Below, in pieces: positions 1-64,000 of a stretch of 64,000 bases of DNA. Numbering within the stretch: position 1 is the first letter of the stretch; the number at the start of each line of letters is the position of its first letter. The notes beneath the pieces were generated by a model. That model searched no databases. It saw only the letters and a list, made by a program, of their open reading frames with translations, and had not been told where the DNA came from. The stretch is taken from assembly GCA_902615435.1 (NCBI GenBank), contig CACMOZ010000002.1, positions 44,192-108,191 on the forward strand, given 5' to 3'. Both the position numbers and the translations under genes were made by a program. Source of the stretch: an uncultured Pelagibacteraceae bacterium (GTDB taxonomy: Bacteria > Pseudomonadota > Alphaproteobacteria > Pelagibacterales > Pelagibacteraceae).

Positions 1-1302
1 TAAATTTGTCTGCATTGTTTGAAGATCAATTTTTACTGTCCCCCATTGCGATACGACTAATTCTTCAGCATTAAATAATTTTGGAAGGTTTTCTGGATCA
101 AATCCTAAGGACTTAATTACTAGATCTGCTGGAATTTTATATTCTGATCCAAGATCAATCTCTGGCCTTCTTCTACCAGATGAGTCAGGTTCTCCGAGTG
201 TCATCTTATTAACCTCGACTGCTTCTACTTCTGCGCTCCCTACAAAGCTTTTGGGGCTAGTCAGCCAAATAAATTGCACTCCTTCTTCAATAGCATTCTC
301 TACTTCTCTTGCAGATCCTGGCATGTTTTCTCTATCTCTCCTATACAGACACTTAACAGATTTTGCATTTTGTCTTACAGATGTTCTTACACAATCCATT
401 GCTGTATCACCACCGCCTATGACAACAACGTTTTTTCCTTCAGCATTTAAAGTTCCATTGTCAAATAGTTTTACTTTATCACCAAGACCTTTTCTATTTG
501 AAGCTGTTAAAAAGTCCATTGCAGGAAATATATTTTTTAAATTTACTCCTGGTATTTCTATTTCTCGTGCTTTGTAAACCCCTGTTGCAATTAAAATTGC
601 ATCGTGTTTTTCTTTTAATTCATATAAAGATTTATCTTTTCCTACTTCAAAATTCTGAATAAATTTTATTCCACTCTCTTTTAAAAGTTTTGTTCTTCTT
701 TCAACCACAAATTTTTCTAATTTGAAATTTGGAATACCATAAATTAAGAGCCCACCTGGTCTATCGTATCTATCATATATTGTGACTTGATATCCGGATT
801 TTCTCAATTCTTCTGCGCATGCCATGCCTGCAGGCCCAGCTCCAATAATTCCAACCGATTGTTTTAACTCTTGTTTTACCTTTATTGGTTTTACCCAACC
901 TTTATCCCAAGCTGTGTCCGTAATATATTTTTCAATGGATCCAATAGTTACTGTTCCATGTCCGGATTTTTCTATTACACAATTTCCTTCGCATAACCTA
1001 TCCTGTGGACATATTCTTCCACAAACCTCGGGCATATTATTTGTACTTTGAGAAACTTCGTAAGCTTCTTTTAATCTTCCTTCAGCTGTCAGTTTGAGCC
1101 AATCTGGAATATTATTATTTAAAGGGCAATGTACTTGGCAAAAGGGTACCCCGCATTGAGAACATCTGCTAGATTGTTCTTTAGCTTTATCTGTTATAAA
1201 TTCATTGTAAATTTCATTAAAATCACCCTTCCTGATAGATGTACTTCTTTTTTTAGGGGTCTCTTGATTTAAATCTACAAATCGTAACATTTTTTTTTTC
1301 AT
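1..1302 (-). CDS. gltD: Glutamate synthase small (beta) subunit, runs off the left edge
   Basis: Manual minus-strand translation from ATG at 1302: MKKKMLRFVDLNQETPKKR...RCSQCGVPFCQVHCPLNNNIPDWL...GRICPQDRLCEGNC, then IIGAGPAG and VIGGGDTAMDC motifs. Absent from the ORF track because no stop lies in the window. Confidence 0.95.
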   Translation of the reverse strand, partial: MKKKMLRFVDLNQETPKKRSTSIRKGDFNEIYNEFITDKAKEQSSRCSQCGVPFCQVHCPLNNNIPDWLKLTAEGRLKEAYEVSQSTNNMPEVCGRICPQDRLCEGNCVIEKSGHGTVTIGSIEKYITDTAWDKGWVKPIKVKQELKQSVGIIGAGPAGMACAEELRKSGYQVTIYDRYDRPGGLLIYGIPNFKLEKFVVERRTKLLKESGIKFIQNFEVGKDKSLYELKEKHDAILIATGVYKAREIEIPGVNLKNIFPAMDFLTASNRKGLGDKVKLFDNGTLNAEGKNVVVIGGGDTAMDCVRTSVRQNAKSVKCLYRRDRENMPGSAREVENAIEEGVQFIWLTSPKSFVGSAEVEAVEVNKMTLGEPDSSGRRRPEIDLGSEYKIPADLVIKSLGFDPENLPKLFNAEELVVSQWGTVKIDLQTMQTNL

Positions 1303-1325
1303 AAGTTCGTCAAAATAATTAAGAA

Positions 1326-1355
1326 ATTATAATATTAATAGATTTTAAAGGTCAA
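1326..1355 (-). promoter_or_regulatory. Putative sigma70 promoter of gltD
   Basis: Minus strand reads TTGACC-N18-TATAAT, about 25 nt upstream of the gltD ATG. Confidence 0.5.
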
Positions 1356-1402
1356 TAACTATTACCTATAATTTAAGATTCCTTTATTTTTAATGTAATT
1401 TT

Positions 1403-1421
1403 ATGCATACCTGATATGCAT
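1403..1421. promoter_or_regulatory. Perfect inverted repeat ATGCATA-N5-TATGCAT, candidate transcription-factor site
   Basis: Lies in the divergent gltD/uppP spacer; has the TGCA-N9-TGCA geometry of NtrC-family sites. Confidence 0.5.
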
Positions 1422-1468
1422 TTTATAATGTCATTAAAAAAACAACCTTCATATTTAATTTTTATCTG

Positions 1469-2227
1469 ATGATAGAAATTCTGATTCTTTCATTCGTACA
1501 AGGTATCACAGAGTTCTTACCAATTAGCTCTTCGTCACATTTAATCTTAACAAATGAGTTTTTAAACTTTAAACACTCGAATTTAGCTATTGATGTAAGC
1601 ATGCACATTGGATCATTTTTTGCGGTTATAACTTATTTTTACAAAGACATATTTAATTTTATTAAAAATAAAGAGCTTTTTTTAAAAGTTTTTATTGCAT
1701 CAGTACCAGTTATGATTATTGGTTTTTTTTTAGCTGAAACTAAATTAATTGAGTCGTTAAGAAGCATGAAAGTTATTGGGTGGACGACTTTAATATTTGG
1801 AATTTTACTTTTTTTAAGTGATAATTTTAAATTAGATAAAAAGATTGACACAGATTTTAGTTATAAATCTGCAGTAATAATTGGAATTTATCAAATTTTT
1901 TCTTTAATACCAGGTGTAAGTAGATCTGGAATAGCTATTACTGCAGCAAGATTTTTAAGTTTTGATAGATTTGACTCCGCAAAAATAGCATTTTTACTGT
2001 CAATACCTACATTGGGAGCAGTTTCAATTTATGGTATAAAAAATTTAGCTATTTCTGAAGATTTTAATTTTTCTATTTTAAATATAATTTGTATATTGTT
2101 ATCTTTTTTATTTTCTTTAATTACTATAAAATTTTTTCTCAAATATATAAAGAGATTTAGTCTGAAAATTTTTGTTATCTATAGAATAATCTTAGGAGTC
2201 ATAGTTCTTTTTTTTGCTTACTTATAA
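1469..2227 (+). CDS. uppP: Undecaprenyl-diphosphate phosphatase
   Basis: QGITEFLPISSSSH and PGVSRSG BacA/UppP motifs; polytopic membrane protein. Confidence 0.95.
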   Translation: MIEILILSFVQGITEFLPISSSSHLILTNEFLNFKHSNLAIDVSMHIGSFFAVITYFYKDIFNFIKNKELFLKVFIASVPVMIIGFFLAETKLIESLRSMKVIGWTTLIFGILLFLSDNFKLDKKIDTDFSYKSAVIIGIYQIFSLIPGVSRSGIAITAARFLSFDRFDSAKIAFLLSIPTLGAVSIYGIKNLAISEDFNFSILNIICILLSFLFSLITIKFFLKYIKRFSLKIFVIYRIILGVIVLFFAYL

Positions 2228-2299
2228 TAATACAGATAAACTCAGCAAAATTATTAAAACTAATACGAAGAAAATTATTACAGAATTTCGTAGAGACAT
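2222..2299 (-). CDS. Putative 25-aa single-transmembrane microprotein (MSLRNSVIIFFVLVLIILLSLSVLL)
   Basis: Manual translation; fills the uppP/membrane-protein gap and overlaps the uppP stop by 6 nt; no clear SD. Confidence 0.4.
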   Translation of the reverse strand: MSLRNSVIIFFVLVLIILLSLSVLL

Positions 2300-2343
2300 T
2301 ATCAATTAATTTTATAAAATAATTATTGAGATAAAACAATATT

Positions 2344-3588
2344 TTAAAATTTAAATTCTCTATCTTTTCGTAAATAATCAATACACTTTAAGCAAAGAAT
2401 GAGTTGTATTGGCAAAAGAATTAGGTTGTATCGAGGTAAAATAAAGAAAATGGAAAACAAAAGGACACTTAAAATAAAGTATAGGGCAAGAAATTGATAA
2501 TTGCCTCTCTTTTTAATTGCTAAAACCGTGCCAAATAAGCTTACAATTGATAAAGTTATCTTTGGTGCTAAATGCATTAAATTGTAATAGTTTGGATATG
2601 TAGAATTAAAATCTATGAAAAAAAAAGAAAAAATTTTTTTAAAATATAATTTTATATAACTCAAAGGCTCTTCCTTTATAAATTCTAAAGCTTTTTCTTT
2701 AAAAAGATTATCTAAGTTAATTTCATAATTATTATCTGTTTTAATATTTTTTTCTGAGATTTGTATTTTTTTTATAATTTCGTAATCACCTTCAACTTTG
2801 AAAGAAGGATTGTTGCCCTTTAATAAATTGTAGCCAAATGACTTTGTCAAAACCAATTTATCAAAATTTTGATAATTTCGAAAAATATAAGGTGTAACTA
2901 ACATAGAAACTACAATAAAAGATATCATGATAAATCTAATATTTTTTTCTATAAAAAGAAAAAAATATATAATAGTAAAAAAATAAAAAAGAAAAAATTC
3001 ACCACGAATTAAAATTAATAATCCTGAGAAAAAGGAAAAAAGTAAAAGATTTTTAATATTTTTATTATAATTAAACAAAAATAAAAAATAAAAAAAATTT
3101 AGGATAAGAAAAATTTGAAGTGTAATGGATGAAATTTGAGATGCAGCAAAAACATTCATTGGAAAAAAGGAGAAAATTGACAACAAAATTATATTTATTG
3201 AATTTTTTTTAGAAAATAACTTAATTATTTTATCAAAAACTAGTATTGAGAATAAGCTTAAAAAAATTTGAATGGAAATTACAATATCAGCAATATTTGA
3301 AGGGTTGTTAAAAATTAATTTTACTAAGTAAATTAAATACAAATAAAGAGGCGGAATTATTACTGTAGGTAAAACTTTATCTCCTATCTCTGCTAATTTC
3401 GGAAGTGCTAAAAATTCATTGATTACAACATTTAACCCAAAAACACCGGAAATTTCATGGTTGTGCAAAATCATGTTCCATTCATTTCTGAGAATATTGT
3501 CAGCGTAAAAATTAGCTAAAACTATTCTTAAGATTAAAGCTGTAAATAAAATTACCAATAACTCTTTGTGAATTATTATTTTTTTCAT
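2344..3588 (-). CDS. Polytopic membrane protein, probable GT-C-type (ArnT/PMT-like) glycosyltransferase
   Basis: Many TM segments; PPLY, LIRGE, PYIFRNY, GYNLLKGNN and PRY segments typical of lipid-linked sugar transferase-like proteins. Confidence 0.6.
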   Translation of the reverse strand: MKKIIIHKELLVILFTALILRIVLANFYADNILRNEWNMILHNHEISGVFGLNVVINEFLALPKLAEIGDKVLPTVIIPPLYLYLIYLVKLIFNNPSNIADIVISIQIFLSLFSILVFDKIIKLFSKKNSINIILLSIFSFFPMNVFAASQISSITLQIFLILNFFYFLFLFNYNKNIKNLLLFSFFSGLLILIRGEFFLFYFFTIIYFFLFIEKNIRFIMISFIVVSMLVTPYIFRNYQNFDKLVLTKSFGYNLLKGNNPSFKVEGDYEIIKKIQISEKNIKTDNNYEINLDNLFKEKALEFIKEEPLSYIKLYFKKIFSFFFIDFNSTYPNYYNLMHLAPKITLSIVSLFGTVLAIKKRGNYQFLALYFILSVLLFSIFFILPRYNLILLPIQLILCLKCIDYLRKDREFKF

Positions 3589-3591
3589 AAT

Positions 3592-3668
3592 TGGTGCGCC
3601 TGCTAGGATTTGAACCCAGAACCTCCTGGTCCGTAGCCAAGCGCTCTATCCAGTTGAGCTACAGGCGC
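3592..3668 (-). tRNA. tRNA-Arg(ACG)
   Basis: Reverse complement GCGCCTGTAGCTCAACTGGATAGAGCG CTTGG-CTACGGA-CCAGG AGGTT CTGGG-TTCAAAT-CCTAG CAGGCGC-A-CCA; 77 nt with encoded CCA. Confidence 0.97.
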
Positions 3669-3743
3669 ATTATAATATTTATTTTTTAAATTTATTTTTA
3701 ATATTCAATTCATATGATAAATAATTAATACAGTTTTTAAAAG

Positions 3744-5060
3744 ATGTATTTATTTTCTAAATTAAGGATATCTAAAACAAATTATTTTAACTTATTAATT
3801 TTTCTATTTCCTTTGAGCTTTATAGCTGGAAACATGATAATTAATATAAATATCCTCTTGGTTATTTTATCCTCTTTATTATTATTTGGTAAAGATATTT
3901 TTAAAGTAAAATTTTATGTTTTAGATAAATTAATTTTTACATATTTTTTTTTTATTTTATTTACTGGCATAGTTAACGATATTCAATTTTTTTTAGAAGG
4001 ACTAGCATGGGAGCAATATTTTCCTACAATAGTAAAATCTCTTTACTTTTTTAAATATCTACTCCTCTACATCGTTTTAAGATATTTGGTTGAAAAAAAT
4101 TTTTTTCAAATTAAATTTTTTTTTCTTTCTTGTACTTTAGGCGCTGTATTTGTAAGCCTTGACATTTTCTTTCAGTTTTTTAATGGTAAAGATATTTTTG
4201 GTTTTGCTAGCTCAAAAAATCATTTAAGTGGTCCTTTTGGTGATGAGTTAATAGCAGGAGGTTATATTCAAAGATTTTCTATTTTTTCTTTTTTTTTGAT
4301 ACCTTTCTTTTATTCTAAAAATTTGACTAAATATCTCAAATACATAATTCCAATTCTTTTTATAATTTTTTTTACAGCAATAATTTTATCTGGAAATAGA
4401 ATGCCTCTTTTATTGTTTTTATTTTCTACTTTTCTAATTATTGTTTTTCAAAAAGAAACGAGAAAATTTTTTCTACCAGCTATAATTGCATCTACAATTA
4501 TATTTTATATTTTTATTAATTTTAATTTGAAAACTAAAGAAATCTTTTTTGCATTTTATAATCAGATTTCGCAAATGACAGTCATTGTAATAAAAAAAGA
4601 TTTCGAAAATCCAAAAATACCTCCATATCTTAGAGAGTTTTCCTCTTTTTATGAAACTTGGTTATTAAATAAATATATAGGCGGTGGTATCAAAAATTTT
4701 AGATACTATTGCCACCATAGAAATAATATAGATCGAAGTTCTGATTTTATATGTAATATGCATCCTCATAATTATTATTTAGAAATTTTGACTGAAACTG
4801 GCATTATAGGTTTTTCGATAGTTATAGTAATTTTTTCATTAATAATATACTTAACTTTGATAAAAAAATATTTTTTCAGATCAATATTGAATCAAAATAA
4901 ATTAATAATTCCATTTATCTTTTTATTTTTTGTTGAAATATTTCCAATAAAAAGTACTGGTAGTTTTTTTACTACTGGAAATTCAACATATTTATTTATT
5001 TTAATTGGAATTTTAATAGGATTAATAAGAAAAGATTATTCAATTGAAAACAAATCCTAA
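3744..5060 (+). CDS. O-antigen ligase (Wzy_C/WaaL-like) family membrane protein
   Basis: LSGNRMP, GGGIKNF and HPHNYYLEILTETGIIG motifs; many TM helices. Confidence 0.85.
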   Translation: MYLFSKLRISKTNYFNLLIFLFPLSFIAGNMIININILLVILSSLLLFGKDIFKVKFYVLDKLIFTYFFFILFTGIVNDIQFFLEGLAWEQYFPTIVKSLYFFKYLLLYIVLRYLVEKNFFQIKFFFLSCTLGAVFVSLDIFFQFFNGKDIFGFASSKNHLSGPFGDELIAGGYIQRFSIFSFFLIPFFYSKNLTKYLKYIIPILFIIFFTAIILSGNRMPLLLFLFSTFLIIVFQKETRKFFLPAIIASTIIFYIFINFNLKTKEIFFAFYNQISQMTVIVIKKDFENPKIPPYLREFSSFYETWLLNKYIGGGIKNFRYYCHHRNNIDRSSDFICNMHPHNYYLEILTETGIIGFSIVIVIFSLIIYLTLIKKYFFRSILNQNKLIIPFIFLFFVEIFPIKSTGSFFTTGNSTYLFILIGILIGLIRKDYSIENKS

Positions 5061-5077
5061 AGGTATAAATTATTCAA

Positions 5078-6250
5078 ATGACAAATATTTGTATTACATC
5101 TGCTAAAAGAACTGCGGTGGGTTCCTTAGGAAAATCCTTAAAAAATGTAAAGGCTGAAGAATTAGGCTCAGCTGTAATATCAAGCGTAGTTAAAGACTCT
5201 AAGATAACAAATGAGAGCGTAGATGAAATTATTATGGGCCAAGTACTTACTGGAGGATCAGGACAAAATCCAGCTAGACAAGCTGGAATAAAATCTGGAG
5301 TCCCAAAGGAAAAACCGGCATATATTGTTAATCAAGTTTGTGGATCCGGTATCAGATCAATTGCATCAGGTTTTCAAAGTATAAGGTCTGGTGACTCAAA
5401 AATAGTAGTCGCTGGTGGTCAAGAAAATATGTCATTAGCCCCTCATGCAATTTTTTTACGAGAGGGAAAAAAATTAGGTGATGCCGAATTAATTGATACT
5501 ATGATAAAGGATGGTTTATGGGATGCTTTTCATGGTTATCATATGGGAGTTACTGCAGAAAATGTTGCGGAAAAATTTCAAATAACAAGGGACCAACAAG
5601 ATAAATTTGCTTTTAAATCTCAAGAAAAAGCGCTCGAGGCTCAAAAAAAAAATAGATTTAAAGATGAAATTATAAACTTTAAAATTAAATCAAAAAAAGC
5701 AGAATTGGATTTTAAAAAAGATGAACATCCAAGAGAGGGTATAAATTTAGACACTCTATCTAGACTTAAACCAGTTTTTAAAAAAGATGGAACTGTAACT
5801 GCTGGTAACGCATCTGGAATTAATGATGGTGCTGCTGCGGTAATACTGATGACTGATGCAGAAGCAAGAAAAAAAGGTCTAAGTAAATTAGTATCTATTA
5901 AATCTTGGGCTAGTTGTGGTGTTGAACCAGCCTTAATGGGAACTGGGCCTATTCCTTCATCAAAAAAAGCTTTGGATTTAGCAGGGTGGGATGTAAAAGA
6001 CGTGGATCTTTTTGAAATTAATGAAGCTTTTGCCGCTCAAAGTCTTGCTGTTTTAAAAACACTTTCTATACCTGAAGAAAAAGTAAATGTTAATGGTGGT
6101 GCTATTGCATTAGGACATCCTATCGGTGCATCAGGAACAAGAATACTAGTTACACTTATACATGAAATGATTAAGCGTGACGTAAAAAAAGGTTTAGCAA
6201 CTCTTTGTATCGGTGGTGGTATGGGCATTGCAATGTGTATTGAAAGATAA
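5078..6250 (+). CDS. atoB: Acetyl-CoA C-acetyltransferase (thiolase)
   Basis: [20 protein letters not shown] and CIGGGMG thiolase motifs. Confidence 0.95.
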
Positions 6251-6259
6251 ATTGTTTCA

Positions 6260-7153
6260 ATGGAGCTTCCTGTTGTTAATCATCCTGATTACGTAGCTAA
6301 AATTAATGATGATAACAAATTTCCTATTCAGAAATTTGGAGCTTTAGCTGATCACTTGATTAAAGAAGGCGTGGTAAAAAAATTTCATATTCCTAAAGAA
6401 TGCTCTATTTCAACATTGAAAACATCTCATTCATTAAAATATATAAATCATATTAAAAATAAGACTTTAGATCTAAAACTTCAAAAGAAGATTGGATTTC
6501 CCATAAACGACAGTGTAGCAAGAAGATCTTTCGTTGCTACTGGTGGAACAGTTTTAGCTAGCAAACTAGCTTTAGAATCAAAACTTGCTTGTAATACTGC
6601 TGGAGGGAGTCATCACGCTACCTTTGATTGTGGAGCTGGATATTGTGTTTTTAATGATGTGGCTGTAGCAGCCAATTACTTAAAAAATAAAGAATACGCA
6701 AAAAAATTACTTATAATCGATCTAGATGTTCATCAAGGTAATGGTAATTCAGAAATATTTAAAAATGATAAAGACGTTCTAACATTTAGCATGCATTGTG
6801 CTTCTAATTATCCTGCTAAGAAATCAAAGAGCGATATTGATATTGAACTTAAAGATCAAATGGAAGACGAGGAGTACTTAAATATTCTTCATAAAAATTT
6901 AAAAGATCTTAACAAAAATAAGTATGATTTTGTATTTTACGTAGCAGGAGTTGATATTCATTTTGAGGATCGTCTAGGTAAACTTAAAATTACTGATGAA
7001 GGAATTAATAAAAGAGACCAAATTGTAATAGAAAATTTTTATTCGAGAAATACTCCTTTATGTGGTGTTCTAGGGGGAGGCTATAATAAAAGTTTTGAAA
7101 AACTTGTTGAGCTTCATTCAATGTTGCATAAAAATTGCGCTAAAATAATTTAA
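6260..7153 (+). CDS. Zn-dependent histone-deacetylase family protein
   Basis: [25 protein letters not shown]...DRLG and GGGY motifs. Confidence 0.92.
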
Positions 7154-7158
7154 ACTCA

Positions 7159-7253
7159 GTCCCAACTCCCTTTATAGGAGTTCTAGGGTTTGGGACCAAG
7201 CTTAGTTATAAGTCAACCTAAATTTTTTAAAGATTCAACGTTAGAAAATGACG
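7159..7253. other. GC-rich structured intergenic element (candidate ncRNA or atypical terminator)
   Basis: GTCCCAA(7159-65)/TTGGGAC(7190-96) enclosing CTCC/GGAG; further hairpins CTTA-GTTA-TAAG (7201-12) and CGTTA-GAAAA-TGACG (7239-53). Confidence 0.4.
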
Positions 7254-7255
7254 CG

Positions 7256-9187
7256 CTACAATTTTAACTGTGGCAAATTTTCAAAAAACTTTAAACTATC
7301 GGGATTAGCTATTGCTTCTTTATTATTGATTGTTTCACCGTGAATTACTTTTCTAACAGCTAGCTCGACTATTTTACCACTTTTTGTCCTAGGGATTTCT
7401 GGCACCTTAATTACCACTGAAGGAACATGTTTAGGGGAGCAGTTTTTTCGAATTTTTGATTTAATTGTCTTTATTTTTTCATCGTCTAACTCCTCATTGT
7501 TTTTTGTAGTAATAAATAAAACAATTCTTACGTCATCATTATAATCTTGCCCAACAACAAGACCTTCAGTTATGAAATCAATGTCTTCAACTTGTTGATA
7601 AATTTCTGATGTTCCTATCCTAACGCCTCCGGGATTTAACGTAGCATCAGATCGTCCTCTCATGATAAAACCATTATTTATAGTTCGCTCTATAAAATCA
7701 CCATGATGCCAAATATTTTCAAATTTATTGAAATAAGCCTTGTGATATTTTTGTCCGTCATCATCACCCCAAAATTTTACAGGCATGGATGGAAAAGGTT
7801 TTTTAACTACAAGCTCCCCCTTCTCTCCATCTTTTACACTTTTTCCCTCATCAGTAAAAACATCCACATCAATACCTAAGCTTTGACCTTGAATTTCTCC
7901 CATATATACATTTGAGTAAAGATTTCCTAAAACAAGACAGCCAACTAAATCTGTTCCTCCTGCAATAGAGGCAAGATGAACATCTTTATTTAAATTATCA
8001 TACACATACTTAAAGCTTTCCTCAGCTAAGGGAGAGCCTGTTGAAGTTATTATTTTTATTGAACTTAGATCTAGATTTTTACTATTATATTTTTCATTCT
8101 TTAAATGATCGATGTATTTAGCGCTAACTCCAAAAAGATTTATTTTCTTGTTTTGACAATACTCTAAAAGAACATCTATTTTTGGATATACGGGCGCTCC
8201 ATCGAATAAAAATATAGAAGAACCGGTTGCTAATCCTCCAACCAACCAATTCCACATCATCCAGCCTGTAGTAGTATAATAAAATAATTTTTCATTATCT
8301 CTGATATCGCAATGAAGCATGAATTCTTTATTATGTTCAATTAAAACATTTCCAGCTCCATGTGTTATGCATTTTGGTTTTCCAGTGGTACCACTTGAAT
8401 AGAGAATATAAATAGGATGATTAAATTCAAATCGTTCAAAAGTTTCATCCATTTTTTCTTTTTCTAAAACTTGATCAAAGTTTATATAATTTTGAAGATC
8501 AATCTCTTCTTTCTTATTATATGCAAACACTAAAGTTTTTTTTATCGAAGGAATTTGCTTTAAAATATTTTCAATTTTTTCAAGAATATTTATTTTTTTA
8601 CCATTATAAAAATAGTGATCACTAGTAATTAAAATACTAGGTTCGATTTGTTTAAATCGATCTACAACTCCTTGGGTTCCAAAGTCCGGGGAACATGACG
8701 ACCAGATAATTCCATTTTTTGCACATGCTAAAAAACCTATTATAGACTCAATTTTATTTGGAACATAAGCAGCAACGCGATCTCCTTTTTTTAAACCTAT
8801 AGATTTTAAGTAGTTAGAAAATTTACAAACTTTACTATAAAGTTGTTCCCAAGAAATCTCTTCTTCAAACCCTTTCTCAGATAAAAAACTTATTGCTATC
8901 TCTGATGACTTTTTCTTAAGAATATTTTCAGCATAATTTAGTTTTGAATCTGGAAAAAATTTAGTCTTATTAAATATTTCATTAGATTTAATAGTTTCTT
9001 TTCCTTTATCTCCTATAATCTTTGAATAATCCCAAAACTTTGACCAAAATTCCTCTGGATGATCTACCGACCATTTCCACAAAGTTTTAAAATTGTAATT
9101 AGATTTATGATTTATAAATTTTGAGAAATCTTCAAGAAGAGACTTTTCTTTTCTACTTCTAGAGGGTTCCCACAAAAACTTTTGCAT
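7256..9187 (-). CDS. Acetoacetate--CoA ligase (acetoacetyl-CoA synthetase)
   Basis: YSSGTTGKPKCITH, TTTGWMMWNW, GRSDATLNPGGVRIGT and PRTKSGKIVE motifs. Confidence 0.93.
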   Translation of the reverse strand: MQKFLWEPSRSRKEKSLLEDFSKFINHKSNYNFKTLWKWSVDHPEEFWSKFWDYSKIIGDKGKETIKSNEIFNKTKFFPDSKLNYAENILKKKSSEIAISFLSEKGFEEEISWEQLYSKVCKFSNYLKSIGLKKGDRVAAYVPNKIESIIGFLACAKNGIIWSSCSPDFGTQGVVDRFKQIEPSILITSDHYFYNGKKINILEKIENILKQIPSIKKTLVFAYNKKEEIDLQNYINFDQVLEKEKMDETFERFEFNHPIYILYSSGTTGKPKCITHGAGNVLIEHNKEFMLHCDIRDNEKLFYYTTTGWMMWNWLVGGLATGSSIFLFDGAPVYPKIDVLLEYCQNKKINLFGVSAKYIDHLKNEKYNSKNLDLSSIKIITSTGSPLAEESFKYVYDNLNKDVHLASIAGGTDLVGCLVLGNLYSNVYMGEIQGQSLGIDVDVFTDEGKSVKDGEKGELVVKKPFPSMPVKFWGDDDGQKYHKAYFNKFENIWHHGDFIERTINNGFIMRGRSDATLNPGGVRIGTSEIYQQVEDIDFITEGLVVGQDYNDDVRIVLFITTKNNEELDDEKIKTIKSKIRKNCSPKHVPSVVIKVPEIPRTKSGKIVELAVRKVIHGETINNKEAIANPDSLKFFENLPQLKL

Positions 9188-9212
9188 AAAAGCTAGCTTA
9201 GCTTTTATTTTT

Positions 9213-9314
9213 TTATCTTAATAGGTATTTTTTAAGAATAATTTTCTGAACTAAAACTGCCCTATTTGTTTTAATCTCTCTTTTTTTAAATAAAAAATTT
9301 ATTAACCAACGCAT
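9213..9314 (-). CDS. Putative 33-aa basic small protein (MRWLINFLFKKREIKTNRAVLVQKIILKKYLLR)
   Basis: Manual translation; lies in an unusually long spacer, co-oriented with and ending 25 nt before the acetoacetate-CoA ligase start; no SD. Confidence 0.3.
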   Translation of the reverse strand: MRWLINFLFKKREIKTNRAVLVQKIILKKYLLR

Positions 9315-9456
9315 GACACATATGAATAAAACTAATTGACGAAAAAAAGCAGAAAATGTGACAAAAATTGATCTTATCCGACTATTTGCCCTATTCTTTA
9401 ATGTTTATTAATTATTTATTTTTTAATATGTTGCACCCAGTTTATAATAGCTAATT

Positions 9457-12400
9457 ATGGCTCAGAATATTTCAGTTCCAGATATAGGTGATTTTAAAGA
9501 CGTTGAGGTAATAGAAGTTTTAGTTAAGCCTGGTGATCAAATAAACAAAAATGACCCTATTGTTACAATTGAGAGCGACAAGTCAAGTGTGGAAATACCT
9601 TCTCCTGCTGCTGGAGAAATTAAAGATTTAAAAGTTAAAATTGGTGATAAAGTTTCGGAGGGAAGCATATTAGCCACAATAGAAAATGGCCAAGCGGCTT
9701 CGGCTCCAAAAGAAGAAAAAATAGTTAAAGAAGCTCAACCTCAAGAAAAACCAAAAACTAATGGTGAAATAAATCAGGTAAGACAAGTTAAGAAGGTCTT
9801 TGCTGAACCAGCTTCAAAAGATGATATTGATCCTATTGAAACCAACGAATGGATAGACTCTCTTAATTCAGTAATTGAAAATGATGGTTCTTCAAGAGCA
9901 AGTTACTTATTAAACAAAGTTATCGATCAAGCTTATAAATCTGGTCTTGTTCTTCCAGATACTAGAACAACTCCTTACATTAATACTATTCCACCAGAAG
10001 CTGAGATTAAATCACCCGGTGATCAAAATATTGAAAAAAAAATACGGGCATATGTAAGGTGGAACGCAGCGGCTATGGTCGTTAAGGCTAACAAAAAAAG
10101 TCCTGAACTAGGTGGTCACATCGGTACCTTTGCATCTGCGGCTACACTTTACGATGTGGGAATGAATCATTTTTGGAGAGCAAAAAATAATAAGTTTGGT
10201 GGAGATTTAATTTATTTTCAAGGACACTCGGCTCCAGGAATGTATGCAAGAGCTTTCTTAGAGGGAAGACTTACTTCAAAACAACTAGATGGTTTTAGGC
10301 AAGAAGTGAATAAAGGAGGTTTGTCCTCATATCCTCACCCTTGGTTGATGCCAAAGTTCTGGCAATTTCCAACTGTGTCCATGGGTCTTGGACCTATCAT
10401 GGCTATCTATCAAGCTAGATTTTTAAAATACTTAATCAATAGAGGATTAATTAAAGATGAGGGAAGAAAAATTTGGGTATTTCTTGGTGATGGTGAAATG
10501 GATGAGCCGGAGTCACTTGGTGCTATTGGTTTAGCTGCTCGTGAAAAATTAGATAATTTGATTTTTGTTGTAAATTGTAATTTGCAAAGACTGGACGGAC
10601 CTGTTCGAGGAAATAGTAAAATTATTCAGGAACTAGAGGGAAGCTTTAGAGGTTCGGGTTGGAATGTAATAAAAGTTATTTGGGGATCATACTGGGACCA
10701 ATTACTGGCTAAAGATAAAACAGGTCTTCTTATTAAGAGGATGAACGAATGTGTAGACGGAGAATACCAAGCATTTAAAGCTAAAGGTGGATCTTATGTA
10801 AGAGAAAAATTTTTTGGAAAATATCCTGAACTTACTGAGCTTGTTTCCTCTTTAACCGATAAAGATATTTGGAGATTGAATAGAGGAGGTCATGATCCTC
10901 ACAAAGTTTATGCAGCTTACGCAGCAGCAATGCAGCATACTGGATCACCTACGGTTATCTTAGCAAAAACTATCAAAGGATATGGAATGGGTAAAACAGG
11001 TGAAAGTGTTAACACAACCCATCAACAAAAAAAATTAGATGAAGAGGATCTTCTTTACTATAGAGATAGATTTAATGTGCCTCTTACAGATAAACAAGTA
11101 AAAGACATAGAGTATTACAAACCAAGTGAGAGTTCTGAGGAAATTAAATATTTAAAAGATAAGAGAATAAAACTAGGAGGTTTTATTCCAGAACGATCAA
11201 CTTTTGCCAAACAAATCAAAGCTCCACCAAAAGACATCTTTGATCAATTCATGAAATCAACCGGGGAAAAAGAGATGTCCACGACAATGGCTTTAGTGAG
11301 AATGATGACTGCACTCCTTAGAGATAAAAATGTTGCACCAAGGTTAGTGCCAATCATCCCTGATGAAGCGAGAACTTTTGGAATGGAGGGATTCTTTCAA
11401 AAAATTGGTATTTACGCACATGAAGGACAAAAATATGAGCCGGTTGATTCTGAACAACTTAGTTCATATCGAGAGGATAAAAGTGGTCAAGTTTTAGAGG
11501 AAGGTATCAATGAGTCTGGAGCAATGTCATCTTGGATTGCAGCAGGAACTGCTTACACTAATCACGATATCGAGATGATACCTGTTTATATTTTCTATTC
11601 TATGTTCGGATTTCAAAGAGTTGGAGATCTAGCATGGGCAGCTGGTGACTCTCAAGCTAGAGGATTTTTAATTGGAGCAACAGCTGGTAGAACCACATTA
11701 GCTGGAGAAGGATTACAACACCAAGACGGGCACAGCCAGTTATTGGCATCAAATATTCCAAACTGCGTTAGTTATGATCCAACATTTGCTTACGAGATGG
11801 CAACAATATTTAGAGAAGGCTTAAAAAGAATGCATGAAAAGAAAGAGAATGTCTTCTACTACATCACTGCAATGAACGAAAATTACTCTCATCCAGAAAA
11901 ACCTAAGGATTGTGATGAAGGAATTCTAAAAGGTATGTACTTATTTAAAGAGGGAAAAAATAAAGGAAAAACTAAAGTTCAATTATTAGGTTCAGGAACT
12001 ATTTTAAGAGAAATTATAGCCGCTTCTAAGATCCTATCAAAAGAATATAATATAGACGCTGACATTTGGAGTGTGACGAGTTTCAATGAGTTAAGAAGAG
12101 ATGGAATGGAAACCGAGAGATTAAATCTTCTTAACCCAGATAAAAAAGCGAAAAAATCTTATGTTCAGAAATGTTTATCAAAAAGAGATGGACCAGTTAT
12201 AGCAGCTTCAGATTATACAAGAGCATTCACTGATCAAATAAGACCTTACACAGACAAAAAGTTTTATTCATTCGGAACAGATGGTTATGGAAGAAGTGAC
12301 ACTAGAAAAAATCTTAGAAAATTTTTTGAAGTAGATAAAGAGCATATAGTGGCCTTTACCTTAAGCGCATTAGCAAAAGAACAACTTGTAGGTTCTAAAG

Positions 12401-12465
12401 AAGCAGAAAAAGCGATTAAAAAGTACAAAATAGATAAAGAGAAAGATTTCCCAGCAAATTTATAA
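9457..12465 (+). CDS. aceE: Pyruvate dehydrogenase E1, homodimeric AceE type, with N-terminal lipoyl domain
   Basis: N-terminal VPDIGDF...ESDKSSVEIP lipoyl domain, then GGHIGTFAS, PTVSMGLG, GDGEMDEPES, NCNLQRLDGPV, GEGLQHQD. Confidence 0.96.
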   Translation: MAQNISVPDIGDFKDVEVIEVLVKPGDQINKNDPIVTIESDKSSVEIPSPAAGEIKDLKVKIGDKVSEGSILATIENGQAASAPKEEKIVKEAQPQEKPKTNGEINQVRQVKKVFAEPASKDDIDPIETNEWIDSLNSVIENDGSSRASYLLNKVIDQAYKSGLVLPDTRTTPYINTIPPEAEIKSPGDQNIEKKIRAYVRWNAAAMVVKANKKSPELGGHIGTFASAATLYDVGMNHFWRAKNNKFGGDLIYFQGHSAPGMYARAFLEGRLTSKQLDGFRQEVNKGGLSSYPHPWLMPKFWQFPTVSMGLGPIMAIYQARFLKYLINRGLIKDEGRKIWVFLGDGEMDEPESLGAIGLAAREKLDNLIFVVNCNLQRLDGPVRGNSKIIQELEGSFRGSGWNVIKVIWGSYWDQLLAKDKTGLLIKRMNECVDGEYQAFKAKGGSYVREKFFGKYPELTELVSSLTDKDIWRLNRGGHDPHKVYAAYAAAMQHTGSPTVILAKTIKGYGMGKTGESVNTTHQQKKLDEEDLLYYRDRFNVPLTDKQVKDIEYYKPSESSEEIKYLKDKRIKLGGFIPERSTFAKQIKAPPKDIFDQFMKSTGEKEMSTTMALVRMMTALLRDKNVAPRLVPIIPDEARTFGMEGFFQKIGIYAHEGQKYEPVDSEQLSSYREDKSGQVLEEGINESGAMSSWIAAGTAYTNHDIEMIPVYIFYSMFGFQRVGDLAWAAGDSQARGFLIGATAGRTTLAGEGLQHQDGHSQLLASNIPNCVSYDPTFAYEMATIFREGLKRMHEKKENVFYYITAMNENYSHPEKPKDCDEGILKGMYLFKEGKNKGKTKVQLLGSGTILREIIAASKILSKEYNIDADIWSVTSFNELRRDGMETERLNLLNPDKKAKKSYVQKCLSKRDGPVIAASDYTRAFTDQIRPYTDKKFYSFGTDGYGRSDTRKNLRKFFEVDKEHIVAFTLSALAKEQLVGSKEAEKAIKKYKIDKEKDFPANL

Positions 12466-12466
12466 A

Positions 12467-13729
12467 ATGACAATTCAAAAAATTTTAGTTCCAGATATGG
12501 GTGACTTTAAAGATGTCGAGGTTATCGAAGTTCTGGTTAAGAAAGGTCAAGTCATTAAAAAAAACGACTCTTTAATTACTTTAGAAAGTGACAAATCAAG
12601 TGTTGAGGTACCCTCAACTCACGAAGGTAAGATAGAAAAAATTAATGTTTCTGTAGGTGATAAAATTAATAAAGGGGATTTAATTCTTACTTTAGAGTCA
12701 AAGCAAGAAACAAATGAACCTGTAAAAGAAAAATCTAAAAAAGAACCAGTAAAACAAAAAATACAAAATGAAGTAGTCCAGGTACAAAAGCAACAACCCG
12801 CACCTAGTGTTCCTGCTTCAGGAAAAAGTTCTGCAAGTCCAAAAATAAGAAAATTTGCAAGAGAGCTGGGAGCGGATATTTCTAAAATTTCTGGCACACA
12901 ACGTGCTGGAAGAGTGTCAGAAGAAGATGTAAAAAATTTTATAAGATCTCAAGTTACAGTTTCTCAAGGTGAGGTGCAAAAAAAAGAAGTTACAAAATAT
13001 GTAGAAGAATATTTTCACGAAGAATTTGGAGAAATAGCAACACAAGATCTACCACGTGTTAAGAAACTTTCGGGACCACATTTAGTCAGATCGTGGACAG
13101 AAATTCCACACGTTACTCAACATGATGAAATAGATGTTACTGACATGGAACAGTTTAGAAATTCTTTATACGATTATTATACTGGTGAAAAAATAAAAGT
13201 AACTCCTCTTGCTTTTATTGCAAAAGCCTTGGTGAGCGCTCTAAAAGAATTTCCAAATTTTAACGCGTCATTAAACCCTGAGTCTAATAAAATTATTTAT
13301 AAAAAATATTTTCATATTGGCTTTGCCGTTGATACTCCTCATGGTCTTATGGTTCCTAAATTAAGGAACGTTGATCAAATGAGTATTCAAAAAATTGGTG
13401 AAGAGCTTAAAAATACAAGTCAACTTTGCAGAGAACTTAAGATTGATAAAAAAGAATTTTTTGGTGGATCGATGACTATCTCAAGTTTAGGAGGAATTGG
13501 CGGAACACATTTTACACCTATCATTAATCCGCCAGAGGTAGCAATTTTAGGCGTAGGAAGAACTTTCGATCGACTTGTTAAAGAAAAAAATCAAATAGTT
13601 TCTAGAAAAATACTTCCGATATCATTATCTTATGATCACAGATTAATAGATGGTGCGGAAGGTGCTAGATTTTGTGTCTATCTTGGAAAATGTCTTGGAA
13701 AAGATTTTGCCTTTAAACTTGCTGTTTAG
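12467..13729 (+). CDS. aceF: Pyruvate dehydrogenase E2 dihydrolipoamide acetyltransferase
   Basis: One lipoyl domain (ESDKS), E3-binding region ASPKIRKFARELG, catalytic SYDHRLIDGAEGARF. Confidence 0.95.
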   Translation: MTIQKILVPDMGDFKDVEVIEVLVKKGQVIKKNDSLITLESDKSSVEVPSTHEGKIEKINVSVGDKINKGDLILTLESKQETNEPVKEKSKKEPVKQKIQNEVVQVQKQQPAPSVPASGKSSASPKIRKFARELGADISKISGTQRAGRVSEEDVKNFIRSQVTVSQGEVQKKEVTKYVEEYFHEEFGEIATQDLPRVKKLSGPHLVRSWTEIPHVTQHDEIDVTDMEQFRNSLYDYYTGEKIKVTPLAFIAKALVSALKEFPNFNASLNPESNKIIYKKYFHIGFAVDTPHGLMVPKLRNVDQMSIQKIGEELKNTSQLCRELKIDKKEFFGGSMTISSLGGIGGTHFTPIINPPEVAILGVGRTFDRLVKEKNQIVSRKILPISLSYDHRLIDGAEGARFCVYLGKCLGKDFAFKLAV

Positions 13730-13753
13730 TTGCTCTTAACCTAATAAGCCTTA

Positions 13754-14653
13754 ATGAATAAAAAAGTATTTTCTCTTATATGTGCTATTAGTTGTTCTTT
13801 AATTTGGGGTTCAGCTTTCGTGGCTCAAGATATGGGAATGGATTATAACGGACCATTTACTTTTACTTTCGGCAGGCTATTTCTTGGATTTCTAACGCTA
13901 GTCCCATTTTTTTATATTTTCGAATATAAAAAAGTTAATTCAATAATTTTCAAAAAAGTTAACATTTTAAATCTATTGCTTATTGGATTTCTTCTTTCGA
14001 TGGGAAATGTTTTACAACAATATGCTCTACTTTATACAGATGTAGCTAATACAGCAGTATTTACAATTTTTTATGTAGTTTTAGTTCCATTTGTTGCTTA
14101 CTATTTTTTTTCAAAAAATATTCATAAGTCTGTTTGGCTATCTATTATTATTTGTTTATTTGGAGGTATACTTTTAACTGAGTTCGATAATATTCAGGTA
14201 AGAATAGGAGATAGTATTGCGGTTTTTAATGCATTATTTTGGGCGTTCCATATTGTTTTTATTTCAAGATTTTTAAGAATATTTAATTATCCAATCACTA
14301 TTGCCTGCCTTCAATGCTTAATTGCATCTATATTTGCATTGATGCCGGCTTTTGTTTTTGAAAGTGTTAAATTTTCAAATATGGTTTTAGATGGAAAAGA
14401 AATGTTATACGCTGGAATTCTCTCGAGCGGAGTAGCCTTTCTTCTTCAAATTTACGGACAACAAAACCTTTCTCCAGCGCCTGTAGCTATTATATTTTCA
14501 CTGGAAGGTGTATTCGCTTCAATTTTCGGATGGATTATTTTAAGTCAGTTTTTAAATGAAATTAAAATTATAGGAATAATTCTTATTTTATTTGCGGTTA
14601 TTTTTTCACAATTAGCTCCGTTATATGATAAAAAAAAGTATGGACGAGTCTAA
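13754..14653 (+). CDS. DMT/EamA family transporter
   Basis: About 10 TM helices, IWGSAF start, duplicated EamA-like halves. Confidence 0.88.
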   Translation: MNKKVFSLICAISCSLIWGSAFVAQDMGMDYNGPFTFTFGRLFLGFLTLVPFFYIFEYKKVNSIIFKKVNILNLLLIGFLLSMGNVLQQYALLYTDVANTAVFTIFYVVLVPFVAYYFFSKNIHKSVWLSIIICLFGGILLTEFDNIQVRIGDSIAVFNALFWAFHIVFISRFLRIFNYPITIACLQCLIASIFALMPAFVFESVKFSNMVLDGKEMLYAGILSSGVAFLLQIYGQQNLSPAPVAIIFSLEGVFASIFGWIILSQFLNEIKIIGIILILFAVIFSQLAPLYDKKKYGRV

Positions 14654-15017
14654 TCAAGGGTTTATGAAACATCTTGGCGGGTTAGAGCTAAAAAAAATTA
14701 GTGATACTCAATATGAGTTTTCAGTAGAAGTTAAAGAAATACATTTAAACACTGGTAAAATTGCACATGGTGGTTTTCTTTCTACTATAGCAGATACTGG
14801 TATGGGAACGGCTGCTCACAGAGTTGCTGGTGACAAGAGATGTGTAACAATTAATTTAGATATGAAATTTATCTCTGTAGGCCAACTTGGTGATAAACTT
14901 ACCGGGAAAGTAAAAATATTAAAAAAAACTAAAACACTGGTTTTTATTTCTTGTGAAATTTTTAATTCAAGCGACATAGTTGCCTCTGCAAGTGGTACTT
15001 GGAAAATACTACAATAG
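14640..15017 (+). CDS. PaaI family hot-dog thioesterase
   Basis: HLNTGKIAHGGFLSTIADTGMG motif; start placed at the MDES ATG (14640). Confidence 0.88.
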   Translation: MDESNQGFMKHLGGLELKKISDTQYEFSVEVKEIHLNTGKIAHGGFLSTIADTGMGTAAHRVAGDKRCVTINLDMKFISVGQLGDKLTGKVKILKKTKTLVFISCEIFNSSDIVASASGTWKILQ

Positions 15018-15023
15018 TATTTG

Positions 15024-16475
15024 ATGAAATCAAAAACTGTCTTTGTTTCAATTTTATTTATTTTTATTTCAATTAAAAGTGCGTCTGCGAATTTTTTTAA
15101 GAATATTACAGATTTAATAGATAACAACTACGAAAGTCTTAGGTATGGTATTTCTGTGGCTGATGTTAATAACGACAGTACTTATGAATTTATAGTAGCT
15201 GGTTTTGGAAGTGAAAATTTAGCATTGTCATACAAAAATAATAAACTAATAAATATTGTAAATGATACTAAGTTTGCAGATAAAAGAAGTTTTACTATTG
15301 GTGTAGCTGCTTGCGATATTGATTCTGATGGATACGAAGAGATTTATTTTTTAAATACTGATACTTATAGTGGTGAAAAAAAATATTCTGACCGATTAAT
15401 AGATTTAAAAAATACAAAATTTTTTGATCTTTTTGAACAAAAGAAGAATCAGATAGATTTAAACTTTACAGCTGGTCGTTCCGTTGTTTGTGTTGATAGA
15501 AACGGAAACGGAAAATATGGTATTTATGTTGCTAATTATGGAGGTCCAACAAGATTTTATGAAAAGTTTAAGGGAAAAATAAAAGATAGGGCAGCAGAGT
15601 TCGGCTTGGATAAAATTACTGGCGGAAGAGCAGTCGTTGCTGGACATATATTATCAAACAATATTGATATTTTCGCAGCTAATGAAAGAGGAGTAAATTT
15701 TTTATACAAGAATGTTGATGGTATCTTTTATGATGTGGCATCAGGGTACAATGTTTTAGACCCTTATGAAAATGGAAGAGGAACAGCGTTAAGTGATATT
15801 TTGTACAGAGGTCAATTAGATATTGTTAGTGGAAATTGGGATGGAGAGCACCGTATTTTTATAAAGAAAGAAAACTCTTTTAAAGACATTGCCGATAGTA
15901 ATTTTAAAAGGCCATCTAAAATTCGAACGGTTATCTCAGCTGATTTTGATAATGATGGATATGATGAAATATTTCTTAATAATATCGGTGAGGCAAATAA
16001 ATTATTCAAAATTAAGGAAAATGGGAAATTAGAAGAAATAGATATCACTTCTAACTCTGAAGCAAATGGTCTTGGAACTGGTGCAGCTGTAGCGGACATT
16101 GATAAAGACGGAATTTTAGAATTATTGATTGCCCATGGAGAAACAGGAAATCAAATACTTACACTTTACAAAGCAAACGTAAAAAAAGATAAGAATTATT
16201 TAAGAATAAAAGCTTTGAATAAAAATGGAGCTCCAGCTAGAGGAGCAACAGTGACACTAAAATCCAATTTAAGAAAGCATTCTAAAACAATAGACTCTGG
16301 TTCAGGATATCTATGCCAAATGGAACCTGTTGCCCATTATGGAATTAGAAATGGCGAGAAAGACTTTGAAGTACAAATTAAATGGACAAATGGGAAAACA
16401 AATAATTATAAAATAAAAGAAACAGGGAAGACTTATATTTTTAAACAAAGTAAAATGACTATCTCGCCATCTTAA
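15024..16475 (+). CDS. Secreted CRTAC1-family protein (FG-GAP/integrin-like Ca-binding repeats plus ASPIC/UnbV domain)
   Basis: Signal peptide; repeats DVNNDSTYE, DIDSDGYEE, DRNGNGKY, DFDNDGYDE, DIDKDGILE; C-terminal GSGYLCQMEPVAHYG...IKWTNG. Confidence 0.88.
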   Translation: MKSKTVFVSILFIFISIKSASANFFKNITDLIDNNYESLRYGISVADVNNDSTYEFIVAGFGSENLALSYKNNKLINIVNDTKFADKRSFTIGVAACDIDSDGYEEIYFLNTDTYSGEKKYSDRLIDLKNTKFFDLFEQKKNQIDLNFTAGRSVVCVDRNGNGKYGIYVANYGGPTRFYEKFKGKIKDRAAEFGLDKITGGRAVVAGHILSNNIDIFAANERGVNFLYKNVDGIFYDVASGYNVLDPYENGRGTALSDILYRGQLDIVSGNWDGEHRIFIKKENSFKDIADSNFKRPSKIRTVISADFDNDGYDEIFLNNIGEANKLFKIKENGKLEEIDITSNSEANGLGTGAAVADIDKDGILELLIAHGETGNQILTLYKANVKKDKNYLRIKALNKNGAPARGATVTLKSNLRKHSKTIDSGSGYLCQMEPVAHYGIRNGEKDFEVQIKWTNGKTNNYKIKETGKTYIFKQSKMTISPS

Positions 16476-17157
16476 TAAAAATATCACCCATACCAATATT
16501 CATTTCTTCTAACGGAATATCGTTTTTAAAAGCACAAAATCTACCTGTAATTTCATTGGCTTCTATCTTTTTGATATCAGCTTTTTGACATTTTTTGGCT
16601 TCATAGAAAAGACCTATCACAAGCTTACCGTCGACAACAAATACTTCGTCATCATTTAGTCTTTGATTTTTACAAAAATAATTTCTATTTACTTCCGCAG
16701 GAAAATCTTTTTTTGAACAAGGATTGTTAATTAGTAAAACATCAATTTTTTTAAGACCGTCTTTAAACTTGTGTTTAATTTTTTTAACTTTTGTATAATT
16801 CATTAGATCACAGGAACAAGGCCAACAACATCTATAAAGCTCACCACAAATATTTTTTTGTGTTCTTAACTCCTTAACATAGATATAATCAGGTTTTTCT
16901 CCTGGATTGATTAAAGATCCTGAAACAGGGCAATAAAATTTATTATATTCTTTAAACTCTTCATAAGTTAAGTCTTGATCTATTAAATATTTGAAAAACC
17001 TTGGACCTGCAGCATTCCTGTTACTGTCTGGAAATATTTTAGACCAATTTTTAACAAGGTTTTCATAATAAAACTTTTTTTGTTGAAAATTTACATCTGC
17101 TGTAGCTGATGAGAAATAAATTAATATTAAAAATAGTACTTTTAAAAAAAATTTCAT
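16459..17157 (-). CDS. Secreted cysteine-rich hypothetical protein
   Basis: Signal peptide (MKFFLKVLFLILIYFSSATA); 10 Cys including YCPVSGS and RCCWPCSCD. Confidence 0.8.
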   Translation of the reverse strand: MKFFLKVLFLILIYFSSATADVNFQQKKFYYENLVKNWSKIFPDSNRNAAGPRFFKYLIDQDLTYEEFKEYNKFYCPVSGSLINPGEKPDYIYVKELRTQKNICGELYRCCWPCSCDLMNYTKVKKIKHKFKDGLKKIDVLLINNPCSKKDFPAEVNRNYFCKNQRLNDDEVFVVDGKLVIGLFYEAKKCQKADIKKIEANEITGRFCAFKNDIPLEEMNIGMGDIFIKMAR

Positions 17158-17215
17158 GAATTAAGCTAAATCATTTTCAAGTAAGTTTCACTGCGCTTTT
17201 CTTACTTAGCTGATA

Positions 17216-17365
17216 TCATTTTTTTCGTCTAATTTTTTCAATTCCACAATCTTTGCATTTAATCGTTTCAGTTGAACCTCCTGGTCCAAAACTAAAATTA
17301 ATATCGATTTTTTCATATCTATGAATGCCAATTTTACAAAACAACAAATACAACCACCTAATCAT
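17216..17365 (-). CDS. 49-aa putative zinc-finger small protein (C-x4-H ... C-x2-C)
   Basis: Manual translation MIRWLYLLFCKIGIHRYEKIDINFSFGPGGSTETIKCKDCGIEKIRRKK; below the ORF-track cutoff. Confidence 0.7.
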   Translation of the reverse strand: MIRWLYLLFCKIGIHRYEKIDINFSFGPGGSTETIKCKDCGIEKIRRKK

Positions 17366-17411
17366 AATTCTAACAAAAAATTTATTAATTATTATAACAG
17401 GGGGTAATTAA

Positions 17412-17468
17412 ATGTCAGGTTGGGAAATTTTGATAGTTGTAGCTATTCTTTACGCAATAGTTAATTAA
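17412..17468 (+). CDS. Putative 18-aa membrane peptide (MSGWEILIVVAILYAIVN)
   Basis: AGGGGG SD-like run 7 nt before ATG, preceded by TATAAC; a single hydrophobic helix. Confidence 0.5.
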   Translation: MSGWEILIVVAILYAIVN

Positions 17469-17500
17469 GCTAATTTATAAAGCAAAAAAATTAGAAAATT

Positions 17501-19837
17501 TTAATTTGGAGATAGTTTTCCAGATTTGAAATTCATATATCCAAAAAATAATAAAAATAATAATGCAAAAGGATAAACGATTACTTTATTTGGTCTTTCT
17601 GGATTTTCAATTTTAAAATTACTAATGATATCACCCATTTGAATACCAGATTTTTTTGCCTCCCCTTTCCAATTTAATTTATCTACAGTGAGTTGATCAT
17701 TCTGATCTACTAATGTTACTCCGTAATCCTCTAAGTTAAATTTATTTTCAAATTTACCTTCATCAATAACAAACAGTTTATATCTCTCTCCGTATTCAGT
17801 AACTCGAGTGACTTTTATGTGAACTTCTTTTGAAGGATCAAAAGATAAATTTTGAATACTTTCCGCTGAAAGCTTTTGTTCATTAAATTTTGGATAGAAT
17901 TTGCTTAAAACATAATCTGGAGCTAAAAAAGACAAAGATATTATTAAGAAAGCTATAGTCTCATACCACCTTAATTTATTTATAAACCATTGTTGTGTTG
18001 CAGCTGTAAAAACTAAAATACCAATTAGAGAAGTTGCTATTACCAATAAAGCTTGCCAAATACTATCAACACCAATTAATAAAAGTTCATGATTAAATAA
18101 AAAAACTATAGGTAAAATTCCTGTTCTTAAACTATACCAAATAGCTTGAAGCCCTGTTCTTAAAGGATCTCCACCAGAAATTGCTGCAGCCGCATATGAT
18201 GCCAAACCAACAGGAGGTGTTACATCGGCCATCAGTCCAAAATAAAACACGAATAAGTGAACAGCTATTAACGGAAAAATAAAGCCTGAAGCATTTCCAA
18301 CGTCAACTAAAACTGTGGCCATTAGCGAAGCCACTACTACATAGTTAGCAGTTGTAGGTAGACCCATTCCAAGAAGTAAACAAAGAATAATAGTTAATAA
18401 AATTAATATAATTACATTATCTCTTGCTATTGTCTCGATGACTATAATTAAGTTTGTGCTTAATCCTGTAGATCCAACAGCTCCCACTATTATGCCTGCA
18501 GTGGCGATCGCTATTCCAACTCCTACCATATTAATTGCACCTTTTTGTAGACCTACAATTGTTTGATTCCACCACTCTATAAGGCCTATTTTATAATCTG
18601 AGTTTTTTATAATTCGATTTAATAAATTCACTAGAATCAAAGAAATTGTTGCATAAAAAATTGAAAAACCAGCGGTGTATCGCATGTAAACAAGTAAAAA
18701 AATTAAAACAAAAATTGGTATTAGAAAATGCAGTCCAGATAAAAAAGTTCTCTTTAGATGAGGAACGTCTGCATCATCCATTCCTTTAAGTCCTAGTTTA
18801 AGAGCCTCTAGATGGGATATATAAAACAAAGCAATGTATGAAATGATAGCTGGTAAAAAAGCATGTTTAACAACTTCAAAATAAGTAACGCCTATAAAGC
18901 TTGCCATAACGAAAGCTGCAGCTCCCATAACTGGAGGCATGATTTGACCATTAACAGATGATGAAACTTCAATTGCTCCTGCTTTCTCTTGAGAGAATCC
19001 TGTTTTTTTCATAATCGGAATTGTAAAAGTTCCGGTAGTAACAGTATTTGCTATTGAGGAACCTGAAATCATTCCTGTCATTCCTGATCCTAAAATTGCT
19101 GCTTTTGCGGGTCCTCCCCGCATCTTACCAACCATAGCAAAAGCTAAATCTAAGAAGTATTTTCCTCCTCCAGCTGTTTCTAGCAAAGCTCCAAAAAGTA
19201 CAAATAAAAATATAAAATCTACCGATACTCCTATTGGTATTCCAAAAATAGCTTCTTGATCAAACCATTGAAATCCAACTAATCTTTTTACAGATAGACC
19301 TCCATGAGAAATTATATCAGGTGCATACTTTCCAAAATAAGAGAACAAAAGAAAGCAGATAGCGATAATCACCAAAGGTAAGCCTATTGCTCTTCTTGTA
19401 GCCTCTAAAAGTATTAAAATACCAATCGCACCAATAATAAGCTCTACAGGAACTTTAAACCCAAATATCTCTTTAACTAAAAGTATACCGCCCCTATTAA
19501 CAAGATCATCATAGAAAAAATAAATATAAAGACAACAGAATGCAGCGACAATACTTATAAGAATATCAAAAACCGATATTTTCTTTCCTCGTACAACAGG
19601 AAAAATTAAAAATGTCAGTGTAAGTGCGAAACCTAAATGTATTGCTCTAGCAGGTAGACCTTTAAACATTCCAAAGTTAAACCAAAAAGGAAATGGAGAG
19701 GCGTACCAAAGTTGAAATAAAGTCCAGAGAATAGCAATACCAAAAACTACTTTTAAGTGAATGCCCGATAAATTTCGAGTTGGAGATATATCTTCTTGAA
19801 TTTTGTCTTTAATCTTACTTTGAATAGTTTGATTCAT
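17501..19837 (-). CDS. TRAP transporter fused 4TM/12TM permease
   Basis: GGPAKAA, GSSIANTVTTG, GQIMPPVMGAAAF, LGMGLPTTANY and DVTPPVGLA motifs. Confidence 0.95.
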   Translation of the reverse strand: MNQTIQSKIKDKIQEDISPTRNLSGIHLKVVFGIAILWTLFQLWYASPFPFWFNFGMFKGLPARAIHLGFALTLTFLIFPVVRGKKISVFDILISIVAAFCCLYIYFFYDDLVNRGGILLVKEIFGFKVPVELIIGAIGILILLEATRRAIGLPLVIIAICFLLFSYFGKYAPDIISHGGLSVKRLVGFQWFDQEAIFGIPIGVSVDFIFLFVLFGALLETAGGGKYFLDLAFAMVGKMRGGPAKAAILGSGMTGMISGSSIANTVTTGTFTIPIMKKTGFSQEKAGAIEVSSSVNGQIMPPVMGAAAFVMASFIGVTYFEVVKHAFLPAIISYIALFYISHLEALKLGLKGMDDADVPHLKRTFLSGLHFLIPIFVLIFLLVYMRYTAGFSIFYATISLILVNLLNRIIKNSDYKIGLIEWWNQTIVGLQKGAINMVGVGIAIATAGIIVGAVGSTGLSTNLIIVIETIARDNVIILILLTIILCLLLGMGLPTTANYVVVASLMATVLVDVGNASGFIFPLIAVHLFVFYFGLMADVTPPVGLASYAAAAISGGDPLRTGLQAIWYSLRTGILPIVFLFNHELLLIGVDSIWQALLVIATSLIGILVFTAATQQWFINKLRWYETIAFLIISLSFLAPDYVLSKFYPKFNEQKLSAESIQNLSFDPSKEVHIKVTRVTEYGERYKLFVIDEGKFENKFNLEDYGVTLVDQNDQLTVDKLNWKGEAKKSGIQMGDIISNFKIENPERPNKVIVYPFALLFLLFFGYMNFKSGKLSPN

Positions 19838-19860
19838 TTCACTTAAGATACATTATTATA

Positions 19861-19893
19861 AAAAAAAAGGCCCAAAAATTTTGGGCCTTTTTT
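19861..19893. terminator. Bidirectional intrinsic terminator-like hairpin between TAXI binding protein and permease
   Basis: AAAAAAGGCCCAAAA-A-TTTTGGGCCTTTTTT perfect inverted repeat with A/T tracts on both sides. Confidence 0.85.
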
Positions 19894-19913
19894 AATTAAA
19901 CTAAAAAGTTGAA

Positions 19914-20918
19914 TTACATTAATCCAGCTTCTTTGTAGTACTTAATTGCACCTGGATGTAATGGAGCCGATAAACCATCAGCTATCATATTTTTCTTTTC
20001 CAGAGGTCCAAAAGCTGGATGCTGCGCTCTGAAATCGTCAAAGTTTTCCATCACCGCTTTTGTTACTAAGTATACAAGTTCTTCAGAAACATCTGCGCTT
20101 GTAACAACTGTAGCTTTTACACCAAACGTTGTAGCATCTTTTTTCTGATTAGAATAAGTTCCTTTTGGAATTACAGCTTTTGCATAGTAGTCTGCTCCAT
20201 CAATTAAACCTTGAACTGGAGCACCAGTTAAATTGATTGGGCTAGCTTTTGCTTTACAAGTTGCTGCTTGTTCCATAGCACCATTTGGAAATCCTACTGA
20301 ATAACCAAATGCGTCTATTTTACCATCACAAAGAGCTTTAACTTGTTCAGAAGAAGTAAGTTCAGTAGTAGCTTTGAACATACTCATGTCTGCTCCCATA
20401 GCTTTCATTAATTCTTCCATAGTTCCTCTTTGTCCAGAACCTGGGTTACCAATGTTTACTGTTTTTCCTTTTAGACCTTTAAAATCTTTAATTTTAGATT
20501 TTTTGCTTGCCCAAATTTGGAAAGGTTCATTGTGAACAGAAAATACAGCTCTTAAATTACTGAACTGTTTTCCTTCCCATTTGCTTGAACCGTTGTAAGC
20601 ATGATACTGCCAGTCTGACTGAGCAACACCAAATTGAAACTCACCATCTTTGATTTGTCCAATGTTGTAGTTAGAGCCACCTGTTGAAGGTGCAGTACAT
20701 CTATAAGCTTTTGCAGTACCTTTTTTTCTACCATGATCAGCACTTATTGCTGACTTATGTAACATTTTACATATAGCGTTACCTGTTTGGAAATATACTC
20801 CAGTAGGTCCACCTGTTCCTATTGTAAAGAACTCTGCTGATTTTGCGATCGAAGTAATAGGGCTTGAAAAAGCTAACATTACTAGTACCGCTGAAATCAA
20901 TGATATCATTTTTTTCAT
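19914..20918 (-). CDS. TAXI family TRAP solute-binding protein
   Basis: IGTGGPTGVYF, STGGSNYN, GVAQSD and PLHPGAIKYYKE; SD GAGGAG 5 nt before the ATG at 20918. Confidence 0.95.
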   Translation of the reverse strand: MKKMISLISAVLVMLAFSSPITSIAKSAEFFTIGTGGPTGVYFQTGNAICKMLHKSAISADHGRKKGTAKAYRCTAPSTGGSNYNIGQIKDGEFQFGVAQSDWQYHAYNGSSKWEGKQFSNLRAVFSVHNEPFQIWASKKSKIKDFKGLKGKTVNIGNPGSGQRGTMEELMKAMGADMSMFKATTELTSSEQVKALCDGKIDAFGYSVGFPNGAMEQAATCKAKASPINLTGAPVQGLIDGADYYAKAVIPKGTYSNQKKDATTFGVKATVVTSADVSEELVYLVTKAVMENFDDFRAQHPAFGPLEKKNMIADGLSAPLHPGAIKYYKEAGLM

Positions 20919-20981
20919 GTGCACTCCTCTTGTTATAATAATTAATTTAACTATGTTATTGGATAGAGGTCAAAGAGATTC

Positions 20982-22220
20982 TTATAAATTTTTGGCCCAA
21001 TTTGATAATTTATTTACACCTTCTACTATATTTGGCGCATACTTTTTAATCATCTCATCATCTATCATACTACAGTTTGTAACATTTCTAAAAAATTCAA
21101 TACCATCAAAATCAGTATAGCTTAACCTAGTTAACATTTTTTTAGGAGAAAAACCAAAATCTGATCCAGGTAACATTGCTACACCAGTATCGTTTAAAAC
21201 TGCTTCACATAATTTTGATGAAGTTTTATATTTTTTATTTTTAAATTCAGGCATTAAATAAAATGCACCTTGTGGTGGAGCAATTAATACTTTGTTTGAT
21301 TTAAGGTTATAATATACATAATTTCCAATTGCTTTTAATATCGCTCTTACTTTGAGTTTATAATTTTCATGTTCATAAGCATAAGCTTCTACGGAAGCGT
21401 ATTGCGTTGGGGTATTTACCGTTGAGTAAGACTCACTAGCAAGTGATTTAAGGCTTCTTAAAAATTCAGTTAATTTTTTTGGAACAGCCAGAAATCCTAG
21501 TCTCCAGCCACCTGCTCCGCACCATTTGCTTAAACCTCCTGTTATAAAAGTTAATTCTGGGTAAAATTTGGATATAGAATTATATTCATTTGAAAATGTG
21601 AGATCGGTATAAATTTCATCAGATAAAACCATTATTTTATTTTTTTTTGCTATTTTAGCTAGTTCCTCTAAATTATTACATACTGCTCCAGATGGATTAT
21701 TTGGTGAGTTTAGAATTAAAATAAGGTTTTTATTTTTTCCAATTGATTTAATTTTTTTTTCAAGCTCTTTCCCAGTAGGAAACCAATTGTTTGATCTTGA
21801 AGTTTCCAACCAATGAACTTTATTCGAACCTATCTCTGCTTGAGGTTCATATGAAACCCAGCCAGGTGCGGGAATTATAATTTCACCATTAAATGCAATG
21901 TGAATAAGCAGCATTGCTTCTTTTGAGCCAGGTGTAATTAATATATTTTCTTTTGGGTAATCATTTCCCGTTCTTTTATATAAGTATTTTGAAATATTTT
22001 CTCTTAAATCAGATAACCCTTGTATGGGTAAGTACTCTTTTCTATATGCATTTTTTTTTAATGCATCTACAATTCTTTCTGGAACTGGGAATGGTGACTG
22101 ACCAAAACCAAATTGATATATTTTTTTTCCTTTAGAAATAAGTTCTTTCGATTTTTCGTTTATTACAAGTGTTGAGGATTCTTTTAACTTAAGAATTTTT
22201 TTTTTTACTTTAGATGTCAT
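20982..22220 (-). CDS. PLP-dependent class I/II (aspartate-type) aminotransferase
   Basis: NSPNNPSG, LSDEIY and GLSKWCGAGGWRLG motifs. Confidence 0.92.
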   Translation of the reverse strand: MTSKVKKKILKLKESSTLVINEKSKELISKGKKIYQFGFGQSPFPVPERIVDALKKNAYRKEYLPIQGLSDLRENISKYLYKRTGNDYPKENILITPGSKEAMLLIHIAFNGEIIIPAPGWVSYEPQAEIGSNKVHWLETSRSNNWFPTGKELEKKIKSIGKNKNLILILNSPNNPSGAVCNNLEELAKIAKKNKIMVLSDEIYTDLTFSNEYNSISKFYPELTFITGGLSKWCGAGGWRLGFLAVPKKLTEFLRSLKSLASESYSTVNTPTQYASVEAYAYEHENYKLKVRAILKAIGNYVYYNLKSNKVLIAPPQGAFYLMPEFKNKKYKTSSKLCEAVLNDTGVAMLPGSDFGFSPKKMLTRLSYTDFDGIEFFRNVTNCSMIDDEMIKKYAPNIVEGVNKLSNWAKNL

Positions 22221-22375
22221 TTTAGCTTCAAATTACCTTACGGGGACTGCCTATTATAAGTCAAATCAATTATTAAAATTGGAACATTTGACAAAACGAT
22301 TCGGTCATGTTTTAATCTTATTTTGTTCTCAACTTTGATCTACATATAGTATAAATTTAAATATCTGACACAATT

Positions 22376-24841
22376 ATGAATACTAAATCTCAAAAAATTG
22401 TTGCACTTTTAGGACCTACAAATACCGGTAAAACCCATGTTGCGATTGAAAAAATGTTAGAGTTCAACAATGGGATTTTCGGGCTCCCGCTAAGGCTTCT
22501 TGCTAGAGAGGTATATGATAGATGCGTCAACAAGGTTGGATCAGAGAAAGTTGCTTTAATCACTGGAGAAGAAAAAATAATTCCGAGCACTGCTAATTAT
22601 TTTATTTGCACTGTAGAATCAATGCCTAAAAATAAAGAGGTAGAATTTATTGCTATCGATGAAATTCAGATGTGTGGAGACAGAGAGAGAGGGCATATAT
22701 TTACTGAAAGAATGCTTGAGTCTCGTGGAACAAAATTAACCATGTTCCTGGGTTCGCAAGTCATGACTAAAATTATCGATGAGTTAGTTGATAATGTTGA
22801 ATTTGAAAATAAGGAAAGATATTCAAAACTTAGTTATTCGGGAATAAAAAAAATTTCTAGATTAGATCGTAAAGTTGCAATAATTGCATTTTCAATTGAG
22901 GAAGTTTATGCAATTGCTGAGCTTGTCAGACGACAAAAAGGTGGGGCCGCAGTAATTATGGGATCATTGAGTCCTAAAACACGTAACTCTCAAGTTGGTT
23001 TATATCAATCAGGTGACGTAGATTATTTAATAGCAACTGATGCTATTGGTATGGGCTTAAATATGGATATTAATGAAATTTACTTCTCTAATTTAAAAAA
23101 GTTTGACGGAAAAAAAACAAGGAGGCTTAATTTAATTGAGATGTCTCAAATTGCAGGCCGTGCAGGAAGATTTAAAAATGATGGTGGATTTGGAACTACA
23201 GGAGATTGCGAAACTTTAAATTCAGATGAAATTGAAAAAATTGAAAAACATGAATTACCAAATACTAAAACTATATATTGGAGAAATTCAAAATTAGACT
23301 TTGAGAATCCTGAAAAATTAATTTCCTCTCTGGAGCTTAAACCGTCTCAAAAAAATTTGTTAAGAACGAATGACTCACTCGATGAAAGTGTTTTAAGATT
23401 TTTCCTAAAAAAAGGAGCTAATAATATTATTTATCACAAAAATTTAGAATTATTGTGGGAATGTTGTCAAATACCAGATTTTGAGAAAAAAGCCTACGGG
23501 CAACATATAAATGTAATTGATAAAGTGTTTCAATTTTTGTCTACAAGAAAAAAAAGGATTCCAAGCACATTTATGAAAGAACAACTTAAAGGTTTAGAAA
23601 GGGATCATGGAAATGTAGACTTGTTATCTCATCGACTTTCTAATGTCAGAACTTGGTCTTACGTTGCTAATAAAAAGAATTGGGTTGAAAATTCAGATTA
23701 TTGGGTTCAACTTACAAAAAATATTGAAGATAAATTATCAGATAAATTACACGATGAATTGACTAAAAGTTTTATTGATAAAAAAATAAGTATTTTATCA
23801 AGAAGTTTAAAACAGGATCTTGTCTTAAATACAGAGATAAATAATGAAAATAAAATATATATTGATAACCAATTAATAGGTGAGCTCAAAGGGCTTAAGT
23901 TTTTAATAGAAGTTACTTCTAAAACATTAGATACTGATATCAAATCAATTAAAAAAGCTGCGAGAAAGGGAGTTGAAGAAGAATTAGTAAAAAGAGTAAA
24001 TGAAATTTTAAATAAGTCTGAAATTGAAATAAACAATGAGAGTAAAATTATTTGGAAAAACAATCCTATTGCAAGATTAAAGAGGGGAAACGACTACCTA
24101 AATCCTGAGATAGAAATCATTGCTGACGACGCCTTAGATGCACAATCAAAGTCTAAATTGAATGCTTTCTTAATTAAATGGATAATAAACCATACTAATG
24201 AAGTTTTAGGTGATCTAATTAAATTAAAAAAACACAAAATTACTAATCAATATTTAAGAGGTTTAGTATTTCAGTTATATGAAAATAATGGAGTAATTAA
24301 AAGAAGTGAGGTAGACAAAATTGTAAAATCAATTCCTGCAGAGGAAAGAAAAAAATTGTGGGGAATGGGAATAAAAATAGGCAGATATCATATTTATTTA
24401 CCAAAAATGCTTAAACCTAAAGCAGTGGAGTTTAGAATTGCTTTATGGAAAATATTTCATAACCTATCAGATCGAAACAAAATTCCTAAATCAGGATTAA
24501 ATTTTTTAGTTGGAAGTTCATTAGAAAAAAATTTCTTATTACTATGTGGATTTGAAAAATTTAGAGATTTTTTTGTAAGAATAGACATCCTTGAAAAATT
24601 ATTTTTAAAAATTGTAGATAATACAAAGGATAAAAAATTCAAAATAAATGCTGAAATGATGAATTTGCTTGGTTGTTCTAAAGATAATTTTTATAAATTA
24701 ATGACATATATGAATTATAAGAAAGATAAGACTATCGATACTTATATTTTTGTGGGAGAAAAGAGAAAAAGAGAGAAAATAATACGATTTGACAAAAAAG
24801 AAAATCCATTTAATAAGCTTCTTTCTTTAAATATAAAATAA
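22376..24841 (+). CDS. SUV3-like SF2 helicase
   Basis: GPTNTGKT, DEIQ, ATDAIGMGLN and QIAGRAGR motifs. Confidence 0.92.
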   Translation: MNTKSQKIVALLGPTNTGKTHVAIEKMLEFNNGIFGLPLRLLAREVYDRCVNKVGSEKVALITGEEKIIPSTANYFICTVESMPKNKEVEFIAIDEIQMCGDRERGHIFTERMLESRGTKLTMFLGSQVMTKIIDELVDNVEFENKERYSKLSYSGIKKISRLDRKVAIIAFSIEEVYAIAELVRRQKGGAAVIMGSLSPKTRNSQVGLYQSGDVDYLIATDAIGMGLNMDINEIYFSNLKKFDGKKTRRLNLIEMSQIAGRAGRFKNDGGFGTTGDCETLNSDEIEKIEKHELPNTKTIYWRNSKLDFENPEKLISSLELKPSQKNLLRTNDSLDESVLRFFLKKGANNIIYHKNLELLWECCQIPDFEKKAYGQHINVIDKVFQFLSTRKKRIPSTFMKEQLKGLERDHGNVDLLSHRLSNVRTWSYVANKKNWVENSDYWVQLTKNIEDKLSDKLHDELTKSFIDKKISILSRSLKQDLVLNTEINNENKIYIDNQLIGELKGLKFLIEVTSKTLDTDIKSIKKAARKGVEEELVKRVNEILNKSEIEINNESKIIWKNNPIARLKRGNDYLNPEIEIIADDALDAQSKSKLNAFLIKWIINHTNEVLGDLIKLKKHKITNQYLRGLVFQLYENNGVIKRSEVDKIVKSIPAEERKKLWGMGIKIGRYHIYLPKMLKPKAVEFRIALWKIFHNLSDRNKIPKSGLNFLVGSSLEKNFLLLCGFEKFRDFFVRIDILEKLFLKIVDNTKDKKFKINAEMMNLLGCSKDNFYKLMTYMNYKKDKTIDTYIFVGEKRKREKIIRFDKKENPFNKLLSLNIK

Positions 24842-25234
24842 ATGAATAAATTAGATAAAGAGAGCGTTATTGGTATTTCTGCACTACTTGTACATGCAGC
24901 AAATATAGATGAAACGTATTCATCTCATGAAAAAGATTTAGTTAAAAATTTTATAAAATCTTATTTAAAAAATGATGATGAAAATGAGATTTTAAAAAAA
25001 GCTGAAGAAATAGAGAATAATTCAAATCAACTATTAAATTATACTAATATAATAAAAAAAAATTCAATGGATTTAAAAAAAGATATAATCGAACATCTTT
25101 GGAAAGTAATAATTTCTGATAATACAGTTGATCAATACGAATCTAATTTGATGAGGAGAGTTTGTGGTTTGATTTACTTCCCTGATAAAGAATGTGCTGA
25201 AATAAAACTTAAACTATTAAATGATAAACTATAA
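24842..25234 (+). CDS. TerB-like family protein
   Basis: ALLVHAANID...E and LWKVIISD...YESNLMRRV pattern of TerB-like domains. Confidence 0.75.
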   Translation: MNKLDKESVIGISALLVHAANIDETYSSHEKDLVKNFIKSYLKNDDENEILKKAEEIENNSNQLLNYTNIIKKNSMDLKKDIIEHLWKVIISDNTVDQYESNLMRRVCGLIYFPDKECAEIKLKLLNDKL

Positions 25235-25576
25235 ATGACTTATATTGTAAAAGATGAATGTATTAAATGTAAACTCACTGATTGTGTTGAAGTTTGTCCT
25301 GTAGATTGTTTTTATGAGGGGGAAAATATGCTTGTAATAAATCCAGACGAGTGTATTGACTGCGGTGTGTGTGAACCTGAGTGTCCAATTGATGCTATAA
25401 AAGCTGACACGGACGAAACTGTCGAGGATAAAGAAAAATGGTTATTGCTAAATAAAAAGTTTTCTGCAAAATGGCCTAATATTTCAAAGAAAAAAGATCC
25501 GATGGTCGATCATGAGAAATTTAGAGAAATAAAGAATAAGTATGATAAACACTTTTCAGAAAAACCTGGAAAATAA
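25235..25576 (+). CDS. fdxA: 7Fe ferredoxin
   Basis: [18 protein letters not shown] and [12 protein letters not shown]. Confidence 0.95.
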
Positions 25577-25579
25577 AAT

Positions 25580-26245
25580 ATGCCAAAAAAGAAAAAAGCA
25601 AAAAAAGCAAAAAAGATAAAAAAAGCAAAAAAATCAATCAAGCCTAAAACGTCCATTAAAACGTTAGATAAAAAAAGTAATATTGCTGGTCCAGACGATA
25701 AACCAGAAATTAAAAAAATTAAAAAACAACCTACTGAAAAACGTAATTATAACTTAAAGGATTTTGTTGTTTATCCTAAGCATGGGGTTGGAAAAATAAC
25801 TGCAATTGAAAAGGCAAAGATTGGTGAAATAGATATTCAATTTTATAAAATATTAGTTGAAAAGGAAAAATTGACATTAACGGTTCCTATAAACCAACAA
25901 TCAAAACTAAGACCTATATCTTCTATAAATCAAATAAATAAATGTATATCAATTTTGAAAACAAAGCCTAAAATAAAAAGAACAATGTGGAGTAGAAGGG
26001 CACAAGAATATGATCAAAAGATTAATTCTGGTAAAATTTATGAATTGGCCGAAGTAGTTAAAGACCTTAATAAAAATACTGATATTATCGCAGATCAATC
26101 ATACTCTGAGAGACAATTATTTGAAAAAGCCTACGAAAGATTGAAATCTGAATTCGAGGCAGTATTAAAAATAAACCCTGAAGATGTTCAAAAAAAAATG
26201 GATAAAGCTTTAGGTAGAACAAATATTTCTGAGAGTACGGAATAA
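25580..26245 (+). CDS. carD: CarD family transcriptional regulator with Lys-rich N-terminal extension
   Basis: VVYPKHGVG, MWSRRAQEY and SYSERQLFE motifs; follows fdxA as in other alphaproteobacteria. Confidence 0.93.
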   Translation: MPKKKKAKKAKKIKKAKKSIKPKTSIKTLDKKSNIAGPDDKPEIKKIKKQPTEKRNYNLKDFVVYPKHGVGKITAIEKAKIGEIDIQFYKILVEKEKLTLTVPINQQSKLRPISSINQINKCISILKTKPKIKRTMWSRRAQEYDQKINSGKIYELAEVVKDLNKNTDIIADQSYSERQLFEKAYERLKSEFEAVLKINPEDVQKKMDKALGRTNISESTE

Positions 26246-26281
26246 AAAAACGCCCTTCTTAAAAAATTAAAAAGGGCGTTT
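26244..26281 (-). terminator. Intrinsic terminator between carD and the basic-peptide gene
   Basis: AAACGCCCTT(26248-57)/AAGGGCGTTT(26272-81) stem; the A7 run at 26244-50 gives a U-tract on the minus strand. Confidence 0.8.
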
Positions 26282-26295
26282 AGTTAAAGAGAAAA

Positions 26296-26370
26296 CTATC
26301 TTCTTTTTCTTCTTCTTTTTTTAGCTTTCTTTTTAGTTTTCTTTTTAGCTTTTTTTCTTCTTTTAGCCAT
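26296..26370 (-). CDS. 24-aa extremely basic peptide (MAKRRKKAKKKTKKKAKKRRRKRR)
   Basis: Manual translation; SD AAGGGAG 5 nt before ATG; terminator just downstream; promoter-like motif upstream. Confidence 0.75.
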   Translation of the reverse strand: MAKRRKKAKKKTKKKAKKRRRKRR

Positions 26371-26420
26371 CTTTTCTCCCTTGTTAATAAACAAATCTTA
26401 ATGATTCGTTTGTTAATTAA

Positions 26421-26448
26421 ACATTAATTATTAAAAGATTCATGTCAA
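26421..26448 (-). promoter_or_regulatory. Putative sigma70 promoter of the basic-peptide gene
   Basis: Minus strand TTGACA-N16-TAATGT; GATTC (GANTC) sites at 26403, 26437 and 26471. Confidence 0.5.
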
Positions 26449-26578
26449 ACATAAATTATTTTGTAAAATTGATTCAAAATTAAAATTTTTAATTATTTAT
26501 TTTATTTTTAGTAAATTTTTAAAAAAGTTAGCAATATCAATGTTTTTTTAAGCAAATTTATAAACTTTTTTTATAAAA

Positions 26579-28255
26579 TTAATAAAGATTTTCTAGTTGT
26601 TGTTTATAATTTTTAATAATTTCTTTTCTTTTTAACTTTAAAGTTGGTGTTAACATTCCGTTTTCAATTGTAAATTCTTGATGAATTAAAACAAATTTTT
26701 TAATTTTTTCTATTAAAGTTAAACTTTTATTTATATTTTCAATTATAAGTTTAATTTTTTCCTCTTTTATTTCTTTTTCTGTAACTAATATTGCAACTAA
26801 ATAATTTTTTTTATCACCGTAGACAAAGGATTGTTTAATAAATTCATTTAAACATAGAATATTTTCAATTTTACTTGGAGAAATGTTGTCTCCACCTAAA
26901 TTAACTATGATATCTTTTTTTCTATCAGTTATTTTTAAATAATTGTTTTGATCTAGCTCACCAATATCCCCAGTATGTAACCAACCATCTTTGATTATAT
27001 TTTTTGTCTCATCCTCAAGATTCCAATAACCTAACATTACGTTTTCACCCTTTATCAAGATTTCACCATCCTTTGCTATCTTTACTTTATTAGTTCTAAA
27101 CGGGGGACCAACTGATTCGACCTTTACCAAATTTGGTAGATTGCAGCTAACCACAGGAGATGCCTCCGTTAGCCCATAACCCTGCAAGGTAGGCAGTCCT
27201 ACGGCATTTAAAAATTCACCGATATTTTGATCTAAAGCTCCACCTCCAGAAACAAAGGCTTGAAGGTTTCCTCCAAATTGACCTCTAATTTTTTTTCTTA
27301 CTAATTTTTCACATATAAAATTTAAGATTTTTTCACTAAAACTTAATTGCTCTTTTTTAAGTATTTTTTTTCCTAATTCTAAAGTTTGGTTAATTAATTT
27401 TCTTTTAAGTCCTTTTTGTTTTTCAAAATTCATACTTATTTTGGTAAAAAGATTTTGATAAAACCTTGGAACAGCTGTCATAATAGTTGGCTTAGCAACA
27501 ATCATATTTGAAATTAATTTTTCAAGACTCTCTGCATAAAAAACTTTTGCTCCAACTATAATTTGTATAAATTGGACAGTATGCTCATAGGAATGTGATA
27601 ATGGTAACCAAGTTAAAAATGTAGGATCTTTTTTTTTAGTCAAAGTTTCTAGTAACTCAACTGCTCCTTCGCAGTTCGATAAAATACCACCATGACTTAA
27701 AATAACACCTTTAGGATTTCCTGATGTTCCCGATGTATAAATAATACAAGCAGGCATATTTCTTTTTAACTTGTTGTTAATCTCTTTTTTAAAATTATCT
27801 TCATCTAGGATATTTTGAATTAATAAACTGTCAGTGTCTATCTCTTCAAAAGATATTATTTTTTGCTCGTTTATATTTATATGATTTTTAATCTTTTTAA
27901 ATTGACCATTATTTGAAACTATAATTAAAGATGGCTTACAATCATTTAAAATATATTTATAATCATTTGAAGAATATGTTGTAAAAATTGGAACTGATAC
28001 TCCTCCTGAATTCATCACAGCAAGATCTGCCATTAACCAATACGGTCTATTTTCAGATAATATTAAACAACGATCACCTTCTTGAATTAATGATTTTATC
28101 TTTGATGATAATTTCAATACTCTCTCTTTGATATCACCCCAGCTATAAGTTGGTTTTCCTGGTTTTAACCATTTTAAAAAAGGTTTGTCGGGATCAACCT
28201 CTTCGCACTTTTTAAAGTATAATTCTACAAGACTATTAAGTTTATCTATTTTCAT
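26579..28255 (-). CDS. fadD: Long-chain fatty acid--CoA ligase
   Basis: IIYTSGTSGNPKGV, QGYGLTE, GWLHTGDIG and TPTLKLKR motifs. Confidence 0.9.
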   Translation of the reverse strand: MKIDKLNSLVELYFKKCEEVDPDKPFLKWLKPGKPTYSWGDIKERVLKLSSKIKSLIQEGDRCLILSENRPYWLMADLAVMNSGGVSVPIFTTYSSNDYKYILNDCKPSLIIVSNNGQFKKIKNHININEQKIISFEEIDTDSLLIQNILDEDNFKKEINNKLKRNMPACIIYTSGTSGNPKGVILSHGGILSNCEGAVELLETLTKKKDPTFLTWLPLSHSYEHTVQFIQIIVGAKVFYAESLEKLISNMIVAKPTIMTAVPRFYQNLFTKISMNFEKQKGLKRKLINQTLELGKKILKKEQLSFSEKILNFICEKLVRKKIRGQFGGNLQAFVSGGGALDQNIGEFLNAVGLPTLQGYGLTEASPVVSCNLPNLVKVESVGPPFRTNKVKIAKDGEILIKGENVMLGYWNLEDETKNIIKDGWLHTGDIGELDQNNYLKITDRKKDIIVNLGGDNISPSKIENILCLNEFIKQSFVYGDKKNYLVAILVTEKEIKEEKIKLIIENINKSLTLIEKIKKFVLIHQEFTIENGMLTPTLKLKRKEIIKNYKQQLENLY

Positions 28256-28259
28256 AACT

Positions 28260-28346
28260 TGGTGGGCGAAGAGAGACTCGAACTCTCAAGGTATTGCTAC
28301 CACCGGATTTTGAGTCCGGCGCGTCTACCAGTTCCACCATTCGCCC
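28260..28346 (-). tRNA. tRNA-Leu(CAA)
   Basis: Reverse complement GGGCGAATGGTGGAACTGGTAGACGCG CCGGA-CTCAAAA-TCCGG, long variable arm, GAGAG-TTCGAGT-CTCTC TTCGCCC-A-CCA; 87 nt. Confidence 0.97.
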
Positions 28347-28361
28347 ATTTTTTGAAATAAT

Positions 28362-29207
28362 TTAATTTATTTTTCTTACTATTAGAACAAAAATAATTGA
28401 GGTAACGAACATAATTAGTGCATATGCTGCTGTGGGCACCATATAAACAATATCATCCCATAATTGAGTGGCAACGAAAACAGCTAGAGTTCCATTTTGT
28501 AAACCGCATTCAAGTGAAATACATTTTCTTTGTTCTAACCCTGAGGCTAAAAATTTAGCCATGTAGTAACCTATAAAAATCATTGTGATGTTTAAAATAA
28601 AAGCTACTAAACCTGCTCTAGTTATAAAACTTATAATTCTATCCCACTCTTCAACCCAAATAGAAATAAAGACAATTAGAAACAATATTACTGACAATCT
28701 TTGAACTAACAGAGTTTTGGACACGATGAATTCTGTCATTAAACTTCTTACAATCATGCCAAGAATAACAGGAACAGTTACTACAAAAAACATTTTAGCA
28801 GCAATATTAATCATGGATATTTCTTTAGTTATTTCGAAACCAAGAAAACTTGCTGAATTGTAGACAATTAAAGGAACTGTTATCACAGATATTAAACTCA
28901 CGACTGCAGTTAACGTTACCGATAGCGCAACATCGCCATTTGCAAATTTAGTTAATATATTTGACGTAACCCCGCCTGGTGCTGCTGCAATTACCATTAC
29001 ACCAAGTGCTATTTCCGGTGTCATTGAAATAAGATGAATTAAGATAAAAGCGATAATCGGAAGTATGATAACTTGGCCAAAAAAACCTACTATAAAATCT
29101 CTAGGGATTGTAATAACTCTTTTAAAGTCTGCTACGGTTAAGCCAAGACCTAATCCGAACATTATTATGGCTAAACACACCGGGGCTATTGTTTTTGCTA
29201 TTTCCAT
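28362..29207 (-). CDS. Bile acid:sodium symporter (BASS) family transporter
   Basis: IMFGLGLGL, APGGVTSN, GDVALSV and ECGLQNG motifs. Confidence 0.92.
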   Translation of the reverse strand: MEIAKTIAPVCLAIIMFGLGLGLTVADFKRVITIPRDFIVGFFGQVIILPIIAFILIHLISMTPEIALGVMVIAAAPGGVTSNILTKFANGDVALSVTLTAVVSLISVITVPLIVYNSASFLGFEITKEISMINIAAKMFFVVTVPVILGMIVRSLMTEFIVSKTLLVQRLSVILFLIVFISIWVEEWDRIISFITRAGLVAFILNITMIFIGYYMAKFLASGLEQRKCISLECGLQNGTLAVFVATQLWDDIVYMVPTAAYALIMFVTSIIFVLIVRKIN

Positions 29208-29260
29208 AATTTTATAAAAAACATAAAGACTTAATTTAACATTTTTTTTTTACAAAATTA

Positions 29261-30283
29261 TTAAATACTAAATTTTGAAAATTTCATCAAGTTGAACATT
29301 GTTGTGCAATATTCACTAAATGATCTTTGACTAGTTATGTAGTTTTCCTCTATTTTTTTCATATGTTCTCGATTATTTCCAATTGAATATTCTAGTTTTT
29401 TATTTCTAATTATATGTTTCTTTTTCTCCAAAGACTTAAGTTTTCGAATTACTGTGGCTCTTGGTATGGCTGATATATCTGAAATTGAAGAAGCATTAAT
29501 CCCTCGTTTGGACTTATGTTTTAGAGTAGCTAAAAAGAAATCCCTATATGTTTCAGGTTTTCTTGTTACATCATTTTCAATAGATTCTATTAAATCTCTA
29601 ATTTGAACTAAGCCAATTGACCCCCACACATTCCAAGACTCTAAATCTCCATAATGAGTTCTATGTCTCACTAAATAAGGTATTTGAAATCTATACCAAT
29701 ACTCCCAACTTACAGTAAAGTGCTCTACAATAAATTTTTTTATATCCTCTTTATCTAATGATTTACCAAACCAGTCTTCGGCGGATAAGTGCATTGAAAG
29801 TTTGGATAATAATCCGGACAGATTTTCAATTGTACTCATAGGTTTTTGGATTTCCAAACCTTTGGAATGTAAAAAGATTGATTTTCCAGATCTTATAATA
29901 ATGTCATTAGCTTGAAGATAATTAACTTTTCTTCTAACAGTTTCTTTTGGTATATTAAGATCTTTCGATATCTCAATTAAATTTAGTTTATCGATACCTA
30001 CTTTGTCTTGACTATAAAATGCATCCATTGACATATAGTGAAATCGATCTGAATAATTAATGTAAACCTTGTTCATTAAATACATTAAAATTAAATATGT
30101 ATCGAAATCATTAAAGTTCTTATAAGCACGGTTTACCCAGTCTTGTTGTAATCGATAAAATGACTTCAATTTTTCATTGATGTTTCGCTGAAAGACTTCA
30201 TGAACTTTATCTTTATCTATGCTCTTACCTGTATCCTCACTTTTGTTTATACGCGCAATTTTTATATCTACGGGATTGCTCAT
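29261..30283 (-). CDS. Hypothetical protein with two helix-turn-helix-like segments
   Basis: LNLIEISKDLNIPKETVRRKVNYL and INASSISDISAIPRATVIRKLKSL. Confidence 0.75.
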   Translation of the reverse strand: MSNPVDIKIARINKSEDTGKSIDKDKVHEVFQRNINEKLKSFYRLQQDWVNRAYKNFNDFDTYLILMYLMNKVYINYSDRFHYMSMDAFYSQDKVGIDKLNLIEISKDLNIPKETVRRKVNYLQANDIIIRSGKSIFLHSKGLEIQKPMSTIENLSGLLSKLSMHLSAEDWFGKSLDKEDIKKFIVEHFTVSWEYWYRFQIPYLVRHRTHYGDLESWNVWGSIGLVQIRDLIESIENDVTRKPETYRDFFLATLKHKSKRGINASSISDISAIPRATVIRKLKSLEKKKHIIRNKKLEYSIGNNREHMKKIEENYITSQRSFSEYCTTMFNLMKFSKFSI

Positions 30284-30288
30284 TAAAA

Positions 30289-30474
30289 TTATTTATTCCA
30301 AGTAACGCTTTGATTGATAAGAATGGCCATTAAAATCCAAATGATAAACGTATCACCTGGAGAAAAACCGTAATCAGCACCGAACATTCCCGCAACTATT
30401 ACGATAGCGTAGATAACAACTGTCGATAAAATTAAACTTGCGAGGTATCTAAGAATTGTGCATTTTAAATTCAT
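30289..30474 (-). CDS. 61-aa two-TM small membrane protein
   Basis: C-terminal part of the track ORF 30289..30615 from ATG 30474 (MNLKCTILRYLASL...); the upstream part is antisense to the YqaA-family gene. Confidence 0.6.
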   Translation of the reverse strand: MNLKCTILRYLASLILSTVVIYAIVIVAGMFGADYGFSPGDTFIIWILMAILINQSVTWNK

Positions 30475-31072
30475 GTTAAAAAAATTATACGACAGATGTG
30501 TAGAACTTGCTAGGCATAAATTTTCAAAGCCATTACTCGGCTTTGTAGCTTTCATTGAAAGTTTCTTTTTTCCTGTCCCACCAGATCTAATGATAGTTCC
30601 TATGGTTGTAGCCAAAAGAGAGGATTATTTTAAAATATTTCTCATAGCTACTGTTGGATCTGTTTTGGGAGGTTTGTTCGGATACATGCTTGGAGTTTTT
30701 TTCTTAGATGCTTCGATGGTTATTATCGAGTTTTATGGATATGAGGAAAAAGTTTTTCAAATTCAAGATAAGATGTCTACCCGAGGTGGTTTTTTAGCCT
30801 GGCTTGGGATTATGTTTTTAGCAGGTTTTACTCCTCTTCCTTTTAAAGTATTTACGATTACAAGTGGAGTGATTGGTTTTAATCTTACGGTTTTCTTTTT
30901 TATATGTCTTTTTACAAGAGGTCTTAGATTTTTATTAGTTTCTTATTTAACTTATCTTTTTGGTAAAAAATTTGGTGAATTTATTGAAAAAAAAGGTGCG
31001 GTATGGTTTACGCTTGCTGGAATATTTATTGTAATTTTAGCAGCTGCCTTGTACATAATCTTCTTTAAATGA
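30473..31072 (+). CDS. YqaA/DedA (SNARE-associated) family membrane protein
   Basis: FIESFFFPVPPD, GSVLGG and FTPLPFKVFTI motifs; start at ATG 30473. Confidence 0.9.
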   Translation: MLKKLYDRCVELARHKFSKPLLGFVAFIESFFFPVPPDLMIVPMVVAKREDYFKIFLIATVGSVLGGLFGYMLGVFFLDASMVIIEFYGYEEKVFQIQDKMSTRGGFLAWLGIMFLAGFTPLPFKVFTITSGVIGFNLTVFFFICLFTRGLRFLLVSYLTYLFGKKFGEFIEKKGAVWFTLAGIFIVILAAALYIIFFK

Positions 31073-31548
31073 TTTTAAATAACAAGCTAATATTAAATGG
31101 TATTTTAGTCTTTAGTATACTCTCGCTTTCAATAGCTTACTTCATACAATATGTACTTGGTCATAAACCATGTAATTTGTGTATAATTGAGAGAATTCCC
31201 TATATTGCAGCGATAATTCTTATTTCACTAATCTTTATTTTAAATAGATATCAAAAAATAATTTCTAGCCTCGTTTTAATATTCTTTATTTTTGGTGCTG
31301 TAGTTTCTTTTTATCATTTTGGTATAGAGCAAGGTTTTTTTAACGAATCTTTAGTTTGCGATTTAGGCAATAGCCGGCCTTTAAATAAAGAAGAGCTTCT
31401 AAATCAGCTTAAAAAAACAGAGATAGTAAGCTGTAAAGATGTAACTTTTAGATTTTTAGGGCTTTCACTTGCTACAATAAATACAGTTATCTCATTAATA
31501 CTTAGTGGTATTATAATCAAAGTTATAAAAAATTATGGAAAAAACTAA
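31069..31548 (+). CDS. dsbB: Disulfide bond formation protein B
   Basis: PCNLCIIER motif, second Cys pair, four TM helices. Confidence 0.9.
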   Translation: MILNNKLILNGILVFSILSLSIAYFIQYVLGHKPCNLCIIERIPYIAAIILISLIFILNRYQKIISSLVLIFFIFGAVVSFYHFGIEQGFFNESLVCDLGNSRPLNKEELLNQLKKTEIVSCKDVTFRFLGLSLATINTVISLILSGIIIKVIKNYGKN

Positions 31549-32068
31549 CAAAAAAACTTTAGAGGAAATTATAAGAGTTGACCATGCTGGTGAACGTGGA
31601 GCTATAAAAATATATGAAGGACAACTTCTAGCTCTTAAGACGTTCAAACAAGATGAATTTTTAAAAAAGAAAATAGAGGAAATGAAAGAGCATGAAAAAG
31701 AACACTACGAATATTTTGATAACGAAATTAAAAAAAGAAATATAAAACCTACAAAACTTTTACCTCTCTGGGATTTGATGGGTGTAACTCTTGGTTTTGG
31801 AACGGCAATGTTAGGAGAGAAAGCAGCCATGCTTTGTACTGCATCGGTTGAAGAGGTAATTGATGGTCATTATAAAGATCAAACTTATAAACTTGGAAAA
31901 GATGAAGAAGAGTTAAAAAAGAAAATTATGAAATTTAGGCAGGACGAATTAGATCATAAAGACATAGCGTATGATAATGGAGCAACAAAAAAAGGATTAT
32001 ACGGAGTCTTAGATAAAATTATTAAAACTTCATCAAGAATTGCTATTACGATTTCAGAAAAAGTCTAA
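31535..32068 (+). CDS. coq7: Demethoxyubiquinone hydroxylase
   Basis: IRVDHAGERGAIKIYEGQ, VEEVIDGHY and RQDELDH di-iron motifs. Confidence 0.93.
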   Translation: MEKTNKKTLEEIIRVDHAGERGAIKIYEGQLLALKTFKQDEFLKKKIEEMKEHEKEHYEYFDNEIKKRNIKPTKLLPLWDLMGVTLGFGTAMLGEKAAMLCTASVEEVIDGHYKDQTYKLGKDEEELKKKIMKFRQDELDHKDIAYDNGATKKGLYGVLDKIIKTSSRIAITISEKV

Positions 32069-32638
32069 TTAAGGTTCTAGCTCGATATCCCAATATAGAT
32101 AATCCATCCAACTTTCATGAAGAAAGTTTGGTGGAAAATGTCTACCGTTGCGATGTAAATCTTCGACTGTCGGTGCGTAAGGTTTATTAGCTAATTTTAG
32201 ATCACAGTCTCTATAAAGCTTTCCACCTTTTTTAACATTACAACTTGAACAAGCTGTTACAACATTGTTCCAATCTGTTAATCCCCCTCTAGACTTTGGT
32301 AACAAATGATCAAAGGTCAAATCTTTTGTGTCGCCACAATATTGGCAAGCAAACTTATCTCTTAAAAAAACATTAAATCTTGTAAAGTTTGGATTTTTTG
32401 AAGGTTGAATAAAATTTTTAAGCGCAATCACACTTGGTAAATTCATTTCAAATGAAGGGCTTCTTATTTTTCTTTTATAGTTAGAAACAATGCTCACTCT
32501 GTCTAAAAAAACTGATTTAACTGCATCTTGCCAACACCAAATTGAAAGCGGGTAATAACTTAGCGGTCTAAAGTCAGCGTTTAGCACTAACGCCGGACAT
32601 TTTTCAAGAGGTACTTTATCGACAGAAGAAATAATCAT
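32069..32638 (-). CDS. HNH endonuclease family protein
   Basis: LVLNADFRP N-terminus; CQYCG, DHLLP and CSSCNVKKG. Confidence 0.92.
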   Translation of the reverse strand: MIISSVDKVPLEKCPALVLNADFRPLSYYPLSIWCWQDAVKSVFLDRVSIVSNYKRKIRSPSFEMNLPSVIALKNFIQPSKNPNFTRFNVFLRDKFACQYCGDTKDLTFDHLLPKSRGGLTDWNNVVTACSSCNVKKGGKLYRDCDLKLANKPYAPTVEDLHRNGRHFPPNFLHESWMDYLYWDIELEP

Positions 32639-32699
32639 ACACTAAAGCTAACTGATACAAAAAATTATATCAAGTTATAATTATGTATCACTCAAAAAA

Positions 32700-33356
32700 T
32701 TAAGAATTAAATTGTTTTTTTATAAATTGAAGGCCCAAACTTGACCCCTCTGTAGGTATACGATGTTCACAGTTTTTGAAAATTTTTGTTTCTATTTCAT
32801 AATTATTTTTATTAAAAAAGTCTTTAGCCTCTAATAATGAGTCGATAGAAACCACTTGATCTATGTCCCCATGCATTAAAATAATCTTTGGTCTAGAATT
32901 AATATTTTTTGAAAGATGTTCGGTGTCTATAATTCTACCTGAGTAGCCAATTACAGAATTCACCATATCTTTTCTTTTTAAACCAGCTTGTAAAGTAATC
33001 ATGCAACCTTGGCTAAATCCTCCAATGATGATCTGGTCAGCTTTTAGATTATTATTCTTTTTTACTTCGTCAATAAGTTTATTTAATTTGTTTTCTGCTA
33101 CTAGTGATTTAGCTAAAACTTGCTCTGGTGTTTGATCCATCAAATCAAACCATTGAAAACCGGATGGGCTTGCTGCGCATTTCTCAGGAGCATCAGGACA
33201 AATGAATATTGTGTCTGGTAAATGAGCGCGCCAGTAATTTGCAAGGATTGAGATATCGTTACCATCACCACCATAACCGTGGCAAAGTATTACGGCGTTT
33301 TTGGGTTTATTTTTAGAAAGTGGTTCTAAAACAATTGTATTTAATGAATAGGTCAT
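32700..33356 (-). CDS. Phospholipase/carboxylesterase (alpha/beta hydrolase)
   Basis: CHGYG, GFSQG and HGDIDQVV motifs with C-terminal His. Confidence 0.9.
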   Translation of the reverse strand: MTYSLNTIVLEPLSKNKPKNAVILCHGYGGDGNDISILANYWRAHLPDTIFICPDAPEKCAASPSGFQWFDLMDQTPEQVLAKSLVAENKLNKLIDEVKKNNNLKADQIIIGGFSQGCMITLQAGLKRKDMVNSVIGYSGRIIDTEHLSKNINSRPKIILMHGDIDQVVSIDSLLEAKDFFNKNNYEIETKIFKNCEHRIPTEGSSLGLQFIKKQFNS

Positions 33357-33372
33357 GATAGTAGAATATTAA

Positions 33373-33573
33373 ATGTCTGAATTTTTTTTTAATTTTATAG
33401 GTTTTACTTTATTAGGTGCTGTAGCCATAGTTTTGATAATGGGTATATATACTTTATTTAAGGGTGGAAGTACTAGTAAAAAATATTCTAATAAATTAAT
33501 GCAATTACGGGTCTTACTGCAATTTATTGCAATAATAGTTTTAGTTTTAATGGCTTATTTTTTTAAAAACTAA
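33373..33573 (+). CDS. HIG1-domain twin-transmembrane small protein
   Basis: SNKLMQLRVLLQ motif between two TM helices. Confidence 0.88.
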   Translation: MSEFFFNFIGFTLLGAVAIVLIMGIYTLFKGGSTSKKYSNKLMQLRVLLQFIAIIVLVLMAYFFKN

Positions 33574-34097
33574 ATATATTTTTTTATTAAGTTGATAAAA
33601 TCATCACTTACAAAATCAACTTCGCCAATAACTCTGCCAAATTCATTGCCATTTTTATCGATTAAAATACTTGTGGGAAGTCCTCGCATTTTGAATTGCT
33701 TTACTAATTTCAACTTTGGATCATAGTAAGTATCTAAACTAGCAACACCGATGCTTCTGAAAAAGTCTCTAACTTTTAGCTTATTAGGTTGTTCCATGTT
33801 AATAGCGTAAACTTTAACTTGTGGAAATTGATTTGTTAGTTTTTCAAGCGAGGGCATCTCTCTTTTACAAGGAGCACACCAGGTTGCCCAGAAATTCAAG
33901 ATCATGATGTTGCCTTTATTGTTAGTTAAATCGACATCATTAAGATCTGAATCTTTGAATTTTAATTCTTTAATTTGAGTCGGTTTTTCGTGGATTACTA
34001 TATTTTTTGAAAAATCTTCTGCTCCGTAAAGATTGTGGCTAATCAGATATAGAAGGATTATGTGAATATAGATTTTAAAAGATTTACTAATTTTCAT
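33570..34097 (-). CDS. TlpA/ResA-like thiol-disulfide oxidoreductase
   Basis: LNFWATWCAPCKREMP and RGLPTS; divergent from argH as in other alphaproteobacteria. Confidence 0.92.
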   Translation of the reverse strand: MKISKSFKIYIHIILLYLISHNLYGAEDFSKNIVIHEKPTQIKELKFKDSDLNDVDLTNNKGNIMILNFWATWCAPCKREMPSLEKLTNQFPQVKVYAINMEQPNKLKVRDFFRSIGVASLDTYYDPKLKLVKQFKMRGLPTSILIDKNGNEFGRVIGEVDFVSDDFINLIKKYI

Positions 34098-34127
34098 ATT
34101 AATTTAAATTAGAAATAACACAGTAAA

Positions 34128-35507
34128 ATGAAAAATAAAACAATTTGGTCTAATAGATTTAAAAACAAAACGTCTCAATCATTTCAAAAGATTGGGTCTT
34201 CAATTCATATTGATAAAAGACTTTATGAACAAGATATCGCTTCATCTGTTATACACACGCAAATGCTAATAAAACAAAAGATCATTAAAATTGAAGACGG
34301 TAACAAAATTATCAATGGGCTTAAAAAAATTAAAGCTCAGATAGATAAGGGAAATTTTGAGTTTAAAGAAAAGTTCGAAGATATTCATTTAAATATAGAA
34401 AAAGCATTATTTGAGATCATTGGTCCATCAGCTGGGTTTCTGCATACCGCTAGATCTAGAAATGATCAGGTCGTGACTGATTTTAAATTGTGGATTAAAA
34501 AAGCATCAAACGAAATTTTAAAAGATATTTCAGCTGTCATGAGAAATCTTATAAAAAAAGCTGAAAAAAATACAGATACGGTTATGCCTGGATTAACGCA
34601 TTTAAAAAATGCACAACCTATTTCATTCGCACATTATTTGTTGTCATACTATGAGATGTTAAAAAGAGATAAAAAAAGATTTGAAAATAATCTTGAGCTA
34701 TTAAATGAGTGTCCGCTTGGATCTGCGGCACTTTCAGGAACATCTTATAAAATAGACAGAACCTATACTGCAAAAAAACTTGGTTTTAAAAAACCTACAG
34801 ATAACTCTATGGACTCTGTATCGGATAGAGATTTTGCAATTGATTTTTTATATGCTTCTGCTGTTTGTGCAATGCACCTATCTAGATTGGCAGAAGACTT
34901 TATTATTTATAATTCTGATGCTTTCAATTTAATTTCATTCAAAGATAGCATGCTTACAGGATCATCAATTATGCCACAAAAAAAGAATCCTGATCCTGCA
35001 GAACTAATAAGAGGAAAAGTTGGAATGAATTATGGAAAGTTAAATGCAATGTTGACAATAATGAAAGGTCTTCCCATGTCATATTTTAAAGATATGCAAG
35101 ATGACAAGGAGTTAGTTTTTGGAGGCTATGATACTTTGAAAGATACTCTAACTATGGGCGCCGAATTAATAAATGCTGTAAATGCTAATAAAGCAAATAT
35201 GCTTTTTATGGCTAACCAAGGATATACAACAGCAACTGATTTTGCAGACTATCTTGTTAAAAATAAAAATTTATCGTTTAGAGAGTCTTATGCTATTTCA
35301 GCAAAAGTTGTAAATTATGCAGAAAAAAATAAAAAGATGTTATCTGAGTTAAATTTGGATGAAATCAAAAAATTTTATAAAGATTTAGATAAAAGTGTCT
35401 TAAAAGTATTTGATGTAAAAAATTCTATGAATGCAAAAAAATCTCATGGAGGAACATCTATGATTAATGTTAAATCAATGATAAAAAAATATAAAAGGGA
35501 AATTTAA
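34128..35507 (+). CDS. argH: Argininosuccinate lyase
   Basis: HTARSRNDQV and GSSIMPQKKNPD. Confidence 0.97.
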   Translation: MKNKTIWSNRFKNKTSQSFQKIGSSIHIDKRLYEQDIASSVIHTQMLIKQKIIKIEDGNKIINGLKKIKAQIDKGNFEFKEKFEDIHLNIEKALFEIIGPSAGFLHTARSRNDQVVTDFKLWIKKASNEILKDISAVMRNLIKKAEKNTDTVMPGLTHLKNAQPISFAHYLLSYYEMLKRDKKRFENNLELLNECPLGSAALSGTSYKIDRTYTAKKLGFKKPTDNSMDSVSDRDFAIDFLYASAVCAMHLSRLAEDFIIYNSDAFNLISFKDSMLTGSSIMPQKKNPDPAELIRGKVGMNYGKLNAMLTIMKGLPMSYFKDMQDDKELVFGGYDTLKDTLTMGAELINAVNANKANMLFMANQGYTTATDFADYLVKNKNLSFRESYAISAKVVNYAEKNKKMLSELNLDEIKKFYKDLDKSVLKVFDVKNSMNAKKSHGGTSMINVKSMIKKYKREI

Positions 35508-35617
35508 TGAAACTAATAACTGCTTTTTTCCTGGTAATTTTTATTTTAACTAGTTGCGGAAAAAAATCTGAACCTAAATACCAAGGTCAAATAGATCAGG
35601 TCAATTTAATTTCATAA
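35507..35617 (+). CDS. 36-aa lipoprotein, LptM/YifL(LppL)-like
   Basis: Manual translation MKLITAFFLVIFILTSCGKKSEPKYQGQIDQVNLIS; lipobox LTSC; TAATG overlap with argH; conserved argH-lipoprotein-lysA position. Confidence 0.8.
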   Translation: MKLITAFFLVIFILTSCGKKSEPKYQGQIDQVNLIS

Positions 35618-35621
35618 TCTT

Positions 35622-36851
35622 ATGCAAAATCTAAGATATGTAGGAAATAATTTATTTGTTGAAAAACTGTCAATTAAGAATATTTTAAAAAAAAATAAAA
35701 CACCTTTTTATATTTATTCGGAGAGTCAAATTGCTTTCAATTTTTTAAAGTTTGCCAACACATTTAAAAAAACTGGTCCTTTAATTTGCTTTGCAGCGAA
35801 ATCTAATAGTAATTTAAATATACTAAGAGTACTTGGTAAATTAGGTGCTGGAGCCGATGTAGTTTCAGGAGGTGAATTATTAAAAGCCTTAAAAGCAGGT
35901 ATTAGGCCTAATAAAATTGTTTTTTCTGGGGTGGGTAAAACTGAAGAGGAACTTAAAATTGCAATTAACAAAAAAATATTATTAATCAATTGTGAGTCTG
36001 AAAGTGAAGCTAAATTAGTAAATAATTTAGCAAAAAAATTAAGAAAAAAGGTTTCAATAGGATTTAGACTAAATCCAAATGTTGATGCCAAAACACATAA
36101 AAAAATATCAACTGGTAAAGCTGAAAATAAATTCGGCTTATCGATTAAAAATTTTAAGGTTTTTCTAAAAACAGTAAAAACTTTTAAAAACGTAAAATTA
36201 GAAGCTTTAAGTGTGCATATCGGTAGTCAAATATTGAACGATACACCTTTTAGAAAAACTCTAAATGTAATGAGTAAATTAATAAAAGAATTAAAACTGA
36301 CTTTGAAATATGTCGATTTAGGTGGTGGTTTTGGTATTAATTATAGTGATAAAGAAAAACCAATTAATCTAAGTAAATATTCTAAACTGGTACATAATTT
36401 TTCTAAAAAGTTAAATTGTAAAATAATCTTTGAACCTGGAAGATCTATTATTGGTAATACTGGTCTCCTGATAAGTAAAATACAATTTATTAAAAAAGGT
36501 GCTAATAAAAACTTTATTATACTAGATGCTGGTATGAATGATTTTATGCGCCCTGCTTTGTATGAAGCTTTTCATAAAATTATTCCTATTTCTAAAAAAT
36601 CATCGAGAATGAAAGGTAAAATAGAATTTGTTGGACCAATATGTGAAACCACTTGCAAATTCGGAATTTATAAAAACTATCCTAAAATAAATGAAAATGA
36701 ATTTGTGGCTATAACTAATGTTGGAGCTTATGGTTCTTCTTTATCCTCAAATTATAATACAAGGCCGCTAGTTGCTGAAATTTTAATCAATAAAAATAAA
36801 CTTAAATATATAAGAAAGAAACAAAATTTACTTAAATTGATTAATTCTTAA
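35622..36851 (+). CDS. lysA: Diaminopimelate decarboxylase
   Basis: FAAKSN, DVVSGGE, HIGSQ, EPGR and GPICET motifs. Confidence 0.96.
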   Translation: MQNLRYVGNNLFVEKLSIKNILKKNKTPFYIYSESQIAFNFLKFANTFKKTGPLICFAAKSNSNLNILRVLGKLGAGADVVSGGELLKALKAGIRPNKIVFSGVGKTEEELKIAINKKILLINCESESEAKLVNNLAKKLRKKVSIGFRLNPNVDAKTHKKISTGKAENKFGLSIKNFKVFLKTVKTFKNVKLEALSVHIGSQILNDTPFRKTLNVMSKLIKELKLTLKYVDLGGGFGINYSDKEKPINLSKYSKLVHNFSKKLNCKIIFEPGRSIIGNTGLLISKIQFIKKGANKNFIILDAGMNDFMRPALYEAFHKIIPISKKSSRMKGKIEFVGPICETTCKFGIYKNYPKINENEFVAITNVGAYGSSLSSNYNTRPLVAEILINKNKLKYIRKKQNLLKLINS

Positions 36852-37558
36852 TGCAATTAATTAGATCATTAATTTTTAATATTTTTTTATACGTTGGTCT
36901 CATAACAATTTTTATTTTAGCTATACCAACGTTGGTTTTACCAAGTAAATTCACAATATTTTTTGGCAGATTGTCTGCAAAATATATAGTGCTAATTTTA
37001 AGAATAATCTTAAATACAAAGGTAATCTTTCATGGAACAGAAAATCTTAAGAAAGTAGATAGTTATTTTGTTGCTTCAGCTCATCAATCAATGTTTGAAA
37101 CTTTTGCTCTTCAAATACCCTTAGATGGTCCAATTTTTATTTTAAAAAAAGAGCTCCTTAATATTCCATTATTTGGATGGTATTTGAGAAAAATAGGTTC
37201 AATAGCAATTGTCAGAGAAACAACAACAAAAGAAAATTTAAATTTTTTTGATAAAGTGAAAGAAGAAGTTGAAAAAAGTAAAAGACCTCTTTTAATATTC
37301 CCCCAAGGAACAAGAGTAAAACTAGAAGATCAACTGCCCTTTAAAAAGGGGGTTGGCAGAATTTATAAAGCTCTAAATTTACCTTGTGTTCCTATAGCTC
37401 ATAATACTGGTAAAGTCTGGCCAAAAAATAGTTTTATGAAATATCCAGGTAATATTCATATTTCATTTTTAGAACCAATCTTACCGGGCAAAGAAAGTGA
37501 AGAATTTGTTAAAGATATAGAAAATAAAATTTACACTGAAATAAGAAAGTTCTCTTAA
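36851..37558 (+). CDS. plsC: 1-acyl-sn-glycerol-3-phosphate acyltransferase
   Basis: HQSMFE, KKEL and FPQGTR motifs. Confidence 0.9.
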   Translation: MQLIRSLIFNIFLYVGLITIFILAIPTLVLPSKFTIFFGRLSAKYIVLILRIILNTKVIFHGTENLKKVDSYFVASAHQSMFETFALQIPLDGPIFILKKELLNIPLFGWYLRKIGSIAIVRETTTKENLNFFDKVKEEVEKSKRPLLIFPQGTRVKLEDQLPFKKGVGRIYKALNLPCVPIAHNTGKVWPKNSFMKYPGNIHISFLEPILPGKESEEFVKDIENKIYTEIRKFS

Positions 37559-38455
37559 TTATTTTCTTCCAAATCCTGGCTTATCAGTGTCCTGGCCGGC
37601 TTCTATAATTTCTTTTCTTACTTTTTTAGTTGATGAAAAAATCTCTAAAAGCTTTTTACTATCCTTATTTTTTATAGCATCTTTAATTTCATTTAGACTC
37701 TTTAAGTAGTTGTCCAAAACTTTTAAGATATTTTCACTATTATCTATAAATATATCTTTCCACATTAAAGGGTCCGATGCTGCAATTCTTGTAAAATCTC
37801 TTAATCCACCTGCACTATATTGAATGACATCGTCCTTAAATTTGTCCTCTTTGTTAATTGCTGTTTTTACAATACTGTAAGCTACAGCATGTGGTAAATG
37901 GCTGGTTAATGATAAAACATAATCATGATCTTCAAATGTCATACGTTTAGTCTTGCTTCCAAGCTTTGACCAAAAATTTTCTAAAGATTTTATCTTATCT
38001 TCGGCTACCTTTTTATCAGCAGATATTATGCACCATCTATTTTTAAATATACTTGCAAAACCTGCCTCGGGACCACTGTATTCTGTTCCAGCTATAGGAT
38101 GTGAAGCAATCCAATTTACATTTTTAAGATTTAAATTGCTGATAATTTTATTCACTTCTTTTTTTGCGGAACCTGTATCGGTTAAAATTACATTTTCTTT
38201 CAAACTAGTATGAATAGATAAAAGTATTTCTTTATAGCTACTCAAAGGAGAAGCAATCACTACTAAATCTGAGTCCTTAACAACATCTGAAATGTTGCTG
38301 CAAATTTCAACTGAAAAGTTCTTTTTTAAATAATCAATAACTTTAGATGATTTATCGTAAGCACTTATTATAGTTGCTAATTTTTTTTCTTCTACTGCTC
38401 TCAAAATAGAAGAGCCAATTAAACCACATCCAATTATACTTATTTTATTAAACAT
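37559..38455 (-). CDS. tyrA: Prephenate/cyclohexadienyl dehydrogenase
   Basis: GCGLIGSS, DTGSAK, HPIAGTE, SHLPH and GLRDFTRIA. Confidence 0.93.
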   Translation of the reverse strand: MFNKISIIGCGLIGSSILRAVEEKKLATIISAYDKSSKVIDYLKKNFSVEICSNISDVVKDSDLVVIASPLSSYKEILLSIHTSLKENVILTDTGSAKKEVNKIISNLNLKNVNWIASHPIAGTEYSGPEAGFASIFKNRWCIISADKKVAEDKIKSLENFWSKLGSKTKRMTFEDHDYVLSLTSHLPHAVAYSIVKTAINKEDKFKDDVIQYSAGGLRDFTRIAASDPLMWKDIFIDNSENILKVLDNYLKSLNEIKDAIKNKDSKKLLEIFSSTKKVRKEIIEAGQDTDKPGFGRK

Positions 38456-39530
38456 TTAATATTTTTTTCATTTTGGAAATCAATTTTCTATTTTCTTCAC
38501 TTTTCCCAATCGTAATTCTTAATGAATTCTTAATACCATAAACATCCATTTTACGAACTAAAATTCCTGCGTTCGCTAATAATTTAAAAACTCTTGATGA
38601 ATTAATTTTTACTTTATCAAAATTTACTAATAAAAAATTGCTATAGCTTCTATTAGTTTCAATTTTCATTTTTTTAAATTCATTAAACATTTTTTTATTC
38701 CAGTTATTAACGTATTTAATTTCTTTATTTAACCAAGCACTATCTTTTACTGCGGCAGATGCGGCAAACAAAGCTGCTTTGTTTACATTAAAAGGTGGCT
38801 TAATTTTATTTAACGTATCAATAATTTCTTTTGATCCATATCCCCACCCCACTCTCAATCCTGCTAGACCATAGATTTTTGAAAATGTTCTTGTCATTAC
38901 CACATTTTTAAAGTTAGAAAATAATTTTAAAGCTGAAGAATAATTTTTTTGTTTTACATATTCAAAATAAGCATCATCAACTACTAACAAAATATTGCTT
39001 CGTAGTTTTTTTCGTAAAAACAACAAATCTTTTTTTGCAACATAGGTCCCGGTTGGATTATTTGGATTTGCCAAAAATACAACTTTTGTCTTAGTAGTTA
39101 CTTTTTTTAAAATATCTTTTACTGAAACTGTAAAATTATTTTCATTTGAATAAATAACTTTTGCACCATTCATTTTGCTATAAATTCTATAAATAATAAA
39201 ACTATACCTAGGCACAATTACCTCGTCACCTTTTTTTAGGTATGCTTTACAGATTAATTCAAAAATTTGATCTGAACCTGATCCCAAAATAATTCTATTT
39301 TTGTCTAGTTTAAATTTTTTTGATAAAGTTTCTCTTAAGAAAGTGCCATTGGTGTCAGGATATCTCGCAAAACTTTTTGATACTTTTATATATTCTTTTT
39401 TTGCTTTTGGACTAGGCCCAAGCGCGGACTCATTAGCTGATAATTTTATCTTAGCTAATCTATTTTTAAATACGCTCATTCCTACTACGTATTTTTCAGT
39501 TATTATGTTATTTGGCTTAGGTAATCTCAT
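38448..39530 (-). CDS. hisC: Histidinol-phosphate aminotransferase
   Basis: KLSANE, NPNNPTG, DDAY and RTFSKIYGLAGLRVG. Confidence 0.95.
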   Translation of the reverse strand: MRLPKPNNIITEKYVVGMSVFKNRLAKIKLSANESALGPSPKAKKEYIKVSKSFARYPDTNGTFLRETLSKKFKLDKNRIILGSGSDQIFELICKAYLKKGDEVIVPRYSFIIYRIYSKMNGAKVIYSNENNFTVSVKDILKKVTTKTKVVFLANPNNPTGTYVAKKDLLFLRKKLRSNILLVVDDAYFEYVKQKNYSSALKLFSNFKNVVMTRTFSKIYGLAGLRVGWGYGSKEIIDTLNKIKPPFNVNKAALFAASAAVKDSAWLNKEIKYVNNWNKKMFNEFKKMKIETNRSYSNFLLVNFDKVKINSSRVFKLLANAGILVRKMDVYGIKNSLRITIGKSEENRKLISKMKKILNV

Positions 39531-39589
39531 TAATTAATGTAATATCTAAATTGTTCGAGTTTTTCTAGAAGTCTTTATCTTATATAAAA

Positions 39590-39618
39590 TTGACAAGTTT
39601 GTGATGATCTAGTAAATA
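39590..39618 (+). promoter_or_regulatory. Putative sigma70 promoter of the metX leader
   Basis: TTGACA-N17-TAAATA ending a few nt before the riboswitch. Confidence 0.55.
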
Positions 39619-39622
39619 GATA

Positions 39623-39674
39623 TCGCGCTGATTTAACCATATTGCAAGCGCATAACAAATTTAGCTAAAAAGGG
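39623..39674 (+). ncRNA. SAM-II riboswitch aptamer
   Basis: TCGCGCTGATTTAACCATATTGCAAGCGCATAACAAATTTAGCTAAAAAGGG closely matches the marine metX SAM-II aptamer (from memory); lies upstream of metX. Confidence 0.93.
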
Positions 39675-39678
39675 AGAT

Positions 39679-39704
39679 GCCCAGTTTAGCTGGGCTTTTT
39701 TTTT
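39679..39704 (+). terminator. Intrinsic terminator forming the riboswitch expression platform
   Basis: GCCCAG-TTTAG-CTGGGC followed by T9, ending 2 nt before the metX ATG. Confidence 0.85.
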
Positions 39705-39706
39705 GG

Positions 39707-40846
39707 ATGAATAGAAAATTTGAGAATATAAATAAGATTACTATAAATAAACCACTCAAGCTTGATTGTGGAAAAACCGTTAAGAATTTTCCTCTAGCCT
39801 ATGAAACCTACGGAAAACTTAATGAAAATAAAGATAACGCTATTTTAGTATTCCACGCTTTAACGGGCGATCAATTTGTAACTGGCACTAACCCTGTAAC
39901 AAATAAAGATGGCTGGTGGGTCACTGCTGTTGGTCCTGGCAAGGCTATTGATACAGATAAATATTTTGTGATTTGCGCAAATGTAATTGGTGGATGTATG
40001 GGATCTCTTGGACCAAAAGATACAAATCCTGAAAACAACCAGCCTTACGGTTTAGATTTTCCAGTTATTACCATTAAAGATATGGTGAAAGCACAAGAGT
40101 CTTTACTGGAACACCTTGGTATAAAAAAACTTTTATGCGCTACTGGCGGATCAATGGGCGGAATGCAGTTATTACAATTTTGCGCAACATTTCCTGATAA
40201 AGCTTTTTCAGCTGTTCCGATAGCTTGTAGTTCAAGTCATAGTGCACAAAATATTGCACTTAACGAACTAGCACGCCAAGCTATAATGGCTGACCCTGTT
40301 TGGGATAATGGAAAATATGTATCAAAAAATGTGCAGCCTAAAAATGGCTTAGCAGTTGCACGAATGGTTGGTCATATAAGTTATTTATCTGAAAAAGGTA
40401 TGCAGGAAAAATTCGGAAGAAAATTACAAGAAAAAGCAGATTACGAATTTAGTTTTAACGCAGATTTTCAGGTGGAAAGTTATTTAAGACATCAAGGTTA
40501 TGCTTTTGTGGAAAGATTTGATGCAAATTCAATTCTTTATATAACTAGAGCAATGGATTATTTTGATCTTTCTAAGCAGTTTAAAGGTGGTTTAGTTGAA
40601 GCTTTTAAAAATCAAAACACGAAATTTCTAGTAATATCATTTTCTTCTGACTGGCTTTATACAACAAAAGAAAATAAGGACATAGTAATTGCATTAAATG
40701 CATCTGGTGCTGATGTTTCTTATTCAGAAATAGTAACAGATAAAGGCCATGACTCCTTCTTGCTAAATGAACCAGAATTTTTAAAAACTCTTAAAGGTTT
40801 TATAGACTCAATGTACGAAAAATTTAAAAATGAAAAAAGAATTTAA
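39707..40846 (+). CDS. metX: Homoserine O-acetyltransferase
   Basis: HALTGD, GGSMGG, SSDWLY and GHDSFL; start moved from 39677 (inside the leader) to 39707. Confidence 0.95.
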
Positions 40847-41423
40847 AGTAATTGCTGATTTATTACCAAACAACTCAAGAGTTTTAGATGTTGGTTGTGG
40901 AGATGGATCTCTAATGAATTTCCTTAAAGAGGAAAAAAATATAGAAGTTCGTGGATTGGAACTTAATCAAGAGAATGTACAAAAGTGCATAAACAAAGGT
41001 TTGCCGGTTATACAAGGAAACGCTGAAACCGAACTTCATCAATTCCCTAATCAATCTTTTGACTATGTTGTACTTAGCCAAACTTTACAAGCTTTTTATG
41101 AGCCAGAAAAAGTTTTAAAAAATCTTTTGAGAATAGGTAAAGCAGTAATTGTTTCCATTCCAAATTTTGGGTACTGGAAAGTAAGAGTAAAACTTTTATT
41201 TTTTGGTGAAATGCCGGTTACAAAAACATTGCCAAATACATGGTATAACACTCCTAACTTACATATGTGCACTATTAAAGATCTATTTAATTTTTGTGAT
41301 GAAAAAAATATAAACATCAAAAAAGTTGTTGGAGTTAGTGAAGATAAAACTTCATTGATAAAAAAAAGTAATTTAGAAATAAAAAATCTCTTTTCAAAAT
41401 TAGGGATTTTTTTAATAGGATAA
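40830..41423 (+). CDS. metW: Methionine biosynthesis protein MetW
   Basis: [15 protein letters not shown] and WYNTPNLH; follows metX. Confidence 0.93.
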
Positions 41424-42182
41424 ATGATAATAGAAATTATTCCATGTTTAAGTGACAATTACAGTTATTTAATTCATGAGAAAGAAACAGGCACAATTTC
41501 AATAGTAGATCCGTCTGAATTTAACGCCTGTGATAAAATAATTAGTAAATATAAAAAGTTAGATTTTATTTTAAATACTCATCATCATGCTGATCATGTT
41601 GGTGCTAACCTTGAACTTAAAAAAAAATATAACTCAAGAATTTTAGGCTCAAACCTAGATAAAAATCGTATTCCAGGGATAGATATAATGCTTAAAGAAA
41701 ATCAAAAGCACAAAATTGGAAATTTAGAATTTGAAGTAATTTTTATTCCAGGTCATACCAAGGGTCACATTGCTTTTTTCTTTAAAAAGAAAAAAATCGC
41801 TTTTACTGGAGATACATTATTTTCTTTAGGATGTGGTAGAGTATTTGAAGGCACTCATGAAGAAATGTTTAGTTCTTTGAACAAAATAAAAAATCTTCCT
41901 CCTGATACAAAAATATATTGTGGGCATGAGTACACAAATTCAAATTTAAATTTCTGTTTAAAGTATGATCCAAAAAACACCTATTTAAAAGATAAAAAAA
42001 ATGACATCAAAAAAAAACTAAACTCTAACCAGCCGACTATTCCGTCTACTTTAGCTGATGAAATTAAAACGAATATTTTCCTTAGGTGTGATGACCCCGA
42101 AATAAAGCAAGGCTTGGGCTTAAAAGATTCATCCAATGTTGAAGTTTTTTCAAAATTACGAGATTTAAAGGACTCTTTTTAG
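41424..42182 (+). CDS. gloB: Hydroxyacylglutathione hydrolase (glyoxalase II)
   Basis: THHHADH, PGHT, GDTLFSLGCGR and CGHEYT. Confidence 0.95.
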   Translation: MIIEIIPCLSDNYSYLIHEKETGTISIVDPSEFNACDKIISKYKKLDFILNTHHHADHVGANLELKKKYNSRILGSNLDKNRIPGIDIMLKENQKHKIGNLEFEVIFIPGHTKGHIAFFFKKKKIAFTGDTLFSLGCGRVFEGTHEEMFSSLNKIKNLPPDTKIYCGHEYTNSNLNFCLKYDPKNTYLKDKKNDIKKKLNSNQPTIPSTLADEIKTNIFLRCDDPEIKQGLGLKDSSNVEVFSKLRDLKDSF

Positions 42183-42247
42183 CTTCAATAATCTTGACTT
42201 GTTAGTACTGAGGGCTATATTGCGTGGAAATTAAAAAAAGAGATTTT

Positions 42248-42655
42248 ATGTCATTTGCAATAATTGAAACTGGTGGAAAACAATACAAAGTAACCGCAAG
42301 TAAAATATTAGAAATAGAAAAACTTAACGCTAAAGTTGGTGAAACTATTAAATTTGATAATGTTTTACTTTTAAACGACGATAAAAACACAGAGATTGGA
42401 AGTCCTAAAGTTGACGGAGCTAAAGTAGAAGCTAAACTTTTAGATAATGTCAAAGATAGAACAATATTAATTTTTCATAAAAGAAGAAGAAAACATTCAA
42501 GAAAAAAGAATGGCCATAGACAACGTCACTCTAAAATACAAATAACAAAAATTTTAGCTAAAGGTGGAAAAGTTATAGACGAAGCTAAAATTGTTGAAAA
42601 AAAGAAATCTGTAAAAGAAGAGAAAAAAGTTATAAAAAAGGTAGCAAAAAAATAG
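42248..42655 (+). CDS. rplU: 50S ribosomal protein L21
   Basis: FAIIETGGKQYKV and GHRQ; ATG at 42248; TTGACT-N16-TATATT promoter-like motif upstream. Confidence 0.96.
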   Translation: MSFAIIETGGKQYKVTASKILEIEKLNAKVGETIKFDNVLLLNDDKNTEIGSPKVDGAKVEAKLLDNVKDRTILIFHKRRRKHSRKKNGHRQRHSKIQITKILAKGGKVIDEAKIVEKKKSVKEEKKVIKKVAKK

Positions 42656-42663
42656 GAAATTAA

Positions 42664-42918
42664 ATGGCAACTAAAAAAGCAGGTGGATCATCGAAGAACG
42701 GCCGAGATAGTAAAGGTAGACGTCTTGGAGTAAAAAAGTATGGAGATCAAGTAGTGGTACCCGGAAACATAATAGTTAGGCAAAGAGGTACGAAAATTCA
42801 TCCTGGTGATAATGTTGGTATGGGTAAAGACCACTCAATTTTTTCTTTAATAAAAGGAAAAGTAAAATTCAAAAAATCTAAATTAAACAGAACTTTTGTT
42901 TCTGTAATCCCCAATTAA
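42664..42918 (+). CDS. rpmA: 50S ribosomal protein L27
   Basis: [16 protein letters not shown]...RLGVK...IIVRQRG. Confidence 0.97.
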
Positions 42919-42958
42919 ATCTATATAAATAAACTTAGTTATTTATATTATAATAAGA

Positions 42959-43942
42959 ATGAAATTTTTAGATCAAGCAAAGATTTATATTAAAGCTGGA
43001 AATGGTGGGTCAGGTTCTGCAAGCTTTAGAAGAGAAAAGTTTGTGGAATATGGTGGACCAGATGGAGGCGATGGTGGAGATGGAGGGTCTATAATTGTTC
43101 AATCTGATAGAAACCTCAATACGTTAATTGATTTCAGGTATGCTCAACATTTTAAAGCTCAACATGGGAAACCTGGAAGCAAAAGAAATAAAACTGGAGC
43201 TAATGGAGAAGACTTGATTTTAAAAGTGCCTTTAGGGACTCAAGTATATGAAGAAGATAATAATACATTAATTTATGACTTTACCAAGAATAAAGAAAAA
43301 TATCTTGTGGCAACAGGTGGTAAGGGTGGACTTGGAAACGTAAGATTTAAAAGTTCTACAAATAGAGCGCCAAGAAAAAAAACTAATGGGAAATTAGGTG
43401 AAGAATTTTGGATATGGCTTCAATTAAAAGTAATTGCTGACATTGGAATTATTGGTAAGCCAAATGCTGGTAAATCTAGTTTGCTTGCAGCATTAACAAG
43501 AGCTAAGCCAAAAATAGCTAACTATCCATTTACAACAATAAATCCAAATTTAGGAGTGTCTTACTATGGAGGGAAAGAGATTACTTTAGCTGACATTCCA
43601 GGTTTAGTAGAAGGTGCACATAAAGGTGTTGGTCTTGGAGATAAATTCTTAAGACATATAGAAAGATGTAAAATTTTACTTCACTTAATAGACTTATCAG
43701 AAGATGACTTATTAAATTCTTATAAGAAAATTAAATCAGAGTTATCTAATTATGATAAAGATTTAATAAAAAAGAAAGAAATCATTTTTTTCAATAAATC
43801 AGATTTATTAGATGAAAATGAGATTAATGAAAAATTAAAAGAATTTAGAAAAAAAATCAAAACTAAATATGAAATTGTATCTGTTCATTCTAACAAAGAT
43901 CTTCAAAAAATTAAAAAATTATTGATAAAATATGCTAATTAA
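42959..43942 (+). CDS. obgE: GTPase Obg/CgtA
   Basis: Gly-rich Obg fold; GKPNAGKS, YPFTT, DIPG and NKSD. Confidence 0.96.
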   Translation: MKFLDQAKIYIKAGNGGSGSASFRREKFVEYGGPDGGDGGDGGSIIVQSDRNLNTLIDFRYAQHFKAQHGKPGSKRNKTGANGEDLILKVPLGTQVYEEDNNTLIYDFTKNKEKYLVATGGKGGLGNVRFKSSTNRAPRKKTNGKLGEEFWIWLQLKVIADIGIIGKPNAGKSSLLAALTRAKPKIANYPFTTINPNLGVSYYGGKEITLADIPGLVEGAHKGVGLGDKFLRHIERCKILLHLIDLSEDDLLNSYKKIKSELSNYDKDLIKKKEIIFFNKSDLLDENEINEKLKEFRKKIKTKYEIVSVHSNKDLQKIKKLLIKYAN

Positions 43943-45023
43943 AAATTCAAATAAAATAGTTCTAAAACTTGGATCTGCAACTGTAATTGACAGTAAAGGT
44001 ATTTTCAAAAAAAAATGGGTAACTTCTCTTATTAAAGATATAAAAAAATATGGAAAAGGAAAAAACTTTGTAATTGTCTCATCAGGTGCAATCGCTCTTG
44101 GACAAAAATACCTAAAGATTAAAAAAGGAAAAATTAAATTAGAAATGAGCCAAGCTATTGCAGCAGTTGGCCAAATTCACCTTGCAGGAGAATTTCAAAA
44201 ACTATTTGATAAATATAAAATTAAAACTGGTCAAATTTTAATTAGCCCAGATGATACCGAGCAAAGAAGAAGAGCTATTAATGTAAAAAGGACATTCGAT
44301 AATTTATTTAAACTTAAAGCTATCCCTGTAGTGAATGAAAATGATTCAACAGCAACTAGTGAAATAAAATATGGGGATAATGATAGACTAGCCGCACGAG
44401 TAGCTCAAATTATTGGAGCAGATATGCTGATTCTATTTTCTGATGTTGATGGACTATACGATAAATCAAAAGGGAAAAAAATTTTAAGACAAGTAACTTC
44501 AATTAATGAAAAAATAATGTCTTTGATAGATAACAAAAGAAACAAATTTGGTTCAGGTGGAATTGCTACAAAGTTGGATGCCGCTAAAATTTGTATGAAT
44601 TCAGGCAGCCATATGTTTATTGCTAATGGTAAAGTAAATAATCCAATTGCAAATATGATTAAAAATAAAAAATATACTCATTTCTTGCCAAAAATTTCTA
44701 CATTAGACGCTAGAAAAAAATGGATTATCGGTTCTCTTAATTACAATGGAACTATTCATATTGATAATGGAGCAGCTAAAGCTTTATCAAATGGTAAAAG
44801 CTTGCTCGCAGCTGGCATAACTAAGATTAATGGAAATTTCAAAAAAGGAGAAAATGTAATAATCTTAGATCAAAATGATAATCAACTGGCTCGTGGACTG
44901 TCATCATTTAGCTCTGTTGAAATAGATAAAATTAAAGGCAAACAAAGTAGAGAGATAGAAAAAATTCTTGGTTATTTAAGTAAAACTGAAGTCATTCATA
45001 AAGATGATATGGTATTATTATAA
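43932..45023 (+). CDS. proB: Glutamate 5-kinase
   Basis: KLGS, SSGA, NEND, GDNDRLAA and C-terminal PUA domain. Confidence 0.95.
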   Translation: MLIKNSNKIVLKLGSATVIDSKGIFKKKWVTSLIKDIKKYGKGKNFVIVSSGAIALGQKYLKIKKGKIKLEMSQAIAAVGQIHLAGEFQKLFDKYKIKTGQILISPDDTEQRRRAINVKRTFDNLFKLKAIPVVNENDSTATSEIKYGDNDRLAARVAQIIGADMLILFSDVDGLYDKSKGKKILRQVTSINEKIMSLIDNKRNKFGSGGIATKLDAAKICMNSGSHMFIANGKVNNPIANMIKNKKYTHFLPKISTLDARKKWIIGSLNYNGTIHIDNGAAKALSNGKSLLAAGITKINGNFKKGENVIILDQNDNQLARGLSSFSSVEIDKIKGKQSREIEKILGYLSKTEVIHKDDMVLL

Positions 45024-46265
45024 ATGAATTATTTAGAAACAGTCGGTAAAAATGCGAAAAAAGCCTTTGAAGATTTAAAGAATGTTAAACATAAAAAAAT
45101 AAAAAAAGTTTTAGATAATTACAATCAATCTCTTCTAAAAAATTCAAATAAGATAATCAGAGAAAATTTAAAAGACGTAAAAAATGTTAAAAGAAAACAT
45201 TTAGTTGACAGACTTATTTTAAATAAAAAGAGAATAGAAGGTATTAGACACTCAATAAATGAAATAGCAAAGTTTAAAGACCCGGTTGGAAAAGTTCTAG
45301 AAACATGGCGCAGACCAAATAATTTAACTATTAAGAGAGTTACAACTCCAATTGGTGTCATAGGAGTAATATATGAAAGCAGACCTAATGTAACTGCTGA
45401 TGTAGCAGCATTATGTTTAAAATCGGGAAACTGTTCTATTTTGAGAGGTGGATCTGAAGCTTTCAATTCAAATAGATTATTAGCTAATTTGTTTAGAGAT
45501 AATTTACGAAAAAATAATATCAATCAAAACTGTGTTCAATTTATTGAAAATAAAAGTAGAAAAATAGTAGATCAATTATTATCAAAAATGAGTGCATACA
45601 TTGATGTAATTGTACCAAGAGGAGGAAAAGGACTTGTAGCAAAAGTACAAAAATTTTCTAACGTACATGTAATTGGTCATCTCGAGGGGCTGTGCCACAT
45701 TTATGTTGATAAGACCTCAAATTTAAAAATGGCAAAAAATTTAATTGTGAACGCTAAGATGAGAAGAACAAGTATATGTGGAGCAGTTGAAACTCTTTTA
45801 ATCGAAGAAAAAGCTTTAAGCTCACATGCTAAAGAAATAGTCAAAGCTCTAATCGACTCAGGTTGTGAAGTAAGAGCAGATAGTAAAGTTAATAAAATAT
45901 TTAATGGGAAATTAAAAGTAGCCAAAGAAAAAGATTGGAGAACAGAATACCTAGATGCAATTATTTCAATTAAGGCAGTTAAAAATGTAAAACACGCTGT
46001 CAAACATATTTTAAAATATGGCACTATGCATACCGATAGTATTATCACCAATAGTAAAAAAAATGCTGAAATATTTTTAAATGGTGTCAATAGCTCAATA
46101 GCAATGCATAATGTTTCAACTCAATTCGCTGATGGAGGGGAATTTGGTTTTGGAGGAGAAATTGGTATTTCTACTAACAAACTTCCCCCTAGAGGTCCTG
46201 TAGGAATAAATCAGCTAACATCATACAAATATCTTGTATCTGGGAAAGGAATTGTTAGACCATAG
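45024..46265 (+). CDS. proA: Gamma-glutamyl phosphate reductase
   Basis: IYESRPNVT, ICGAVET and FADGGEFGFGGEIGIST. Confidence 0.96.
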   Translation: MNYLETVGKNAKKAFEDLKNVKHKKIKKVLDNYNQSLLKNSNKIIRENLKDVKNVKRKHLVDRLILNKKRIEGIRHSINEIAKFKDPVGKVLETWRRPNNLTIKRVTTPIGVIGVIYESRPNVTADVAALCLKSGNCSILRGGSEAFNSNRLLANLFRDNLRKNNINQNCVQFIENKSRKIVDQLLSKMSAYIDVIVPRGGKGLVAKVQKFSNVHVIGHLEGLCHIYVDKTSNLKMAKNLIVNAKMRRTSICGAVETLLIEEKALSSHAKEIVKALIDSGCEVRADSKVNKIFNGKLKVAKEKDWRTEYLDAIISIKAVKNVKHAVKHILKYGTMHTDSIITNSKKNAEIFLNGVNSSIAMHNVSTQFADGGEFGFGGEIGISTNKLPPRGPVGINQLTSYKYLVSGKGIVRP

Positions 46266-46268
46266 TTA

Positions 46269-46811
46269 ATGGCAGATATCCAAAAAAAATACATTGGATT
46301 ATTAGGTGGTAGTTTTGATCCTGCGCATAAAGGTCACTTAGGCATATCAAGAATTGCCATAAAAAAATTAAAATTGAAAAAAATTTACTGGGTCGTCACA
46401 AAAAAGAATCCCTTCAAAAATAAAACTTTTTATTCTTTAAATAAAAGAATTAATTTTGCAAAAAAAATATCTAGATATCAAAAAAATATTCAAGTAGTAC
46501 ATCTTGATAATATTGTAAATTCTTCAAGAAGTATTGATATAATTAATTATTTTATAAAAAAAAAGAAATTAAAGAATATCTATTTTATTATTGGATCCGA
46601 TAACATTATTAAATTTCATAAGTGGAAAAGTTGGAAAAAGATAGTAAAATTGGCAAAATTAGTTGTTTTTTCTAGAAAAGGATATGATAAAAAGGGAAAG
46701 AAATCAAAAGTGGTAAAATATTTAAAAAAAAATATAATATTTATAAATAATAAACCTATAATTATCTCTTCTACAAAGATAAGAAATCAATCAAATAAAA
46801 CCTATTCATGA
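46269..46811 (+). CDS. nadD: Nicotinate-nucleotide adenylyltransferase
   Basis: GGSFDPAHKGH and ISSTKIR. Confidence 0.93.
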   Translation: MADIQKKYIGLLGGSFDPAHKGHLGISRIAIKKLKLKKIYWVVTKKNPFKNKTFYSLNKRINFAKKISRYQKNIQVVHLDNIVNSSRSIDIINYFIKKKKLKNIYFIIGSDNIIKFHKWKSWKKIVKLAKLVVFSRKGYDKKGKKSKVVKYLKKNIIFINNKPIIISSTKIRNQSNKTYS

Positions 46812-47155
46812 AAGTAGTTGAATTAAAAGTCAATATAGAAAAAATACTTGATGACAATAAAGCAAAAAGTATTTCCACCATAGATCTAAGAAATAAATCT
46901 TATATTGCAGATTACATGATTGTAGCCTCAGGAACATCTTCAAGACATCTTCAATCGCTATCTGAAATTCTTGTATCAGAATTGAAAAGAAAAGGATTGG
47001 ATAATTGTCGTATTGAGGGAAAAGATAGCAACGATTGGAAGCTAGTAGACGCGCATGATATAATTGTACATTTGTTTCATCCTAATAAAAGAGAATTTTA
47101 CGATTTAGAAAAAATGTGGTCAGAAGAAATTCCAAAAGAAAAAGCTATGATATGA
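46808..47155 (+). CDS. rsfS: Ribosome silencing factor
   Basis: ADYMIVASGTSSRH and REFYDLEKMW. Confidence 0.94.
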   Translation: MKVVELKVNIEKILDDNKAKSISTIDLRNKSYIADYMIVASGTSSRHLQSLSEILVSELKRKGLDNCRIEGKDSNDWKLVDAHDIIVHLFHPNKREFYDLEKMWSEEIPKEKAMI

Positions 47156-48288
47156 AAAAAATTTTTTTATTAGCATTATTTATTTTAAAATTAACTGCAA
47201 CTTCAGTTTTTTCTAAGAATGAACTTTATGAGAAAATTGATCTATTTGGTGAAGTATTAGAGAATATTAAAAAAGACTACGTTGATGATGTCGATCAGGC
47301 TGAAATGATGGATTCTGCAATAAATGGTGTTCTGCAATCACTTGATCCATATTCTGCTTATATGAGTCCTGAACTTTTTAAGGAAATGCAAACCGACACT
47401 CGAGGTGAATTTGGTGGATTAGGAATTGAGATAGGTATGGAGTCAGGTGTAGTAAAAGTAATTTCTCCAATAGACGATACACCAGCTGAAAAGGCAGGAA
47501 TAAAGGCTGGTGATTACATTGTAAAAATTGGGAATGAGCAGGTACAAGGAAAGTCACTAATGGAAGCGGTCAAGTTAATGCGAGGACCTGTTGGAACGAC
47601 AATTAATCTTACAATACGAAGAAAAAATGTTAAAAAACCATTAGAATTTAATATTACGAGAAAGATTATTGAGGTTCAGTCAGTCAGTTCTAAAGTAATT
47701 AGCAAGGAAGAAAACATTGGTTACGTTAGACTAAAGTCATTTAATGAGAATAGCGACAAACAATTTTTAAAATCAATAAAAAAATTTGAAAAAAAGCCAA
47801 AAATTAAAGGTTATGTTATTGATTTAAGAAATAACCCTGGTGGTTTATTAACACAAGCTATCAATATAACTGATTTCTTTTTAGATGATGGTGAAATAGT
47901 TTCTACTAAAGGACGTAAAATTTCTGAAACTAGAAAATTTTTTGCAAGAAAAGGTGACGAGATTAAAGGAAAACCATTGGTAGTTTTAATAAATAATGGA
48001 TCTGCTTCTGCATCAGAAATTTTTGCCGGGGCTTTAAAAGATCATAAAAGAGCTATCATTCTTGGAGAAAGCTCTTATGGAAAAGGATCTGTGCAATCAA
48101 TTATACCTCTAGGAAATGGAGGTGGAATGAGATTAACAATTTCTAAATACTATCTTCCATCTGGTGAGTCAATTTCAGAGGTCGGTGTTACACCCGATAT
48201 TTTAGTTGAGGAAATTGGTAATGATTTCAAAATAAACTCAGAAAAAGATAATCAATTAAATTACGCAATTAAACTTTTTAACTCATAA
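47152..48288 (+). CDS. ctpA: S41 carboxy-terminal processing protease
   Basis: LDPYS, PDZ GLGI, DLRNNPGG, SASASE and YGKG; signal peptide from ATG 47152. Confidence 0.93.
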   Translation: MKKIFLLALFILKLTATSVFSKNELYEKIDLFGEVLENIKKDYVDDVDQAEMMDSAINGVLQSLDPYSAYMSPELFKEMQTDTRGEFGGLGIEIGMESGVVKVISPIDDTPAEKAGIKAGDYIVKIGNEQVQGKSLMEAVKLMRGPVGTTINLTIRRKNVKKPLEFNITRKIIEVQSVSSKVISKEENIGYVRLKSFNENSDKQFLKSIKKFEKKPKIKGYVIDLRNNPGGLLTQAINITDFFLDDGEIVSTKGRKISETRKFFARKGDEIKGKPLVVLINNGSASASEIFAGALKDHKRAIILGESSYGKGSVQSIIPLGNGGGMRLTISKYYLPSGESISEVGVTPDILVEEIGNDFKINSEKDNQLNYAIKLFNS

Positions 48289-48291
48289 TCT

Positions 48292-48762
48292 ATGATTAAG
48301 CAAAAACTCCCTATGCGAACTGGAGTAGGAATTGTAGTTTTAAATAATCAAAATCATGTTTTTGTTGGCAAAAGAAAAGATAATCCTGGAAATAAATGGC
48401 AAATGCCTCAAGGAGGTGTTGACAAAGGTGAGAGTTTTATCACTGCAATGAAAAGAGAGTTGGCTGAGGAAACAAGTATAAAGAATATCAAAATTTTAAA
48501 AGAAATTGAGAAAATATATCAATACGAATTACCAAAAAACTTAGTTGGAATAATTTGGAAAGGTAAATACAGAGGTCAAAAACAGAAATGGTTTATCACA
48601 AGGTTTTTAGGTGAAGACAGGGAGATAGATTTAAATACTAGAAATCCTGAATTTATTGATTGGAAGTGGATAGAACCAGAGAAACTACCTGAAGTTATAG
48701 TAAATTTCAAAAAAGACTTATATAAAAATATTCTTAAAGAGATTAACTTAATTATCGATTGA
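48292..48762 (+). CDS. rppH: RNA pyrophosphohydrolase (Nudix)
   Basis: WQMPQGG...RELAEE Nudix box and GQKQKWF. Confidence 0.93.
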   Translation: MIKQKLPMRTGVGIVVLNNQNHVFVGKRKDNPGNKWQMPQGGVDKGESFITAMKRELAEETSIKNIKILKEIEKIYQYELPKNLVGIIWKGKYRGQKQKWFITRFLGEDREIDLNTRNPEFIDWKWIEPEKLPEVIVNFKKDLYKNILKEINLIID

Positions 48763-49140
48763 TTTCTTTTAGTGTTTCGATTTTATGAAATGCTATGTAC
48801 TTCTCTTTATCACTTGAATTATGATCTTTGAGTTTTTTTTCTGCTTCTTCTTGTAAATTACTTATATAACTCTTTGCAAGATTATTTATGTCCTCTACTT
48901 TGGAGGTTAATATTAAAAGATTATTATCAGAAAATTCTACGGTTCCCTCCTCTATATAATATTTTTTTTCTTCCTGATTTTTTATAACTATAATTCCAGG
49001 TTTTAAAAAAGTTATTAAGGGTATATGATCTTTAAGAATACCCATTTGACCTTCATAGGATGGGATTATTACTTCTTTTACATCCGATTTAAAAACTATT
49101 TGATCAGGTGTAATTATTTCTACTTTGAATATATCAGACA

Positions 49141-49141
<1 letters not shown>
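48752..49141 (-). CDS. atpC: ATP synthase epsilon subunit
   Basis: VEIITPD and GQMGILKDHIP; last gene of the atp operon. Confidence 0.93.
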
Positions 49142-51440
<2,299 letters not shown>

Positions 51441-51442
51441 TT

Positions 51443-52963
51443 TTATTTTTTGTAATCCTCAATTGCTTTTGATAATAATTTTTCGGTATCTTCATCAAGT
51501 TTTCCTGTAGATTGTATAGAGTCTATAATCTCAGGATTTTCAGATTTAATTTTTTCGATAATATCCTTTTCAAATTTTTTAATCTTATCCAAATCTACAT
51601 CATCTAAATATCCCTCCACCCCAGTAAAAACTGATATTACTTGTTCAGCAACTGTCATTGGAGAATATTGATCTTGTTTTAGAAGTTCCGTTAATTTAGC
51701 CCCTCGATTTAACAATTGCTGTGTTGAAGCGTCTAAATCTGACCCGAATTGTGCAAATGCGGCCATTTCTCTATATTGTGCAAGTTCTAGTTTTATTGAG
51801 CCTGCCACCTTTTTCATTGCTTTAGTTTGTGCAGCAGAACCAACTCTCGAAACGGACAATCCAACATTTACCGCAGGTCTAATTCCTTGGTTAAATAATT
51901 CAGTTTCTAAGAAAATTTGCCCGTCTGTAATCGAAATTACATTTGTAGGGATATATGCTGAAACGTCACCTGCCTGAGTTTCAATTATTGGTAAAGCAGT
52001 TAAAGAACCTCCACCATTTGTATCACTCAATTTGGCTGATCTTTCTAAAAGTCTACTATGTAAATAAAAAACATCACCAGGGTACGCTTCTCGTCCTGGT
52101 GGCCTCCTTAATAGAAGTGACATTTGTCTATAAGCGACAGCTTGTTTGGATAGATCGTCATATACTATCAACGCATGCATTCCATTATCTCTGAAATATT
52201 CGCCAATAGTACATCCTGTATATGGAGCTAAAAATTGTAGTGGAGCTGAGTCAGACGCAGTCGCGGCTACGATTGTAGTATATTTTAATGCTCCTGCCTC
52301 TTCTAAAGTTTTTGTTATTTGCGCAACTGTTGAACGTTTTTGTCCTATAGCTACGTAAACGCAGTATAATTTTTTTTTTTCATCCGAGGATTCATTGATT
52401 TTTTTTTGATTAATAATTGCATCTATTGCAACAGCAGTCTTACCTGTTTGTCTATCACCAATAATTAATTCTCTTTGTCCTCTTCCTACAGGTATTAAGG
52501 AGTCTATCGACTTTAATCCTGTTTGCATTGGTTCACTTACGGATTGTCTGGGAATAATCCCAGGAGCTTTTACTTCAACCCTTTTTCTTTGTTTTGATGT
52601 AATCGGTCCTTTTCCATCAATAGGGTTTCCTAGACCATCCACTACTCTTCCTAAAAGTTCTTTACCTACTGGGACATCAACAATTGCATTTGTTCTTTTA
52701 ATTGTATCACCCTCTTTAATTGTTCTATCATCACCAAAAATTACTACTCCAACATTATCGTTTTCTAAATTTAGTGCCATTCCTTTTGAGCCGTCTTCAA
52801 ATTCCACCATTTCACCTGCTTGCACATTATCTAATCCATAAACGCGCGCGATACCATCACCAACTGATAGAACTTTTCCAATTTCAGATACTTCGGCTTT
52901 TTCTCCAAAGTTTTTAATCTGTTCTTTTAATAATTTTGTTACTTCTGAAGGGTTAATGGACAT
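51443..52963 (-). CDS. atpA: ATP synthase alpha subunit
   Basis: GDRQTGKT and [20 protein letters not shown]. Confidence 0.98.
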
Positions 52964-52964
52964 T

Positions 52965-53522
52965 TTATTTTTCTAACATTTGTTGTTCAAATTTTTTTAA
53001 TTTGCTTTTTATAGAACTATCAATCATTATACTCCCTAGTTGCAATTTTAATCCTCCAATTAAATCTTTATCAATTTTATAGTCAAATTTAATCGTTGAT
53101 TGCATTGATGATGACAACTCTTTGCTTATATTTTCTAATTCTGTTTGGGATAAATCTTTCGATGAGATTAAAGATGCTTTTATTTCTCCTCTTTTTTTTG
53201 AACACAAAATTAAAAAACTTTTTAAAATTTTTAAAACAAAAAATATTCTTCTTTTTTCAATCAAAAGTAAAAAAAAATTTTTTAAATTATTTGAGAAATT
53301 TAACTTTTCAGATAATAGATTAATCACATTATTTTGTGTTTCTAAACTTTGGGTAGGATTATGAATAAAATTTTTTAATTCAGAGGTATTTTCTAAAAGT
53401 AATTGAAAAGTCTTTATATCTTTCTCGACCTTCTCTATTTCATTTGCTTCGTTCGCAACTTCAAATAATGCACGAGAATACCTTTCTGAAGTTTCTGATG
53501 AGAAAGATTTGTTTGCGCTCAT
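52965..53522 (-). CDS. atpH: ATP synthase delta subunit
   Basis: RYSRALF and LIGGL...IDSS; start set at the MSANK ATG (53522). Confidence 0.93.
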
Positions 53523-53605
53523 TTTTTTAGTAAGTTGAAAAAAAGTGAAATAATGTGCGTTTCGTAACACATGAGTATATTTTGATCAAGGAAGCAATTT
53601 GTTAT

Positions 53606-55555
53606 TTATCCAAAATTTACTGGATCAACATCAACTGTAAGTTTAATTTTACTAGATATTTTCAATGAATTTAGTAGGTTTGCTATTTTTTTTTGAATAA
53701 GCCTTTTTCCATTGAACCTTATTAGAAGCCTGGCCCTAAATTTTTTTTTAATCTTTAATAATGGGGAGTCGACAGGACCCAATATTTCTATATCATCAAT
53801 CTTATTAAGGTGCCTTTTAATCTCTCTTGCTCCCTCAATACTTAAACTATGTTTACTTGCTGATACAATAATAGCAATTAATCTTGCAAAAGGAGGTAAT
53901 AAATTTTTCTTTCTTATAATAAGTTCATTTTTTAATAGACCCTCTGAATTATTCATTATTAATTGGTTGAGAGTGACATTCTCTGGAGATAATGTTTGAT
54001 AAATAATTATTGAGTCTTGACTAAATCTACCAGCTCTTCCACTAAGTTGATGATATAATTGCACATTTTTTTCAGTAGCTCTTAAATCATAGCCTCTACC
54101 TGAAAAATCTGCATCAACAACAACAATACAATTCAATTTAGGAAAATTAAATCCTTTAGAAATCATTTGGGTACCAACTAAGATATCGACTTTATTATTA
54201 ATTATTCTTTTAAATAATGACTGGGTTTGATCTTTTTTTTTCATATAGTCACTTGAAAAAATTTCAATAGTATTGGAAGGAAAAACTTTTTTTAATTCTT
54301 CAAAAATTTTTTCCACGCCAGGTCCGTACATAATAAAGTTACAATTTTCATTTTCATTACATTTTCTAGAAATTTTTTTTTCAAAAGAACAATGATGACA
54401 AATAGCTTTATTTTTTGTTTTATGAAAAGTTAAATACATTGAACAATTAGAACAAATCTGTTTATAACCACATTTCTTACAAATTAAATATGGTGCGTAT
54501 CCTCGTCGATTTAAAAAAAATAATACTTGCTCATTTTTGTTTAAGAATTTTTTTACAATTTGAATAGTTTCTTCAGAGATAAAACGATCTTTAATTTTAT
54601 TTATATTTAAATTTACAATTTTTGTTTTTGGTAAAGGGACATTTTTATATCTTTTAAAAATTCTATAATGCTTGAATTTTTTATTTTGTATATTGTTAAA
54701 AGTTTCAATTGATGGAATTGAAGTAATTAAATGTATAGGGATATTCTCAAATGATGCTCTAGAGATAGCCATGTCTCTGGCATGATAAATCACACCATCA
54801 TCTTGTTTATAAGAAGAATCGTGTTCCTCATCAACAATTATAACTCCAAGATTTTTAAATGGAAGTAACAATGATGACCTGGCTCCTATCACTAATTTTA
54901 CTTTATTATTAATTATTCCTTTCCAAATTATACGTTTATTTTTAGGAGTTATTTTTGAATGCCATATTGCTGGTTCAAAACCAAAAAAATCAATAAATCT
55001 AGATTTAAACTCATTGGTTAGAAAAATTTCTGGTAATAAAACTAGTGCTTGTTTTTTTTCTTTTAATATTTTTTTTATCCTTTCAAAGTATACAAGAGTT
55101 TTTCCTGAGCCAGTAGTTCCTTGCAAAACAGAAACTTCAAATTTATTATTATTTGAATTTAAAAAGTTTAATGCTTTTTTTTGTTCTTTATTTAAAGTAA
55201 AAATTTTTTTTTGTTTTTCAATTTGAGTAAATTCTCTTTCATCTTTTTCAATTAAATTTTGATTGCTACCAATAGACATTTTTAGAACTAGTCCTAAAGG
55301 CATCATATTATATAATGCAAACCAATCTAAAAAATTAATAAATTTTTTGTTAATTGAAAATTTTTTAATTTTTTTATTTATATTTTTAATCTTAATATCT
55401 TTTAAAGTTGAAATTTTACCAGGCCAAACAACTCCTATTTCTCTTTTTGATCCAAAAGGAACCTCTACAAAATCACCAGGTTTTAGGGAGTTCTGATCAC
55501 AATTATATGTAAAAGGAAAATTAAATATTTTAGGTAACAGCACTTGTGCCTTCAT
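53606..55555 (-). CDS. priA: Primosomal protein N'
   Basis: GTTGSGKT, DEEHD, NRRGY, CxxC pairs and QLSGRAGR; start set at the MKAQV ATG (55555). Confidence 0.95.
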   Translation of the reverse strand: MKAQVLLPKIFNFPFTYNCDQNSLKPGDFVEVPFGSKREIGVVWPGKISTLKDIKIKNINKKIKKFSINKKFINFLDWFALYNMMPLGLVLKMSIGSNQNLIEKDEREFTQIEKQKKIFTLNKEQKKALNFLNSNNNKFEVSVLQGTTGSGKTLVYFERIKKILKEKKQALVLLPEIFLTNEFKSRFIDFFGFEPAIWHSKITPKNKRIIWKGIINNKVKLVIGARSSLLLPFKNLGVIIVDEEHDSSYKQDDGVIYHARDMAISRASFENIPIHLITSIPSIETFNNIQNKKFKHYRIFKRYKNVPLPKTKIVNLNINKIKDRFISEETIQIVKKFLNKNEQVLFFLNRRGYAPYLICKKCGYKQICSNCSMYLTFHKTKNKAICHHCSFEKKISRKCNENENCNFIMYGPGVEKIFEELKKVFPSNTIEIFSSDYMKKKDQTQSLFKRIINNKVDILVGTQMISKGFNFPKLNCIVVVDADFSGRGYDLRATEKNVQLYHQLSGRAGRFSQDSIIIYQTLSPENVTLNQLIMNNSEGLLKNELIIRKKNLLPPFARLIAIIVSASKHSLSIEGAREIKRHLNKIDDIEILGPVDSPLLKIKKKFRARLLIRFNGKRLIQKKIANLLNSLKISSKIKLTVDVDPVNFG

Positions 55556-55583
55556 GGACACATAGTAATTCAATTCTGTATTT

Positions 55584-56990
55584 TTAGAAATGAATTGGTC
55601 TTTTATCAACAGCTAAAGCTGCTTCTTTGATAGCCTCTGTGTGCGTTGGATGTGCATGACAAGTTCTTGCAATATCTTCTGAACTTGCTCCAAATTCCAT
55701 AGCTAGCGCCATCTCAGCTATCATATCTCCACTATGAGGTCCTATGATATGAACGCCTAAAACTTTATCTGTTTTACTATCTGCAAGAATTTTGACGAAA
55801 CCGTCTGTCTCATTATTTACTTTTGCTCTTGAATTAGCGAGGAATGGAAATTTACCAACTTTATAAGATCTTTTTTCCTCTTTTAACTGTTCTTCTGTTT
55901 TCCCTACAGTCGCTACCTCTGGAGAAGTATAAACTACACCTGGTATAACATCATAATTCACATGACCTGCTTGACCAGCTAGTATTTCAGCTACTGCGAT
56001 ACCCTCTTCTTCAGCTTTATGAGCAAGCATAGGGCCTTTTATTACGTCTCCAATAGCATAAATATTTTTAATAGATGTTTGCAATTTCTTGTCGACTTCT
56101 ATTCGGCCTTTATTGTCTCTTTTCACTCCAACCTTTGTTAAATTTAAGCCTTCAGTATAGGGTTTTCTTCCTACAGAAACTAAAACTTTATCAACTTCGA
56201 TATTTTCCTTTTTTGAGTCTTTAAGATTTGTATATGTTATTGAAACTAAATTACCTTTATTGCTAACAGCTTCAACTTTTGATCCTAATTTAAATTTTAT
56301 CCCTTGTTTAGTTAATATTTTTTGAAATTCATTTGAAATTTCTCTATCCATACCTGGTGTTATATGATCAAGATATTCTATAACCGTTACCTCAGATCCT
56401 AGCCTTGACCAAACTGAACCCATTTCTAAACCAATGTAACCACCACCTATAATTGCTAATTTTTCTGGGACTTTGTCAAAAGATAAAGCGCCTGTAGAAG
56501 ATACTATGTTCTTTTCATCAATATTGATACCTGGTAGAGAAGCAACCTCTGAACCAGTGGCTATAACAATATTATTTGATTTAATATTAGTTCTTTTTTT
56601 GTCTCTTTCATAAACTATTATATCATTTTTAGAAAAGAGGACTCCTTTTCCTTTAAAATATGTTACCTTATTTTTTTTGAATAAAAATTCAACACCTTTA
56701 GTAAGTATTTGAATAGACTTATTTTTGTTAGACATCATTTTTGCAATATTTAATTTAATACCTTCAATTTCTATACCTTGTTGATTGAAGTCTTTTTTAG
56801 CTTTATGAAAGTTTTCTGAAAGATTTAGTAAACTTTTTGAAGGTATACATCCCACATTTAAACATGTACCTCCCAGAGCTCCTCTGGATTCTATACAGGC
56901 AGTTTTCAATCCTAATTGGGCAGCTCTTATAGCGCAAACATATCCACCTGGACCACCCCCAATAACAACTAAGTCAAAATTATTTTCCAT
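55584..56990 (-). CDS. lpdA: Dihydrolipoyl dehydrogenase (E3)
   Basis: GGGPGG, GGTCLNVGCIPSK and HAHPT. Confidence 0.97.
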   Translation of the reverse strand: MENNFDLVVIGGGPGGYVCAIRAAQLGLKTACIESRGALGGTCLNVGCIPSKSLLNLSENFHKAKKDFNQQGIEIEGIKLNIAKMMSNKNKSIQILTKGVEFLFKKNKVTYFKGKGVLFSKNDIIVYERDKKRTNIKSNNIVIATGSEVASLPGINIDEKNIVSSTGALSFDKVPEKLAIIGGGYIGLEMGSVWSRLGSEVTVIEYLDHITPGMDREISNEFQKILTKQGIKFKLGSKVEAVSNKGNLVSITYTNLKDSKKENIEVDKVLVSVGRKPYTEGLNLTKVGVKRDNKGRIEVDKKLQTSIKNIYAIGDVIKGPMLAHKAEEEGIAVAEILAGQAGHVNYDVIPGVVYTSPEVATVGKTEEQLKEEKRSYKVGKFPFLANSRAKVNNETDGFVKILADSKTDKVLGVHIIGPHSGDMIAEMALAMEFGASSEDIARTCHAHPTHTEAIKEAALAVDKRPIHF

Positions 56991-56992
56991 TA

Positions 56993-58321
56993 TTAAATAT
57001 TTAAAAAAAGTCTTTTTGGTTGTTCTAAAGACTCTTTTACAATTTTTAAAAAAGATACTGCTTCTTTTCCATCGATTATTCTATGATCATACGATAAAGC
57101 TAAATACATTATAGGTCTTACTTCCACGTTTCCATCTACTACTATCGGTCTTTGAATAATATTATGCATTCCCAAAACCGCAGATTGAGGTGGATTCAAT
57201 ATAGGAGTTGAAAGCATAGAGCCATAAATTCCTCCATTTGTAATAGTAAAAGTTCCTCCTTGAAGGTCTTCAATAGTTATTTTTCCATCTCTAGCTTTCT
57301 GTCCCAAATTACCTATATTTTTTTCAATATCTGCAAAAGACATTTCATCGGTTTCTCTTAACACAGGAACCACTAATCCTCTTTCAGTGCCTACTGCAAT
57401 ACTAATATTATAATAATTTTTATAGACTATTTCTTCTCCTTGAATTTCTGCGTTAACTGCTGGATAATTTTTTAAACCGATCACACAGGCTTTTACAAAA
57501 AAAGACATGAAACCTAACTTAACTCCATATTTATCATGAAATTCTTCCTTATATTGATTTCTCATTGAAATTACTTCGCTCATATCAACTTCATTAAAAG
57601 TTGTGAGCATTGCTGCATTTTCTTGTGCTTCTTTTAACCTTTTCGCAATAGTTAATCTTAATCTAGTCATCTTAACTCTTTCCTCGGGACCATGCTCTAT
57701 TTTTCTTGTTGATGGAGCGGGTTTAGAACCCATCAAACTCATAATATCTTCTTTTAAAATTACGCCATTTTTTCCAGTTCCCTCTACTTGACTTATATCG
57801 ATATCAGACTCTCTAGCAATTTTTCTTGCTGCAGGGGAGAAACGTTTTTCCTCTTTTTGAGATAAAATCTTTTTTATTTTTTTTTCTTCGTGAACCTCTT
57901 CCAAAATCAAAGGTTCCTCTTCTTCTAGCTTTAAAGTTGGTTCATTTATTTTTTTCGATTTTTTCACAATCTTAAGTTTTTCAACTTTTTTTTCATTAAA
58001 AGTTTTTGGTTTATTATCAGCTATTTCTTTTTTTGGGGGACTATAATTATTGACTTCGTTATCTTTTATTTCTTTACTTACTGATGAACTATCAACCGTT
58101 CCTAATAGAGATCCAACATTTACAGTCTGTCCCTCTTTAACAGCAATGCTGCCTAATACTCCACTTATTGGTGAAGGAACTTCAACATTCACTTTATCTG
58201 TCTCCAGCTCTACAAGTGGTTCATCTACAGAAACTTTTTCGCCCTGCAATTTAAGCCATTTTGAAACCGTAGCCTCTGTTACTGACTCACCTAAAGTTGG
58301 GACTGTAATTTTTTCTGCCAT
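56993..58321 (-). CDS. sucB: 2-oxoglutarate dehydrogenase E2
   Basis: ETDKV lipoyl site, LTTFNEVDM and YDHRIIDG. Confidence 0.96.
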
Positions 58322-61213
58322 TTAATCTTTAAGTATCTTTTCTAATATTTCGTTTTGTTGTGCAAGATGTTTATTGAAATTTCCAGTCGCAGTGGTGGAA
58401 GAAGCCTTTCTTCCAACATATTTAACAGTTTTACCACCAAAATTTACTATTTTCAAAGTTCTATCTATATAATTTCTTACAGTATTCCATGCTCCCATGT
58501 TCTGTGGTTCTTCCTGGCACCAAATAAATTTTGCTTTTGTGTATCTCTTTAATACGTTAGCTAAAGTTTTAACAGGAAATGGATAAAGTTGTTCAATTCT
58601 AACAAATGTTACTTTGTCATTTTTGAACTTTTCTCTGGCTTCTATTAAATCATAGTAAATTTTACCAGAGCAAATTACTACTTTCTTAATCTTATCATCT
58701 ATGGTTTTTAATTCTAAAAGATTATTTACTTTTGAGTAAGCGTCATCTTCTAATACTCTATGAAAGGTGCTTTTTTTTGAGAATTCTAAAATGTTTGAAA
58801 CACATTTTTTATGTCTTAGTAAAGATTTAGGTGTCATTATTACTAAGGGCTTCCTAAACTCTCGATGCATTTGTCGTCTTAATACATGAAAATAGTTTGA
58901 TGGTGTTGTACAATTAACAATTTGAATATTTTCTCCAGCACATAATTGCAAAAACCTTTCCAGCCTTGCTGATGAATGTTCTGGGCCTTGTCCTTCATAA
59001 CCATGTGGAAGTAACATAACTAAACCACTGGCTCGTCCCCATTTTGACTCTCCGGATGAAATAAATTGATCTATAATAATCTGTGCTCCATTTGCGAAGT
59101 CACCGAATTGTGCCTCCCAAAGAACAAGTGTTTCTGGCTCTGAGAGAGAGTAGCCAAATTCAAAACCTAGTACTGCTAGTTCTGATAATAAACTATCAAT
59201 AATTTCAAAATTTTTTTGACTTTTAGAAATATTATTTAAAGGTATATACCTCTGATGATTTTCTTGATTTCTCAATACAGCATGTCTTTGGCTGAATGTT
59301 CCTCTGCCAGAGTCTTGTCCAGATAATCTTACTGAGAAACCCTCTGTCAGTAAAGTAGCAAAAGCTAGGCTTTCTGCTGTAGACCAATCAATTGCCTTTC
59401 CTTCTAATATAGAATTCATTCTTAAATCAAAGATCTTTTTTAAAGTTTTATGAACTTGAAAATCTGAAGGTATTTTCGAAATTTTTTTACCTATTTCTAT
59501 TAATTTATTTTTATCAACACCACTGAGTCCCCTTTTATCTTTTCCAAGACCTGGCTTAAATCTTGACCAAGCGCCATCAAACCATTTTAGCTCTGATTTA
59601 TAATTTTTTGAAGATTTAAATTCTCTTTCTAAAAAATTTTTAAAATCTAATTTTTCTTTTTGAAGATCTTCTTCTGATGTTAATCCCTCTTGGCTTAATT
59701 TTTTTCCATAAATTGATAGAGTTGTTGGATGAGACTTAATCTTTTTATACATAATAGGTTGGGTAAATGAAGGTTCGTCTCCCTCGTTATGACCGTATCT
59801 TCTATAACAAACCATATCGATAACAACATCTCTGTTAAATTTTTGTCTATATTCTGTTGCAATTTTTGCACAGTGAACAACCGCCTCTGGGTCATCACCA
59901 TTTACATGAAATATTGGAGCTTGAGCAGTTTTAGCGACGTCTGATGGATACGGAGAAGATCTTGCAAACCTAGGTGCTGTTGTAAAGCCTATTTGATTAT
60001 TAACAATTATATGTATAGTGCCACCGATATTATGCCCTGGCAATCCAGACATGGCAAAACATTCTGCAACAATCCCTTGTCCGGCAAAAGCTGCGTCACC
60101 GTGCATTAAAACAGGAATAACTTTTTTTCTATGTTTATCCTTATGAAAGAATTGTTTAGCCCTGACTTGCCCAAGTACAACTGGATTTACTGCCTCCAGA
60201 TGAGACGGATTGTCTGTCAGACTTATATGAACTGAATTGCCATCAAACTCTCTATTCGATGAAGCACCTAAATGATATTTTACATCTCCCTCAAAATCTT
60301 TGCTGGTACTTGCTGATTTTCCAAAAAACTCACTAAATATCGCTTTAAAAGGTTTTCCCATTACATTTGCTAATACGTTTAATCTTCCACGGTGAGGCAT
60401 ACCTATTTTAATTTCTTTAGCACCTAAGTTCCCCCCTCTTTTAATTATTTGCTCTAAAGCAGGTATCAACGACTCACCTCCATCTAAACCAAATCTTTTT
60501 GTTCCTACAAATTTTACGTGTAAGTATTTTTCAAACCCTTCTGCTTGAACCATTTTATTCAATATTGCTTTTTTTCCATTATTTGTAAAAGTTATGTTTT
60601 TTTCAGGCCCTTCAATCCTATTTCTAATCCAAGCTTTTTCATCTGGATCGCCCATATGCATAAATTCATATCCTATGTTTGAACAATAGGTTTTTTTTAA
60701 AATTTTTAATATTTGATTTAAATCACCGTATTGAAGACCAAGAACTCCATCTAAAAAAATAGATCTATTATAATCTGACTTTGTAAATCCGTAACTTTCA
60801 GGTTTAAGCTCAGGATGCTCATCTTTTTTTTGAATCGATAAGGGATCTAAATTTGCTATTAAATGACCTCTAATTCTGTAGGCCCTTATTAACATAATTG
60901 CTCTAACCGAGTCTTTTGAAGCTTGTTTTACAGATTTAGAATCTAATTCTTTTAAAGACTCTTCTAAAATTTTATTTGCTTCAATACTTTGTGTAGGTTT
61001 TTTAATTTTTTTTTCTGGTGACCAGCTTGGCCCATTTAGATCATCATAGATCAACTTCTCATCATCACTTAAACCATCAAAAAATTTTCTCCAACTTTCG
61101 GGTAGGGATTTGGGATCAGATATGTAATCGGCATAAAATTCATTTATAAATTCAGAATTGCTGCCTGCTAAAAAAGACGTTTTTTTGTATGTAGTGTTTT
61201 TAGAAGAAGACAT
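58322..61213 (-). CDS. sucA: 2-oxoglutarate dehydrogenase E1
   Basis: GMPHRGRLN, NPSHLE, HGDAAF, WEAQFGDF and GPEHSSARLER. Confidence 0.97.
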   Translation of the reverse strand: MSSSKNTTYKKTSFLAGSNSEFINEFYADYISDPKSLPESWRKFFDGLSDDEKLIYDDLNGPSWSPEKKIKKPTQSIEANKILEESLKELDSKSVKQASKDSVRAIMLIRAYRIRGHLIANLDPLSIQKKDEHPELKPESYGFTKSDYNRSIFLDGVLGLQYGDLNQILKILKKTYCSNIGYEFMHMGDPDEKAWIRNRIEGPEKNITFTNNGKKAILNKMVQAEGFEKYLHVKFVGTKRFGLDGGESLIPALEQIIKRGGNLGAKEIKIGMPHRGRLNVLANVMGKPFKAIFSEFFGKSASTSKDFEGDVKYHLGASSNREFDGNSVHISLTDNPSHLEAVNPVVLGQVRAKQFFHKDKHRKKVIPVLMHGDAAFAGQGIVAECFAMSGLPGHNIGGTIHIIVNNQIGFTTAPRFARSSPYPSDVAKTAQAPIFHVNGDDPEAVVHCAKIATEYRQKFNRDVVIDMVCYRRYGHNEGDEPSFTQPIMYKKIKSHPTTLSIYGKKLSQEGLTSEEDLQKEKLDFKNFLEREFKSSKNYKSELKWFDGAWSRFKPGLGKDKRGLSGVDKNKLIEIGKKISKIPSDFQVHKTLKKIFDLRMNSILEGKAIDWSTAESLAFATLLTEGFSVRLSGQDSGRGTFSQRHAVLRNQENHQRYIPLNNISKSQKNFEIIDSLLSELAVLGFEFGYSLSEPETLVLWEAQFGDFANGAQIIIDQFISSGESKWGRASGLVMLLPHGYEGQGPEHSSARLERFLQLCAGENIQIVNCTTPSNYFHVLRRQMHREFRKPLVIMTPKSLLRHKKCVSNILEFSKKSTFHRVLEDDAYSKVNNLLELKTIDDKIKKVVICSGKIYYDLIEAREKFKNDKVTFVRIEQLYPFPVKTLANVLKRYTKAKFIWCQEEPQNMGAWNTVRNYIDRTLKIVNFGGKTVKYVGRKASSTTATGNFNKHLAQQNEILEKILKD

Positions 61214-61245
61214 TAAAAATTTATCTTAACATAAATAATTAAAAA

Positions 61246-62121
61246 TCAACCATTAAGTTTTTGATAAAGCGTTTTTCCTATGTCAGCTGGTGATTTTGAA
61301 ATTGAAATACCTGCAGATTTCATAGTCTCAATTTTATCTTCTGCGCCACCTTTACCACCAGAAATAATAGCTCCAGCATGTCCCATTCTTCTTCCTGGAG
61401 GTGCTGTTAATCCTGCGATAAAGCCTACCATGGGTTTTTTAATTTTTTCTCTTTTTAAAAAATCAGCAGCCTCTTCTTCAGCTGAACCTCCAATTTCACC
61501 TATCATAACAATTGATTTTGTTTCATCATCTTTTAGAAAAAGCTCAAGGCAGTCGATAAAGTTAGTACCATTAATTGGATCACCGCCTATTCCAATACAA
61601 GTGGATTGACCCATACCATTTGCCGAGGTTTGAGCTACAGCCTCATAAGTTAAAGTGCCTGATCTTGAAACTATTCCTACTGTTCCCTTTTTATGTATGC
61701 TTCCTGGCATTATTCCAATTTTACATTCACCAGGAGTAATAATACCGGGACAGTTGGGGCCAATTAATCTTGAGTTACTCTTATGCAGTGACTGTTTTAC
61801 TTTAAGCATATCCAAAACAGGAATTCCCTCTGTGATACAAACTATTAACTCTATTTGAGATTCTATTGCTTCTTCAATTGCTGCACCTGCAAATTTTGGA
61901 GGGACATATATCATTGTAGCGTTTGCTGACGTTTTTTCTTTTGCTTCCTGAACTGAATTAAAAACTGGAAGGTTTAGATGTTTTTGACCTCCTTTCTTAG
62001 GAGTGACACCTCCAACTAATTTCGTTCCATATTTTAAAGCTTGCTCAGAGTGAAATGTTCCGTGCTTTCCAGTAAAACCCTGACAAATAACTTTTGTATT
62101 TTTATCGACTAGAACTGACAT
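61246..62121 (-). CDS. sucD: Succinyl-CoA synthetase alpha subunit
   Basis: [15 protein letters not shown] and MGHAGA. Confidence 0.97.
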
Positions 62122-62123
62122 TT

Positions 62124-63287
62124 TTAATTTATTGCCTCAACTATTTTTTTTGCAGCATCATTTAAATCCGAAGCAGAAAGTATTTTTAATTTAGATTTTT
62201 CTAATATCTCTTTTCCCTCTTTAACATTTGTTCCCGCCAATCTTACAACTAAAGGGACGGATAAATTTATTTCTTTAGCAGCATCTATAACTCCTTGAGC
62301 GAGAACATCACATCTCATAATTCCTCCAAAGATGTTTATTAAGATACCTTTCACATTTTTATCTGAAAGGATCAGTTTAAATGCAGCCGCAACTTTTTCT
62401 TTAGTTGCCCCACCTCCTACGTCAAGAAAATTTGCAGGCTCTTTTCCATACAGTTTAATTATATCCATTGTTGCCATAGCTAAGCCTGCTCCGTTAACCA
62501 TACAACCGATTGATCCATTTAATTTAATGTACGCAAGATCGTACTTACTTGCTTCGATTTCAGCTGAGTCTTCCTCGTTTAAATCCCTAAGTTTAAGTAT
62601 TTCTGGCCTTCTAAATATAGCATTATCATCAAAGTTCATTTTAGCATCCAGACAAATAATTTTATTTTCTTTGGTAACAATTAATGGATTTATTTCTATA
62701 AGACTTGCATCCTTTTCTACTATGATTCTGTATAGAGATTTAATTAGTTTTTTCGTAGTTTTTGTTTGATCAGAATTAAATTTAAAAACTGATAAAATTT
62801 TTTCAATTTCTGACTCTGAAGGGCCATCTTTTTTTAATTCAATTTTAGTTGTTAATATTTTTTCAGGATTTTTTGAAGCAACTTTTTCGATATCCATACC
62901 GCCTTCTGTACTGCTTATAAATGCTATTTTTGAAGACTCTCGATCGATTAAACATGACAAATAAAATTCTTTAGCAATATTTGATGCTTCCTCAATGTAT
63001 AATCTTTTAACTTCTTTTCCCTCTGGTCCAGTTTGATGAGTAACTAAAATTTTTCCCATCATCTTTTTTGCTTCTGTATGCAGTTCCTCAATGTTTTTGA
63101 CTAATTTTACACCACCAGCTTTACCTCTGCCTCCAGCATGGATTTGAGCTTTCACAACGTATTCTTTGCTATTTAATTTCTTTATTTCTTTATCAATTTC
63201 ATCAATAGTTAAGATAACTACACCATTAGAAACTGGTGCTCCAAACTCTTTTAATATTTCTTTAGCCTGATGTTCGTGAATATTCAT
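62124..63287 (-). CDS. sucC: Succinyl-CoA synthetase beta subunit
   Basis: [21 protein letters not shown] and NFLDVGG. Confidence 0.97.
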
Positions 63288-63328
63288 TTTGCAAGTATTT
63301 ATAATGATTTTTATTAAATTTTACAATC

Positions 63329-64000
63329 TTAGTAATAGCATGATGAAATATCGAACTTAAACAGAACATCTTCTATTATATTCATATTTGAACATTCCAT
63401 TGGAAATTTTTCAAATATTTTATTGAATAAGTCTAAATGATATTTTCCTAAATTAGAGTCTATATAAATAACCTCAATTTTATTTTTTAGAATAATATTG
63501 TAATTAAAAAGCAAATATTCGTCATAAAGAGAGTTGGTTTTAGCTGGACGAGCTACTGGTGTTCCAAACCATCTATTCGGTGAATGTAAAGATTTATTCA
63601 ATATTGCTGAGAAAAATTGATAATTTGAAATAAACATCGTTTTTTTTGTTTCATTTTCTAAAATTTTCTTAAAGACAAACAATTTTTCAATCTCTTTAAT
63701 AGTATTTTGTGAGTATTCTCTTGTAATCCATTTTAGTCCTTTTAATTTTGGAGTTAAATTACTTGTTTCATAATAGTTTGATAGATTAATATTTTCCAAA
63801 TTTAGCATCTTTCTTTCCTCGTTAAATCTAAAGTGATATTTTGTAGTAACTGATAAACAAAAAATTATGAGAAAAACGTTAAACCACTTTGAAAATTTGA
63901 TCTTTTTTAAATTACTTTGAATTAATGCACAAATTATAGGAATTATAAAAAATATAAAAATAAAGTTTAATGTTAACCACTGATGAAAAATCAGTGAAAT
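63329..64000 (-). CDS. C-terminal part of a hypothetical membrane protein starting beyond the right edge
   Basis: The frame of track ORF 63329..63808 stays open to 64000 (ISLIFHQWLTLNFIFIFFIIP...TTKYHFRFNEERKML...). Confidence 0.75.
   Translation of the reverse strand: MSLIFHQWLTLNFIFIFFIIPIICALIQSNLKKIKFSKWFNVFLIIFCLSVTTKYHFRFNEERKMLNLENINLSNYYETSNLTPKLKGLKWITREYSQNTIKEIEKLFVFKKILENETKKTMFISNYQFFSAILNKSLHSPNRWFGTPVARPAKTNSLYDEYLLFNYNIILKNKIEVIYIDSNLGKYHLDLFNKIFEKFPMECSNMNIIEDVLFKFDISSCYY

Follow-up and report, generated by a model that had tools for sequence, protein, structure and literature searches.

In protamines, half or more of the residues are arginine. The histone-H1-like proteins Hc2 of chlamydiae and BpH1 of Bordetella vary in length through lysine-rich units (PMC2848022), and another H1-like protein, chlamydial HctA, is lethal in E. 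coli unless the RNA IhtA is present (PMC4355289). Among small ribosomal proteins, eL41 is 24 amino acids long, and bS22 of Borrelia, 61% of whose residues are lysine or arginine, is unannotated, abundant and nearly invariant across Borrelia (PMC10618245). Stav et al. (2019; PMC6429828) described sORF-3, found only in SAR11 and represented by 398 examples, to which the accessible part of that paper assigns no function. The conserved bulged hairpin rhtB was described by Meyer et al. (2009; PMC2704228) without an assigned role, and the accessible part of their paper names no target. Beyond Stav et al. (2019), the literature that could be reached gave no function for the sORF-3 peptide and no link to GcrA or rhtB.

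An sORF-3 gene is present in the window (the whole stretch of 64,000 nucleotides that was analysed, from an uncultured Pelagibacteraceae bacterium); its features and neighbours are collected in Table 1. The ORF itself is thus already published, and what we propose for the function of its product is read from sequence. Translation of the minus-strand ORF from 26370 to 26296 gives MAKRRKKAKKKTKKKAKKRRRKRR, a peptide of 3.1 kDa with 12 lysines, 7 arginines, no aspartate or glutamate and a net charge of +19.

Table 1. Coordinates of the peptide gene, its signals and its neighbours in the window
Feature	Position	Strand	Remarks
24-codon ORF, Lys/Arg/Ala peptide	26296..26370	-	sORF-3 locus of Stav et al. 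2019
-35 element TTGACA, predicted sigma-70 promoter	26443..26448	-	TTGAC in 67/67 orthologous genes
Predicted -10 element TAATGT	26421..26426	-	weak, 3/6 consensus match; 16-nt spacer; variable in relatives
CGAATCA box (other strand TGATTCG)	26402..26408	-	GcrA consensus YGAKTCG and GAWTC methylation site; about +5 to +11
5' leader hairpin enclosing the box	26389..26411	-	z = -3.4; equalled in 1/200 shuffles
Shine-Dalgarno sequence AAGGGAG	26376..26382	-	5 nt ahead of ATG
Intrinsic terminator	26242..26281	-	U tract on peptide strand; overlaps stop codon of convergent carD
carD/cdnL	25580..26245	+	convergent neighbour, synteny anchor; Lys-rich N-terminal tail
Long-chain acyl-CoA synthetase (fadD-like)	26579..28255	-	upstream neighbour; other genes instead in second family and at locus L036

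The initial annotation had described this lysine- and arginine-rich ORF as a stand-alone cassette for a basic peptide. The ORF with its 12 K, 7 R and no acidic residue, the AAGGGAG sequence (26382 to 26376) at 5-nt spacing and a terminator (26281 to 26248) with its U tract on the peptide strand were all found as described. Three lines of evidence, conservation, composition and the previous publication of the ORF, back the reading as a cassette for a putative nucleic-acid-binding peptide. The terminator fold had a z-score of -7.1, equalled by none of 200 shuffles; its U tract lies on the peptide strand in 62 of 63 parsed loci and on the carD strand in 19 of the 63. The proposed TTGACA-N16-TAATGT promoter stood in part: both sites are in place and TTGAC is conserved throughout, but TAATGT matches only half of the consensus, and a consensus scan, which listed 5 promoter-like sites in total, fewer than the 10 found in shuffles, did not list it. 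Because the -10 element is poor and the scan was silent, the promoter call rests on conservation.

Among the 10,157 ATG-initiated ORFs of 12-70 aa in the 1.04-Mb assembly, the 24-mer has the highest share of lysine plus arginine (0.79; the next has 0.62). When the bases of the ORF body were shuffled, an open frame with at least 19 K/R was obtained in 5 of 100,000 cases. A 19-aa basic "peptide" that also came up in the small-ORF ranking was discarded as the C-terminus of a UvrB-like ORF. An Rfam scan of the peptide locus gave no match at the gathering score, just terminator-like chance matches. Contigs from four of four marine RNA runs span the leader and the gene's 5' half; one of them is identical and another differs by a single letter. 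These contigs do not reveal strand, level or start, and such libraries can contain DNA. Depth figures from the runs were left unused (all holders had a small word share, and contigs only were available).

The locus was followed by way of its neighbour carD, which was located in 122 of 151 genomes of the family; in the second family of the order, 34 of 40 genomes had it. Flanks were read at 70 first-family loci, this genome included, and at 20 second-family loci. The synteny with carD and the reading frame, for which the initial annotation had suggested a check across Pelagibacterales, were conserved: the ORF was intact, and always faced carD, at 87 of the 90 loci, two of the others being at contig ends and one (L035) frameshifted by one extra A within an A run. 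Since three further genomes of the same genus are intact, this frameshift is probably an assembly error. The orientation toward carD is invariant; the upstream neighbour is changeable. Where named records have this peptide or a near-identical one next to carD, their label is Pelagibacteraceae or SAR11. In other Alphaproteobacteria, no such ORF lay within 1.5 kb of carD at the 28 loci read, out of 108 matches beyond the order. Genomes flagged as unpublished contribute solely to counts (G068 to that of carD, G630 to that of the 27-aa peptide described below) and to one of these 28 loci (G236), and none of the conclusions hinges on them. The CarD N-terminal Lys/Ala-rich tail (window 25580-25730, plus strand) resembles the peptide encoded on the facing strand and is longer in other genera.

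The length of the peptide differs between groups. This genus and its neighbours have 20-24 aa, genus g8 has 25-35 aa, the three genera g10, g12 and g14 have 31-38 aa, and g17 has 50-58 aa. The forms of the second family, at 40-91 aa, begin with a short head of the MEELK type, after which come AAPKK and PAKK repeats. The range from 20 to 91 aa arises through gain or loss of AKK/AAPKK units, which in the 24-mer are cut down to two or three AKK/TKK units. All forms were regarded as one gene because the same -35 element, leader box and terminator type are found throughout. In 67 genes K, A, R and P together make up 91% of the residues. The 67 loci encode 50 different peptides, and among 35 short forms only M1 and K3 are invariant. 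Both ends are constrained: the peptide starts with M-A/P-K and ends with RRR, KRR, KKR or RKR in all 67. Arginine codons 4-5 alternate between AGA and CGT, and length changes by whole codons in all but one locus. The AGA/CGT exchange, the kept frame and the codon-wise expansion to 91 aa indicate selection on the protein. At the level of sequence, the comparisons establish that the ORF is under selection, has signals of its own and encodes a polycation whose length is free to vary.

The initial annotation also held that gene callers would miss the ORF. The HIMB5 locus was indeed found as an intergenic region, but protein look-ups were uninformative in this respect. None of 20 family sequences was present by exact look-up among 15 billion proteins, which is not proof of gene-caller misses because the ESM Atlas contains two of the 20 letter for letter; the collection of 15 billion probably drops low-complexity proteins. 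Searches for homologues with the 58- and 85-aa forms returned nothing or a few unnamed fragments.

The most conspicuous element of the leader is the CGAATCA box, found in 86 of 87 genes (66 of 67, and 20 of 20 new loci), 38-42 nt after TTGAC and 37-63 nt from the ATG. In this genome 111 TTGAC sites are intergenic, and the one ahead of the peptide gene is alone in being followed by such a box. GcrA recognizes the motif TGATTCG/YGAKTCG, and positions +5 to +30 are a known GcrA zone (PMC9976885, PMC7987155); the position of the box given in Table 1 was counted from the predicted transcription start. Both gcrA and a ccrM-like gene were found in this genome and in five of five others. GAWTC is depleted about twofold in this genome (observed/expected 0.46-0.50), and such depletion has been reported for methylating SAR11 (PMC8919816). 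These observations are consistent with GcrA/CcrM control of the peptide gene, which we predict for the whole order. In one genome (G015) gcrA and ccrM are present and the box is absent, and according to the accessible parts of the sources on the motif (PMC9976885, PMC7987155) its extended form was not recovered in Brevundimonas and is not general in Caulobacterales.

The box doubles as the 5' arm of an RNA hairpin, which is predicted in all 61 distinct leaders and whose 3' arm retains a G-U pair in 28 of 66 genes. In 9 of the 61 leaders the first bases of the box are mostly predicted to be unpaired, and the box is without change there. A distant look-alike gene described below (G584) has a similar hairpin in the same place without a GANTC site. 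The box likely serves both a DNA role and an RNA role.

Some further sites were noted. In the assembled orientation of the contigs, all nine CGAATCA sites of this genome fall on the minus strand, perhaps by chance. The region upstream of ccrM (G000:C1:4695-4771) has three GAWTC sites. GcrA-like boxes also occur in gaps by ftsK-, recA- and clpX-like genes (C8:10989, C9:6924 and C3:6022; gene names assigned by eye from N-termini) and at about 22297 in the window, beside the helicase (also named by eye) that heads the carD cluster. The leaders of the second family (L081-L099) are longer, with a conserved CCTCT predicted to pair with GGAGG inside codons 1-3 and a second small hairpin beside this pairing; the predicted pairing is a possible translational control.

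A second putative control was found in relatives. In four of four g8 genomes the only exact copies of a 16-nt site were at the start of the peptide gene and in an sRNA, the latter being an intergenic hairpin with a U tract (L394 and L396-L398, about 1464-1547, minus strand). This hairpin is the rhtB element of Rfam (RF01814), with scores of 74-84 bits against a cut-off of 55. In all 20 genomes having both partners (pair loci in g8 and g16 genomes, including L420-L453) the rhtB loop is exactly complementary to 14-19 nt over the Shine-Dalgarno sequence, the spacer and the AUG, making this region the predicted target of rhtB in genera g8 and g16. In 8 of 11 g8 genomes the next-best match of the Rfam model is the peptide gene's own start, and the spacer between the Shine-Dalgarno sequence and AUG is fixed in rhtB-holding genomes and variable elsewhere. 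In 14 of the 20 pairs the mRNA reads AUG-CCU where the sRNA would match AUG-GCU, one mismatch past the AUG, hence mRNA and rhtB do not co-vary.

Of 101 family genomes, 13 have rhtB above the Rfam cut-off, all of them in g8, g16 or g19 (3 of 19 genera); the stem pattern occurs in 21 of 151 genomes. In the genome studied here the rhtB slot is a 25-bp gap between its two usual neighbours. Duplex scans of this genome and of 170 intergenic regions gave no outstanding antisense partner, the best matches being the opposite strands of other gene starts. Control of the peptide gene by rhtB is predicted for g8, g16 and g19, and not for this genome. At two g2 loci (L455 and L457, about 1500-1590) weak rhtB-like matches were seen in which the stem is kept and the loop is non-complementary to the peptide leader; they are possibly a decaying copy.

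For the product of the gene we lean, with some reserve, towards the following explanation: a real, conserved 24-residue polycation, the shortest form of an H1-tail-like SAR11 family, would bind the chromosome electrostatically and help to compact the nucleoid. The conserved signals predict a transcript of this gene only, begun at a dedicated promoter and ended at a dedicated terminator. Probably without a fixed fold, the peptide would cancel phosphate charge and link DNA duplexes whatever their sequence, which would leave the number of repeat units free to drift. Dose control is proposed because excess polycation shuts down transcription. GcrA would read the methylation state of the box and so tie synthesis to replication, and in g8, g16 and g19 rhtB would in addition block the ribosome-binding site. 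RNA, ribosomes and polyphosphate attract a polycation no less than DNA does, and the sequence gives no ranking among these targets; in addition, two genes of the HU/IHF family are already present in this genome. By arithmetic, some 126,000 copies would be needed to neutralise about 1.2 Mb completely, and they would contain 0.8 times the nitrogen of the DNA itself. As this would be costly for an oligotroph, only a partial or timed coating is plausible.

The initial annotation left two options, a protamine- or histone-tail-like nucleoid peptide and a ribosomal protein of the eL41/bS22 type. The first gained from the AAPKK-repeat orthologues of 40-91 aa, and the second lost because length and sequence are free. 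The term "protamine-like" was overstated, arginine accounting for 7 of 24 residues here and for 17%, beside 50% lysine, over the 67 genes.

A small ribosome-bound protein resembling bS22 or eL41, or else a binding or storage factor for ribosomes or RNA, is in our estimate unlikely, and it has several points to its credit. Size and basicity fit bS22 and eL41 (PMC10618245), both ends of the peptide are constrained, with the C-terminal basic triplet present in every one of the 67 loci, and an S30AE gene follows the CPR look-alike in 2 of 32 loci. However, bS22 is nearly invariant, which is at odds with 50 peptides of 20-91 aa in 67 loci, and no ribosomal-protein genes are near the peptide gene. 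The SAR11 peptide matched neither PF08213 nor solved ribosomal chains, an insensitive comparison since the candidate described next was also without a match. The constancy expected of a pocket-filling ribosomal protein is instead displayed by a separate basic peptide, encoded at G000:C4:118392-118475 (L101:2393-2476, plus strand) behind a strong Shine-Dalgarno sequence and divergently from metC in this genome. It has 59% K/R, is 27 aa long in all 30 loci read (the best 30 of 60 matches) and has 19 invariant positions. It was present in 59 of 60 family genomes and, with the same query, in 0 of 60 genomes of the second family; family models and the PDB gave no match to it. Probably it is the uORF-5 of Stav et al. 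(2019), read as an attenuator in the accessible part of that paper. Because its length and sequence are constant, it is the better candidate for a bS22-type ribosomal protein. For the 24-mer, a surface-bound, non-stoichiometric ribosome role may still apply.

Quite unlikely, in our view, is a general polyanion buffer, a gene-encoded polyamine stand-in that coats RNA, polyphosphate and DNA with no special role in the nucleoid. It would agree with the lack of sequence-specific residues and the free interchange of K and R, and with similar stand-alone ORFs in unrelated lineages. The long forms argue the other way, their AAPKK repeats being typical of DNA-compacting proteins, and a conserved GcrA-type box together with a dedicated antisense RNA suggests timing rather than steady buffering.

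A toxic polycation acting in growth arrest or against phage, restrained by an antisense RNA as in type I toxin-antitoxin systems and released by stress, is very improbable. It would explain why a small ORF has a trans-encoded RNA matching its start in all 20 genomes with both, and it recalls the lethality of HctA without IhtA in E. coli (PMC4355289), but the gene is core and at one locus order-wide, the RNA occurs in 3 of 19 genera and is missing here, and the peptide is without a hydrophobic helix. Hardly credible, too, is the view that the RNA or the act of translation is what matters (as an sRNA, or by insulating the carD terminator), with the peptide as a side product: nucleotide conservation does extend to the leader hairpin, the box and the terminator, and the terminator overlaps the carD stop codon, but this leaves the AGA/CGT exchange, the kept frame and the codon-wise repeat expansion without explanation, and in the accessible part of their paper Stav et al. 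also considered cis-regulation unlikely (PMC6429828).

Resembling ORFs were found beyond SAR11. A degenerate pattern search returned 120 loci from 12 of 64 parts of GTDB. Among the SAR11 matches, 42 of 44 were ORFs no longer than 45 aa in which K/R reached 55% or more; the corresponding figures were 18 of 21 for CPR-labelled matches, 3 of 6 for archaea and 12 of 49 for the others, groups being assigned from record titles; as the pattern was built from the SAR11 peptide, these shares are not lineage frequencies. In most of the short K/R-rich look-alikes a hairpin lies behind the ORF. Of 32 non-SAR11 loci, 10 adjoin secA, and 2, in CPR, have the gene of the S30AE hibernation factor downstream. 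Rfam gave no match in 20 non-SAR11 loci. The look-alikes outside SAR11 are taken as resemblances in sequence, without a claim of common descent.

Leaders of a CPR type (L120, L152, L164, L169, L172, L188, L203, L210 and L219) share a -10-like hexamer, a hairpin beginning with AAACG and then GGTCGA; Rfam gave no match to them in the loci scanned. An alphaproteobacterium from outside the order with a small AT-rich genome (G584) has a stand-alone gene for a 116-aa protein of AAKKKAAPKK repeats (L248:1220-1570, minus strand), with a TTGAC promoter, a leader hairpin and a strong Shine-Dalgarno sequence, at a locus different from that of the SAR11 gene.

Among matches in viral contigs, 40 of 109 were short K/R-rich ORFs, many of them redundant and some probably tails of longer frames; a narrow pattern matched no viral contig, and 50,697 phage records gave no match. 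Two phage look-alikes with a strong Shine-Dalgarno sequence lie beside portal or head-scaffold genes (L278 and L306), and most others adjoin an exonuclease gene (40 neighbour proteins from 11 loci); the former speak for the nucleoid reading and the latter against it. One phage group (L257, L263, L268, L284 and L320) has a 21-24-aa poly-Lys ORF with a strong Shine-Dalgarno sequence near an exonuclease (phrog_298); four of these five loci are also near phrog_25889.

A wider proposal can be offered tentatively, as a possibility that we ourselves regard as doubtful. The SAR11 chromosome would be packed by a protamine-sized polycation made in a GcrA/CcrM cell-cycle pulse and gated by rhtB in Pelagibacter proper. 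It would belong to an overlooked class of 14-30-aa MAK...RR peptides that serve as minimal chromatin in bacteria of very small size (SAR11 and CPR), in certain archaea and in phages; among prokaryotes this class would parallel the protamines, and it would escape both annotation and tryptic proteomics.

SAR11 bacteria are among the most abundant cell types in the ocean. If the nucleoid reading is true, a chromatin component would be named for them, one invisible to standard methods because trypsin would shred the peptide and gene callers skip its ORF. It would also supply a concrete GcrA target in SAR11 and a target for rhtB, which has been without one since 2009. Across the forms of 91 down to 20 residues that share one locus, the streamlining of a single protein is visible, with a charge per residue of 0.58 against 0.79.

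Compared with sORF-3 as described (PMC6429828), the locus has the same arrangement, a Lys-rich short ORF and a terminator between a long-chain acyl-CoA synthetase gene on the same strand and a convergent cdnL gene; carD appears under the name CdnL in Table S1 of that paper. In its accessible part the terminator is the only notable structure, and the box, the leader hairpin, the long forms, rhtB and the look-alikes do not appear. With bS22, eL41 and mS38 the 24-mer has in common small size, basicity (79% K/R, where at least 60% is typical of that group) and having been missed by annotation, but those proteins, whose place is the 16S h2/h27/h44/h45 pocket, are fixed in length and sequence, in contrast to the 20-91 aa and the 50 peptides in 67 loci found here.

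The closest parallel in regulation is chlamydial HctA (Hc1): in the mRNA of this basic, H1-like protein the start codon lies under the loop of IhtA, a hairpin RNA encoded in trans (PMC4355289). IhtA pairs over about 7 nt and spares the Shine-Dalgarno sequence, whereas the rhtB loop covers 14-19 nt including it. HctA and the SAR11 peptide do not match in sequence, the rhtB layout belongs to relatives and is missing from the genome of the window, and repression by rhtB is predicted.

As for the protein itself, no PF07382 or other H1-like Pfam score was obtained for 12 forms (the SAR11 family and a look-alike) or genome-wide, and NCBIfam gave no match for 8 forms; HMMER performs poorly on low-complexity sequence such as this family. 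Among the ESM Atlas clusters closest to the 58-aa and 85-aa forms, HC2 is the only named family, and it accounts for 23% of a 52-member cluster with scores of 0.90-0.91, which is a lead only. At best, the SAR11 family would work like Hc2 and BpH1, membership in their family being unsupported by the PF07382 and NCBIfam scores. Hc2 and BpH1 are longer, 149-237 aa as against 20-91 aa in the SAR11 family, which has an end with an arginine cluster. The likeness to Hc2 (HctB, PF07382) and BpH1 lies in Lys/Ala/Pro-rich repeats whose number varies between close relatives, and here it is clear in the orthologues of 40-91 aa.
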